A stretch of DNA of 46,572 nucleotides. Source: Thermotogota bacterium. Its GTDB lineage: Bacteria; Bipolaricaulota; Bipolaricaulia; UBA7950; UBA9294. The stretch spans positions 1 through 46,572 of the forward strand of contig JBDKUT010000125.1 in the NCBI GenBank assembly GCA_039679545.1, read 5' to 3'. Positions within the stretch are counted from its first letter, which is position 1; the number at the start of each line of letters is the position of its first letter. The notes beneath the pieces are model-generated. The model had not been told where the DNA came from. It worked only from the letters and a program-made list of their open reading frames with translations, and searched no databases. This document shows positions 1-46,572 of the stretch, piece by piece. The position numbers were made by a program, and so were the translations under genes.

Positions 1-224
1 CTGCTGACGCGTCCGCCCAAGATGGGCGGAACGAGCAACACGACAAGCACGAGTACGACGACGGCAATGAGAAAGGATACTACTAGCCAAAACTCTAGAG
101 GCTTGCGCGACTTCAGAGGCTTGCGCAACTTCGACGACTTCGCCGGGCGAGACTCCGAGCGCCGACCGAAAGGCCGCCAGCTTGCTCCGCTGCCGTCGGA
201 TTGATCTCGCGTTTGTGGTTCCAT
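1..224 (-). CDS. Partial hypothetical membrane protein, runs off the left edge
   Basis: Read manually: ATG at 224 gives MEPQTRDQSD...KLRKPLKSRKPLEFWLVVSFLIAVVVLVLVVLLVPPILGG, with a strong hydrophobic helix, open to position 1. Includes an 18-bp tandem duplication (97-114/115-132). Confidence 0.55.
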   Translation of the reverse strand, partial: MEPQTRDQSDGSGASWRPFGRRSESRPAKSSKLRKPLKSRKPLEFWLVVSFLIAVVVLVLVVLLVPPILGGRVS

Positions 225-566
225 GCCCTTCTTGGGTCCGCTCTCTAGACTGGTTTCGGATCCGGGCGTATCGCTCGCCGTCACGGCGGAACTCACCCGC
301 CTCGACACTCAGTATAGCATATCTACCTACGTGCTTTCTCTTCCTCTGATCATAGCCTTCATAAGCACGCGCACCAGGAGAGCCAAGGTAGTGCGGAATG
401 CAGTATGAAGACACGTCATACCGCGGCCGCCAAAAGGAAGCTCGTGCGCGGCACAATGCCGACCACACGAAGAAGCAATTTCAGCGGCGGAGGACGGTTC
501 GCCGATGACCGAACCGAGCTGCCGGCTACTCCTCCATATCCGGACACCTCGGCCTCGCAGTCCTCG

Positions 567-1502
567 CTACTCGCCGTAGTAGCCGATTCTGCGGTACGTG
601 CCCTCGGTCTCTTGCCAGTGCGGATCCTTGCCGCCGGATACCCAGATCGACTTGACGCGTTTCGTCCAGTTCCCGACGTCATCGTACGTGTACTCATACG
701 ATGTCTTCGTCGGCGCCGACGGGGAAGTGAAGACGATGAACCCCAGAGCCAATTGGCCCGACGTCTCCTCGAGCGTGACGCCCCCTCGAGCGTCGTACTC
801 GTACGTGGTTGTGTACGGCGAGCTCTCGGCGCCTTGGGAGTACAACGACACCTCGACGGGATGCCCCTTCGCGTCGAGCTTCTTGATGCTCCACGAGACG
901 AGCGCCTCGCTGGCGTCGTAGCGGTCAGCCCTCTCCGTTCCTGCGCTGTACGTGTAGACAAGCTTGGACGTGAGCGCCCCAGCCGCGTCGAACTCGGAGA
1001 CGGAGAGGAGTTTTCCGGCCGCGTCGCGTTCGTAGATGAGGGTCTTCTGCGGCTGCTTCCGACCGGAGCGGACCTCGGCCGTTGTTCGCTTGCCACCGTC
1101 CTCGTGGACGTACGTTGTCTCTTCGACGGCCCTCCCCGCCTCGCTCGTGACCTCTTCCTTCATCAGGAGGCCACTCTCGTAGGTGTACGCGTGGACGACG
1201 CCCGGCCCGCCCAGTCCGCCGTACTGAGTCCACTGCCGCAGAAGGCCGTCCTCGCCGAACCCCATCGTTTCCACCATGCCCCGAGGTCCCTCAACGGGTC
1301 CCGACGTACTCTCGAAGAGCTGTGCCGTCTCGACGGCGACCATCGCGACCTTTCCGACGAACCCGAGGTCCTGGCAAGAGATCTCGTGCAACGGGTCGGC
1401 CATCTCGTGGGTCGTCCAACCGATCCAGGGCAGGAAGACCATTGCCGCCGCGCACAGCCCTGCCGTCAGCCGCGTCCCACGTCTTGGCCTGTCCACGGTC
1501 AC
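567..1502 (-). CDS. Secreted YD/RHS-repeat-like protein
   Basis: N-terminal hydrophobic signal; repeated YxYD/E-xxG units (YTYESG, YERDAAG, YEYDARG, YEYTYDDVGNWTKR). Confidence 0.7.
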   Translation of the reverse strand: MTVDRPRRGTRLTAGLCAAAMVFLPWIGWTTHEMADPLHEISCQDLGFVGKVAMVAVETAQLFESTSGPVEGPRGMVETMGFGEDGLLRQWTQYGGLGGPGVVHAYTYESGLLMKEEVTSEAGRAVEETTYVHEDGGKRTTAEVRSGRKQPQKTLIYERDAAGKLLSVSEFDAAGALTSKLVYTYSAGTERADRYDASEALVSWSIKKLDAKGHPVEVSLYSQGAESSPYTTTYEYDARGGVTLEETSGQLALGFIVFTSPSAPTKTSYEYTYDDVGNWTKRVKSIWVSGGKDPHWQETEGTYRRIGYYGE

Positions 1503-1551
1503 CCCTTCGAGGCCGTCGAGCCGGCCCCATGCATCTGCGCTCTCCGATCCT

Positions 1552-2355
1552 CTACCGTCCCGCTGCGTCGGTCTTTCGAGCCTCCTGCATCCGCAAGATC
1601 GCGTCCTCGAGCGGCTTGAGAGACACCTCCTCCGACGAGTACTTCTCGTAGTAGCCGAAGGGGTTGTCGAGGTCGCCGATCAGGAGCAAGAGGAAGGCGA
1701 GAAGGAACACGATCACACCAACCAAGAAGAGCGACTCGAAAACCGGCCCCGTGTTCGAGAGGACCAGCGCAATCGATAGGAGAATGGTCGTCAGTTCGGC
1801 GATCAAGTACCCGGACGAAACGAACGACGTCTCACGGATCGTGTGGATCCGGACCAGGGCACGCCGTAGCGCGTGCTGCTCTTGTTTGATTCGCGCAATC
1901 GACGCTGCTTGGGCCGGCGACTCGAGCGCGAGGAGCCTGGGGCTCAGGTCGGTGAGCGCGTTCATGACTTCTGTCGTGCGGCGCTTCTTGTAGAACCAGT
2001 CTTGAATCGACACAGCGAGATCCCGGACGCCGTTGACCAGCGAGGTGTCGCCGTCCCCGCGGCGCGCCATGTCCGTCGCCTCGTTGTGCATGATCTCGAG
2101 CGACGATGCGAGCTCCCCCGGAAGCTTCTCGCTCTCCTTGAAGTCGGCGATCACGCCGCCGAGGAGGAATCCCATCAGGAAGACATCAGCCGCCACGAGG
2201 CCGGAAAGCAGCGCATTGAGCGACAACACTTCCCAGCCAAGCGCGTGCGCCCCTGCCTTCAGCGCGACCACGACCGCGACGACGACGAGTGCGCTCCCCA
2301 CGATGCGCGCATGCTTCCTCTCGATACGCCGGAACACGGCCCACCTCCGTCCCAA
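1552..2355 (-). CDS. Four-TM membrane protein, bestrophin-like/DUF4239-like
   Basis: Two TM pairs separated by a helical soluble domain; C-terminal DLDNPF motif. Confidence 0.6.
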   Translation of the reverse strand: MGRRWAVFRRIERKHARIVGSALVVVAVVVALKAGAHALGWEVLSLNALLSGLVAADVFLMGFLLGGVIADFKESEKLPGELASSLEIMHNEATDMARRGDGDTSLVNGVRDLAVSIQDWFYKKRRTTEVMNALTDLSPRLLALESPAQAASIARIKQEQHALRRALVRIHTIRETSFVSSGYLIAELTTILLSIALVLSNTGPVFESLFLVGVIVFLLAFLLLLIGDLDNPFGYYEKYSSEEVSLKPLEDAILRMQEARKTDAAGR

Positions 2356-2466
2356 ATCCCTCGCGGGCTCTAAGCTATCCGCACCCAGATTACACGGAAT
2401 GAGGATCGGAACCTAGCCCCTGGGACTCCAGCGTTTCCAGGAGCGAGCCAAGTTCGACGGCACTCG

Positions 2467-3876
2467 CTAACTCGTATGCTCGTAGAGAGGCCAACCGAGA
2501 TATGTCCCGAGGGCCTCGGCCAGGACTCCGGCAACCGACGCCTTGACCACGGCGGCGTGATGCTCGAACCCGCCGCGGACCATCACGTCGAGAAGCCCAG
2601 GGAGGTTCGGGATCTCGGCAACTCCGTACGCACCGAAGGTTTCGAGTTCCTGATCGAGGAACTGGCCCTCCGCAACGTACCCTTCGATCTGGCCGCACGC
2701 GTCGTTCGTCGACAAGCGGAAGAATGTCGCGGGCCCCGGTGCGATGCGCCCGACGCAGGTTCCGTACGTGTTCTCCTTGCCGACGTCGCCGGCGATAATC
2801 GCCTGGAACGACATGCAGGGAGAAACGAGATGACTCCTCGGCAGGTTGCTGCAGTGGAACGCGACGACCTTGTTCGGATCGTTACCGACGTTGTTGTTCC
2901 AATCCACGAGAGCGGCCGGCGATCCGGCAGCCAGCGCGAGCGCGCGCATCGAAAGCGCGCCCATGACGTCGGCCTCGCACGCGCTCGGAACGAGCCTCTC
3001 CGACAGCATGCTCATCGCCGTGCACGGCACGACTCCGTACAGCTTCTCGATCGCCGTCCAGCACTGGACGGCGATCGCATCGAGCGAACTCTGTTCCACC
3101 CACTCGGAGAGGACGAGCGACAACTTGGCCATCTTCTCGAGCGCCACGGCGGGGATGCCTTTGATGGAGACGTACCCGCGAATCCGCTCGACTTCCGCTC
3201 TAGCGGCCGCGACCGGACACGCCTCCGCCCGCGCGATGGCCTCCGCAAGATCGAGAGGCTCGACGCTGATTCCCGCCCCTTCGAGGATCTTCTCGCTGTA
3301 ACGCACCGTGTTGAACGCCGCGGGGCGCGTCCCGACAACACCAATTCGTGTTACCCGTAGCCCGTTGACGACGTCGCAGATCCGCCCGAACCGCTCGACG
3401 TCCTGCCGGAACACCTCGGAGTCCGGCTCCTCGACGTGGTGAGTCGTATTCGTGAACGGAATTCCATACTGGACCAGGTTGTTCGCGAGCGACAGCTTCC
3501 CGCAGAACGCGTCGCGTCGGTGGTCGATGTCGAGCTTGCCGGTGTCGTCGGGAAACGCGTGAACGAGGACCGGCACGTCGAGACGCGCGAGGCGCAACGT
3601 CTCCGCGACGGCCCGCTCGTCGCCGAAGTTGGGCAACGTCACGATCACGCCGTCGATCTCGTTGCCGTGCTTCTGGAAGAGCGCCGCACACTGCTCCGCG
3701 TCGGCGCGGGTCTCCACGGCGCCGTACGCCGTGTCGCCGGAGCCGAGCGCCACGGTCTTGTGCCCCATCACACGCATCCGTTGAAGGATCTCCTCACGGC
3801 CCTCCTCGACAAGCGAGTCCGGAAAGAAATTCCGATTTCCGACGACGATACCAAAAACCTTCCCTCCGCTGTTCAT
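2467..3876 (-). CDS. L-fucose/L-arabinose isomerase (FucI-like) family protein
   Basis: Motifs TLPNFGDE, RDAFCGK, QCW, SACEAD, DWNN, FEHH. Confidence 0.85.
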   Translation of the reverse strand: MNSGGKVFGIVVGNRNFFPDSLVEEGREEILQRMRVMGHKTVALGSGDTAYGAVETRADAEQCAALFQKHGNEIDGVIVTLPNFGDERAVAETLRLARLDVPVLVHAFPDDTGKLDIDHRRDAFCGKLSLANNLVQYGIPFTNTTHHVEEPDSEVFRQDVERFGRICDVVNGLRVTRIGVVGTRPAAFNTVRYSEKILEGAGISVEPLDLAEAIARAEACPVAAARAEVERIRGYVSIKGIPAVALEKMAKLSLVLSEWVEQSSLDAIAVQCWTAIEKLYGVVPCTAMSMLSERLVPSACEADVMGALSMRALALAAGSPAALVDWNNNVGNDPNKVVAFHCSNLPRSHLVSPCMSFQAIIAGDVGKENTYGTCVGRIAPGPATFFRLSTNDACGQIEGYVAEGQFLDQELETFGAYGVAEIPNLPGLLDVMVRGGFEHHAAVVKASVAGVLAEALGTYLGWPLYEHTS

Positions 3877-5426
3877 GCCTCCGCACCTCCGACCGCCGCA
3901 AGCTCGTGAATGTGGTCCTTTGTGTTCTCGTAGAACTCTCGGTACAGCGCGTAGGTCCGGTCGTAGACGCCCTTCGTTCCCGCGTCCGGTTCGTAGGTCT
4001 CTCCGGATCCGATCCAGTCGCGGATCACGCGATGGTCGTTGAACAAGCCGACGCCGATTCCAGCAAGCAGCGCGTCAGCCAGGGGCGCGCCGACACCCCC
4101 CGCGGGAATGACCATCCTCCGCCCCGTAACGTCAGCGAGGATCTGCATCCACAGCGGAGACTTGGCGGGCCCGCCAACCACGCAGGTTTCTGCCTTCAGG
4201 CGAAGGCCGATCGCCTCTCCAACCTCAATCGAATGGCGTAGGCTGTACGCGCCCGCCTCCATCATGGCCCGAAACACGTGGCCCTTCGTGTGGTACAAGC
4301 TCAGACCGAGCACCATCCCTCGCGCCAGCGGGTCCCACAAAGGTGCTCGCTCGCCCATGAAGTACGGGAGAACGACGAGCCCGTCCGATCCTGGCGGGAC
4401 TGCCTTTGCCTGAGAGTCCAGAAGCTGGTACGGGTCAACGCCCACCGCCTTGCCCTCGGCCACCTCCGCCGCTGCGAACTGGTCGCGGAACCAGTGGATG
4501 AGTCCGCCCGACGTCGCCGCGCCGCCCCAGGTGTAGATCTCCCGCTCCCCGTTGACGACGTGGGGCATGGACACCAGGTTCTTCGACAGCCGTTCGCCGT
4601 GGTGGATGACGCCCCAGCACGTCGAGGTCCCCATCATGGCGACGTTGTCCCCCTCCTCGATCGCTCCCGCACTCAGGGTCGCCATCGGCGCATCAATGCC
4701 CCCCGCGACGACCGGCGTCCCGACAGCCAGACCGTAGATTCGCGACGCGCGCGTCGTGACCTCGCCGATCGGGGCCGTCGAGGCCACGAGCGTCTCGGGC
4801 ATCGTCTCGAGGGGAATGCCGAGGGCGGCCGACATCTCTTCGGACCAGCGCAGACGGTGGATGTCGAACAACCCGCCAAGGTTTCCTGCCGACGAGTAGT
4901 CCAGAGCCAACGCACCGGTCAGGCGGTACGCGACGTACGTCGACGGGGGCACGAACTTGTGCACGCGCCTCCAGACTTGAGGCTCGTTCCGCTTAAGCCA
5001 CAGGATCTTCGGATACCCAAAGTAGGTGTCGACGAAGTTGCCGGTGACGTCGAACATTCGATCCACGTCGACGTGTTCCCGGATCCAGGCCACGTCTTCG
5101 GTTGCGCGTCGATCCATCCAGATCAGGCACGGCCTCAATGGCTTCATGGCGGCATCGACGGGAATGCCCGATCCGCCGTACAGTCCGCTGATGCCCACGC
5201 CGGCGACCTCATCGCCGGTCACGCCGGCCGCGGCCAGACTCCCTCGGATCGCCGAACAGACAGCGTCCTCCCACACCTGCGGCCACTGCTCGGCCCACGA
5301 GGGATGCGGTTGCTCGATGCCGTACTCCACGAGCGCGTCGCCGAGGACCCGCCCATCCAGGGCGACGACGACGCTCTTCGTGGCGAACGTCCCGATGTCG
5401 ACTCCGACCAGACACCGCCTAGACAT
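3873..5426 (-). CDS. FGGY-family carbohydrate (pentulose) kinase
   Basis: GVDIGT..TK, WAEQ, LIWMDRR, GGIDA, LPYFMGERAPLWDP; 4-nt overlap with isomerase start. Confidence 0.9.
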   Translation of the reverse strand: MSRRCLVGVDIGTFATKSVVVALDGRVLGDALVEYGIEQPHPSWAEQWPQVWEDAVCSAIRGSLAAAGVTGDEVAGVGISGLYGGSGIPVDAAMKPLRPCLIWMDRRATEDVAWIREHVDVDRMFDVTGNFVDTYFGYPKILWLKRNEPQVWRRVHKFVPPSTYVAYRLTGALALDYSSAGNLGGLFDIHRLRWSEEMSAALGIPLETMPETLVASTAPIGEVTTRASRIYGLAVGTPVVAGGIDAPMATLSAGAIEEGDNVAMMGTSTCWGVIHHGERLSKNLVSMPHVVNGEREIYTWGGAATSGGLIHWFRDQFAAAEVAEGKAVGVDPYQLLDSQAKAVPPGSDGLVVLPYFMGERAPLWDPLARGMVLGLSLYHTKGHVFRAMMEAGAYSLRHSIEVGEAIGLRLKAETCVVGGPAKSPLWMQILADVTGRRMVIPAGGVGAPLADALLAGIGVGLFNDHRVIRDWIGSGETYEPDAGTKGVYDRTYALYREFYENTKDHIHELAAVGGAEA

Positions 5427-5446
5427 GAGCTACACCCTCTCTCCTC

Positions 5447-6097
5447 TCATCGCGATCCCTGCCCGTACCCGTTCGAGTACTTCGCGTGGAGCCGCCGGAC
5501 TTCATCCGCGGGCAGAGGCTCCGGGCTCCCGAGGCGCTCCGCCCAGACGGAGACCTCGGCCGAGTGCTCGACGAGGCGCGCCGCCGCCAGCGCGTCGGTC
5601 GGCGTGAATCCGGCCGTGAAGACTCCATGATTCCGCATCAAGAGCGCGCGGTACCGGCCCGCCGCGGTGCGGGTGGCGAACTCTTCTCCGATCCGCTCGT
5701 CGGCGGGCGGGATGTACTCCGAAACCGGAATGGGTCCCCCGAACAGGTCGGCGAGTTCCGTAACGTAGACGGGAAGGGGACGGCCGAGAACCGCAAAGAC
5801 GGTCGCGTACGTGGAATGGGTGTGGACGACGCCGCCGACGTCCCCGCACGCCCGATAGATCCAAAGGTGGGCCAGCGTGTCGACCGAAGGCTTGAGCGTT
5901 CCCTCGACGCGCCGGCCCGCCAAGTCGACAACGACGAGCCGATCGGGCGTGAGCGTGGCGTAGTCGATGCCGCTCGGCTTGATGACCACGCAATCTCCGT
6001 CCCGCCCGCTGACGTTGCCACTGGTCCCCGCAACGAGTCCGCTCTGCGCAAGCTCCTTGAGCGCCTTCCACACCTCTTGCTTCAGGCTGTCAAGCAC
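5447..6097 (-). CDS. araD: Class II aldolase/adducin family protein, L-ribulose-5-phosphate 4-epimerase-like
   Basis: GTSGNVS, IKPSG, KPSVDT (Asp as in AraD rather than the Glu of FucA), HTHS, MRNHG. Confidence 0.7.
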   Translation of the reverse strand: MLDSLKQEVWKALKELAQSGLVAGTSGNVSGRDGDCVVIKPSGIDYATLTPDRLVVVDLAGRRVEGTLKPSVDTLAHLWIYRACGDVGGVVHTHSTYATVFAVLGRPLPVYVTELADLFGGPIPVSEYIPPADERIGEEFATRTAAGRYRALLMRNHGVFTAGFTPTDALAAARLVEHSAEVSVWAERLGSPEPLPADEVRRLHAKYSNGYGQGSR

Positions 6098-6136
6098 CCA
6101 GATCCCTCCTCTTCTCTCGACGTGCCGTCCTCGCGC

Positions 6137-8101
6137 CTAGACTTCGCCGATCCACACCAGCATCTCGCCCGGTTTGCGGTTTCCCCACGCGTAGTACGGA
6201 ATCGCCCGCACGACCACATCCTCGCGCGCCGGCTCCTCCGCGGAGTAGAGCGGAGCCGTGGGAGTCACCGCGCGCCGCCGGCACCCCGCGAACGATACGA
6301 CCGGCACGTCGCCCAGGGCCCTCATCTGCCCGTCCACGGAAAGCCGCGCGTCACGCGGCAACGCGATCGCCGGGAGATTCGGCCCGTTGTCCACTTCCTC
6401 AAGACAGTAGACAATCGGCCCGCGTTGCAAAGCTACCCTTCCCGCGTCCTCGCGGACCTCGGGACGTGCATGGATCCGCTCAACCGGCATCGGCAGTTCC
6501 AGCCGGATCGTGTCGCCTGCACGCCAGCACCGCGTGATCGTGGCGTACCCCTTCCGGCTCACGGAGTCTACAGCGACCGGTTTCCCGTTCACCGAGAGCT
6601 GCGGAGCCGTACACCATCCCGGAAGGCGCAACGCCACGCTGAACTCGGTGTCTTTCTCAAGAGTGAGTTTCACATCGACAACTCCGGCCCATGGGTAGTC
6701 CGTCGTCTGAGCCAGCACTACCGACTGCCCTCCGACGGAGAAGCGGCCTTCGCTCCCGACGTAGAGGTGAACGTAGATCGCGTCATCGCTCTCGGAGTAG
6801 ACGTACCGGCCGAGCGACGCAAACAGCCGAGCGACGTTCGGTGGGCAGCAGGCGCAGCCGAACCACGGCTGACGGACGGGAAGCACGTGCGCGTGATCCT
6901 GCCGCTTCTCACACGCGGCAGGCCACACCTCGAGTGGGTTGACGTAGAAGTAGGCCCGCCCGTTGAGGGAGATCCCGGACAAGACACCATTGTAGAGCGC
7001 CCGCTCCATGGCATCCGCATACTCCCGATCGACATCCAGCTGGAGCATCCGATGCGCCCAGAAGACGAGACCAATCGCAGCGCAGGTCTCCGTGTACGCC
7101 GTGTCGTTGGGCAAGTCGAAGTCGAACGTGAACGCCTCACCCTGCTCGGCCGAACCGATCCCGCCGGTGAGGTACATCTGGCGCCGGGTGAGGTTCTCCC
7201 ACAGCCTTCGGCATGCTTCGTGGAGCGTTATGTCGTTCGTCTCGTACGCGATGTCGGCCATGCCGCTGTAGAGGTACATGGCCCGAACTGCATGGCCCAC
7301 GACCGCGGTCTGTTCGCGCACGGGGAGATGCGACTGGTTGTACGTCTTGTCGTAAGGCTTCTCGCGCACTTCCTGCCGCTCCCTCGCCTCAAGGTCGTAG
7401 TAGTGCGGTTCGGCGCCGCGCTCGTTGATGAAGTACTCACTCAAGCGAAGGTAGCGGATCTCTCCCGTGACCCGGTAGAGCTTAACCAGCGCCAACTCGA
7501 GCTCTTCATGTCCGGGATAGGCCCTCTTCTTCCCGGGCTGCGGCCCGAACTGCGAGTCGATGTGATCAACCAGCCGGCATACGACATCCAGGAGCGCCCG
7601 CTTTCCGGTCGCTTCGAAGTAGGCAACCCCGGCCTCAACCATGTGCCCCGCGCAGTACATCTCGTGGCGATCGCGGATGTTCGTCCAGCGCTTGTCGGGC
7701 TCCTTGACCGTGAAGTACGAGTCCAGGTACCCGTCCGGCTGCTGTGCCTTTGCGACCACGTCGATGACTCGATCGGCGAGCGCTTCGAGTTCCGCGTTCC
7801 TCCGGTGGCTGAGGGAGTACCCGACCGCCTCAAGCCACTTGGCGATGTCGCTGTCCTGGAAGACATATCCGTAGAACTCCCCTGTCGCTTGGCCCGCGGC
7901 GATCCGAAGGTTCTCGAAGGCGTGGCTCCGGGGCGCGCCGGGAACTCGGTCGTTCAGCGCTTCCCACTGGTAGGGAAGGATCTCCACACCCACTTGAGCC
8001 AGACGGGGAGCCCAGAACTTGTCGCAGATCGTCACCCTGTCGAGCGGCACGGCCCGGCAGTGACTCCCCTCAGAAGGCGGTCGAACGGACTTCTTCGGCA
8101 T
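6137..8101 (-). CDS. GH127 beta-L-arabinofuranosidase (HypBA1-like)
   Basis: Start reassigned to ATG 8101 (RBS GAAGGAG). Motifs FQDSD..KWLE, HEMYCAGH, YPGHEE, GHAVRAMY, GEAF, YTETCA, CACCPPN (Zn/Cys nucleophile site). Confidence 0.92.
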   Translation of the reverse strand: MPKKSVRPPSEGSHCRAVPLDRVTICDKFWAPRLAQVGVEILPYQWEALNDRVPGAPRSHAFENLRIAAGQATGEFYGYVFQDSDIAKWLEAVGYSLSHRRNAELEALADRVIDVVAKAQQPDGYLDSYFTVKEPDKRWTNIRDRHEMYCAGHMVEAGVAYFEATGKRALLDVVCRLVDHIDSQFGPQPGKKRAYPGHEELELALVKLYRVTGEIRYLRLSEYFINERGAEPHYYDLEARERQEVREKPYDKTYNQSHLPVREQTAVVGHAVRAMYLYSGMADIAYETNDITLHEACRRLWENLTRRQMYLTGGIGSAEQGEAFTFDFDLPNDTAYTETCAAIGLVFWAHRMLQLDVDREYADAMERALYNGVLSGISLNGRAYFYVNPLEVWPAACEKRQDHAHVLPVRQPWFGCACCPPNVARLFASLGRYVYSESDDAIYVHLYVGSEGRFSVGGQSVVLAQTTDYPWAGVVDVKLTLEKDTEFSVALRLPGWCTAPQLSVNGKPVAVDSVSRKGYATITRCWRAGDTIRLELPMPVERIHARPEVREDAGRVALQRGPIVYCLEEVDNGPNLPAIALPRDARLSVDGQMRALGDVPVVSFAGCRRRAVTPTAPLYSAEEPAREDVVVRAIPYYAWGNRKPGEMLVWIGEV

Positions 8102-8187
8102 CGCAACTCCTTCGTACGAATCGTCGGGGAGCACTGTGAAGTGCGCTCCGAGGACCTTTTCTTCCCGTGCGGCTGCTTGTCTCCACG

Positions 8188-9348
8188 TCAGAACCTCGAG
8201 AACGGATCCGCCGCGTCCCGCAATCCGTCGCCGAGGAAGCTCAAGGCGAGGACCGTGATCATGATGAAGAGCCCCGGAATGAGGAGCCACTGCTGCTGAG
8301 CAAGAGTCTGGATGTTCTGTGCCTTCTGGAGGAGCGCTCCCCACGTCGCCATCGGAGGCTGCACGCCGAGACCGAGGAAGCTGAGCGTACTCTCGCCGAT
8401 CATCAGTCCCGGCACGGCGGTTGTGATCGAGACGATGATGTGGCTCATCGCCTGGGGCAGCACATGCCGGAAGATGATCCGCCCCCGCCCGACCCCGATC
8501 GCTCGCGCCGCCGTAACGTATTCCTCCTCCCGGAGCGCAAGAACCTTCCCTCGAACTTCTCGCGCGATGCCGGGCCAGCCGAGCAACGCGAAGATCAGCG
8601 TGATGGCGTAGATCGTGTTGATCGGGTCCCAGTTCCGCGGCAGCGCGGCGCTCAGCGCCATCCACAGAGGAAGAGCGGGGAAGCACAAGAGGACCTCAAT
8701 GAACCGCTGGATCACCGCGTCCGGCGCCCCTGAGAGGTATCCCGACACCGTCCCGACCATCGCCCCAAACAGTCCGCTCAGGAAGCCCGCCCCGATAGCG
8801 ATCAACAGCGTCAGCCGCCCGCCGAAGAGAATTCGCGACCAGAGGTCGCGTCCATGCTGGTCCGTCCCGAACAGGTAGAGTGTTCCGCCCTCGCTCGCCT
8901 GAGCCAGATGGAGGTTGGTCTTAATGAACCCGAAGACCGTGTAGTTCCACCCCCGCGCGAAGAACCGAATCGGATACGCCACGCTCTTGTCCTCGGAGTA
9001 GCGGAGCCGGAGCGTCACCGGGTCGGTCTCCTTCACGATCCGGTACGTGAACGGACGGAAGTGGAATCGCCCGTCAGAGTCAATGAAGTGAATCCTCTGC
9101 GGAGGGCAGTACGAGTAGCGGAGGTTTCCCTGATCCGCAGCGTAGGGAGCAAAGAACGGCGCGAAGATCACCCCGATCAGGAGCGCCGCAAGGAGAACAC
9201 CGCCGGCGATCGCCAGCTTGTGGCGACGGAATTTCCGCCACATGAGGTGGAAGGACCCGTGCGAAGCCGGCATCCCAACGTTCGCATCGTTCGTGCTGTC
9301 GGGGATGCGTCGGATCTCGTCGTTCGCGTGGGATCGTCGTCTACTCAT
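8188..9348 (-). CDS. ABC transporter permease, OppC/DppC type
   Basis: Start reassigned to ATG 9348; FGTDQHGRD, EAA-like loop EYVTAARAIG, ESTLSFLGLG. Confidence 0.9.
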   Translation of the reverse strand: MSRRRSHANDEIRRIPDSTNDANVGMPASHGSFHLMWRKFRRHKLAIAGGVLLAALLIGVIFAPFFAPYAADQGNLRYSYCPPQRIHFIDSDGRFHFRPFTYRIVKETDPVTLRLRYSEDKSVAYPIRFFARGWNYTVFGFIKTNLHLAQASEGGTLYLFGTDQHGRDLWSRILFGGRLTLLIAIGAGFLSGLFGAMVGTVSGYLSGAPDAVIQRFIEVLLCFPALPLWMALSAALPRNWDPINTIYAITLIFALLGWPGIAREVRGKVLALREEEYVTAARAIGVGRGRIIFRHVLPQAMSHIIVSITTAVPGLMIGESTLSFLGLGVQPPMATWGALLQKAQNIQTLAQQQWLLIPGLFIMITVLALSFLGDGLRDAADPFSRF

Positions 9349-10336
9349 ATCGAATCCTCGGGTCCACCCACGCCAGCGCCACGTCGGCGAAGATGTTGCA
9401 GACCACCATGAGAACGGAAATGAGGAACAGGAAGGACCCGGCGAGGTACATGTCCTGGTCCTGCAACGCCAAGAGGAGCATCGGTCCGGTGGTGGGCAAT
9501 CCCAGGACAATGCTCGTCGCGATCTCGCCCTGGATCAGCCAGGGGAGGCTCATGCTGATGTGCATGATCAGCGGGTGGATCGCGTTCCGCACCGCATGAC
9601 GGTTCACCACCACGCGTTCCTTCAGTCCCTTGGCACGGGCCACCCGCACGTACTGCGCGCCGAGCACGTCGAGCAGGTTGGCGCGCATCGCCCGCATATT
9701 CCACGCCGTTCCCCCCGTACCAACGATCACCACAGGCACCCAGAAGTGTTTCATGAAGTCGACGAACTTCGCCCAACTCCACGGCCGGAGAGCCATGTCG
9801 AGCGAGAAGAGCCCTCCGATGTTCCGGACTCCTCCATAAAAGATGAGCAAGTACATGATCACCAGGGCCAGGAAGAAGCTCGGCATGGACAGTCCCCAGA
9901 AGGAGAAGAACGACACGGCGTAGTCCGCCACGCTGTACTGGTGCGTGGCCGAGTAGATGCCCGGAAGGATCCCGAAGATGAGTGAGAAGAGGAGAGCGGA
10001 CACGGAGATGAGAATCGTCCATCCCAGGCGCGGCGCGATCACCTCCGCGACGGGTCTGCGATAGCGAAGCGAGTAGCCGAAGTCTCCCTTCAGGATTCCG
10101 GCAAGCCAGCTACCGTACTGGACGATCATCGGTCGGTCGAGTCCGTACTGAGTTCGGAGCTGCTCGGCGAGCTGAGCGGCGTCTTCGCGGCTCATGCCCC
10201 CGATGCGGATCAGCTGCTGCTCGAGCGCGCTTCCGAAGTCACCCGGCGGCAGCGTGATGACCACGAACGAGACGAACGAGATCATCAACACCGTGAGCGC
10301 GCCGGCCAGCAAGCGCTTGATCAAGTACCCGCCCAT
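9341..10336 (-). CDS. ABC transporter permease, OppB/DppB type
   Basis: YLIKRLL, YGLDRP, GDFGYS, YVRVARAKGL, HAVRNA. Confidence 0.92.
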   Translation of the reverse strand: MGGYLIKRLLAGALTVLMISFVSFVVITLPPGDFGSALEQQLIRIGGMSREDAAQLAEQLRTQYGLDRPMIVQYGSWLAGILKGDFGYSLRYRRPVAEVIAPRLGWTILISVSALLFSLIFGILPGIYSATHQYSVADYAVSFFSFWGLSMPSFFLALVIMYLLIFYGGVRNIGGLFSLDMALRPWSWAKFVDFMKHFWVPVVIVGTGGTAWNMRAMRANLLDVLGAQYVRVARAKGLKERVVVNRHAVRNAIHPLIMHISMSLPWLIQGEIATSIVLGLPTTGPMLLLALQDQDMYLAGSFLFLISVLMVVCNIFADVALAWVDPRIRYE

Positions 10337-10354
10337 GCTCCTCCCGACGCCCCG

Positions 10355-11350
10355 CTAGCTCGACCGCCGAACGACCAACTCCACCGGCAGCTTGAGCTGC
10401 TCGTGGCACTCCTCTCCCCTCATCTTCTTCGCCAGCACGGCGACGACCTCCTCGCCGATCTGCGTCTTGGGAACCCTGACCGTCGTGAGGGGAGTCTGCA
10501 GGCACGATGCGAAGTCGATGTCGTCGTAGCCGACAATGGCGATGTCGCGCGGAACCCGAAGTCCCGCTTCCCCAGCCGTCTGCATTGCGCCAAGCGCCAC
10601 GTAGTCGCTGAACGCGAACAGCGCGGTCGGACGCGACGCTTCGTTCGCCAAGAGCTCCTTGGCGTACGCGCGACCGTCTCCCATCGTCAGCGCCCCGGCT
10701 CGGATCAGCGAGTCGTCGAGGTCGATGCCGCGCTCCTCGAGCGCCATCTTGTACCCTCGGAACCGTTCCTTGGCGCTCGAGTTGGCGGCAGGTCCATTGA
10801 TCAGGGCAATCCGCTCATGCCTCCGATCGAGCAGGTGCTTCGTAGCCAAGTACCCGCCTTGCACGTCGTCCGCCGCGACGTAGTCCGTCTCGCAGTCCGC
10901 GAAGTACCGCGCAACCAGAACGAACGGGATTCCCGCCTCTTGGAGCAGGGTGATGCTCTTCTTGCCGGTCTGAACCGGGCTGATCAGCACGCCGTCGACC
11001 TGCTCGGCCTGCATGACCCTGACCGCCTCCTCCTCGTTCGCGTAGTTCTCACCGGTATCCTGCAGAATGATGCTGTAGCCGAGCGTCTTGGCGGCCTCGC
11101 CCATGCCCTTCACAACAGCAGAGAAGAACGGGTTCGCGATGTCTGCAACGATGACGCCGATCACGCCCGTCTTGTTCGACCGCAGTCCGCGAGCGAGGCG
11201 ATTCGGTTTGTACCGAAGCTTCCGCGCCTCTTCCAGAACGAGCTGGCGCGTCTCCGGGTTGACATCCGGCTTGTTGTTGAGCGCGCGCGAAACCGTATTG
11301 ATGGAAACTCCCGCCGCCTGGGCTACGTCTCGGATCGTCGGATTATCCAT
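10355..11350 (-). CDS. LacI-family transcriptional regulator
   Basis: TIRDVAQAAGVSINTVSRALN HTH, hinge YKPNRLARGL, IVGYDD, PLTTV. Confidence 0.95.
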   Translation of the reverse strand: MDNPTIRDVAQAAGVSINTVSRALNNKPDVNPETRQLVLEEARKLRYKPNRLARGLRSNKTGVIGVIVADIANPFFSAVVKGMGEAAKTLGYSIILQDTGENYANEEEAVRVMQAEQVDGVLISPVQTGKKSITLLQEAGIPFVLVARYFADCETDYVAADDVQGGYLATKHLLDRRHERIALINGPAANSSAKERFRGYKMALEERGIDLDDSLIRAGALTMGDGRAYAKELLANEASRPTALFAFSDYVALGAMQTAGEAGLRVPRDIAIVGYDDIDFASCLQTPLTTVRVPKTQIGEEVVAVLAKKMRGEECHEQLKLPVELVVRRSS

Positions 11351-11367
11351 CGAATCTCCTCACGGAA

Positions 11368-11395
11368 TACTAAACGTTACCGGTAACGTTTAGTA
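11368..11395. promoter_or_regulatory. 28-bp perfect palindrome, putative LacI operator 1
   Basis: TACTAAACGTTACCGGTAACGTTTAGTA, between the predicted -10 and the lacI-family start. Confidence 0.8.
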
Positions 11396-11397
11396 CC

Positions 11398-11426
11398 ACT
11401 CTACACGGCCTCTCCCGGTTTGTCAA
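11398..11426 (-). promoter_or_regulatory. Sigma70-type promoter for regulator/permease/catabolic operon
   Basis: TTGACA (11426-11421), 17 nt, TAGAGT (11403-11398). Confidence 0.7.
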
Positions 11427-11479
11427 CCGGGACCCCTCACGCGCCGCCTCGTCGCCCACCGTGATCCGGCCTTTCTCGT

Positions 11480-14101
11480 CTACCGCCGTCGAACTTCGCT
11501 TCCCGAGAGGCGCAGCCCGACTTCGGCGGTCCCGGGCAGCGGCCCCTCTACGCGGACACGGCCTTGATCCATGACGCGGACCACGGCTGTTCCCTTGTCT
11601 GCGCGTACCTCGCCAGCCACACCCGCGCCTGTGATCTCGAACGCCATTTCGCGCACGAGACCTGTCGAATCCTCAAGGGTCAGGAACAACTCGCCGGTGC
11701 GAGGTCCCGCCACAACGCGCGCGATCTCGCCCTTTTCAACCCGCACGTCGAGACACAACGGGTCGATTCGCAGCCGCTTGCGAAGGCCATCCCACGGGAC
11801 GATGACGTACCGGCCAGCCTTGTCCCGTTCAACGTCACAGCCGTACCCGACCAAGCCAAACGCCTTGTCCTCCACGACGTAGGCCTTAGCCGCGAGGAGA
11901 TAGCTATAGAGACCGAGATCTGTGTCGAGCGAACGGAGATCGAACCCCATCCGATCCGGCCACCAAAGGAACCAGCCCCGGACCGCCCCGTTGTCCTGGA
12001 TCGTCGCAAGGAAGCTGGTCAGACCGCCGTACCCCCACGCCAGCATCTCCGGATCTCCGGTCTCCTCGAAGCCGGAGAAGAGGACCCGGCTGTTCTGCGT
12101 CTGCGCGTACCAGCAGGACACGTTCCCGCGCTTCTCGTTCCCGTACCAAAACCACACAGGCTGTCCGCCGGCTCTCAGGGCCTTTGTTACGCGAAGGGTC
12201 TTCAGCACCTTCTCGCGGTGCCCGAAGCGCGTCATGAGAGCGTGAACTTGGTCGTGGCCCGTCTGATCCACGTAGAGCTCCGACCCGAACGGGTATGGCG
12301 TCTTCTCCATGATGTCGACGACGTGAGATACCTTGGGGAGGAGTTGCCGATACTTCTCCGGCGCGTCCCGTTCGAGATCGTCGAGGATATTCGTCAAGTT
12401 GGCGCCCGCCGGCGCGCCGTAGTTCCAGTGCTTCCCGATCTCGAGCCACTTCATCGCCGTGTGCCAGCACAGGTCAAGGTACTCCTCGGCCGTCCGCTGG
12501 CTCAGGAGTCCGTGCGTTCTCCCGATCTTGTACATGGCATGGTAGATGTTCGCAGCGAGCGGGTAGTTGAACGTCCGCGTCGTCAGCTCCGCCGTCTTCT
12601 TGTCCCACTGCCACGGCTGGCGGGACGGATGATCGGGGAACCAGACCATGCCGCGGCGGATCTCGTATGTCTCGGGGTTCTGCAACGTGTGGAAGAGGAA
12701 CCCGTCGACGAACCGCTCCAGAGCGTCGATCTCCCGCTTGTCGGGGTAGTGGACGTTCTTCTCGGCGAGGAACATTGCGATCGGAAGGCCGTACTCGTCC
12801 GATCCCCCGACTTGCCAAGCTTCGTCACTCTCAAGGAACAAGGCGTCGGCCATGGTGTCATACGGCAGGAAGGCAAACTGACGCCCGTAGGGATCGCGTG
12901 GGTTCTCGTAAAGCTGGCGATCAACCATGAACTTCGCCCGCGCCTTCACGAGCTCCGAGAACGGAGGTAGCGCATAGAAGAGCACGTTCGTCCACCTCCC
13001 GTCGCCGTGTAGGATGCGAACCTTCTTCTGCCCGCGCGTGCCAAATCGCAGGACGTACTCGTGGAGGTCAGACGCGCGCTTCGAGGCCGACTCCTCGATC
13101 ACCACATCGCTGGCCTCGGGAAGAAGCGTCGGGGCTTCCTGAGAACGCACGTGGAAGTGAACAGCGGTCTCGACAGGGACGACCATGGCCGGCTGCACGT
13201 GCACGGCGATACGTCCGTGCCGAACCAGCTCCTCCTCCACCTCAGCGTGGCTCGCGAGGAACACGAACCGGAACTGGAAGACCTTCGACTCCCCCGGACG
13301 AAGCACGAGGAAGCTGTGGCCGTTGATCCAGCTGCGTTGTGGGTCCCTCGGTGCATTCCAAACGTTTGCCTGCTTGCGAGCCCAGCTGTGGGCGGCGACA
13401 AGGTGTTGCCCTTCCCAGATGACGTCCCAGTGCGAGCCTTCCGCGTTGTCCATCTTGTAGGCGGCCTCAAGCGACGTATCGCCCACGGTGTGGAACAGGA
13501 GAAACCGGCCTTCTCCGGACGGCCGCTGGAAGAGCCCGTACGAGCTGTGTCCGCAGATCGCAAGGTGCATCATGACCTTGTCCTCGTGCCACGCCCGCTG
13601 CCGTTCTGCGTCGTCCTCAAGCCTCCCAGGGCCGCGGAACAACGCCGCGTAGTCGATGTTCATCGTCAGCGGGAACGCCACCTCGCCGACCTCGAGAAGC
13701 TCCTTCGTCTGGTTCGTGAGCGTGACGTCCCACCGCAAGCCGTTCTTCTCCGCGTAGAACGCTTCGCAGACGCCAACAGTTCGAAGTCCCTCCTCGTTTG
13801 CCGAGGATCCCTCGTAGCGAATCTCAACCCGTCGCCCCGACGGATCCCCGCTCACGACCCGCGTGTCCGCGGAACGAGCCGTGAGTTCCTTTCTCCAGGC
13901 GCCCGCGCACCAGGTCCGCAGGACGACATCTCCAAGCCAGGCCGGGTCAGCGAGGAATCCCGGATCGGAGATGTTGTCGGAGGTTCCGACGAAATTCGTC
14001 CCCTGCGAATCCGTTCGGTCCCGGAACCCTCGAACGACGCCCCGTTCGGTATCGAACTCGGCCCGGAAGCCGTCCCCCGTCAGTGCGCAAGAACCTTTCA
14101 C
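11480..14101 (-). CDS. DUF5695-like large putative glycoside hydrolase
   Basis: Start reassigned to GTG 14101 (RBS GAGGAGG). Motifs LGDVVLR, GGSDE, RTFNYP, PYPFGSELYVDQTG, QPVWFWYG resemble DUF5695 proteins as I recall them; lies inside the sugar locus. Confidence 0.7.
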   Translation of the reverse strand: MKGSCALTGDGFRAEFDTERGVVRGFRDRTDSQGTNFVGTSDNISDPGFLADPAWLGDVVLRTWCAGAWRKELTARSADTRVVSGDPSGRRVEIRYEGSSANEEGLRTVGVCEAFYAEKNGLRWDVTLTNQTKELLEVGEVAFPLTMNIDYAALFRGPGRLEDDAERQRAWHEDKVMMHLAICGHSSYGLFQRPSGEGRFLLFHTVGDTSLEAAYKMDNAEGSHWDVIWEGQHLVAAHSWARKQANVWNAPRDPQRSWINGHSFLVLRPGESKVFQFRFVFLASHAEVEEELVRHGRIAVHVQPAMVVPVETAVHFHVRSQEAPTLLPEASDVVIEESASKRASDLHEYVLRFGTRGQKKVRILHGDGRWTNVLFYALPPFSELVKARAKFMVDRQLYENPRDPYGRQFAFLPYDTMADALFLESDEAWQVGGSDEYGLPIAMFLAEKNVHYPDKREIDALERFVDGFLFHTLQNPETYEIRRGMVWFPDHPSRQPWQWDKKTAELTTRTFNYPLAANIYHAMYKIGRTHGLLSQRTAEEYLDLCWHTAMKWLEIGKHWNYGAPAGANLTNILDDLERDAPEKYRQLLPKVSHVVDIMEKTPYPFGSELYVDQTGHDQVHALMTRFGHREKVLKTLRVTKALRAGGQPVWFWYGNEKRGNVSCWYAQTQNSRVLFSGFEETGDPEMLAWGYGGLTSFLATIQDNGAVRGWFLWWPDRMGFDLRSLDTDLGLYSYLLAAKAYVVEDKAFGLVGYGCDVERDKAGRYVIVPWDGLRKRLRIDPLCLDVRVEKGEIARVVAGPRTGELFLTLEDSTGLVREMAFEITGAGVAGEVRADKGTAVVRVMDQGRVRVEGPLPGTAEVGLRLSGSEVRRR

Positions 14102-14184
14102 GTCTGCTACCTCCTCATTTCCCGAGCGATCCAGTCCCAAGGTTCGTCCTCTTCACTCGGCTGCATTCCCCAGAGGGCCGGGCG

Positions 14185-14212
14185 GGGGCACGGGAGAAAC
14201 CTCCCGTGCCCC
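14185..14212 (-). terminator. 12-bp GC stem-loop after the binding-protein gene (partial terminator or mRNA stabiliser)
   Basis: GGGGCACGGGAG-aaac-CTCCCGTGCCCC; no U-tract. Confidence 0.6.
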
Positions 14213-14229
14213 GCACCCGAAACGATTCC

Positions 14230-16287
14230 CTACTGACCGAAGACCTTGTACCAGGTCTGCGACTTGTAGGTGTCTGGGGTCGGCAGATACTGCAAGTACT
14301 GTTCCGTGGGCAGCTGCTTGCCCACCGGGCACCAGATCAGTTCCACGGGGATGTTCTCGTGGAACCAATCGTAGAGGTAGATCGGCAGATCCGACGGGTA
14401 GTTCATGTGACGCTTCGTAAACGTCATCGAGTACGCCACCTCAACGAGCGGAATCGCGTAGACGTTCTTCGTCGTCAGCGCGAGGACCTCGTGGAACGCA
14501 TCGGCTCGCTGCGCGGCGTCCGGCATCGTGAACGTCGACACCAGGAGCTCGCCCATCCGCTCTTCGAACGGCATCAGATCGCGTGTCCCGTCAGCCCCCG
14601 TCTTGTGCCACCATGGGGTCGACGGAGAGATGGGGCCGATCGATTCCTGTCGGGAGTCGGGCGTCGTGCTGTAGGTCGGCTCGAGGATCGCGTCGAACTC
14701 CGCGAGATCCTCCTTCTCTTGCAGGAGAGCCTCTCCGATCGTCCGGAGCTGCATGTCGACGCCTACCGCTTTCAGGAACGGCTGTGAGGCTTCAGCCAGC
14801 GCGATGTGATCGGGGTTCGTGGCTGCCGTCAGAAGCTCAATGGTGAGTTCCTGCCCGGCAAGGGCACTTCCGGCCGGCCAATTGAGAATGCCGTCGCCGT
14901 TCGTATCCTTGAACCCCAACCCCGCCAAGAGCTCCTTCGCGCGGGTCGGGTTGTAGACGTACTTGGTGACGTCCTGCTCACGGTAGAGCGGGCTCCCCGA
15001 CGGGTATCCACCGTAGAATACCTGCACATCAGGAGTCCCGAACACACCTTCGGCGATGCCTTGGCCGTCAATAGCGTAGGCAAGCGCCTGTCGGAACTCG
15101 AGCTTCCGGAACAGCTCGCGAAGCGCCGTGTCCCGAGTATCGCGGATCCCCACGTTTGTAGCGTAGTTCAGGAAGATCGCAAACGGCTGTGTGAACGGTC
15201 CCCACTGGAACTCAAACGGTGCCTTCGCGTCCTGCGACGCCGCATAGATGAGCCGCGTCAGCTGGATGTCCTGCAGCGGAGCCTGGTCGATCTCACCGGT
15301 GAGCGTGCGGTAGTTGCGCATGCTCCAGTCCGGATCCTGGATCCACACGGCAGCGTCCAGATACGGAAGCTGCTGCCCCTTCTCATCCACCTTGTAGTAG
15401 TACGGATTCCGGACGTAGACCGTTACGCTCGCCGGCTCGTAGTGTACCGGCACGAACGGACCGATCACGACGGCCGGCACGTTGCTCGTCTTCGGCGCCG
15501 CCAGGAGGTCGTCGTACGTCATGCTCGGGTTGTACTTCGGATGGTAGCTCTTGTAGACGTGCGCCGGGATGGGGGCGTAGTACTTCCCGTCCATGAGGTA
15601 CAGCGCCCGCACTGGGAACGCTGCACCGAAGTGCCAGCGAATCGTGTACGCGTCGACCTTCTCGAGTTCCGTCACCTTCCCGCCGAACGTCCAGCTGTCG
15701 GCGTTCTGCATGCTCGGAACCTTCGGGTCGAGGATCAGGTCGTTGTAGGTGAACAGGATGTCGTCGGCCGTGAACTCCACGCCGTCCGACCACTTCACGC
15801 CCTCCATAAGGTGCATGGTGAGCGTGTATCCGTCGCTCGACCACTCCCAGCTCTTCGCCAGGTTCGGCACCGGCTCGGGGCTCTTCATCACCCACATCAA
15901 GGCGACGTCCACGAGTCCCTCGTTCTTGTGCCCTTCACCGCCTTCCCACGCCGAGTAGCAGCCCATCATGTTCTGCCAACACTCCGGCTCGGATCCGCGC
16001 GAGTGCCGCATCAGGTCGCCGTACACGCCGGTTCCGTCCAGCATGAACGACGTCTTCCAGACGAACGGTTCCTTCGGGAGACGCTCCCCGACGGGCGGCA
16101 GCTTTCCCTCCGCGACAAGTTTCGCCAACGATGGAGCTTCCGAATACGACGGAAGGCTTCGATACTCGAACATCTCGCTCGGGGTCGTGTACTTGGCACC
16201 CATCGAGCGAGGGTCATCGCCTCCAATCGCCACGAGCGACGCCAACAACAACAGGATCATCACGGGCAGTGCCCAGACCTTACGCAT
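14230..16287 (-). CDS. ABC substrate-binding protein, family 5, AgpA-like oligosaccharide binder
   Basis: Signal peptide; GKLPPVGERLPKEP, PNLAKSWEWS, GVKWSDG..FTADD, RNPYYYKVD..GQQLPYLD. Confidence 0.9.
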   Translation of the reverse strand: MRKVWALPVMILLLLASLVAIGGDDPRSMGAKYTTPSEMFEYRSLPSYSEAPSLAKLVAEGKLPPVGERLPKEPFVWKTSFMLDGTGVYGDLMRHSRGSEPECWQNMMGCYSAWEGGEGHKNEGLVDVALMWVMKSPEPVPNLAKSWEWSSDGYTLTMHLMEGVKWSDGVEFTADDILFTYNDLILDPKVPSMQNADSWTFGGKVTELEKVDAYTIRWHFGAAFPVRALYLMDGKYYAPIPAHVYKSYHPKYNPSMTYDDLLAAPKTSNVPAVVIGPFVPVHYEPASVTVYVRNPYYYKVDEKGQQLPYLDAAVWIQDPDWSMRNYRTLTGEIDQAPLQDIQLTRLIYAASQDAKAPFEFQWGPFTQPFAIFLNYATNVGIRDTRDTALRELFRKLEFRQALAYAIDGQGIAEGVFGTPDVQVFYGGYPSGSPLYREQDVTKYVYNPTRAKELLAGLGFKDTNGDGILNWPAGSALAGQELTIELLTAATNPDHIALAEASQPFLKAVGVDMQLRTIGEALLQEKEDLAEFDAILEPTYSTTPDSRQESIGPISPSTPWWHKTGADGTRDLMPFEERMGELLVSTFTMPDAAQRADAFHEVLALTTKNVYAIPLVEVAYSMTFTKRHMNYPSDLPIYLYDWFHENIPVELIWCPVGKQLPTEQYLQYLPTPDTYKSQTWYKVFGQ

Positions 16288-16494
16288 AGCGCTCCTCCTG
16301 CTCCGAAACCTTTGCCAGTACGGTTGCCACCCTCGGCAGTCCCTCTCCCGAATTCGATGCCATCACCTCCTCGCGAACCACGAAACCCTGGGTTCTAAGT
16401 TTTCGATAGGGAATACAGCTTCGACATGCGATCCCCTGAGGGGTCTTGGCAAGTTGCGATCTTCGGCCGTCCTGAACGTTTCGAGTCATATCAC

Positions 16495-16512
16495 AACGTT
16501 ACCGGTAACGTT
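16495..16512. promoter_or_regulatory. Putative LacI operator 2
   Basis: AACGTTACCGGTAACGTT, identical to the core of operator 1 (11373-11390). Confidence 0.8.
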
Positions 16513-16521
16513 ATCATTCCC

Positions 16522-16551
16522 AGCATACCAGAAGCGGCAACTGGGTGTCAA
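16522..16551 (-). promoter_or_regulatory. Sigma70-type promoter for the binding-protein gene
   Basis: TTGACA (16551-16546), 18 nt, extended -10 TGG-TATGCT (16527-16522), just upstream of operator 2. Confidence 0.65.
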
Positions 16552-16676
16552 ATCCGGTCGCGACACCGCTATCAGCCAGCAGGACGGGCATTGGACAGCC
16601 CTAAGGAGAGCGACGCGTGATCCGAATGGAAGAGAACGGCCGGAAACCCGAAAGGAAAGGACCGAAGTGGAGCCCG

Positions 16677-17669
16677 CTAGAGGAAAACTCGGTAGTCTAA
16701 CTCCAGTTCGCGCAGCGCCTCGATCCGCCGGGTGTAGTACTCGTCGTCGAGTCCGCCGTATCCCCAGTGCCAGGCGTTCTCGGCGTGTACGCCCATGTGC
16801 CAGATGTGTCTCGCGCAAACAAAGAGAGGCACGGCGGCCAGGTCGAGGTCGCCCACCGCGCGCACGGCGTGGTAGGCCGACAGGAACGGCGCCCATCGCG
16901 CGTCCTCCTGCCCCTGCAGTCGTGCGCACCATCGGAACACGGCGAGGTCGTAGGCGCGGTATCCGAAACCGCCGCCGTCGAAGTCGTAGAACGTGAGAAC
17001 GCCGTCCTCGTCTACGTTCGCATGGTAGCCTTGCAGGTCGCCGTGGCAGACGCCCCGCTCAAGCTCGGCCTCCGGGAGGGCACGAATCGCGTGCTTGACG
17101 GCCTCGGCGAAACGCGCGAAGTACTCCCAGTCACGGACCCTCGGCGACAGGATCGGCTCGACGTGCGCCAGCGGCCGGTCGATCAGATGTTCGAGGTCAA
17201 TCTGGAACCGGCAGTGCCCGCTCGCGAAGTCGCCAAGCGCGTTGTGCACCGCAGCCACAGCGTTGCCGTAGGCACGGGCGGGGGGAACCGGGTCCTCCGC
17301 GTACGACAGCTCGCGGCCTCGCGCGAGGGCGAACAGCGCCACAAAGCGCGTCCCCTCCGGGGCATTGACCTCGTGCAAGAAGGAGCCGCCGGGTTTCGCG
17401 ATGGGGTACGCCACAGGGATGCCCTTTCGGCGCAGGTGGTCGAGCACGTCGAGTTCGTAGAGCGCGTCCTCGCGCGTGCGCCAGCCGCGACGGTAGACGC
17501 GCAGGAAGTAGACCGACCCGTTCGCCGCCTCGACGCGGTACGTGTCGTTGAACCCGCCCTGGTGGAAGCGGACTCGATCGACTCGGCCGACCCCGAACGC
17601 GGGAACCACGTCGGAGGCGAGCGCCTCCGGCAGCAGGACCGAGTTCGCCACGGGAAACGGGCGCCTCAC
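16677..17669 (-). CDS. APH/choline-kinase-like phosphotransferase (homoserine kinase type II-like)
   Basis: GFNDTY, FLRVYR, CHGDL, FYDFD, YDLA. Confidence 0.85.
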   Translation of the reverse strand: MRRPFPVANSVLLPEALASDVVPAFGVGRVDRVRFHQGGFNDTYRVEAANGSVYFLRVYRRGWRTREDALYELDVLDHLRRKGIPVAYPIAKPGGSFLHEVNAPEGTRFVALFALARGRELSYAEDPVPPARAYGNAVAAVHNALGDFASGHCRFQIDLEHLIDRPLAHVEPILSPRVRDWEYFARFAEAVKHAIRALPEAELERGVCHGDLQGYHANVDEDGVLTFYDFDGGGFGYRAYDLAVFRWCARLQGQEDARWAPFLSAYHAVRAVGDLDLAAVPLFVCARHIWHMGVHAENAWHWGYGGLDDEYYTRRIEALRELELDYRVFL

Positions 17670-18139
17670 TCGTTCCCCGCCTTCCGGCTGTCCGGCTGGA
17701 ACCCCGTCGGAACCGCACTCCTACATCGATCGCACGTCGTCTCGTACCACCACGTGGGCTTGCCGCAGAGCGGGCATGCCCAACGCTCCGCCTGCTCCGC
17801 GCACCACCGATCGGAACCGATCGCGCGAATCCGCTCGAGGTTCGAGACGATCTCGCTCAGGTGGGGCATCCGCGTCTGCAGGCTCTTGAGCGCGTCGCAC
17901 GGCACCTCGGGGCACTCGGCACAGGAGGAGTACCCTCTCCCGGTGGGGCAATCGCGGTACCAGCACGCGCGGCAGGCGACGGACACTCGGTTCGAACGGC
18001 ACCCGTCGCAGGCGAGACCCTCCTCCGACCGACCGAACGTCGCGGCGGCCGGGGCGAGGTCGCCCTTCTGCGTACACCGATAGATGAGGCAGGCGCCACA
18101 GTAGAGGCCGCAGTACGCGTCGAGCCTAGCGCGATCCAT
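17666..18139 (-). CDS. DUF3795-family Cys-rich protein
   Basis: AYCGLYCGAC, CDGC, SCAECPEVPC, C-terminal CPLCG...CDRC; start reassigned to ATG 18139. Confidence 0.8.
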   Translation of the reverse strand: MDRARLDAYCGLYCGACLIYRCTQKGDLAPAAATFGRSEEGLACDGCRSNRVSVACRACWYRDCPTGRGYSSCAECPEVPCDALKSLQTRMPHLSEIVSNLERIRAIGSDRWCAEQAERWACPLCGKPTWWYETTCDRCRSAVPTGFQPDSRKAGNE

Positions 18140-19103
18140 GGGCTTGCCCCTCCAGCGCCGCGAAGTACGGCCCAAAGTCGACGTTCCCGCCCGAGAGAAT
18201 CACTCCAACGCGTTTCCCGCGAACATCGACCTTTCCGACGAGGAGCGGCGCGACGGCCACCGCGGAGGACGGTTCGATCATGAGTTTCGCGCGTTCCCAC
18301 ACGAAACGCATGGCGTCGACGATCTCCCTCTCCGAGACGAGGACCATGTCGTCGAGGTCCCGCTGCAGGATCTCGAAGCCGTTCTCGCCGAGCGGGGTTC
18401 GGAGGCCGTCGGCAATCGTGTGCGGCGTGAACTCGGTCACCCGTTCTCCCGACCGCAGGGACCGAGATGCGTCATCCGCCCCCTCGGGCTCGCACCCGAT
18501 GACCACCACGTGCGGAAGAAGATGCCGAGCGGCGACGAGCGTACCGGAGAGAAGGCCGCCGCCCCCGACCGGCGCGAGGACGAGATCCAGTTCGCCAACC
18601 TCCTCGATCAACTCCCAAGCCGCGGTCCCCTGGCCAGCAATGACGCGCAGGTCGTCATGTGGGTGAATGAACGTCGCTCCGGTCTCGGCGCCGACGCGAG
18701 CCGCCACCTCGTGTCTTCCCTCGTGGGTCGCAGGGCAGAAGACCACGCGGGCCCCATAGCCACGCGTCGCCGCGACCTTGATGGGGTTCGAGTCTTCTGG
18801 CATGACGAGGTGGGCGGGAATCCCGTGCAGTTTCGCCGCCAGCGCGACCGCCTGGGCGTGGTTCCCGCTCGAGTGGGCGTACACGCCGCGCGCGCGCTCG
18901 GACGGAGCAAGCGAGGCGATCGCGTTCGTCGCCCCGCGAAACTTGAAGGACCCCGTCCGCTGAAAGTTCTCGCACTTCAGGAAAACCGTGCCGCCGCATG
19001 CCACGTCGATCGTCCGACACGTCTCGACGGGCGTACGTCGCGCAAACGCCGCGATTCGCACGCGTGCCCTCTCGACGTTTTGCCACGCCAGGTGCTTGGT
19101 CAC
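18126..19103 (-). CDS. PLP-dependent serine/threonine dehydratase / serine racemase family
   Basis: KCENFQRTGSFKFRGA, SSGNHAQ, PVGGGGL, TIADG, ILSGGN. Confidence 0.92.
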   Translation of the reverse strand: MTKHLAWQNVERARVRIAAFARRTPVETCRTIDVACGGTVFLKCENFQRTGSFKFRGATNAIASLAPSERARGVYAHSSGNHAQAVALAAKLHGIPAHLVMPEDSNPIKVAATRGYGARVVFCPATHEGRHEVAARVGAETGATFIHPHDDLRVIAGQGTAAWELIEEVGELDLVLAPVGGGGLLSGTLVAARHLLPHVVVIGCEPEGADDASRSLRSGERVTEFTPHTIADGLRTPLGENGFEILQRDLDDMVLVSEREIVDAMRFVWERAKLMIEPSSAVAVAPLLVGKVDVRGKRVGVILSGGNVDFGPYFAALEGQAHGSR

Positions 19104-19651
19104 TTCGCCTCCCGGAAGAAGGCATCACGGTAGATGCGAAGCTCGCCGATCGACTCGCGCAGGTCGTCGAGAGCGCGGTGCCTCGACGCCTTGGCCACCT
19201 TCTCAACCACCTCCGGCCGCCAGCGGCGAGCAAGCTCCTTAATGGAGCTCACGTCGACGTTCCGGTAGTGGAAGCAGGCCTCAAGCTTCGGCATGTGGCG
19301 AATGAGGAATCGACGGTCGAAGCAGACCGAGTTCCCGCACAGGGGCGACTTCCCGACCAGACAGTGGCGGCGCACGTAGGCGAGGGTTTCTGCCTCCGCT
19401 TCGCCGAGCGAGATCGTCGACGTGCGCGACGCCTCGAGCAGCCCGCTCACCCCGTGCTGCTTGCGGCACCACGGATCGAGCTGGCCGATGGCACGGCCTT
19501 CTTGGTGGATGACAAAATCGATGCCGTCGCCGAGCTCGTTCAGGTCCTTGTCCGTCACGAGGCAGGCAATCTCCAGAATGACGCGCGTCTCGGGATCGAG
19601 GCCCGTCGCCTCGAGGTCGATCCAGATCAGGTTGTCAAGGCTCCTCGCCAT
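19100..19651 (-). CDS. orn: Oligoribonuclease
   Basis: WIDLEATGLD, GNSVCFDRRF, FHYRNVDVSSIKELARRW, HRALDD; start reassigned to ATG 19651. Confidence 0.93.
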   Translation of the reverse strand: MARSLDNLIWIDLEATGLDPETRVILEIACLVTDKDLNELGDGIDFVIHQEGRAIGQLDPWCRKQHGVSGLLEASRTSTISLGEAEAETLAYVRRHCLVGKSPLCGNSVCFDRRFLIRHMPKLEACFHYRNVDVSSIKELARRWRPEVVEKVAKASRHRALDDLRESIGELRIYRDAFFREAK

Positions 19652-19780
19652 GGCCCCTCCTCGCCGGGAGAGCTTATCGCGGCGAGACGAGCGAAGCCAC
19701 GCTCCGGCCCCGCGCGAAAGACAAGGCGGTCGCGAGCCGGGCCCGCGACCGCCCAACACGAAATCCTTGCTGGACGCGAT

Positions 19781-21046
19781 CTATTTTCTCGCGGCCGGAC
19801 CCGTGGGAGCGCCGGCAACGGTAGGCCGCAAGCCGAAGAGCGCCACAACGAGACCGAGGGCCGCAAGCCCCATGACCGGCAAAAACACGGACAAGTAGCT
19901 TCCCGATGCGTCCCGTATCATCCCCGACAGCACGCTGCCGAGAATCGCCCCGAGGCCGTACGCGGTGAACACAATGCCGTAGTTCCTCGCGTAGTGCTTC
20001 GTCCCGAAGAACGTCGCCGTCGCCGTGGGCGCAATCGCCAGCCATCCACCGAGGTTCAGGTAGAGGAGAACGAAGGAGACGAAGTAGATGGCCGTGCTGC
20101 CGTCTCCGAAGAAGTACACGAGCGCGGCCGCGGCCAGAATCAAGATGAAGGAGAGCGCGGCCGCATAGCGCGGCGTCAAACGGTCGGTCAACCAGCCAAA
20201 CAGCGGCCGCCCGAGGGCGTTGGGAATGGCAAAGATGGACACCGCCAACGTCGCCAGCGAGCTGCTGACTCCGGAAACCTCAAGCCCGAACGGCTTCGCA
20301 ATGCCGATCGACATGAGGCCGGCAAGGCAGCCGATCGTGTAGCAGCCCCACAGCGCGTAGAACGTTCCGCGCTTGACCATCTGTCCGCGATCCATATCCC
20401 CGAAGACGCACACCGGAGCCTTGCCCTTCACCGGCTCGCATCCTTTGGGCGCCCAGCCCTGCGGCGGAAACTTGAGCGGCAGCGCGAGGGCAAGCAAGAG
20501 AACGAGGAAGACTCCACCAAGCACCATGAACGTCCGGATCACGCCCATTGACGTGATGAGGGAGTCGGCGATCGGCGCGAGGATCAGGGCGGACAGCCCG
20601 AACCCCATGACGGTCAGCCCGACGGCGAGTCCCTTCCTGTCGGGGAACCACTTCCCCGACACCGCGATCGGACAGCCGTACATCACACCGACCCCGCTGC
20701 CCCCGACCACGCCGTAGAGGAGCGTCAGGATCCAGATGTTGGGCGAGAGCCCCGACAAGATCCATCCTCCGCCGACGAGAACTCCACCGAGGAGACTCGT
20801 CTTGCGCGGACCCCACTTTTCGACCAGCGGTCCGGCGAGCGCCATGCCGAGGGCAAACATCCCCAGAAAGATCATGAAGGGCATTCCCGCCTGCGTGGCG
20901 GTGATCCCCCACAGCGTCTGCAGCGGCGGCCGGAAGACGCTGAACGCGTACACCGCACCGAGGCAGATGTTGATCAGAAAGCCAACGACGACGTACATCC
21001 ATCGCGAGGTCTCGAGTCGGTTTTCCTTCGCTACTGCACTCATCAT
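19781..21046 (-). CDS. OFA-family MFS transporter (oxalate/formate-antiporter-like)
   Basis: About 12 TM; GAVYAFSVF, KWFPDRKGLAVGL, FFGTKHYARNYGIVFTAYG. Confidence 0.9.
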   Translation of the reverse strand: MMSAVAKENRLETSRWMYVVVGFLINICLGAVYAFSVFRPPLQTLWGITATQAGMPFMIFLGMFALGMALAGPLVEKWGPRKTSLLGGVLVGGGWILSGLSPNIWILTLLYGVVGGSGVGVMYGCPIAVSGKWFPDRKGLAVGLTVMGFGLSALILAPIADSLITSMGVIRTFMVLGGVFLVLLLALALPLKFPPQGWAPKGCEPVKGKAPVCVFGDMDRGQMVKRGTFYALWGCYTIGCLAGLMSIGIAKPFGLEVSGVSSSLATLAVSIFAIPNALGRPLFGWLTDRLTPRYAAALSFILILAAAALVYFFGDGSTAIYFVSFVLLYLNLGGWLAIAPTATATFFGTKHYARNYGIVFTAYGLGAILGSVLSGMIRDASGSYLSVFLPVMGLAALGLVVALFGLRPTVAGAPTGPAARK

Positions 21047-21063
21047 CCCCTCCCCCGAAGAGA

Positions 21064-21086
21064 GAGGGGCGGCCGCGCCGCCCCTC
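21064..21086 (-). terminator. 10-bp stem-loop between acs and the OFA transporter
   Basis: GAGGGGCGGC-cgc-GCCGCCCCTC followed by pyrimidines on the minus strand. Confidence 0.5.
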
Positions 21087-21122
21087 GTTGATCTGTCGAA
21101 GTGCCTGGTTGAGGCACGCCTC

Positions 21123-23081
21123 CTACCCCTTGTAGCCGACGGCCTTCTTCAGCTCGTCGACGGTCTCCGGGTTCAGGAGCGTCGTGAGGTCGCCGACGGG
21201 TTCGTCGCGGACGAGCGACTTCAGGATGCGGCGCATGATCTTGCCGCTCCGCGTCTTCGGCACGTCGTGCGCGAAGATGATCTCCTCCGGGCGCCCCGTG
21301 GGCCCGATGACGCGGTTCACCGTCGCCAAGAGGTCCTTGCGGATCTCCTCGGACGGCTCGATCCCCTTGCGCAGGAGGACGAACGCCACGGGCACCTCGC
21401 CCTTCAGGTCGTGCGGCTTCGAGACGACGGCCACTTCGCTGACCTTGTCGTTCTGCGCCAGCGCGCTCTCGACCTCGGCGGTCGCCAGGCGGTGGCCGGC
21501 GACGTTCATGACGTCATCGACGCGCCCGGTAATGCGGAAGTTGCCCATGTCATCCTTGCGCGCGCCGTCGCTCGTGAAGTAGCGCTCCGGGCCGTAGTCC
21601 GAGAAGTACTGGTTCTTGAAACGGTCCATGTCCCCGTAGATGCCGCGCGTGAGGCTGGGCGGGAACGGGGCGTAGATCGCGAGGTAGCCTCCCTCGCCGA
21701 CCTTCGTCGGCTGGCCACCCGAGTCGAGGATGTCGCCGATGACTCCGGGGAACCCTCGACCGGCGACGGTCGGGATGAACGGCCCGATGCCGGGCAGGTT
21801 GTTCACCATGTTCGCGCCCGTCTCCGTCTGCCACCACGTGTCGATGATCGGGCAGCGCTCGCCGCCGATCTTCTCGAAGTACCACATCCACGCGTCGACG
21901 TTGATCGGCTCGCCGACCGTGCCGAGGACGCGGAGGCTCGATAGGTCGTACTTCGCCGGCCACTCGTCGCCCTGCTTGATCAGCATGCGAATCAGGGTCG
22001 GCGCCGTGTAGAGCTGCGTGATCTTGTGCTTCTGGACGATGGCCCACATCCGGCCGTAGTCGGGCATGTCGGGCGAACCCTCGTACATGAACGACGTCAC
22101 GCCGTTCATGAGCGGGCCGTAGTTGATGTACGTATGGCCGGTGACCCAACCGACGTCGGCCGTGCACCAGAAGATGTCGCCGGGATGCATGTCGAAGTTC
22201 CACTTCGCGGTGACGTAGGACTGGACGGCGTACCCACCGGTCGTGTGCATGATTCCCTTCGGCTTGCCCGTCGTCCCCGAGGTGTAGAGGAGGAACGACA
22301 GGTGCTCGGCGTCGAGCGGCTCGGCCGGGCAGTCGGGCGATGCCTTCGCGACGAGATCGTGGTACCAGACGTCGCGCCCGGCCTTCATCGAGGCGGATCC
22401 ATCGAGGCGCTTCACGACGACGATCTTCTCGACCTTCGTCCCCTCGGCGCCCTGCTCGGCGGCCTTCTTCAGGTCGATGGGCTTCCCGCGGCGGTAGTAG
22501 CCGTCGGCGGTGATGAGGACCTTCGCACCCGCGTCATCCAATCGATCGCGGAGCGACTCCGGGCTGAACGCCGAGAACACGACGCTGTGCGGCGCTCCGA
22601 TGCGGGCGCAGGCCTGCATCGCGACCACGGCCTCCGGAATCATCGGAAGGTAGATGCCCACGCGGTCGCCCTTCTTCACGCCGAGCGACTTCAAGCCGTT
22701 GGCGAACTTGCACACGCGCTCGTGCAGCTCTTTGTACGTGATGTGGACGGCCTTCTCCGTCAGCGGCTCCGGCTCCCAGATGACCGCCACGCGGTCGCCG
22801 TGGCCGGCCTCGATGTGCCGGTCGAGGGAATTGTACGAGAGGTTGGTCTTCCCGCCGACGAACCACTTATAGGCGTACGGAGTAGGATCGTACGCCTTGT
22901 CCCACTTCTTGAACCAGTGAAGCTCCTCGGCCAGCCCAGACCAGAATGCGACGGGATCCGCCGCCGCCTTCTTGTAGATCGCCTCGTCCGAAACCCACGC
23001 TTGCTTCTTCAGTTCGGGTGTGGGCCAGAAGACGTTCTCGCGCTTCGGGTCCTTCATGACCCACTTCTTCGCCTCCGCCAC
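21123..23081 (-). CDS. acs: Acetate--CoA ligase (AMP-forming acetyl-CoA synthetase)
   Basis: YTSGTTGKPKG, CTADVGWVTGH, IDTWWQTETG, GRVDDV, PKTRSGKIMRR; GTG start 23081 with RBS GGAGG. Confidence 0.96.
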   Translation of the reverse strand: MAEAKKWVMKDPKRENVFWPTPELKKQAWVSDEAIYKKAAADPVAFWSGLAEELHWFKKWDKAYDPTPYAYKWFVGGKTNLSYNSLDRHIEAGHGDRVAVIWEPEPLTEKAVHITYKELHERVCKFANGLKSLGVKKGDRVGIYLPMIPEAVVAMQACARIGAPHSVVFSAFSPESLRDRLDDAGAKVLITADGYYRRGKPIDLKKAAEQGAEGTKVEKIVVVKRLDGSASMKAGRDVWYHDLVAKASPDCPAEPLDAEHLSFLLYTSGTTGKPKGIMHTTGGYAVQSYVTAKWNFDMHPGDIFWCTADVGWVTGHTYINYGPLMNGVTSFMYEGSPDMPDYGRMWAIVQKHKITQLYTAPTLIRMLIKQGDEWPAKYDLSSLRVLGTVGEPINVDAWMWYFEKIGGERCPIIDTWWQTETGANMVNNLPGIGPFIPTVAGRGFPGVIGDILDSGGQPTKVGEGGYLAIYAPFPPSLTRGIYGDMDRFKNQYFSDYGPERYFTSDGARKDDMGNFRITGRVDDVMNVAGHRLATAEVESALAQNDKVSEVAVVSKPHDLKGEVPVAFVLLRKGIEPSEEIRKDLLATVNRVIGPTGRPEEIIFAHDVPKTRSGKIMRRILKSLVRDEPVGDLTTLLNPETVDELKKAVGYKG

Positions 23082-23151
23082 GGTGGGACCTCCTGTCAAC
23101 TCCCTCTGGAATTGGTGGCGATACTAGCCCATGGCGGGGAACCCTGCAACG

Positions 23152-23715
23152 CTAGAGGGGAATGGAAGGCGTGATGCGAACGACGATCGGCCAGCGAAGA
23201 GCCGTTCGGTAGATCGAAACCGCGTGCAGGACGCGCTCGACGTACGCCCGAGTCCCAGAAAACGGGACCTCGCCTGAGGCAAGCCACGCGTCGACCCGCG
23301 TCGGACCGGCGTGGTACGCCGTCAGCGCGAGGTCGAGCGTCCCGAATCGATCGAGCAGATACCGCAGGTACCAGGCACCCAGCCGGATGTTGGTCCCCGG
23401 ATCGAGAAGAGCCTCGGGAGCGAATCCGGGAAACCCCATCCGCTCGGCAATCCACGCTCCGGTCTCGGGCATGATCTGCATCAACCCGATGGCGCCGCGC
23501 GGCGAAACCGCCTCCGGGCGGAAGCGGCTCTCGGCTCGAATGACCGAGCAGAGCGTCGCGGCGTCGAGCCTCTCGACGTCGGCCGACGCCCGCACGAGGT
23601 CGACGTATCCGATCGGATAGAGCACGCGCAGGATGACGAGCCCCGCGTACGTGACGACCGCGGCCACCGCGACAATGATCGCGATCCGCTTCGGAATTGC
23701 CCTTCCGTGAACCAT
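23152..23715 (-). CDS. Lytic transglycosylase (SLT domain), membrane-anchored
   Basis: IRAES, AVSPRGAIGLMQ, NIRLGAWYL, AYHAG; start reassigned to ATG 23715. Confidence 0.88.
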   Translation of the reverse strand: MVHGRAIPKRIAIIVAVAAVVTYAGLVILRVLYPIGYVDLVRASADVERLDAATLCSVIRAESRFRPEAVSPRGAIGLMQIMPETGAWIAERMGFPGFAPEALLDPGTNIRLGAWYLRYLLDRFGTLDLALTAYHAGPTRVDAWLASGEVPFSGTRAYVERVLHAVSIYRTALRWPIVVRITPSIPL

Positions 23716-23782
23716 GATCGTATCATACGACGATCCTCTATAATTGCCGGATGGGAAACAGGGGAGAGTGGGCAAGGGCAGC

Positions 23783-24469
23783 ATGAAGAAGTTCTTGCTG
23801 TGGCTCCGGGCGACGTTTGTGAGCGGGTTGCTGACCATCCTCCCGGTCGGTGCGACCGCCTACATCCTCTGGATCCTCTACAACATGCTCGATGGCCTGC
23901 TCGGTCACGGAAGGCCGATCGGCAACGCCATCGAACGCGCCGTGGGCCATTCGCTCCCTGGGCTCGGGATTGTGCTCCTCATCGTGCTTGTGCTCATCGC
24001 CGGCGTGATCGCCCGGAACATCGTGGGCAGAACGCTATACTCGTACTTTGAGCGCCTCTTCCTGATCCTGCCCGGAATCCGGAAGATGTACGGTACGTTT
24101 AAGCAGTTCGCGGGCGCGATGCTCGATCCCAAGGCGACGGCGTCGTTCAAGCGGGTGGTGATGATCGAGTATCCTAAGGTGGGGCTTCAGGCCCTGGGTT
24201 TGGTAACCAACGATGACCCCGGCAAGCTGGTCGACCTGACCGGCGAGGAGTGCTACATCGTCTACGTACCCACGGTGCCGAATCCGTTGACGGGAGCCAT
24301 GGTCATCGTACCCAAAAAGTCCGTGACCTACGTGGACATGCCGGTGGAAGACATGCTGTCCATGGTCGTCTCCAGCGGATCCGTCCAGCCGGAGAGCCTG
24401 CGTACCGACGGCCAGAAGCGGGAGGAAGAGCGAAAGCGCCCGCGTCTTCTCGGTCGTCGCCGCTCGTGA
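23783..24469 (+). CDS. DUF502 membrane protein
   Basis: GLLTILP, IPGIRKMY-like segment, IEYP, YVPTVPNPLTG; ATG 23783. Confidence 0.88.
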   Translation: MKKFLLWLRATFVSGLLTILPVGATAYILWILYNMLDGLLGHGRPIGNAIERAVGHSLPGLGIVLLIVLVLIAGVIARNIVGRTLYSYFERLFLILPGIRKMYGTFKQFAGAMLDPKATASFKRVVMIEYPKVGLQALGLVTNDDPGKLVDLTGEECYIVYVPTVPNPLTGAMVIVPKKSVTYVDMPVEDMLSMVVSSGSVQPESLRTDGQKREEERKRPRLLGRRRS

Positions 24470-24477
24470 GGTGAGCG

Positions 24478-25320
24478 ATGTCTCTGTTCAAGGAACGCCA
24501 GTACCTGCGTGTGCATGTGGACCGGGAGCCGGACGACAGCCTTTGGATGAAGTGCAAATCGTGCGGCGAACTCGTCTTCAAGCGGCGCGTCCGTGAGAAC
24601 AGCAACGTCTGCCCAAGCTGCGGGGAGTACTTCTTCCAGACGTCCCAGGAGAGGCTGGAGTCGATCCTCGACCCAGGGAGCTACGAGCTGTTCGGCGAGC
24701 GTCTCACGGCCGACGACCCGCTGTCGTTCGTCGACAGCCGCGCCTACCAGGAGCGGGTCGCGGAGGCTCAGGCCAAGACGGGGCTCGATGACGCCATTCT
24801 CATCGGACGCGGCGCGATCGAAGGAGTTCCCGTCGTGATCGGCGTCATGGACTTCCGCTTCATCGGCGGGAGCATGGGATCGGTGGTCGGCGAGCAGATC
24901 TGCCGGGCGATGGAGGCGGCCATCGCCGATCGGCGGGGCTTTGTCCTCATCTCGTCGTCCGGCGGAGCACGCATCCAGGAGGGGTTGTTCTCGCTGCTCC
25001 AGATGGCGAAGACGGTCGCCGTCCGGCGACGGCTGGCCGAGGCTGCGCTGCCCTTCATCTCGGTGATGACGTACCCGACCTCGGGGGGCGTGGAGGCGTC
25101 GATCGCCTCGCTCGGGGACATCATCATCGCCGAGAAGGGAGCCATGATCGGCTTCGCCGGCCGCCGCGTGATCGAGCAGACGATCGCCGAGGAGCTGCCG
25201 GCTCACTTCCAGACGGAGTCGTTTGCCCTCGAGCGCGGGCAAATCGACCGAGTCGTCCGGCGTGAGGACCTCCGCAGTGAGCTTGCCGCGGCGCTCGGGT
25301 TCTTCGTGGGGGCGAGATGA
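24478..25320 (+). CDS. accD: Acetyl-CoA carboxylase carboxyltransferase beta
   Basis: C4 zinc finger CKSC...CPSC, FIGGSMG, SGGARIQEG, IGFAGRRVIEQT. Confidence 0.95.
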   Translation: MSLFKERQYLRVHVDREPDDSLWMKCKSCGELVFKRRVRENSNVCPSCGEYFFQTSQERLESILDPGSYELFGERLTADDPLSFVDSRAYQERVAEAQAKTGLDDAILIGRGAIEGVPVVIGVMDFRFIGGSMGSVVGEQICRAMEAAIADRRGFVLISSSGGARIQEGLFSLLQMAKTVAVRRRLAEAALPFISVMTYPTSGGVEASIASLGDIIIAEKGAMIGFAGRRVIEQTIAEELPAHFQTESFALERGQIDRVVRREDLRSELAAALGFFVGAR

Positions 25321-26276
25321 CCGACGAGCGTACCCTTGACCTCCTCGAGGCGAAGATCGAAGAGCTGCGCCAGCTGAACTCCGCGGACGGGATGGACCTG
25401 TCCAAGGAGATCGCACGCCTCGAAGAGAAGCTCGCCGTCCTGCGGCAGGATCTCTACTCGAACCTGACCGACTGGGAGCGTGTCCGCATCGCACGCCATC
25501 CGAAGCGGCCTTACGCGCTCGACTACATCGCATCGGCGTTCACCGACTTCTACGAGCTGCGCGGGGACCGCATCGTCGGCGATGACCGCGCTCTTCTCGC
25601 CGGACTCGCCCGACTCGAGGGCCGCCCCGTCGCCCTTCTCGCCCAGCAGAAGGGACGCACCACCGAAGAGAACAAAGAGCGGTTCTTCGGAATGACGCGC
25701 CCACAGGGCTACCGCAAGGCGAAGCGGCTCATGGAACTCGCGGAGCGATTTGGCTTTCCGCTCGTCTCGCTCATCGACACGTCGGGCGCGTACCCCGGCG
25801 TCGAGTCGGAGGAGCTGAACATCGGCGGCGCCATCGCCGAGAACCTCCAGACGATGGCGGGACTCCGCGTGCCGACGGTGGCCGTCATCATCGGAGAGGG
25901 AGGATCGGGCGGCGCGCTCGCGATCGGACTGGCCGACCGCGTGCTGATGCTTGAGAACTCAATCTACTCCGTGATCACTCCGGAAGGAGCCGCGGCGATC
26001 CTCTGGAAAGATAAGGAGCGCGCGCGGGAGGCCGCCACGGCGCTGCAAATGACGGCGCCCCACCTCCTCGACCTCGGTTTGATCGACGGCGTCATCCCGG
26101 AGCCGCTGGGCGGCGCACACAAGAACTCCGCGGTCACCTCGGCGGCTTTGAAGGAGGCCGTCGTGCGCCACGTCAACGAGCTTTCAGCAATCCCCCTCGA
26201 CCAGCTCCTCGCCGCCCGCTACGCCCGATACCGCAACGTCGGGCGATACACCGCGCGCCCGGCTGCGAACTCCTAG
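25317..26276 (+). CDS. accA: Acetyl-CoA carboxylase carboxyltransferase alpha
   Basis: ARHPKRP, GYRKAKRLM, DTSGAYPG, GEGGSGGALA, IPEPLGGAH. Confidence 0.95.
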   Translation: MTDERTLDLLEAKIEELRQLNSADGMDLSKEIARLEEKLAVLRQDLYSNLTDWERVRIARHPKRPYALDYIASAFTDFYELRGDRIVGDDRALLAGLARLEGRPVALLAQQKGRTTEENKERFFGMTRPQGYRKAKRLMELAERFGFPLVSLIDTSGAYPGVESEELNIGGAIAENLQTMAGLRVPTVAVIIGEGGSGGALAIGLADRVLMLENSIYSVITPEGAAAILWKDKERAREAATALQMTAPHLLDLGLIDGVIPEPLGGAHKNSAVTSAALKEAVVRHVNELSAIPLDQLLAARYARYRNVGRYTARPAANS

Positions 26277-26290
26277 CACCCCATCACCCC

Positions 26291-26319
26291 TTGACGAAGC
26301 GACGTCCGCGTGGTAGCGT
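26291..26319 (+). promoter_or_regulatory. Sigma70-type promoter upstream of the asparagine synthetase leader
   Basis: TTGACG (26291-26296), 17 nt, extended -10 TGG-TAGCGT (26314-26319). Confidence 0.65.
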
Positions 26320-26348
26320 AGCCCATCTCACAGGAAGAGGTGGTTCTC

Positions 26349-26447
26349 ATGACGCGACTTCACCCCACGGTCTGCTCGTCTTCGTTCGAGGGCAGCCTCG
26401 CCAATCGTTCCCTCTTCCCGCTCACGAATCAGGACGCCCAAGGCTAG
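26349..26447 (+). CDS. Putative 32-aa leader peptide MTRLHPTVCSSSFEGSLANRSLFPLTNQDAQG
   Basis: RBS-like GAGGTG upstream; stop TAG lies in the 5' arm of the hairpin CTAGACGA/TCGTCTAG (26444-26464). Confidence 0.4.
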   Translation: MTRLHPTVCSSSFEGSLANRSLFPLTNQDAQG

Positions 26448-26583
26448 ACGAGTCGTTCGTCTAGCTAGGCCGAGCACCTCGCCCGGCCGGGCGCTCTCCC
26501 AACCGCGATCCGTTTCCACCGGCCACGTGGGCCGACGTTTTGCAGGGTCTTCCCTGTTTTCGTGCTTCACCCTTGGAGGAGAG

Positions 26584-27495
26584 ATGATTCGTTTGAGCTG
26601 TGAGCAGGATCGAGTGGCTGTGCTACGAATCGGGAGCGAAGTTCTCGCCTCGGCGGGCGCATTCCTCCGCCGCGAGGGGTTTCTAGAGATCCTTCCGGTG
26701 CTTCTGTCTTCGATGACCGACCCGCTCCACCACGAGACGTACTCGAGCGTCGTCGACTACTACGGAGTCCCCTACCAGTTGACGAAAAGCATGATCTTCC
26801 ACAAGCAGGTCGCTCTCCGGACACTGCCGCGGATCTTCTGCTTTTCGCCGAACGTCCGCATGGAGCCGGCCGAGCGCGCGGCGGCGGGCCGGTACCTCGC
26901 CGAGTTCGTGCAGCTCGATCTCGAGGTGCGGGACGCGACACGAGCCGACGTCATTGGGCTCGGCGAGCGGCTCCTGAGCGCGGTTTTCGAAGCGGTCCTT
27001 GAGAACTGCGGAGAGGAACTCGCCCGGCTCGGACGGAAACTGCGCGTGCCCCGGATGCCGTTTGAGCAGATCCCCTACGCAGAGGCGGCGGCTCGGCACG
27101 GCGAACCGTTCGACGACGCGTTGTCCCGGGCCGTCAGCGAGCCCGTGTGGGTGATCGACTTCCCTCGGTCGATCCGCGAGTTCTACGACCGCGAGGACCC
27201 CACCCGCCCGGACGTGCTTCTGGACATGGACCTCGTGTATCCGGAGGGGTTCGGCGAGGCACTCTCTGGAGGAGAGCGGGAGCACGAGCTGAAGCGCATC
27301 CGCGACCGACTGCGGCGAGATGCCATCCCCGAGGCGCGGTTCGCGTCGTACCTGCAGATCGCAAGCCAAGGCCTATTCCGTTCCGCCGGATTCGGCATCG
27401 GGATCGAACGCCTCACGCGGTTCATCGCGGGGCTCGAACGGATCGAGGAGGCCCGCCTGTTCGCGAAGGTCCCCGGGGACACGACGGCGCTGTGA
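26584..27495 (+). CDS. AsnRS-like asparagine synthetase A (archaeal type; class II aaRS core without anticodon domain)
   Basis: TDPL, LTKSMIFHKQ, SPNVRME, EFVQLDLE, EALSGGERE, GFGIGIERLTRF; ATG 26584 with RBS GGAGGAG. Confidence 0.85.
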   Translation: MIRLSCEQDRVAVLRIGSEVLASAGAFLRREGFLEILPVLLSSMTDPLHHETYSSVVDYYGVPYQLTKSMIFHKQVALRTLPRIFCFSPNVRMEPAERAAAGRYLAEFVQLDLEVRDATRADVIGLGERLLSAVFEAVLENCGEELARLGRKLRVPRMPFEQIPYAEAAARHGEPFDDALSRAVSEPVWVIDFPRSIREFYDREDPTRPDVLLDMDLVYPEGFGEALSGGEREHELKRIRDRLRRDAIPEARFASYLQIASQGLFRSAGFGIGIERLTRFIAGLERIEEARLFAKVPGDTTAL

Positions 27496-27555
27496 GGCAC
27501 CGTTGCCGGAAACAAGTGCGTCCGCCCGGAGTACGTTTCGTGAGAGGTGAGTACG

Positions 27556-28362
27556 ATGTGGCGTCCTTGGCGAATTGTGGGGATCGTGGTTCTTGCGGCG
27601 GTGCTGATGGCGGGAGGAGCCGTGGCGCAATCGACATCGAAGTCGTCGTCCAGTGCGTCGTCAATGGGCGGGGCCGCCGAGGTGCGACTCGGCGGCTTCG
27701 TCTTCGAAACCGGCGCGCGCCTGGCCCTAGAGATCGTCCACGAGGGAGACGTCGATTGCTTCAAGTCTAAGGTCGTCGTGGAGCGTATGCGCCTGGTCGG
27801 AAAGGACGGCACGGTCGTGTTCGAGGAAGAGTACGCGCCCGCCGTCCCGGCCGAGAGCTGGATCGGCAAGGTTCACCTCGTCGACCCAAGCGGCGCGCCC
27901 CTTCCCATGGCAGGGTACGAGGTCGTGATGGCGACGAACGTCGGCTCGTTTGTCGCCGAGGTCGAGGTCGCCGCGACGTCGGGGCTGTATGGACTGGGCC
28001 GCTACTCGGCCGCCGCGTCAGTCTGCGGTTACACGCTGCGCGTCTATCGCCTTGTCACCGAACTCGACGAGGGAGCATCGCTGACGCTTCGCGTCGGCGA
28101 CCGCCTGATGATCGAGCTCGAGGGAAACGCAACCACCGGCTACACGTGGACCAACACAATCGAGGTCGAGTACGCGGTGGTGCGCGAGGCGCAAGACGTT
28201 GAGTACCGCCCCGCGTCCGCCCTCATCGGCGCGCCCGGCGTCTTCGTCTTCCGGTATGTGGCCGTTGACATGGGCCCGCAGATGCTTCGCTTCGCGTACC
28301 AGCGGCCGTGGGAGTCGGTCGATCCGCTCAAGGTCGTCCTCTTCACCGTCAACGTCCTGTAG
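27556..28362 (+). CDS. Secreted protein with C-terminal chagasin/I42 protease-inhibitor domain
   Basis: Signal peptide; GNATTGYTW, GAPG, YQRPWE chagasin loops. Confidence 0.8.
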   Translation: MWRPWRIVGIVVLAAVLMAGGAVAQSTSKSSSSASSMGGAAEVRLGGFVFETGARLALEIVHEGDVDCFKSKVVVERMRLVGKDGTVVFEEEYAPAVPAESWIGKVHLVDPSGAPLPMAGYEVVMATNVGSFVAEVEVAATSGLYGLGRYSAAASVCGYTLRVYRLVTELDEGASLTLRVGDRLMIELEGNATTGYTWTNTIEVEYAVVREAQDVEYRPASALIGAPGVFVFRYVAVDMGPQMLRFAYQRPWESVDPLKVVLFTVNVL

Positions 28363-28506
28363 CTCGGCGACCCCGGGCCCGTACGGGTGCGCGGCCTTCG
28401 CCTCGGGCTGTACCGGTATTCCCTGCATCGCGCCCGCCGAGGATCCCATCGAATCGACTCCTATCCTCGGACTTGTTTGCCTGAACGATATGAGGATAAT
28501 CGTGAT

Positions 28507-29226
28507 ATGCCTCGAGACGAAAACGGTCGGACCTCCGAGCCATCGCTGACGCGCTGGGACCCCGACGGACTCCGCCGCATCCGACAGCTTCCCCGCGTTG
28601 ATCGTCCGCGTGAGAAGCTTCTTGCCCGTGGAGCGGAGTCCCTCTCCGACGTCGAGCTTCTCGCCGTCCTTCTCGGATGCGGCACCAAGCGCCTCGGCGT
28701 GCTGGAACTTGCAAGCCGCGTCCTTCACGAGACCGAGGGGAAGTCGAGCCCGGACGTCAGCGCGCTGCGGTCGATCCACGGCCTCGGCGAGGCCAAGGCG
28801 TGCCAGGTGGCATCTGCTCTCGAACTCGGTCGACGCTGGTTTCGCAAAGGCCGTCCTGTTGTTCGTCATGCCAGCGACGCCCTCCCCTACCTCCAGGACA
28901 TCCGAGGCCAGAAGCAGGAGCACTTCGTGTGCGTTTCTCTCTCCGGCGCCAACGAGGTGATCGCGTCGCGGGTCGTGACCGTCGGACTTCTCGATACGAA
29001 CCAGGTTCACCCGCGCGAGGTGTTTGCCGATCCAATCGCCGACCGCGCCGCGTCCGTCTTGCTCGCCCACAACCATCCGTCAGGAACGCTCGAAGCGAGC
29101 CCCGAGGACATCGCGCTGACCAAGCGCCTTGTTCAGGCCGGCCAGCTTCTCGGGATCCGCGTCCTGGACCACCTGATCGTCACCACAGATGGGTTCCTCT
29201 CGCTCAAACAAGAGGGCCACATCTAG
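28507..29226 (+). CDS. radC: RadC/JAB-domain protein
   Basis: RPREKL, LSDVELLA, GLGEAKA, VHPREVF, AHNHPSG, LDHLIV. Confidence 0.93.
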   Translation: MPRDENGRTSEPSLTRWDPDGLRRIRQLPRVDRPREKLLARGAESLSDVELLAVLLGCGTKRLGVLELASRVLHETEGKSSPDVSALRSIHGLGEAKACQVASALELGRRWFRKGRPVVRHASDALPYLQDIRGQKQEHFVCVSLSGANEVIASRVVTVGLLDTNQVHPREVFADPIADRAASVLLAHNHPSGTLEASPEDIALTKRLVQAGQLLGIRVLDHLIVTTDGFLSLKQEGHI

Positions 29227-29256
29227 CGGGGCCGTAGTCAGGACAGAGGGGCTCCT

Positions 29257-30621
29257 CTACGATTTCGCACTCACGACCGCCGGTTCAGCGGACGACTCTG
29301 CTGTCGGTGCGTCGTGGTCGGGGAGCGTCGTCTCGACGTCACGCAGCGGACGGTAGACGTACCCGATCAGCGCGGCGATGGCCGCCAGGAGCCCCGCGAA
29401 GACGAGCATGAGCGCCATCCCCGCTCCGGGTCCGGTACCGACGAGCGAGCCAAACGTGCCCGCGAGCCCACCGCCGGAGCGCATCCCCGGCTCGAACACC
29501 CGATCGGCAAGAGGACCTGCAAGGAGCATCGCGAGCGGTGTGCCCATCTGCGCCAGCATCAGGCGGACCGAGAAGACCCGCCCCTGAAGATCGGGAGGGA
29601 CCTTCGACTGCCAGATGGTTTGGCTCGACGCGTTCACCGTCGGGAAGATCATCGACATGAGGAACATCGCCCCCGCCCACACGGGCAGCGATTGTCCGAC
29701 GCCAACACCCACGAGCCCGATCAGGCCGCCGAGTGCGCACCCCGTCAAGACCCCATGCACGCGGCGTTTGGGCCCTCCCCACAGGCTGAGGAGGACTCCG
29801 CCGATCACGCCGCCGATCCCGGCCGCTGACTGAACGCTCCCGAGGAGCACGGCGTTGTCTTGCGTGCGGGCAAGCACCATCGGCGCGAGAACCGTGAAAC
29901 CGAACGACGTGGTCACGTTGAACAGAAAGAACATGCACAACAGGCCCAGGAGACCGTGTCGGGCCGCGATGTAGCGGAAACCGAAGCCCGCTTCGCGCCA
30001 GATGCTGCTGCGCGCCTTCTCCCCCTCCACCGACCTCGCGGGCTGCGGGATTCGGGCGAAGAGAAGGATCGTAATCGCCGTCGTCATCGTGGCCAGATCG
30101 ACGCCGAGGATGCCGGGAATACCGATCGGCGCGAGCAAGATTCCCGCAGCAATGGGCCCAAACACTCCCGACACGGATCCGGCAAGCGACATCATCCCGC
30201 TCGCCCGCGCGTACTGCTTCTTGTCAACGAGCACGCTGATCGTTGCGGAGTACGCCGGGAACTGAAACGCCCCGAACGCCCCGATGCACGCGACCACAGC
30301 GTACAGGTGCCAGATCTCGAGCACTCCCGAGACGTAGAGGAGGAGGATCGTCAGCGTCCCGAGGCCCGCCGCGAGATCGGACAGGATCATCAGGAGCTTG
30401 CGGTTGGCGCGATCGACAATCGCTCCCGCCAGAGGGCTCAGCAAGATGACGGGGGCGAACCCGCAGATGCCGGCGATCGTCATCGTCGTTACCTGGTGCG
30501 TCTGCCCCCACACCCAGTACATCATCGCGAACTGGGTCATGCCCGTTCCGAGCATCGACAGGAGCTGTCCGCTCCAGATCGCGGTGAACGTCCCCATCCC
30601 CTTCCACTCTTCCCGTCTCAT
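29257..30621 (-). CDS. MFS exporter (Mef/DHA3-like)
   Basis: WSGQLLS, GAIVDRANRK, QSKVPPDLQGRVFS. Confidence 0.88.
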   Translation of the reverse strand: MRREEWKGMGTFTAIWSGQLLSMLGTGMTQFAMMYWVWGQTHQVTTMTIAGICGFAPVILLSPLAGAIVDRANRKLLMILSDLAAGLGTLTILLLYVSGVLEIWHLYAVVACIGAFGAFQFPAYSATISVLVDKKQYARASGMMSLAGSVSGVFGPIAAGILLAPIGIPGILGVDLATMTTAITILLFARIPQPARSVEGEKARSSIWREAGFGFRYIAARHGLLGLLCMFFLFNVTTSFGFTVLAPMVLARTQDNAVLLGSVQSAAGIGGVIGGVLLSLWGGPKRRVHGVLTGCALGGLIGLVGVGVGQSLPVWAGAMFLMSMIFPTVNASSQTIWQSKVPPDLQGRVFSVRLMLAQMGTPLAMLLAGPLADRVFEPGMRSGGGLAGTFGSLVGTGPGAGMALMLVFAGLLAAIAALIGYVYRPLRDVETTLPDHDAPTAESSAEPAVVSAKS

Positions 30622-30799
30622 CGCGCTCTCCTTGCTGCACTCGGCGGCGCCCGCATCGGCTGTCCGCTCACTGCCCGTGAGTCGCTCTCTCTGCTTCCAG
30701 GGTTCTCTTCCCCCGTCGCGGCACTGTCTCCTGATGCGGAAGCGCTCACAGCATGCTCATTCCATCCGCGGCGGCCGCAGCCCCAGGCGGCGAATCGCC

Positions 30800-30834
30800 A
30801 GTATACGCAACAGTGTGTTGTTACACAACAACTG
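30800..30834 (-). promoter_or_regulatory. Putative promoter with overlapping inverted repeat upstream of the MFS gene
   Basis: Minus strand TTGTGT, 17 nt, TATACT (30805-30800); inverted repeat TGTTGT-tac-ACAACA (30816-30830) flanked by CAGT/ACTG. Confidence 0.5.
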
Positions 30835-30901
30835 GCACTTCGCCCCTGAACCGGCGGCACGCTACACAGAGCAGCCTCGCCGCGAAGCTAGTCGCCGTCG
30901 G

Positions 30902-31834
30902 TCACAGCCGCTTGATCAGCAAGTCCTCCGTATACCCGTCCACCGCGACGTCCACGACGCCGTACGTCGTGTAGCCCAACCTGTGGAAGAACCCAGGCGA
31001 TTGGAACGAGAGGCCGTGGGCGCTCACCGCACTGCAACCTGCTTCCTTTGCGATCCGCTCCGCCTCCACGAGGAGTCGGCGCCCGTACCCCTGGCCACGG
31101 AAGCGCTCGTCGATCCAGATGGCCTCGAGCACCATGTTCCGAATCGTCGTGAACGCGTCGAGACCGCCGACCACTCGGCCTGCTGGGTCCTTCAGCGCCA
31201 GACGAACGGCGATCCCCGGGGTATCCATCTCCTCCCCGGCGTTGCGCATGCAGAACTGGTGGAACCCGCGCCCGACGACACGCATGTCGTCTTGCGACGG
31301 CGCGGCCAGGAGCGTGAACCCCTCGCGGCGGAGACGTGCGATCCGGTCCGCAGTTTTGGCGACCGACTTCTCGTCGGGAAGCCGCTTAGCCAACACGTGC
31401 TCGGTGACGCCGAACGGGTATCCAGTGTAGATGCCGCGAAGCTCGTAGCCGATCGTCGGATAGAACTCCGGCCCCTGCCAGTTGAACGTCCAGGTGCCGG
31501 CACCGACGCAGCCCTTCTCGTACGCAGTCCGCTCTGCTTCGAGGACGAGCCAACTCGCGAGCCCGCGCCGCCGGAACTCGTCCGCGACGTAGAGGACCTC
31601 GAGCCACATCACCCCGAGGACCGAGCTGACACTGACTCCGCCTGCGATTTCCCCGTCTCGATCCTTCACAGCGAGGTCAAACGCAAGGCCGGATTTGCCC
31701 TCGCCGAGGCAGTCGAAGCGCCCGTCCGTTGCTTCTTGATTGAAACGAGCGAATTGGGCTTCGATGAAGTCCGTCTCCTCCTTCGTCGGTTCCATGCAGA
31801 TTGAGAGCTGGTTTCGGGCGGCGCTGCGATTCAT
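30902..31834 (-). CDS. Tandem (two-domain) GNAT acetyltransferase
   Basis: Two motif-A sites (FRRRGLA; FRGQGYG) and two FY/FF..GY motifs; ATG 31834 with RBS GGAGG. Confidence 0.88.
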   Translation of the reverse strand: MNRSAARNQLSICMEPTKEETDFIEAQFARFNQEATDGRFDCLGEGKSGLAFDLAVKDRDGEIAGGVSVSSVLGVMWLEVLYVADEFRRRGLASWLVLEAERTAYEKGCVGAGTWTFNWQGPEFYPTIGYELRGIYTGYPFGVTEHVLAKRLPDEKSVAKTADRIARLRREGFTLLAAPSQDDMRVVGRGFHQFCMRNAGEEMDTPGIAVRLALKDPAGRVVGGLDAFTTIRNMVLEAIWIDERFRGQGYGRRLLVEAERIAKEAGCSAVSAHGLSFQSPGFFHRLGYTTYGVVDVAVDGYTEDLLIKRL

Positions 31835-32053
31835 GGTCGTTCCTCCGTGGCGTACGGCCACGACAACGGCGAGAACGGGGATGGCCGCCGCAGGCGGCAT
31901 CGGACTTGCTCCAACGGAACTCTCTGGCGTCGCTCAAACGGAATGCTACTAGACCCTCCCGCCTCCGGCAACGGGAGTCGGTCGGTGCGCCGGCGTCCAG
32001 ACGCTGCAACCGGCGCGACGTGCGCGAGACGGGCGAGGTCGTACACTGCCGCC

Positions 32054-33091
32054 ATGCCGAGAACCCAGAGAGTCCAAGCATGGCCGGAGGGGTGGATCGA
32101 GCGCGCACCGCGCACGACCGACGTCGATTGTGTCGTAGAGCTTCTGAATGCGCGCTCGCAGAAACTCTACGGCACGGGCCACTCCTCGCGGAGCGACATT
32201 CTGGCCTGGTGGGAGAAGCCCGGACTGGACCTGGCGACCGACCTCCGACTCCTTCTCGATGAGAGAGGCGCCGCGGCAGGGCTGGCGTTCGTCGCGGACG
32301 ACGGCGCGCCGCACGTGAGCTTCGATTGCTCGGCAAGCGTGCACCCGCGCTACGAGGCTGACACGCGGCTCTGGGACTCGCTCTTCTCGTGGAGCCTCGA
32401 GCGCGCCATGAAGCTTGTCACGCTCGCCCCGAGGGATCTCCGCGTGGCGGCCATGGCGCAGGCCGCTGTCCAGGATGGACCTCGGCGTGCGGCCCTCGAG
32501 CGGGCGGGCTTCGCGCCCGTCCGCGTCCAGAGTCACATGCGCATCGAACTTGCAGAAGCCGCGGCGGCGACTCCCCGCTGGCCTGCGGGAGTCACCGTCC
32601 GAACCGCGAACCTCGAGACGGATCTCCGCGCCATCGTCGCGCTGTGGCTCGAAGCGTGGCGAGATCACTGGGGCTTCGTCGAGCGGCCGTACGCCGATGC
32701 TTTCGCGACGTTCGTCGCAGAAATCGAGAGCCGCTGCGGCCCCATCGACCCTACGTTGTGGTTCCTCGCGGTCGAGGGAGTGGAGGTTGTGGGCATGTCC
32801 CTCTGTGTCTCCGGGCTCCCGGGCGACCCGACGGGCGCCTACATCTACGATCTCGGCGTGCGACCGGCATGGCGCAAGCGTGGCGTCGCGCTGGCGCTCC
32901 TCCACCACACGTTCGGCGAGTTTCGCCGCCGCGGCTTCTTGGCTGCGGAGCTGGACGTCGACTCCGCGAGCCTGACGGGGGCACTCCGCCTCTACGAGCG
33001 CGCCGGTCTGAGCGTCACACGCCAGGAACTCGACTACGAGCGGGAATTGCGCCCCGGCATTGACGTCGCGACACGGGAGTTGGCGGCGTAG
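32054..33091 (+). CDS. Two-domain GNAT acetyltransferase (MshD-like architecture)
   Basis: SVHPRY, LGVRPAWRKRGVA, LDVDSASLTGALRLYERAG; start reassigned to ATG 32054. Confidence 0.85.
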   Translation: MPRTQRVQAWPEGWIERAPRTTDVDCVVELLNARSQKLYGTGHSSRSDILAWWEKPGLDLATDLRLLLDERGAAAGLAFVADDGAPHVSFDCSASVHPRYEADTRLWDSLFSWSLERAMKLVTLAPRDLRVAAMAQAAVQDGPRRAALERAGFAPVRVQSHMRIELAEAAAATPRWPAGVTVRTANLETDLRAIVALWLEAWRDHWGFVERPYADAFATFVAEIESRCGPIDPTLWFLAVEGVEVVGMSLCVSGLPGDPTGAYIYDLGVRPAWRKRGVALALLHHTFGEFRRRGFLAAELDVDSASLTGALRLYERAGLSVTRQELDYERELRPGIDVATRELAA

Positions 33092-33136
33092 GGAGGTGCA
33101 GACCGGAGGTGTACGCCATCGGCTCGTGGCTCTACG

Positions 33137-33160
33137 GATGCGTCATTGCAGGGCCTGCCC
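33137..33160 (+). repeat. Degenerate copy of repeat family A
   Basis: GATGCGTCATTGCAGGGCCTGCCC; 21/24 identical to the 42690 copy. Confidence 0.6.
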
Positions 33161-33256
33161 AGTAGCTGTTGGCGAGGAAGCTCTCGGAGCTCGGCGGGAG
33201 CCGCTCTCCCTCCGACGCATCATCTGCGGCGTCCTACCAGCTGAAGCTCGGAAGCC

Positions 33257-34237
33257 TCACGGACTCGTGACGACGAAGTCCCCGGTCATGAAGGTAGGGT
33301 GCACGTCGCATCGGAAGAAGTACGTTCCGGGCGCCGAGGGCGCGAAGAACGTGTAGTCCACCACCGCCGAGCCGGCGACGACAATCCCCTGGAAGTACAC
33401 CGTCTGTGTCGCCGCTGAGTCGTAGAGCGCGAAATTGTGCGGAATCCCGGCGTCGGAGTTCGTGAAGTGCAGCGTCACGTACGCACCCGCCGGCACCGTG
33501 ATCGTCGCCACGTCGAACGCCATCTTCTTCGCCGTCAGGTTGACCACGATGGCCGGAGCCACGACGAAATCGCCGGTCATGGTCGCTGGGTGGACGTCGC
33601 AGCGGAAGAAGTACGAACCGGGCGCCGAGGGCGCGAAGAACGTGTAGTCGGCCGTCTGAGCGCCCACAATCTGGGCTCCCTGGAAGAAGGTCGTGGTCGC
33701 CGCCGCGGAGTCGTAGACCGCAATGTTGTGCGGAACTCCATCATCTTGGTTCGCGAAGTGGATGCGGACGAAGGCACCCGCCGGTACCGTGATCGTCGCC
33801 ACGTCGAACGCCATCTGCTGTGCCGCGACATCGATGACCACGGCAGGGACGACGACGAACTGCCCCGTCATCATCCTCGGATGAACATCGCAGCGGAAGA
33901 AGTACGCGCCCGGGGTCGTCGGCGCGGTGAACGTGTAGTCGATCGAGTTCTGGCCCGTGATCCGCTTCCCCTGAAAGATGACGGTCTTCGCCTCGGAGCT
34001 TTCGTAGATCGCAACGTTGTGCGGAATGCCTCCGTCGTTGTTCACGAAGTGAAGCGTCACCGCCGCCCCCGCGGGCACGGTGACAACGGGCTTGTCAAAC
34101 GCGAAGCCTTGCGCTGTGAGCTCCACTGCGAAGGCTTCGGCTCCCATCGCCAGAACGGCCCAGATCCCCACAAGCAGGACCGAGAACGCCAGCCCTGCCA
34201 GCATCTTCGGATTGCGCCGGAGTGTCATGTCTTTCAT
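33257..34237 (-). CDS. Secreted protein with three tandem cupredoxin (type-1 copper) domains
   Basis: Three PHN...YFFRCDVHPxxMTG units; signal peptide; ATG 34237 with RBS AGGAGG. Confidence 0.9.
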   Translation of the reverse strand: MKDMTLRRNPKMLAGLAFSVLLVGIWAVLAMGAEAFAVELTAQGFAFDKPVVTVPAGAAVTLHFVNNDGGIPHNVAIYESSEAKTVIFQGKRITGQNSIDYTFTAPTTPGAYFFRCDVHPRMMTGQFVVVPAVVIDVAAQQMAFDVATITVPAGAFVRIHFANQDDGVPHNIAVYDSAAATTTFFQGAQIVGAQTADYTFFAPSAPGSYFFRCDVHPATMTGDFVVAPAIVVNLTAKKMAFDVATITVPAGAYVTLHFTNSDAGIPHNFALYDSAATQTVYFQGIVVAGSAVVDYTFFAPSAPGTYFFRCDVHPTFMTGDFVVTSP

Positions 34238-34588
34238 CGTCTCCTCCTGTACCCATGGCAGCGCGCCCACCAACTGCGGGCCCAGCGCCCCACTCCGTCG
34301 AGGTCAGTCTACCGCGCCCGCGCCTGATTCGTCTCTCCACAGAAACCAATCGCGGACCCTCGCACCCTTGCCGCGAAGGGCGACACGTGCCCGAGAACCG
34401 ATTTCACCCGTACGTGTGCCGCAGTGACGTACTCCGCCCCGTGACGTTCCATATCGGACCGATCGCGGGCTCGCGCCGCGAGAGCTGGAGCCAAACGCCG
34501 CGAGGATGAAAGCGTCGAAGCCGCCCTGTACCCTCATTGCGAGCCGATCGCGGAGGTCGATCGGCCTGCGGCACGAAGGAGGTTCGTC

Positions 34589-35335
34589 GTGAGTCCCGTC
34601 ATTCTCCGCCCCGGCGCAGCGCCGGTGTATCGGTTCCTCACCATGATCGCCTCGCGACTCGGCGAGGGGGACACGCTCGAAGGGAAGAGCATCCTCGAGT
34701 GCGGCGCGGGCGGCCACGTTCCTCCCCTCGCGCTGTTCGCCCAGCACGGACTCGAGGTCCACGGAGTCGACATCGACGACGAGCAGCTCGCGCGGGCGCG
34801 ACGCTTCTGCAGGGAGAACGGGATTGCCGCCAGCTTCCGCAAGGCCGACATGCGCAGTCTTCCCTACGGCGACGCGTCGTTCGACTACGTCTACGAGCAC
34901 TTCTCGATCTGCCACCTTGACCCGGAGGACACGGCCCGAGCGCTCTCAGAGATGCGGCGCGTCCTCAAGCCCGGCGGCCTCGCCTTCTTCGGCTTCCTGT
35001 CGAAGGACACCTGGCCGCTCTCCTCGTACGGCGACGAGCGCTCGCCCAACGTCTACTGCATGACGACAGAAGACGGCGACGAGCTCTGCCACACGATGCT
35101 CGCAGACCCGGAAGCTGATGGCCTCGCAAAGGATTGGGAAATCCTCCGCAAGGACAAGATCGCGCGCATCGACCGAGAGCGCGCCGAAGAGGTGACCCGC
35201 GACGAATGGCGGTCGCTCCACGCCGAGGCCCGTGTGCCGTGCTCCGAGGCCGCCTGGATGACCCAGTACCCCGAGCGCCAGAACCGGTTCACCGACGTCT
35301 ACGCCTACTACTGCGTAAGGAAGCCGGCCGAGTAG
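34589..35335 (+). CDS. Class I SAM-dependent methyltransferase
   Basis: ILECGAGG, GVDID, ADMRSLPY.DASFD, RVLKPGG. Confidence 0.88.
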   Translation: MSPVILRPGAAPVYRFLTMIASRLGEGDTLEGKSILECGAGGHVPPLALFAQHGLEVHGVDIDDEQLARARRFCRENGIAASFRKADMRSLPYGDASFDYVYEHFSICHLDPEDTARALSEMRRVLKPGGLAFFGFLSKDTWPLSSYGDERSPNVYCMTTEDGDELCHTMLADPEADGLAKDWEILRKDKIARIDRERAEEVTRDEWRSLHAEARVPCSEAAWMTQYPERQNRFTDVYAYYCVRKPAE

Positions 35336-35390
35336 AGGCAGGGCGGCTCGGCCACGGGCACTCTCGAAACCGGGCTGGTGTCCCCGGCTA

Positions 35391-35717
35391 TCAGCGCACG
35401 CTGGAGTACGACGTCGGCTGAAGGATCGAGTTCGTGATCTTGGCAACGATCGGGCCGTCCTTTTCGGTCTCGGCCCGCGCAGCAATCCACTCGGGATCGC
35501 ACATGAACGCCGTCCACTTTGCTTCGCGCTCCGCCAGGCTCTCCCACTCGATCAGGTACGTCAGCGTCTGGTTCGTCTCGCCGATCAGCGTCGTCCAGAA
35601 ACCTACCTGACGAATCCCGTGCTTCGCCCACATCTTGAGCGTGATCGTTTCGAATCGCTTGTGCAGCGCCGGCAGCTTGCCCGGCACACACTCGTAGATA
35701 CGCAGTTCGTGAATCAT
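35391..35717 (-). CDS. NIPSNAP family protein
   Basis: MIHELRIYE..PGKL, HGIRQVGFW, WESLAEREAKW, LQPTSYS. Confidence 0.9.
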   Translation of the reverse strand: MIHELRIYECVPGKLPALHKRFETITLKMWAKHGIRQVGFWTTLIGETNQTLTYLIEWESLAEREAKWTAFMCDPEWIAARAETEKDGPIVAKITNSILQPTSYSSVR

Positions 35718-35856
35718 CGATGCCTCCCCATGGCGGACCGACCGACTCGTGGCGTCCGGCTCGAGTCCTGAGTCTCCCAGGTCCGGCGCCTCGCGACAAG
35801 GCGCAGAGCGGGGCGCACGCGGCAACCTGCTCCCCTGCCCGGGCGATCTCCGCCCG

Positions 35857-35884
35857 AGATAAGGTATATGTCCCCCGAACTGCC
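35857..35884 (+). repeat. Repeat family B, copy 1
   Basis: AGATAAGGTATATGTCCCCCGAACTGCC; 25/28 identical to 36777-36804. Confidence 0.8.
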
Positions 35885-35953
35885 GGCTTCACTCGAGCGC
35901 CGTGTCTCGGGTAGCCTACCGAACAAGTCGATTCGTCGTGGGGAGGGTTCGCT

Positions 35954-36736
35954 GTGAGAATCGTCGATCTAGCCGATGAGCATCTCGACTGCTACTTGGT
36001 CTGTCTCGAGGATTGGTCCGACGAAATGAAGGAGGCCGGCGACCACAAGCGCTGCTGGTACGAGCGCGCAAAGCACGAGGGTCTTCGAGTCAAGCTCGCG
36101 CTCGACGACAAGGGAACCGCCGGCGGGATGATTCAGTACGGACCGATCGAGGCGTCGACTGCCGAGGGGAAGGATCTCTACTTCGTCTACTGCATCTGGG
36201 TCCACGGCTACAAGGAAGGGCGCGGCAACTTCCGGCACCTGGGGATGGGCAAGGCGCTCCTCGAAGCGGCAGAAGAGGACGTCCGCGCCCTTGGGGCGAA
36301 GGGGCTGGCCGCGTGGGGCATCTCACTTCCATTCTGGATGAAGGCCTCGTGGTTTCGGAAGCACGGGTACCGGAAGGTCGACAACCAGGGCGGCCAGATC
36401 CTCTTGTGGAAGCCCTTCCGCCAGGACGCCGTCGCGCCGACGTGGATCCGACCACGGAAGAAGCCGCAAGGAACGCAAGAGCGGGTCACGGTCACGTCGT
36501 TCAAGAACGGTTGGTGCCCGGCACAGAACCTCGTCTACGAGCGGGCGAAGCGCGCGGCCGCGGCGTTCGGAGACCGGGTCGCCTTCCAAGCGTTCGACAC
36601 GTCAGACCGCAGTACGTTCCTCGAGTGGGGCATCTCCGACGCCCTGTTCATCGACGGCAAAGCAGTCCGCACCGGCCCACCGCCGTCGTACGAGAAGCTG
36701 AGGCGCCTCATCGAAAAGCGGCTCCGGAGGTCGTGA
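35954..36736 (+). CDS. GNAT acetyltransferase with thioredoxin-like C-terminal domain
   Basis: YCIWV, FRHLGMGKALL, WFRKHGY, GWCP, LFIDGK..GPP. Confidence 0.85.
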   Translation: MRIVDLADEHLDCYLVCLEDWSDEMKEAGDHKRCWYERAKHEGLRVKLALDDKGTAGGMIQYGPIEASTAEGKDLYFVYCIWVHGYKEGRGNFRHLGMGKALLEAAEEDVRALGAKGLAAWGISLPFWMKASWFRKHGYRKVDNQGGQILLWKPFRQDAVAPTWIRPRKKPQGTQERVTVTSFKNGWCPAQNLVYERAKRAAAAFGDRVAFQAFDTSDRSTFLEWGISDALFIDGKAVRTGPPPSYEKLRRLIEKRLRRS

Positions 36737-36776
36737 CGCTCCTAGAGACTGACGTCACGACCTGCGCCTTGACCGA

Positions 36777-36804
36777 AGATACGGTATGTGTTCCCCGAAC
36801 TGCC
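36777..36804 (+). repeat. Repeat family B, copy 2
   Basis: AGATACGGTATGTGTTCCCCGAACTGCC; direct repeat of 35857-35884. Confidence 0.8.
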
Positions 36805-36814
36805 TCGCTGTCTC

Positions 36815-38704
36815 CTAGCTGCTCGCGGCGCGAGCAGCCAGCTTCCGCGCGATGTACTCGTCGACGAGCCGCTCGAGGATCGGGAACGGCATGGCCCCGC
36901 TTCCGATGACGAGGTCGTGGAACTCGATCAGGCTGAATTGATCGCCCAGCGCAGCTTCCACCTTCTCGCGCAGCGCGACGAACTCAAGCATGCCGATCAT
37001 GTACGACAGCCCCTGCGCCGGGAACCCGACGTAGCGGGCCATGCTCCAGAACTGCGACCCCGCCGGGGCGCCCCGCTCGGTCTCGTAGTACGTGGCCGCC
37101 TGGTTCGCCGACCACCCGAGAGAGTGGATCCCCGTATCCATGACAACGCGGCAGGCGCGCTGGAGCGTGAGGTCAAGGCGCGCAAGGTCCTGGAGAGCAG
37201 TTCCGTAGAGCCCCATCTCAACCGCCAGCCCCTCCGAGTAGAGGGCCCACCCCTCGAGGAACGCCTGCGGCGCCTCGCAGCGCCGGAAGAGCGGCAGGTC
37301 GAGCCCCGCGGCGATCGTCATCTGGAAGTAGTGGCCGGGAACGCCCTCGTGGTAGGCCACGACGGGGACGGACGTGAGGTCGGTGACCCCGCCGTCCATG
37401 TTGACGTAGTAGACGCCCGGCCGTGACCCGTCGATCGCCCCCGGCGCGAAGTAGCAGCTCCCCGATCCGGGAGGCGCGGCGCGGACTTCGAGCGGGTACT
37501 TCGGCGTCAGGCTGCACACCGTCGCGATCGCCGCGTTCGCCAGCGCGAGGGCGCGCTCGTTCTCGGCCAGGTATGCTTGCTGCCCATCCGGCGTCGATAG
37601 ATCGCACGTCGGTTGGTCGGCGTTCGCCGCTCTGCGCAGGTCGAGCATTGGCTGGTCCGGCGAGAGGCCGAGCGCCGCGTACTTGTCCCGCATCTCCGCC
37701 TGGATGCGGCCGACTTCGGCGAGGCCGATCTCGCGAGTCTCCTCCGCCGAGCGGTCGAGGGTCGTCTGGTCGCGCAGCTTGAAGGTGTAGTACGCCTCAC
37801 CATCGGGGAGCGCCGTCGCTCCCCCGACCTCGGGCGTCTTCGACCGGATCTTTTCCATGTGCTTCAGGAGCGCGACGTATCCGGGGATGAACGAGTCTTG
37901 AATGCCTTTGCGCACCGCGGCAGACGCGTCGTTCCTCTCCTGGTCCGACAGCCCCTGCATCGCGGCCAGCCGATCGCGGAACGACGTCCAGATGATCGTC
38001 CCCTCGGGGCGAACCCGAGACGCGGTCACCGAGCCTCCCCCCGAGACGCCCAAGTACTGGCGCAAGCGCGAAGTCACCATGTCGACGGTGAAGCCAGCGG
38101 GCAGGATTCCTCGCTCCTCGCGGTACTCGAGCGCCTCGACGAGCTCCGTCATCTTCGCGTTGACGAGCGACAGGCGGGTGACGTAGTCGTCGAGGTTCTC
38201 CTTCGTGACGAGCGGGTGGTCGTCGGTGAACAAGGTCACGAGCGATGCGTCCACGCTCCAGCCCATGAGGCCGATTCCCGAGATTGGGTAGTCGTGGAAC
38301 GCGTACGGTTCGCCGCGGATCCAGTCGTCGAGGTACCACTCGTAGATGTCGTACGAGAGCTGATCCACCTCGTTCAAGGCCGAGCGATCGTAGGCGTGCA
38401 AGAGGTCGAGGATGCCGCGGTAGAGGGCGTAGTTCTCGAGGATGAACTCGGGCGACACGTCGGTGAGCTTGTCGTTCCGCATCCCAAACGCCGCCGAGAG
38501 TCCGAGGCTTGTCACGTTCTCCGGGTTCCGGAGCAGGATCTCCTTGTACGACGCGTCGAGGAACTCGCGGAACGAAAGTCCGTGCAGCCCCGCGAGCACT
38601 TGATCGAGTGTCCTCGGCTCCGTGCTCCCGCCGTCCACGGGAACCCATGCTCCGAGGGACAGAACCGTCACGCAGACTAAGACTACCGCCAACCGACTCC
38701 GCAT
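36815..38704 (-). CDS. DUF885 family secreted protein (putative metallopeptidase fold)
   Basis: Signal peptide; LPDGEAYY, YHEGVPGHYFQ, EGWALYSE, DTGIH, PAQGLSYMIG; ATG 38704. Confidence 0.92.
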   Translation of the reverse strand: MRSRLAVVLVCVTVLSLGAWVPVDGGSTEPRTLDQVLAGLHGLSFREFLDASYKEILLRNPENVTSLGLSAAFGMRNDKLTDVSPEFILENYALYRGILDLLHAYDRSALNEVDQLSYDIYEWYLDDWIRGEPYAFHDYPISGIGLMGWSVDASLVTLFTDDHPLVTKENLDDYVTRLSLVNAKMTELVEALEYREERGILPAGFTVDMVTSRLRQYLGVSGGGSVTASRVRPEGTIIWTSFRDRLAAMQGLSDQERNDASAAVRKGIQDSFIPGYVALLKHMEKIRSKTPEVGGATALPDGEAYYTFKLRDQTTLDRSAEETREIGLAEVGRIQAEMRDKYAALGLSPDQPMLDLRRAANADQPTCDLSTPDGQQAYLAENERALALANAAIATVCSLTPKYPLEVRAAPPGSGSCYFAPGAIDGSRPGVYYVNMDGGVTDLTSVPVVAYHEGVPGHYFQMTIAAGLDLPLFRRCEAPQAFLEGWALYSEGLAVEMGLYGTALQDLARLDLTLQRACRVVMDTGIHSLGWSANQAATYYETERGAPAGSQFWSMARYVGFPAQGLSYMIGMLEFVALREKVEAALGDQFSLIEFHDLVIGSGAMPFPILERLVDEYIARKLAARAASS

Positions 38705-38822
38705 GATTCCACCCCATTCGAGGAGATGAGGCGTATCGTACACGGGGCGCTGTGTGGAAATTGTGGATGAGGCGGCCTGCCCGCGGAGAGCTCCCTCCCG
38801 GCGAGCAGGCCGCACCCTCGAC

Positions 38823-39203
38823 CTACCCCTGCTCGTGTGCCTCGTCCGAGCCGGCCCGCCGCCGCCAGTTGGCCGCGGTGTAGGCCAGGATGACGATGCC
38901 GATCCCGAGGAACAGCGTCGGGAAGAACCCGAGATCCACGGGCGGCATGGCGAACCACTGCCGCCACACGAAGATCGTCGCCCCTAGAGCGGCCGCGACC
39001 GCTCCCAGGATCGCCGTGAACCGGTTCACGGGAATCCCAGACACCCGACGCGCCAAGTTCAGGACAAGGAGAATCCCGCCAACGCCGAAGAGTCCCGCCC
39101 CTGCCGGTAGATCGGGGACAAGGCTGGCAATGCCCATCCAAAGGAACAGCGCGCTCCATGCCAACGCCTCGTACAGTCCGTTCCGTCGTTCGATGTCTTT
39201 CAT
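38823..39203 (-). CDS. Small four-TM hypothetical membrane protein
   Basis: RBS GGAGGAG; four hydrophobic segments. Confidence 0.75.
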   Translation of the reverse strand: MKDIERRNGLYEALAWSALFLWMGIASLVPDLPAGAGLFGVGGILLVLNLARRVSGIPVNRFTAILGAVAAALGATIFVWRQWFAMPPVDLGFFPTLFLGIGIVILAYTAANWRRRAGSDEAHEQG

Positions 39204-39298
39204 CCGTCTCTCCTCCTATGCTTCTTGTGCTTCGTCTCTGCAACCTTTGTATTCCGCAACCACATACGCAAAAAAAGAAACGCCACCCTAGATGCTTC

Positions 39299-39838
39299 TC
39301 ACGGGGCCGCCTCTCTTGGGGATCCCCCTGTGGGGGATCCTCCCTTGCAGGCCGTGCAGCTCCCGGTCTCGAGGAACTCGCCCAAGCTCGCATTGACGAG
39401 CTCGAGCGCTTCGATCGTCGCCGTCTGCCGCGACGCCGAGATCCCCTCGAGGGCGCCGAGGAAGCACGATGCCGTTGCCTTCTCGAGCTCCTGCCGCAAC
39501 CGCTGCCCGCTCTCGGTCAGGGCCACCCGAACCGCACGGCGATCCTTGGGCGCGCTCCGCCTCTCCACCAATCGCTTGCTCACAAGCTGATCGACCATCC
39601 GCGTCGCCGTGCTCGGAGCGACCCCGAGGGCCTCGCCGAGCGCGCTCATTCCGACGTCCCCGTCCTGCGGCAGGGCCATGATCGTGTACCCCTGCGACAC
39701 GGTGATGTCGAGGCTCGCGAGGCACATCTCGTCGTAGCTCTCGAGGAGCCGGCCGAGTTGGCAGACAAGATCCTGGATCCTGCCCACACGGGCCTTCGAC
39801 GTGCCGTAGGTATCTCGATGCAGCTCTTTCTTTGTCAT
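39299..39838 (-). CDS. MarR-family regulator (Cys-rich); start could be 39847
   Basis: ITVSQ, PSTATRMVDQLV, DRRAVRVALTESG. Confidence 0.88.
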   Translation of the reverse strand: MTKKELHRDTYGTSKARVGRIQDLVCQLGRLLESYDEMCLASLDITVSQGYTIMALPQDGDVGMSALGEALGVAPSTATRMVDQLVSKRLVERRSAPKDRRAVRVALTESGQRLRQELEKATASCFLGALEGISASRQTATIEALELVNASLGEFLETGSCTACKGGSPTGGSPREAAP

Positions 39839-39847
39839 GACGAACAT

Positions 39848-39880
39848 TTGTAGTATACAACTACTGGCATCCGATGTCAA
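39848..39880 (-). promoter_or_regulatory. marR promoter with overlapping palindrome
   Basis: TTGACA (39880-39875), 17 nt, TATACT (39857-39852); TTGTA-gta-TACAA (39848-39860) overlaps the -10. Confidence 0.75.
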
Positions 39881-39942
39881 TCCCTCGCCTGCGACCGCGG
39901 AACTGCCCTACCCTAGCCGTTTGAGCCAACCCGGCTTGCGGA

Positions 39943-40887
39943 TCACACCGTGATGACGATCTTCCCGCGGGCGTGGCCTTCTTCGAGATAGCCGATGGCG
40001 TCGGGGACTTCGCTCAGCGTGTAGGTTCGATCGATGACGGGCGTGACCTTCCCGGCCTCGATGAGGCCCGTCAGGATCTCGAGATCGTCCTTGTTGCGCT
40101 TCGCGATGAGCTGCACAAGACTCTGGCTCGCGAATGGCGAGACGATCGGCAACGCCAGAACGCGGGCCATTCGTCCTCCGACGTGGACGTAGACCGCCTT
40201 GGGCGCCAGCACGCGTCGGCACGCGCGAAGTGCTCGGTTTCCCACGGTGTCGAGCATCAGGTCGTAGCGCGCCCCGCCCCGCGTGAAGTCCTCGCGCGTG
40301 TAGTCGACGACGTGGTCGGCGCCGATCTTGCGGACCATCTCGACGTTCTTCGTGCTGCAGACGCCCGTGACCTCAGCGCCGAACGACTTCGCAATCTGGA
40401 CTGCGAAGGTACCCACGCCGCCCGACGCGCCGAGGATCAAGACCTTCTGGCCGGCCCGAATCTTCCCGCTGTCGCGCAGACCCTGGAGAGCCGTCATCCC
40501 CGCCATCGGCACGGCGGCCGCCTGCTCGAACGACAGATTCGCCGGCTTCTTCGCCAGCCAGCGCTCCGGAACGCACGCATACTCAGCGAACGCTCCAGCA
40601 CCTTCGCCGAAGGCCGCGTCGCCCGCGCGGAACCGCGTCACGTCCTTGCCCACCGCCTCGACCTCGCCAGCCAGATCCGCGCCCAGCCTGTGGTCCTTCG
40701 GCCTGAACCACCCGAACATCGCCCGAGTGAACAGTGGCTTCGCGCGCATGAAGTGCCAGTCGTACGGATTCGCCGACGCCGCGCGAATGCGCACCAGAAC
40801 GCCGTCGTCGGTAACGCTCGGCTTATCGACATCTCGGAGCTCCAGAACGTCGGGAGACCCGTACCTCTCGTAGATGATGGCTTTCAT
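39943..40887 (-). CDS. MDR-superfamily NAD(P)-dependent oxidoreductase (quinone oxidoreductase-like)
   Basis: MKAIIYERYGSPDVL, NPYDW, GADLAGEVEAVG, GASGGVGTFAVQ, GHARGKIVI; no catalytic Zn Cys set evident. Confidence 0.92.
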   Translation of the reverse strand: MKAIIYERYGSPDVLELRDVDKPSVTDDGVLVRIRAASANPYDWHFMRAKPLFTRAMFGWFRPKDHRLGADLAGEVEAVGKDVTRFRAGDAAFGEGAGAFAEYACVPERWLAKKPANLSFEQAAAVPMAGMTALQGLRDSGKIRAGQKVLILGASGGVGTFAVQIAKSFGAEVTGVCSTKNVEMVRKIGADHVVDYTREDFTRGGARYDLMLDTVGNRALRACRRVLAPKAVYVHVGGRMARVLALPIVSPFASQSLVQLIAKRNKDDLEILTGLIEAGKVTPVIDRTYTLSEVPDAIGYLEEGHARGKIVITV

Positions 40888-40967
40888 CCTGCCCCCTTGT
40901 GGCCTGATGTCGAGTCGCGTGCAGTATGCCTCACGGGGAGGCATAAAAGCTCACGGCTGGTTTGGAC

Positions 40968-40993
40968 GATGCGTGATCACGGGGTCTGACCCC
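40968..40993 (+). repeat. Repeat family A copy upstream of the intact MDR gene
   Basis: GATGCGTGATCACGGGGTCTGACCCC followed by AGCGCCC. Confidence 0.7.
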
Positions 40994-41100
40994 AGCGCCC
41001 GCGCCCGACAGCCCCATGATCGCACGCTCCGTCGTGCGCGACGCTCCGGAGACGGGCGCGCACGTAGGATTCCGCGAGACACCGAAGGAGGAGATCGATC

Positions 41101-42084
41101 ATGCCCATTCGCCCTCTCGCTCTCCCGCGCGACCTCGCCAACGCGGCGGAAGCCATCGGCAAGGCGTTCCAGTACCCCGGACACCCCGAGTGGGAATTGG
41201 ATCCGGCCGAGCAGGTGCAGTTCGCGGACACGATCCGGCGCATGCGCCGTCTCTGGCCCGCCGTGCGCGTGATGCAGCTCGTGGCGCCTGCGATGCAGGA
41301 CCTCATGCGCGGATTCGTTTGGGAGGAAGATGGCGCATTCGCCGGCTTCATCGTCCTCCAGAGGGACGGTAGCTCCTCCGGTTGGCAGATCGAGCCCCTC
41401 GGCGTCCTGCCCGACTTCCGTCGCCGGGGCATCGCCCGCAGCCTGATGGCCGAAGCCCTCGCCATGTTGCGGGCGCGCGGGGCCACCGTGGTGACGCTCG
41501 GCGTCATCGAGGGGAACGCGCCCGCCAGGGCTCTCTACCGCTCGGTCGGGTTCGCTGACTACGGCGGGCATGTCCTCTACGTTCGCGCAACGGGCGCGGC
41601 AGTCGACCGTCCGACCCTGCCCGCCAGCTACGTCGAGGAGCCTCTCGCGAGGTTCGACTGGCGGGCGCGCTACGAGATGGATCGGCGCATCACGCCGCCA
41701 GACGTCCTGGCCTATGAGGCAGTCACCGCCGGGGGCTACCGCGTCCCCCTCCTCTTCCGCATGCTCGTCCCCTTCCTGAACAACGCGAACGTCGGCGACG
41801 TGCTCGTTGGGCGGGCGAGCGACCGGACGGCGGTGGGCCGCGCCGGCTGGTCGATCAGCAAGACAGGACGCGGCACGAACTCGATCCGCGTCCGTCTCGA
41901 CACTGAACGCCAGGATCTCGCTTCGTACCTCGTCCAACGCGCTCTCTACGAAGTGGCGGCCTCAGGCTCGACGCTGCAGGTCGAGCTCTTCCTCCCAACG
42001 TGGATGCCCGACGTCGCCCGCGCCGCGGAGGAGCTGGGCTTCGTCCTCCGTCGCGCGCACAAGTCAATGGGCATGAAGCTCTGA
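41101..42084 (+). CDS. GNAT acetyltransferase
   Basis: RBS AAGGAGGAG; LGVLPDFRRRGIA, GNAPARALYRSVGF. Confidence 0.88.
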   Translation: MPIRPLALPRDLANAAEAIGKAFQYPGHPEWELDPAEQVQFADTIRRMRRLWPAVRVMQLVAPAMQDLMRGFVWEEDGAFAGFIVLQRDGSSSGWQIEPLGVLPDFRRRGIARSLMAEALAMLRARGATVVTLGVIEGNAPARALYRSVGFADYGGHVLYVRATGAAVDRPTLPASYVEEPLARFDWRARYEMDRRITPPDVLAYEAVTAGGYRVPLLFRMLVPFLNNANVGDVLVGRASDRTAVGRAGWSISKTGRGTNSIRVRLDTERQDLASYLVQRALYEVAASGSTLQVELFLPTWMPDVARAAEELGFVLRRAHKSMGMKL

Positions 42085-42360
42085 GGAGCGGAGAGGGCCA
42101 GCCGCCGTGCGACGCGCGGCGATCCCAGGCCCGCCCATGATCTGAAAACCCTCGACCGGAGCCACCCGAACATCGTTGAGTCTCGGCTGTATCTGATGAT
42201 GCGTGATTACAAGACCTGACCCTCGCGCCCCGGAAGACCTCACGGCTTCCCGATACGGCACTCCTGATTGACGGCGACGAGTATGCCACATTCAGGCGGA
42301 CGAGGGCGCTTCCGCGTTGCGTGAGATGATGCGTGATCTCAAGACCTGACCCTGTCGCCT

Positions 42361-42600
42361 GCCCACCGCCTCGACCTCGCCCGCCAGGTCAGCGCCCAGC
42401 CTCTGGTCCTTCGGCTTGAACCACCCGAACATCGCCCGGGTGAACAGCGGCTTCGCACGCATGAAGTGCCAGTCGTACGGATTCGTCGACGCCGCGCGGA
42501 TGCGCACCAGAACGCCGTCATCAGTGACGGCCGGCTTGTCGACGTCCCTCAGTTCCAGAACACCAGGAGACCCGTACCTCTCGTAGACGATGGCTTTCAT
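42361..42600 (-). pseudogene. 5' fragment (80 codons) of the MDR oxidoreductase, truncated next to a family A repeat
   Basis: 74/80 aa identical to the N-terminus of 39943-40887; homology stops ~8 nt from the repeat at 42352. Confidence 0.9.
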
Positions 42601-42814
42601 TGCGCCCTCCTCACTCCGCGCTGCTCACAGGGCTACGAAGGGTATGCCGTACGCGGACAGGTGGAGGCACCTTCCGTACTGAGTCCGCAGATGTGTCATT
42701 GCAGGACCTGACCCCGGCGCCACGAAGAAGTGCCAGACACCAAAGCCCACAGAAGCACTGCTGCCAATCATCACCAAGACCTTGACGGGCAAATTCGTAG
42801 CCATAACACCCCGG

Positions 42815-42960
42815 CGTGTATCAAGCGCCAGTCGTACGGGTCTGCGGTCGCCGCGCGAGCGCTGGCCAGGGCGCCGTCGGTGGCGACCGCCGGCTTGTCG
42901 ATGTCACGGAGTTCCAGACCATCGGGAGTCCCATACTTCTCGCAGAAGATCGCCCGAGTG
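42815..42960 (-). pseudogene. Degenerate third 5' fragment of the MDR oxidoreductase
   Basis: Minus strand reads RAIFCEKYGTPDGLELRDIDKPAVATDGALASARAATADPYDWRLIHA vs KAIIYERYGSPDVLELRDVDKPSVTDDGVLVRIRAASANPYDWHFMRA; start codon lost. Confidence 0.85.
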
Positions 42961-43159
42961 GCATCCTTCCCATTCGGCGCTGCTCACGGGGCTACGAGGA
43001 GTATGCCGTATGCGCGGCGACAGAGGCACTTCTTGAGCTGCGTAGGGGATGTGTCATTTCAAGACCTGACCCTCGCGCCCGTGCAAGCGGGACTATCGTG
43101 TCATGGCGTGAGCGGGTATTCCATCCCCGCATCCGCCGCGGCTCCGAACGGGCGGCGGG

Positions 43160-43470
43160 GTCTACCATCGGATCTTGCCGGAGACGGGAACATCCCCGGC
43201 GCGTGTAGACGGCTGCTTGTGCCGAGCAGCTTGAGAGTTGCTGCAGCAACTCCTTCAGCGTTGGCGGCGTGTAGCTCCTGAGGTCGGCGGCCTCTTCGGA
43301 GTCACCGCTCGATCGTGAAATGCCGCCCCCGTCATCTGTGCCATCCAGGGAAGTCCGAAGGGTGATGGTGGGCTGTCCAGCGTAGCTGGACAGCTCGAGA
43401 GTTGCTGCGCAACTCCTTCTCCGCTGTGGTTCTGAGCAGTAGACGAGACCGCCTGGATGGGCGAACTCGC
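43160..43470 (+). ncRNA. Candidate IS110 bridge-RNA-like structured non-coding region
   Basis: Two homologous double-hairpin units (43211-43256, 43371-43419), closing stem CCATCCAGG/CCTGGATGG (43341-43349/43452-43460), directly upstream of an IS110-like N-terminus. Confidence 0.6.
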
Positions 43471-43487
43471 GCTGCAAGGAGGCACGC

Positions 43488-43676
43488 ATGGACTCTCAGC
43501 TTCGTGTCGGCGTGGACGTCGGCTGCCACGCACACCGGGTCGGCATCGCCGCCCCCGGCGTCCCACTAGCGGTTTCGTGGGTGTTTTTCGACCACTGCGT
43601 GGATGATCGTCATGCCGCTTTTTGCCTGTGCACTCGACCAGAACGCGCGGGCCTTGCGCTCACGGCGCAAGGTTAG
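43488..43676 (+). pseudogene. Truncated IS110-family recombinase/transposase (N-terminal ~24 aa only)
   Basis: RBS AAGGAGG; MDSQLRVGVDVGCHAHRVGIAAPG resembles the IS110 RuvC-like G(I/V)D...H start, then unrelated sequence. Confidence 0.7.
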
Positions 43677-43739
43677 ATCTTGGCTCTTGCTGTCAAGACG
43701 CGGGTCTAGCCACATCGACCGTTCCGACGACCCACGGGT

Positions 43740-44903
43740 CTAGACCCGCTGGTGTCGGCGATTGAACAGCCAGGTGCCGAGGGCGAAGTAGCCGGCGGTC
43801 AAGACCAGGATCCCACCGAGCTCGAAGCCGACGTCGCCAAGGCCGGCGCCGAAGCTGAGGATCTTGTTGAAGGCGCGGACGCACAAGGTTGTGGGCAGGA
43901 TGTCGTTCACGTAGAGGGTATGGCCTGCGATCACCAGCGCTCGGATCTTGGGCAGCGGGAACATGCACTCCGAGAAGAACATGAGCACGAAGAACGGGAA
44001 GACGCCGACAGTCAGGAGCTCGAACATCGATTTGAGGAACGCCGAGATGAGAACTGCGATGGCGACCACCCCTAGCGTCGTCGCCGCACCGACGACGAGA
44101 AGTGCCGGGAGTGATCCGGCGCTCTCGTATCCGCAGGACAGGGCGGCGAGATAGGCGAGCGTGAGCGCCACGAGGCCCAGGAAGACCTGGTTCACCGACA
44201 CGGCGGTGAGGAGCTCCGAGGTGCGTAGTCTCGAGAGCATGAGCCGGGTCATCGTGCCTTTGTCGACCTCCTTGATGAGGGAGGTCGCGGCGGTGAAGAG
44301 AACCATGATGAGGGCGAGCACGAGCAGGGCCGGCACGAAGAGGTCGAAGTCGCTGACCGGGCGGCCGCTGCCGAGCGAAGTCACGGACACGTCGAGGGGC
44401 ATGTCTGCCCCGGTGCGCTCGGCGACGTGCGAGAAGGCAACGTAGTCCGACATCGCCATCGCCATGGAGCCGCGCAGGTTCCGCTCGTCGGCGTAGTTCG
44501 TCAGCCGCGCCGGAGGGGCGCTCCTGTCTTCGCCGTACTTCCGAACGGCGGCGGAGAAGCCTGCGGGGATCACCACGACGAGGTCCGCGTCGCGCTCCTT
44601 GACCTGGGCGCGCGCTGCCGCAAGGTCGGTCGTCTCGATGATCGCGAACACCGGGCTGCCATCGGGATGCGCCGCCTCGCGCCAGGCGCGCACGAGCGTC
44701 TCGGACTCGGCGCCCACAGGTTCACCCAGGTCAATCTGAATGTCGTGGTTGACGACGAGCAAGCGATACGAAGGAGTTGCGGCGCTGTAGTAGCCGTACA
44801 TCATGTAGACGAAGGCCGGCGCGAAGACGAGCGCGAGGCACAGGATCTTCCACTCGCGGAGGTTCTCGAGGAACGTCTTCTTCAGGTAAGCGAGCGTCCT
44901 CAT
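43740..44903 (-). CDS. ABC-2 type exporter permease
   Basis: Start reassigned to ATG 44903; N-terminal TM, extracytoplasmic domain, KEVDKGTMTRL, C-terminal TM helices. Confidence 0.88.
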   Translation of the reverse strand: MRTLAYLKKTFLENLREWKILCLALVFAPAFVYMMYGYYSAATPSYRLLVVNHDIQIDLGEPVGAESETLVRAWREAAHPDGSPVFAIIETTDLAAARAQVKERDADLVVVIPAGFSAAVRKYGEDRSAPPARLTNYADERNLRGSMAMAMSDYVAFSHVAERTGADMPLDVSVTSLGSGRPVSDFDLFVPALLVLALIMVLFTAATSLIKEVDKGTMTRLMLSRLRTSELLTAVSVNQVFLGLVALTLAYLAALSCGYESAGSLPALLVVGAATTLGVVAIAVLISAFLKSMFELLTVGVFPFFVLMFFSECMFPLPKIRALVIAGHTLYVNDILPTTLCVRAFNKILSFGAGLGDVGFELGGILVLTAGYFALGTWLFNRRHQRV

Positions 44904-45853
44904 TCGCGCAGCCTCCTTCCCGTGAGCCCGATGAAGACGTCCTCCAAGGTCGCGTCCCGCATGTGCACACCCACAAGGTGCAGGCCGAGGCGGCTCACCT
45001 CGTCGAGCACCCGCGCCAAGAGCGCGGTGGAGCCCGTCGAGGTGAGAAGCAGCTTCTCCCCTTCGGCGACGAAGGTGCCGGGAGGCGCCAGCTTGGCCAC
45101 CGCGGGCAGGAGCGATTGGCTTGCGCCGGCGTCGACGACGACCTCGATGAGCTGGCTCGCACCCAAATGGTTCTTGAGGCGCGCCACGGTGTCGACCACA
45201 AGGAGCTTGCCGCGATCGATGATGCACACACGATCGGCAAGCTTCTCTGCTTCCTCCATGTCGTGAGTCGTGATGACGATCGTCATTGTGCCGCGCAGCG
45301 ACTGGAGATAGTCCCGCACCAACACTCGGCTTTGTGGGTCGAGTCCGGCCTGAGGCTCGTCGAGGAACAGGAGCTCCGGCTCGTGCACCAGGCCGAGCGC
45401 GATGTTCAGGCGACGCTGCATCCCGCCTGACAGCGTCTTGCCAAGGCGACGCGCCTTGTCCGCGAGACCGAAGACCTCGAGGAGGTGCTCGGCGCGGGCA
45501 CGCGCCACGCGAGGCGGCTGGTCGTAGAGGCGGGCCGCGAGCTCAAGCTGCTCGACGCAGGTCAGCGTCTCCCAGATCACGAGGTTCTGGGGCGCGACGC
45601 CGATTTCCCTGATGCCCCGCGACCTCCCGGGCACGAGGGGCTTTCCGTTGATCTCGATCGTGCCGCCGTCAGGTCTGAGCAGGCCGCACATCATTCGGAG
45701 CGCGGTCGTCTTGCCTGCGCCGTTCGGCCCGAGGAACCCGAGAATCTCGCCGCGGTGGACGTCGAGAGAGAGTCGATCCACGGCAACGAGGTCGCCGAAA
45801 TGCTTGCTGATCTCATCGACCCGGAGAGCGATCGCTTGCTCGTGCGTCGCCAT
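44900..45853 (-). CDS. ABC exporter ATP-binding protein
   Basis: Walker A GPNGAGKTT, LSGGMQRR, LFLDEP, TTH; ATG 45853. Confidence 0.93.
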   Translation of the reverse strand: MATHEQAIALRVDEISKHFGDLVAVDRLSLDVHRGEILGFLGPNGAGKTTALRMMCGLLRPDGGTIEINGKPLVPGRSRGIREIGVAPQNLVIWETLTCVEQLELAARLYDQPPRVARARAEHLLEVFGLADKARRLGKTLSGGMQRRLNIALGLVHEPELLFLDEPQAGLDPQSRVLVRDYLQSLRGTMTIVITTHDMEEAEKLADRVCIIDRGKLLVVDTVARLKNHLGASQLIEVVVDAGASQSLLPAVAKLAPPGTFVAEGEKLLLTSTGSTALLARVLDEVSRLGLHLVGVHMRDATLEDVFIGLTGRRLRE

Positions 45854-45855
45854 GG

Positions 45856-46461
45856 TCAGCCCGCCTTCTTCCGTGGTGCCGTCCGCGGACACAGGAAAGC
45901 CCGGGACAGACGGGCTGCGGCCTCCTCGGGAGTGAGCGTGTCGTCCATCAACACGTAGGCGGCCAGTCCGTCGACGGCGCCAAGAATCGCAGTAGCCTGC
46001 GCCTCGGCGTCGCCTGCCGCAATCTCGCCGGCAGCCGCGGCCTTCTCGAGGAGTCGGCGGTAGAAGCCCGTCATCTCCCGCGAGTATGTGGCCATCATCG
46101 GCCACCACGACGAGTCCTGGACCGCCTTGGCGAGGGTGAGGGCGACAACAGCGAGCTCCCGCGGACGCTCTCGCCAGTGTTCGAGGTACGCGAGAAAGAA
46201 GGCGCCGAGCCCTGCGGCCGGACTTGCAGCGGCCTCTGCCTTCTCCGCCATCCGGCGGATGGGGTCCATGAACTGGTCGTTCGCAGCGAGGAGGATCTCG
46301 TCCTTGCTCTTGAAATGATGATAGAGCCCGCCCTTGGTGAGCTTGGCTCGCTTGGCGATGGATTCCACCGAGGCTCCCTCAAAGCCTTTCTCAACGAATT
46401 CGGCGACCGCAGCACGGATCACGTCGTCGACTCGCTGTTCCTTAGGCTCTTTCGCAGTCAT
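45856..46461 (-). CDS. TetR/AcrR-family regulator
   Basis: AAVAEFVEKGFEGASVESIAKRAKLTKGGLYHHFKSKDEIL. Confidence 0.93.
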   Translation of the reverse strand: MTAKEPKEQRVDDVIRAAVAEFVEKGFEGASVESIAKRAKLTKGGLYHHFKSKDEILLAANDQFMDPIRRMAEKAEAAASPAAGLGAFFLAYLEHWRERPRELAVVALTLAKAVQDSSWWPMMATYSREMTGFYRRLLEKAAAAGEIAAGDAEAQATAILGAVDGLAAYVLMDDTLTPEEAAARLSRAFLCPRTAPRKKAG

Positions 46462-46477
46462 AGGCGTCCATCAGCAT

Positions 46478-46498
46478 AGATACCGACCGTCGGTATCT
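46478..46498. promoter_or_regulatory. Putative TetR operator (10-1-10 perfect inverted repeat)
   Basis: AGATACCGAC-c-GTCGGTATCT, 16 nt upstream of the tetR start. Confidence 0.8.
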
Positions 46499-46572
46499 TC
46501 CCCTGGATGGCCGGCGCTGTCAAGCGCCGGTGGACAGCGGGGGCTACCATCGGATTCTGTGTAGGGGGACGG

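Follow-up and report, generated by a model that had tools for sequence, protein, structure and literature searches.

The closest described systems are the IS110-group elements IS621 and ISCro4 (PMC11208160, PMC13626964; PDB 8wt6, 9t56), whose bridge RNA is described as lying in the left end, before the recombinase gene, with the target loop preceding the donor loop. According to these accounts, the left guides copy the top strand, the right guides complement the core plus 2-3 nt, the left donor guide is mismatched at position 7, a sigma-70 promoter is formed at the junction and a repeat serves as target. The family to which the present locus belongs shares all of these traits. It differs from IS621 and ISCro4 in its core (TC instead of CT), in its recombinase of 401 aa, weakly similar to theirs, and in its target, the GGGGTCAG repeat of TIRYT cassettes; the copy found in the window, that is the whole 46,572-nt stretch of DNA analysed here, is furthermore truncated and decayed.

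IS110 elements homing to short palindromic repeats are described in ISPpu9, together with its orphan ssr9 modules, and in ISPpu10 (PMC12288879; 10.64898/2026.03.19.712850), and RNA modules devoid of a transposase exist. An orphan ssr9 module is reported to retain both end boxes and to form circles (PMC12288879), whereas the window locus has the left end alone. The target of the present family fits GGGGWSAS, described as the terminal inverted repeat of TIRtrons/TIRYT (PMC3733652; subclass 2.1 in PMC6006769), and in the window's genome this repeat flanks, on both sides, a Y1 gene with an HTH-like tail at its C-terminus. The passages of these two papers devoted to TIRtron repeats do not mention IS110 elements targeting them. 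GTAG-tagged REPs and Rickettsia palindromic elements (PMC3733652) are, like the inserts reported below, short imperfect palindromes that occur close to the ends of genes as well as within genes and within other repeats. The inserts differ from REPs in being low-copy, with at most 7 pattern matches per genome, and in consisting of two unlike hairpins in tandem, with a strong bias for IS110 DNA and, at most insertion points, 1-3 additional bases lying 5-6 nt upstream. Comparable short palindromes are also found among the small dispersed repeats of cyanobacteria. At the level of titles and abstract openings, the literature yielded neither an IS110 element targeting TIRtron repeats nor hairpin inserts in bridge RNAs; large IS110 supplement tables (e.g. 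PMC11208160) may include the clade.

The locus is read here as a truncated left end of an IS110-group element, whose predicted bridge RNA is likely non-functional and whose two double hairpins are later inserts; a probability of roughly 85% is assigned to this reading. The bridge-RNA gene of the window is genuine yet decayed and of a known type, and is not the intact orphan proposed by the first-pass annotation. The landmarks of that proposal, namely GTCTACCATC at 43160-43169, the hexamers GTAGAC (43205-43210) and GATGGT (43364-43369), the stem formed by 43341-43349 and 43452-43460, the ribosome-binding site and the ATG, are all present in the sequence. Segment 43150-43490 folds better than 100 of 100 dinucleotide shuffles (z -3.66), and Rfam returned no match up to E 10 for 42900-43900.

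The ribosome-binding site AAGGAGG (43476-43482), kept ahead of the start codon in the relatives, precedes codons 1-24 of an IS110 DEDD recombinase (43488-43559, plus strand as for all features below unless stated, ATG at 43488). The encoded peptide is 70% identical to the first 23 residues of the full-length relative P0001 (401 aa), in which PF01548 (E 6e-23) and PF02371 (E 8e-18), the DEDD and Tnp domains, were detected; its earlier identification as the N-terminus of an IS110 recombinase was thus correct. P0001 is itself weakly similar to the ISCro4 and IS621 recombinase structures (E 1e-13 and 1e-10). The remainder of the 62-aa open reading frame, which gave no match with Pfam, is read-through into unrelated DNA. 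At the DNA level, 45 of the 184 genomes searched in the phylum gave matches, one of them holding the full-length P0001, and a metagenome scan added 70 loci. Plasmids searched with tblastn at E 1e-30 yielded no relative, and viral contigs contained neither relatives of the element nor the insert pattern.

Intact relatives are ~1.5 kb long and are sited in GGGG-TC-AG. Their aligned upstream regions begin at GGGG-TC-TACCAT, and TTGAAA-N9-GG(G/A)ATGT-TC-AG(G/A)TCTT is found 3' of the stop codon. TC was taken as the core because it alone is common to both junctions, the predicted target being GGGG-TC-AG and the predicted donor junction GGGATGT-TC-TAC. In the window, the left half of the insertion site, GGGG, is located at 43157-43160; position by position, it agrees with the left target guide in 26, 30, 30 and 30 of 32 intact relatives. 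It is followed at 43161-43168 by the core TC, present at both ends of the intact relatives, and by the start of the left end, where the TACCAT previously described as -10-like is the predicted -10 box of a circle-junction promoter. As the right ends of intact relatives display TTGAAA or TTGACA followed by 15 nt and TC, the joined ends would give TTGAAA (31/40), TTGACA (6/40) or another sequence (3/40), then 17 nt and TACCAT or TATCAT, with the -35/-10 spacing preset by the search pattern and the left-end core positions by the extraction pattern. A junction promoter of this kind is described for IS621 (PMC11208160). By analogy with that element, a complete copy would excise at the TC core, its joined ends would form the TTGAAA-17-TACCAT promoter, and the RNA and recombinase would insert the circle into another repeat flanking TIRYT (Y1 tyrosine transposase) genes.

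Such repeats are present in the window's genome, where inverted GGGGTCAG copies at C150:26432(+) and 27353(-) bracket a Y1 gene (PF01797); the interval G000 C150:26432-27353 (L181) is a complete, TIRtron-like Y1 tyrosine transposase cassette. Y1 genes also adjoin the right end of the element in L067, L068 and L078. At L088:1812-1973, the right target guide is TTGA and the flank TC-AA; the identical left end L090 sits in TC-AG, which fits wobble pairing. An apparent second IS110 family uses the same GGGGTCAG repeat in the opposite orientation and at the neighbouring dinucleotide, and sometimes abuts the right end of the first family. It was seen at the G000 contig ends C87, C108 and C130 and at loci L059, L082, L113, L162 and L167, and two of its copies carry the double-hairpin insert in the 3' end of the gene.

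The fold of the family bridge RNA was derived from 40 of 43 full-length elements, L067, L070 and L071 being omitted because their inserts took them above 200 nt. Across the 40 intact elements, 25 named pairs forming two domains are paired in 91.5% of cells, with compensatory changes at 12 pairs; none of 500 shuffles scored as high and slid controls reached 38-56%. In place of the RNAalifold solution, in which GTC pairs with some bases of the right donor guide, a longer basal stem was adopted that is paired in 75% of cells. The first, target loop contains the guides GGGGTC and CTGA, and the second, donor loop GGGATG(G/A)T and GTAGA. The left target guide, a match just 6 nt long, agrees with its site in 26-31 of 32 elements at each of six positions, the right target guide in 35-38 of 38 at four positions, the right donor guide in 34-35 of 35 at five positions, and the left donor guide in 38-40 of 40 at seven positions. 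The left donor guide never matches at position 7 (0 of 40), which is likewise the position described as tolerant in IS621 (PMC11208160). All four guides are exact in 16 of 33 elements, against none in each of 100 base shuffles. These matches mostly mirror the conservation of one target and one donor.

Two donor-guide positions covary with the element ends, with counts of 8/0/1/31 at left donor position 3 and 4/1/0/30 at right donor position 5. On the tree, the left-donor change occurs in two or three clades and the right-donor change in one; the support is therefore modest, and Fisher values overstate it since the elements are related. The 6-nt complementarities singled out by the first-pass annotation are not the guides. 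The leader hexamer GTAGAC is exact in 19 of 61 left ends, which does not suit a guide. GATGGT, noted there as a reverse complement, is the tail of the left donor guide and matches the right end directly. That the DNA ahead of the peptide forms the left end of this IS110 element and carries a predicted bridge RNA is borne out by the family fold and the guide matches.

The family model places the window RNA at 43261-43464, with an end-to-end match of 79 bits (E 3e-19). The closest insert-free relatives, L002 and L007, reach 144.8 bits on the same model; much of the lower score of the window comes from the insert, as the insert-bearing full-length elements L070 and L071 score 67-71 bits. Alignment with relatives delimits a 5' leader at 43169-43210. 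It is followed at 43211-43262 by a first double-hairpin insert, still in the leader and upstream of the target loop, which replaces ~7 nt; it is missing from L002 and L007 and shared with L008. The predicted target-binding domain, delimited by the family alignment and model, extends from 43263 to 43333, and its guides, located by the alignment, read GAGGTC on the left (43280-43285; family GGGGTC) and GTGA on the right (43315-43318; family CTGA). The predicted donor-binding domain, defined in the same way, covers 43342-43459. Its left guide, GGG[TG]ATGGT (43360-43369), has 2 nt inserted, shown in brackets, and its right guide, GTAGA (43439-43443), is intact. The apical hairpin of this loop is replaced by the second double-hairpin insert (43371-43425), for which L004 is the nearest sister with the same insert.

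The two inserts form the cores of the two units that had been interpreted as the target and donor loops, an assignment that fails since the real target loop lies between them. The double hairpins do match, and GGGAA..TCC and CTGAG can be recognised on their flanks as described, although these flanks belong to non-equivalent parts of the RNA. The units are not a conserved scaffold either, as double hairpins are carried by 3 of the 43 full-length elements fetched by protein (L032, L070 and L071). Nor was the RNA kept intact: three of its four guides differ from those of the family, the right donor guide alone being canonical, and the basal stem of the target loop has lost one base and contains two mismatches.

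Downstream of codon 24, the DNA switches at a junction located at ~43560-43565 to a segment (43565-43665, minus strand) that belongs upstream of an AAA_14/DUF4143 ATPase gene and is 80-90% identical to the DNA preceding such genes in three relatives (G142, G126, G160); the ATPase gene itself is missing. The recombinase is thus deleted, as had been noticed in the first reading of the sequence. On the simplest reading, a single deletion would have taken the recombinase body, the right end and the ATPase gene, joining codon 24 to the ATPase upstream region. An assembly artefact at the junction was rejected because contigs from X1 and X2, two sequencing runs of one study that may be the source sample, span it and differ from the window at 0 and 1 positions. 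Motif searches detected no right end at the locus or elsewhere in the 2.35-Mb assembly, and no -35 box is present upstream of TACCAT in the window. The degenerate repeat at 43671-43699 was considered as a right end and rejected, for it matches GGGTCAGATCTT repeat copies (those of L134 and L008) and is without the right-end motif. Because the right end is missing, the window copy would be unable to excise as a unit and would have no promoter, and would hence be decaying; for the same reason it does not qualify as a non-autonomous element of the ssr9 type, contrary to what had been suggested. Classification of 87 left ends gave 41 full-length, 14 truncated and 32 undecidable cases, with no short two-ended element; truncated remnants are therefore common. 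One RNA run from the same study as X1 and X2 contains nothing on the locus and carries no information on its expression.

The insert is ~55 nt long and consists of GGCT-stem-loop-stem-AGCT followed by GAGTTGC-loop-GCAACTC and ~10 variable bases. Aligned over 30 nt, the two units of the window are 93% identical, with an E value of 2.4e-4 in a whole-genome search, and the GAGTTGC-loop-GCAACTC hairpin is confined to these two copies in the 2.35-Mb assembly. Inserts, 31 in all, were found in 17 of 96 left-end records, a set that includes loci fetched for the insert and one locus counted twice. They occupy at least five positions (first leader hairpin, after GTAGAC, 5' strand of the target loop, apical stem of the target loop, and donor loop), with up to four per copy; their stems differ in sequence and retain pairing. 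At most sites, 1-3 extra bases are found 5-6 nt upstream of the insert. In all seven donor-loop carriers (the window, L004, L006, L070, L071, L130 and L138), inspection by eye located 2-3 extra bases within the left donor guide, which consequently no longer matches the right end.

In a tree of 61 left ends, built after removal of gappy columns and without L071, which the extraction missed, the six tagged donor-loop carriers are spread over three clades, all of them with insert-free sisters, and the hypothesis that the six form one clade is rejected (p-AU 2.5e-6). Either repeated insertion or gene conversion could yield this pattern. Across the 184 genomes, the insert pattern gave 31 matches in 18, against 1 for the reversed control, with a maximum of 7 per genome and 2 in the genome of the window. 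Once 4 palindromic double counts are dropped, 27 matches remain, which were sorted by eye: 16 fall in family left ends, 2 at the 3' end of the apparent second IS110 family and 7 within or close to other genes, and the last 2 are chance-like. Left-end copies had supplied the pattern, so that the bias towards IS110 is overstated. As inserts clearly occur outside the element, they are not part of its scaffold. An exact-pattern scan for the second hairpin in genome contigs returned 10 matches, L030 alone being related and the others chance-like. A fixed rule tying the variable tails of the inserts to nearby sequence was also considered and abandoned, no consistent pairing being apparent by eye. 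Many inserts follow GTAG or GTGG, yet this tag matches the insert-free site and is absent in some cases; it appears to derive from the target site. In related genomes (L153, L164, L159, L160 and L161), the double-hairpin insert is also observed at gene 3' ends and, apparently, within a short gene. Other, unrelated hairpins are inserted in the left-end RNA of L067, L080, L038, L095/L098/L100/L102/L112/L125 and L119, so that the RNA gene behaves as a sink for small palindromes.

The inserts would most likely be small mobile palindromes of the REP/RPE type, an assignment that we make tentatively. Our best guess for their mover is an HUH tyrosine transposase, putatively with a preference for IS110 DNA; a Y1 gene is present in the window's genome, and its link to insert movement is putative. 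A bolder and rather doubtful extension would regard the double hairpin as a miniature parasite that repeatedly enters IS110 bridge-RNA genes, including one donor-loop site in three lineages, breaks their guides by adding 1-3 bases just upstream and turns autonomous elements into its passengers, the likely mover being the very TIRYT whose repeats the IS110 invades, hence a reciprocal conflict.

Alternatively, the hairpins could be tolerated or even useful extensions of the scaffold, insert-bearing RNAs remaining active and perhaps the window RNA as well before its deletion. Inserts need not stop movement, since L032, L070 and L071 are full-length and display open frames and clean junctions. The same 5' insert moreover occurs in different flanks (L032/L138 versus L070), a second copy present in X1 and X2 combines a donor-loop insert with the canonical CTGA guide, and the length of the apical hairpin varies naturally. 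Against this, every one of the seven donor-loop inserts accompanies extra bases that break the left donor guide, and the movement of insert-bearing copies can be explained by RNA supplied by insert-free siblings because only the ends are needed in cis. This alternative is considered unlikely.

PF01548 had no match in the assembly and PF02371 a single fragment at a contig end; a helper copy may nonetheless exist, given an assembly completeness of 93.6% and a contig break at a second left end. The start of the latter, which matches the family left ends and has the core GC, is located at 46539-46572, and the contig ends where the relatives L030 and L156 have a hairpin insert. The other copy held by contigs of X1 and X2 has, besides the guide and insert mentioned above, a recombinase C-terminus with a right end. 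Placed on the full-length L081 at 80%, these contigs cover the ends alone, and the copy may belong to another organism because its 16-base right-flank motif has no exact match in the assembly.

The second left end also raises the possibility that the surviving one serves as an outer boundary for the 46539 copy, the ABC-transporter and TetR genes in between being excisable as cargo. The two left ends point the same way, GGGG-TC-TACCAT is retained in the remnant but altered at the core in the downstream one, and cargo-bearing IS110s are described (10.64898/2026.08.14.744561); however, the contig stops 34 nt into the second left end with no sign of a following recombinase gene or right end, and this arrangement appears very unlikely. 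The original proposal, under which the bridge RNA outlived the recombinase intact, with the double hairpins as its two guide units, and works in trans or moves as a non-autonomous element, can draw on the end-to-end model match, the intact right donor guide, the second left end 3.4 kb away, the X1/X2 copy with its recombinase C-terminus and right end, and reports that bridge RNA works in trans and can be expressed by read-through (PMC11208160, PMC13626964), but is hardly credible given a locus with no right end, and so neither donor junction nor -35 box, three of four guides altered, double hairpins missing from 40 of 43 intact relatives and no short two-ended form among 87 left ends.

The truncated left end is itself a relic. 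It comes from a readable bridge-recombinase clade whose core is TC and whose very short target falls on TIRYT terminal repeats, and this clade usefully extends the range of programmable recombinases known from nature. In the recurrent hairpin inserts, bridge RNAs are seen to be disrupted naturally, and at defined places. Should the inserts be targeted, they would point to a defence or a hyperparasite acting on the guide RNA gene; should they be tolerated, they would provide a map of sites where bridge RNAs accept 50-nt additions.

Other repeats were noted in the vicinity. Four copies of the GGGTCAGGTC repeat are found within 900 nt on the minus strand (42198-42230, 42318-42359, 42690-42721 and 43048-43079), where they bound duplicated fragments. 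The zinc-dehydrogenase-like gene at 39943-40944 is partially duplicated at 42292-42600. Directly after the stop codon of a minus-strand ABC permease gene, a hairpin with GCGGGTCTAG and CTAGACCCGC as its arms (43700-43749) is likely a terminator.
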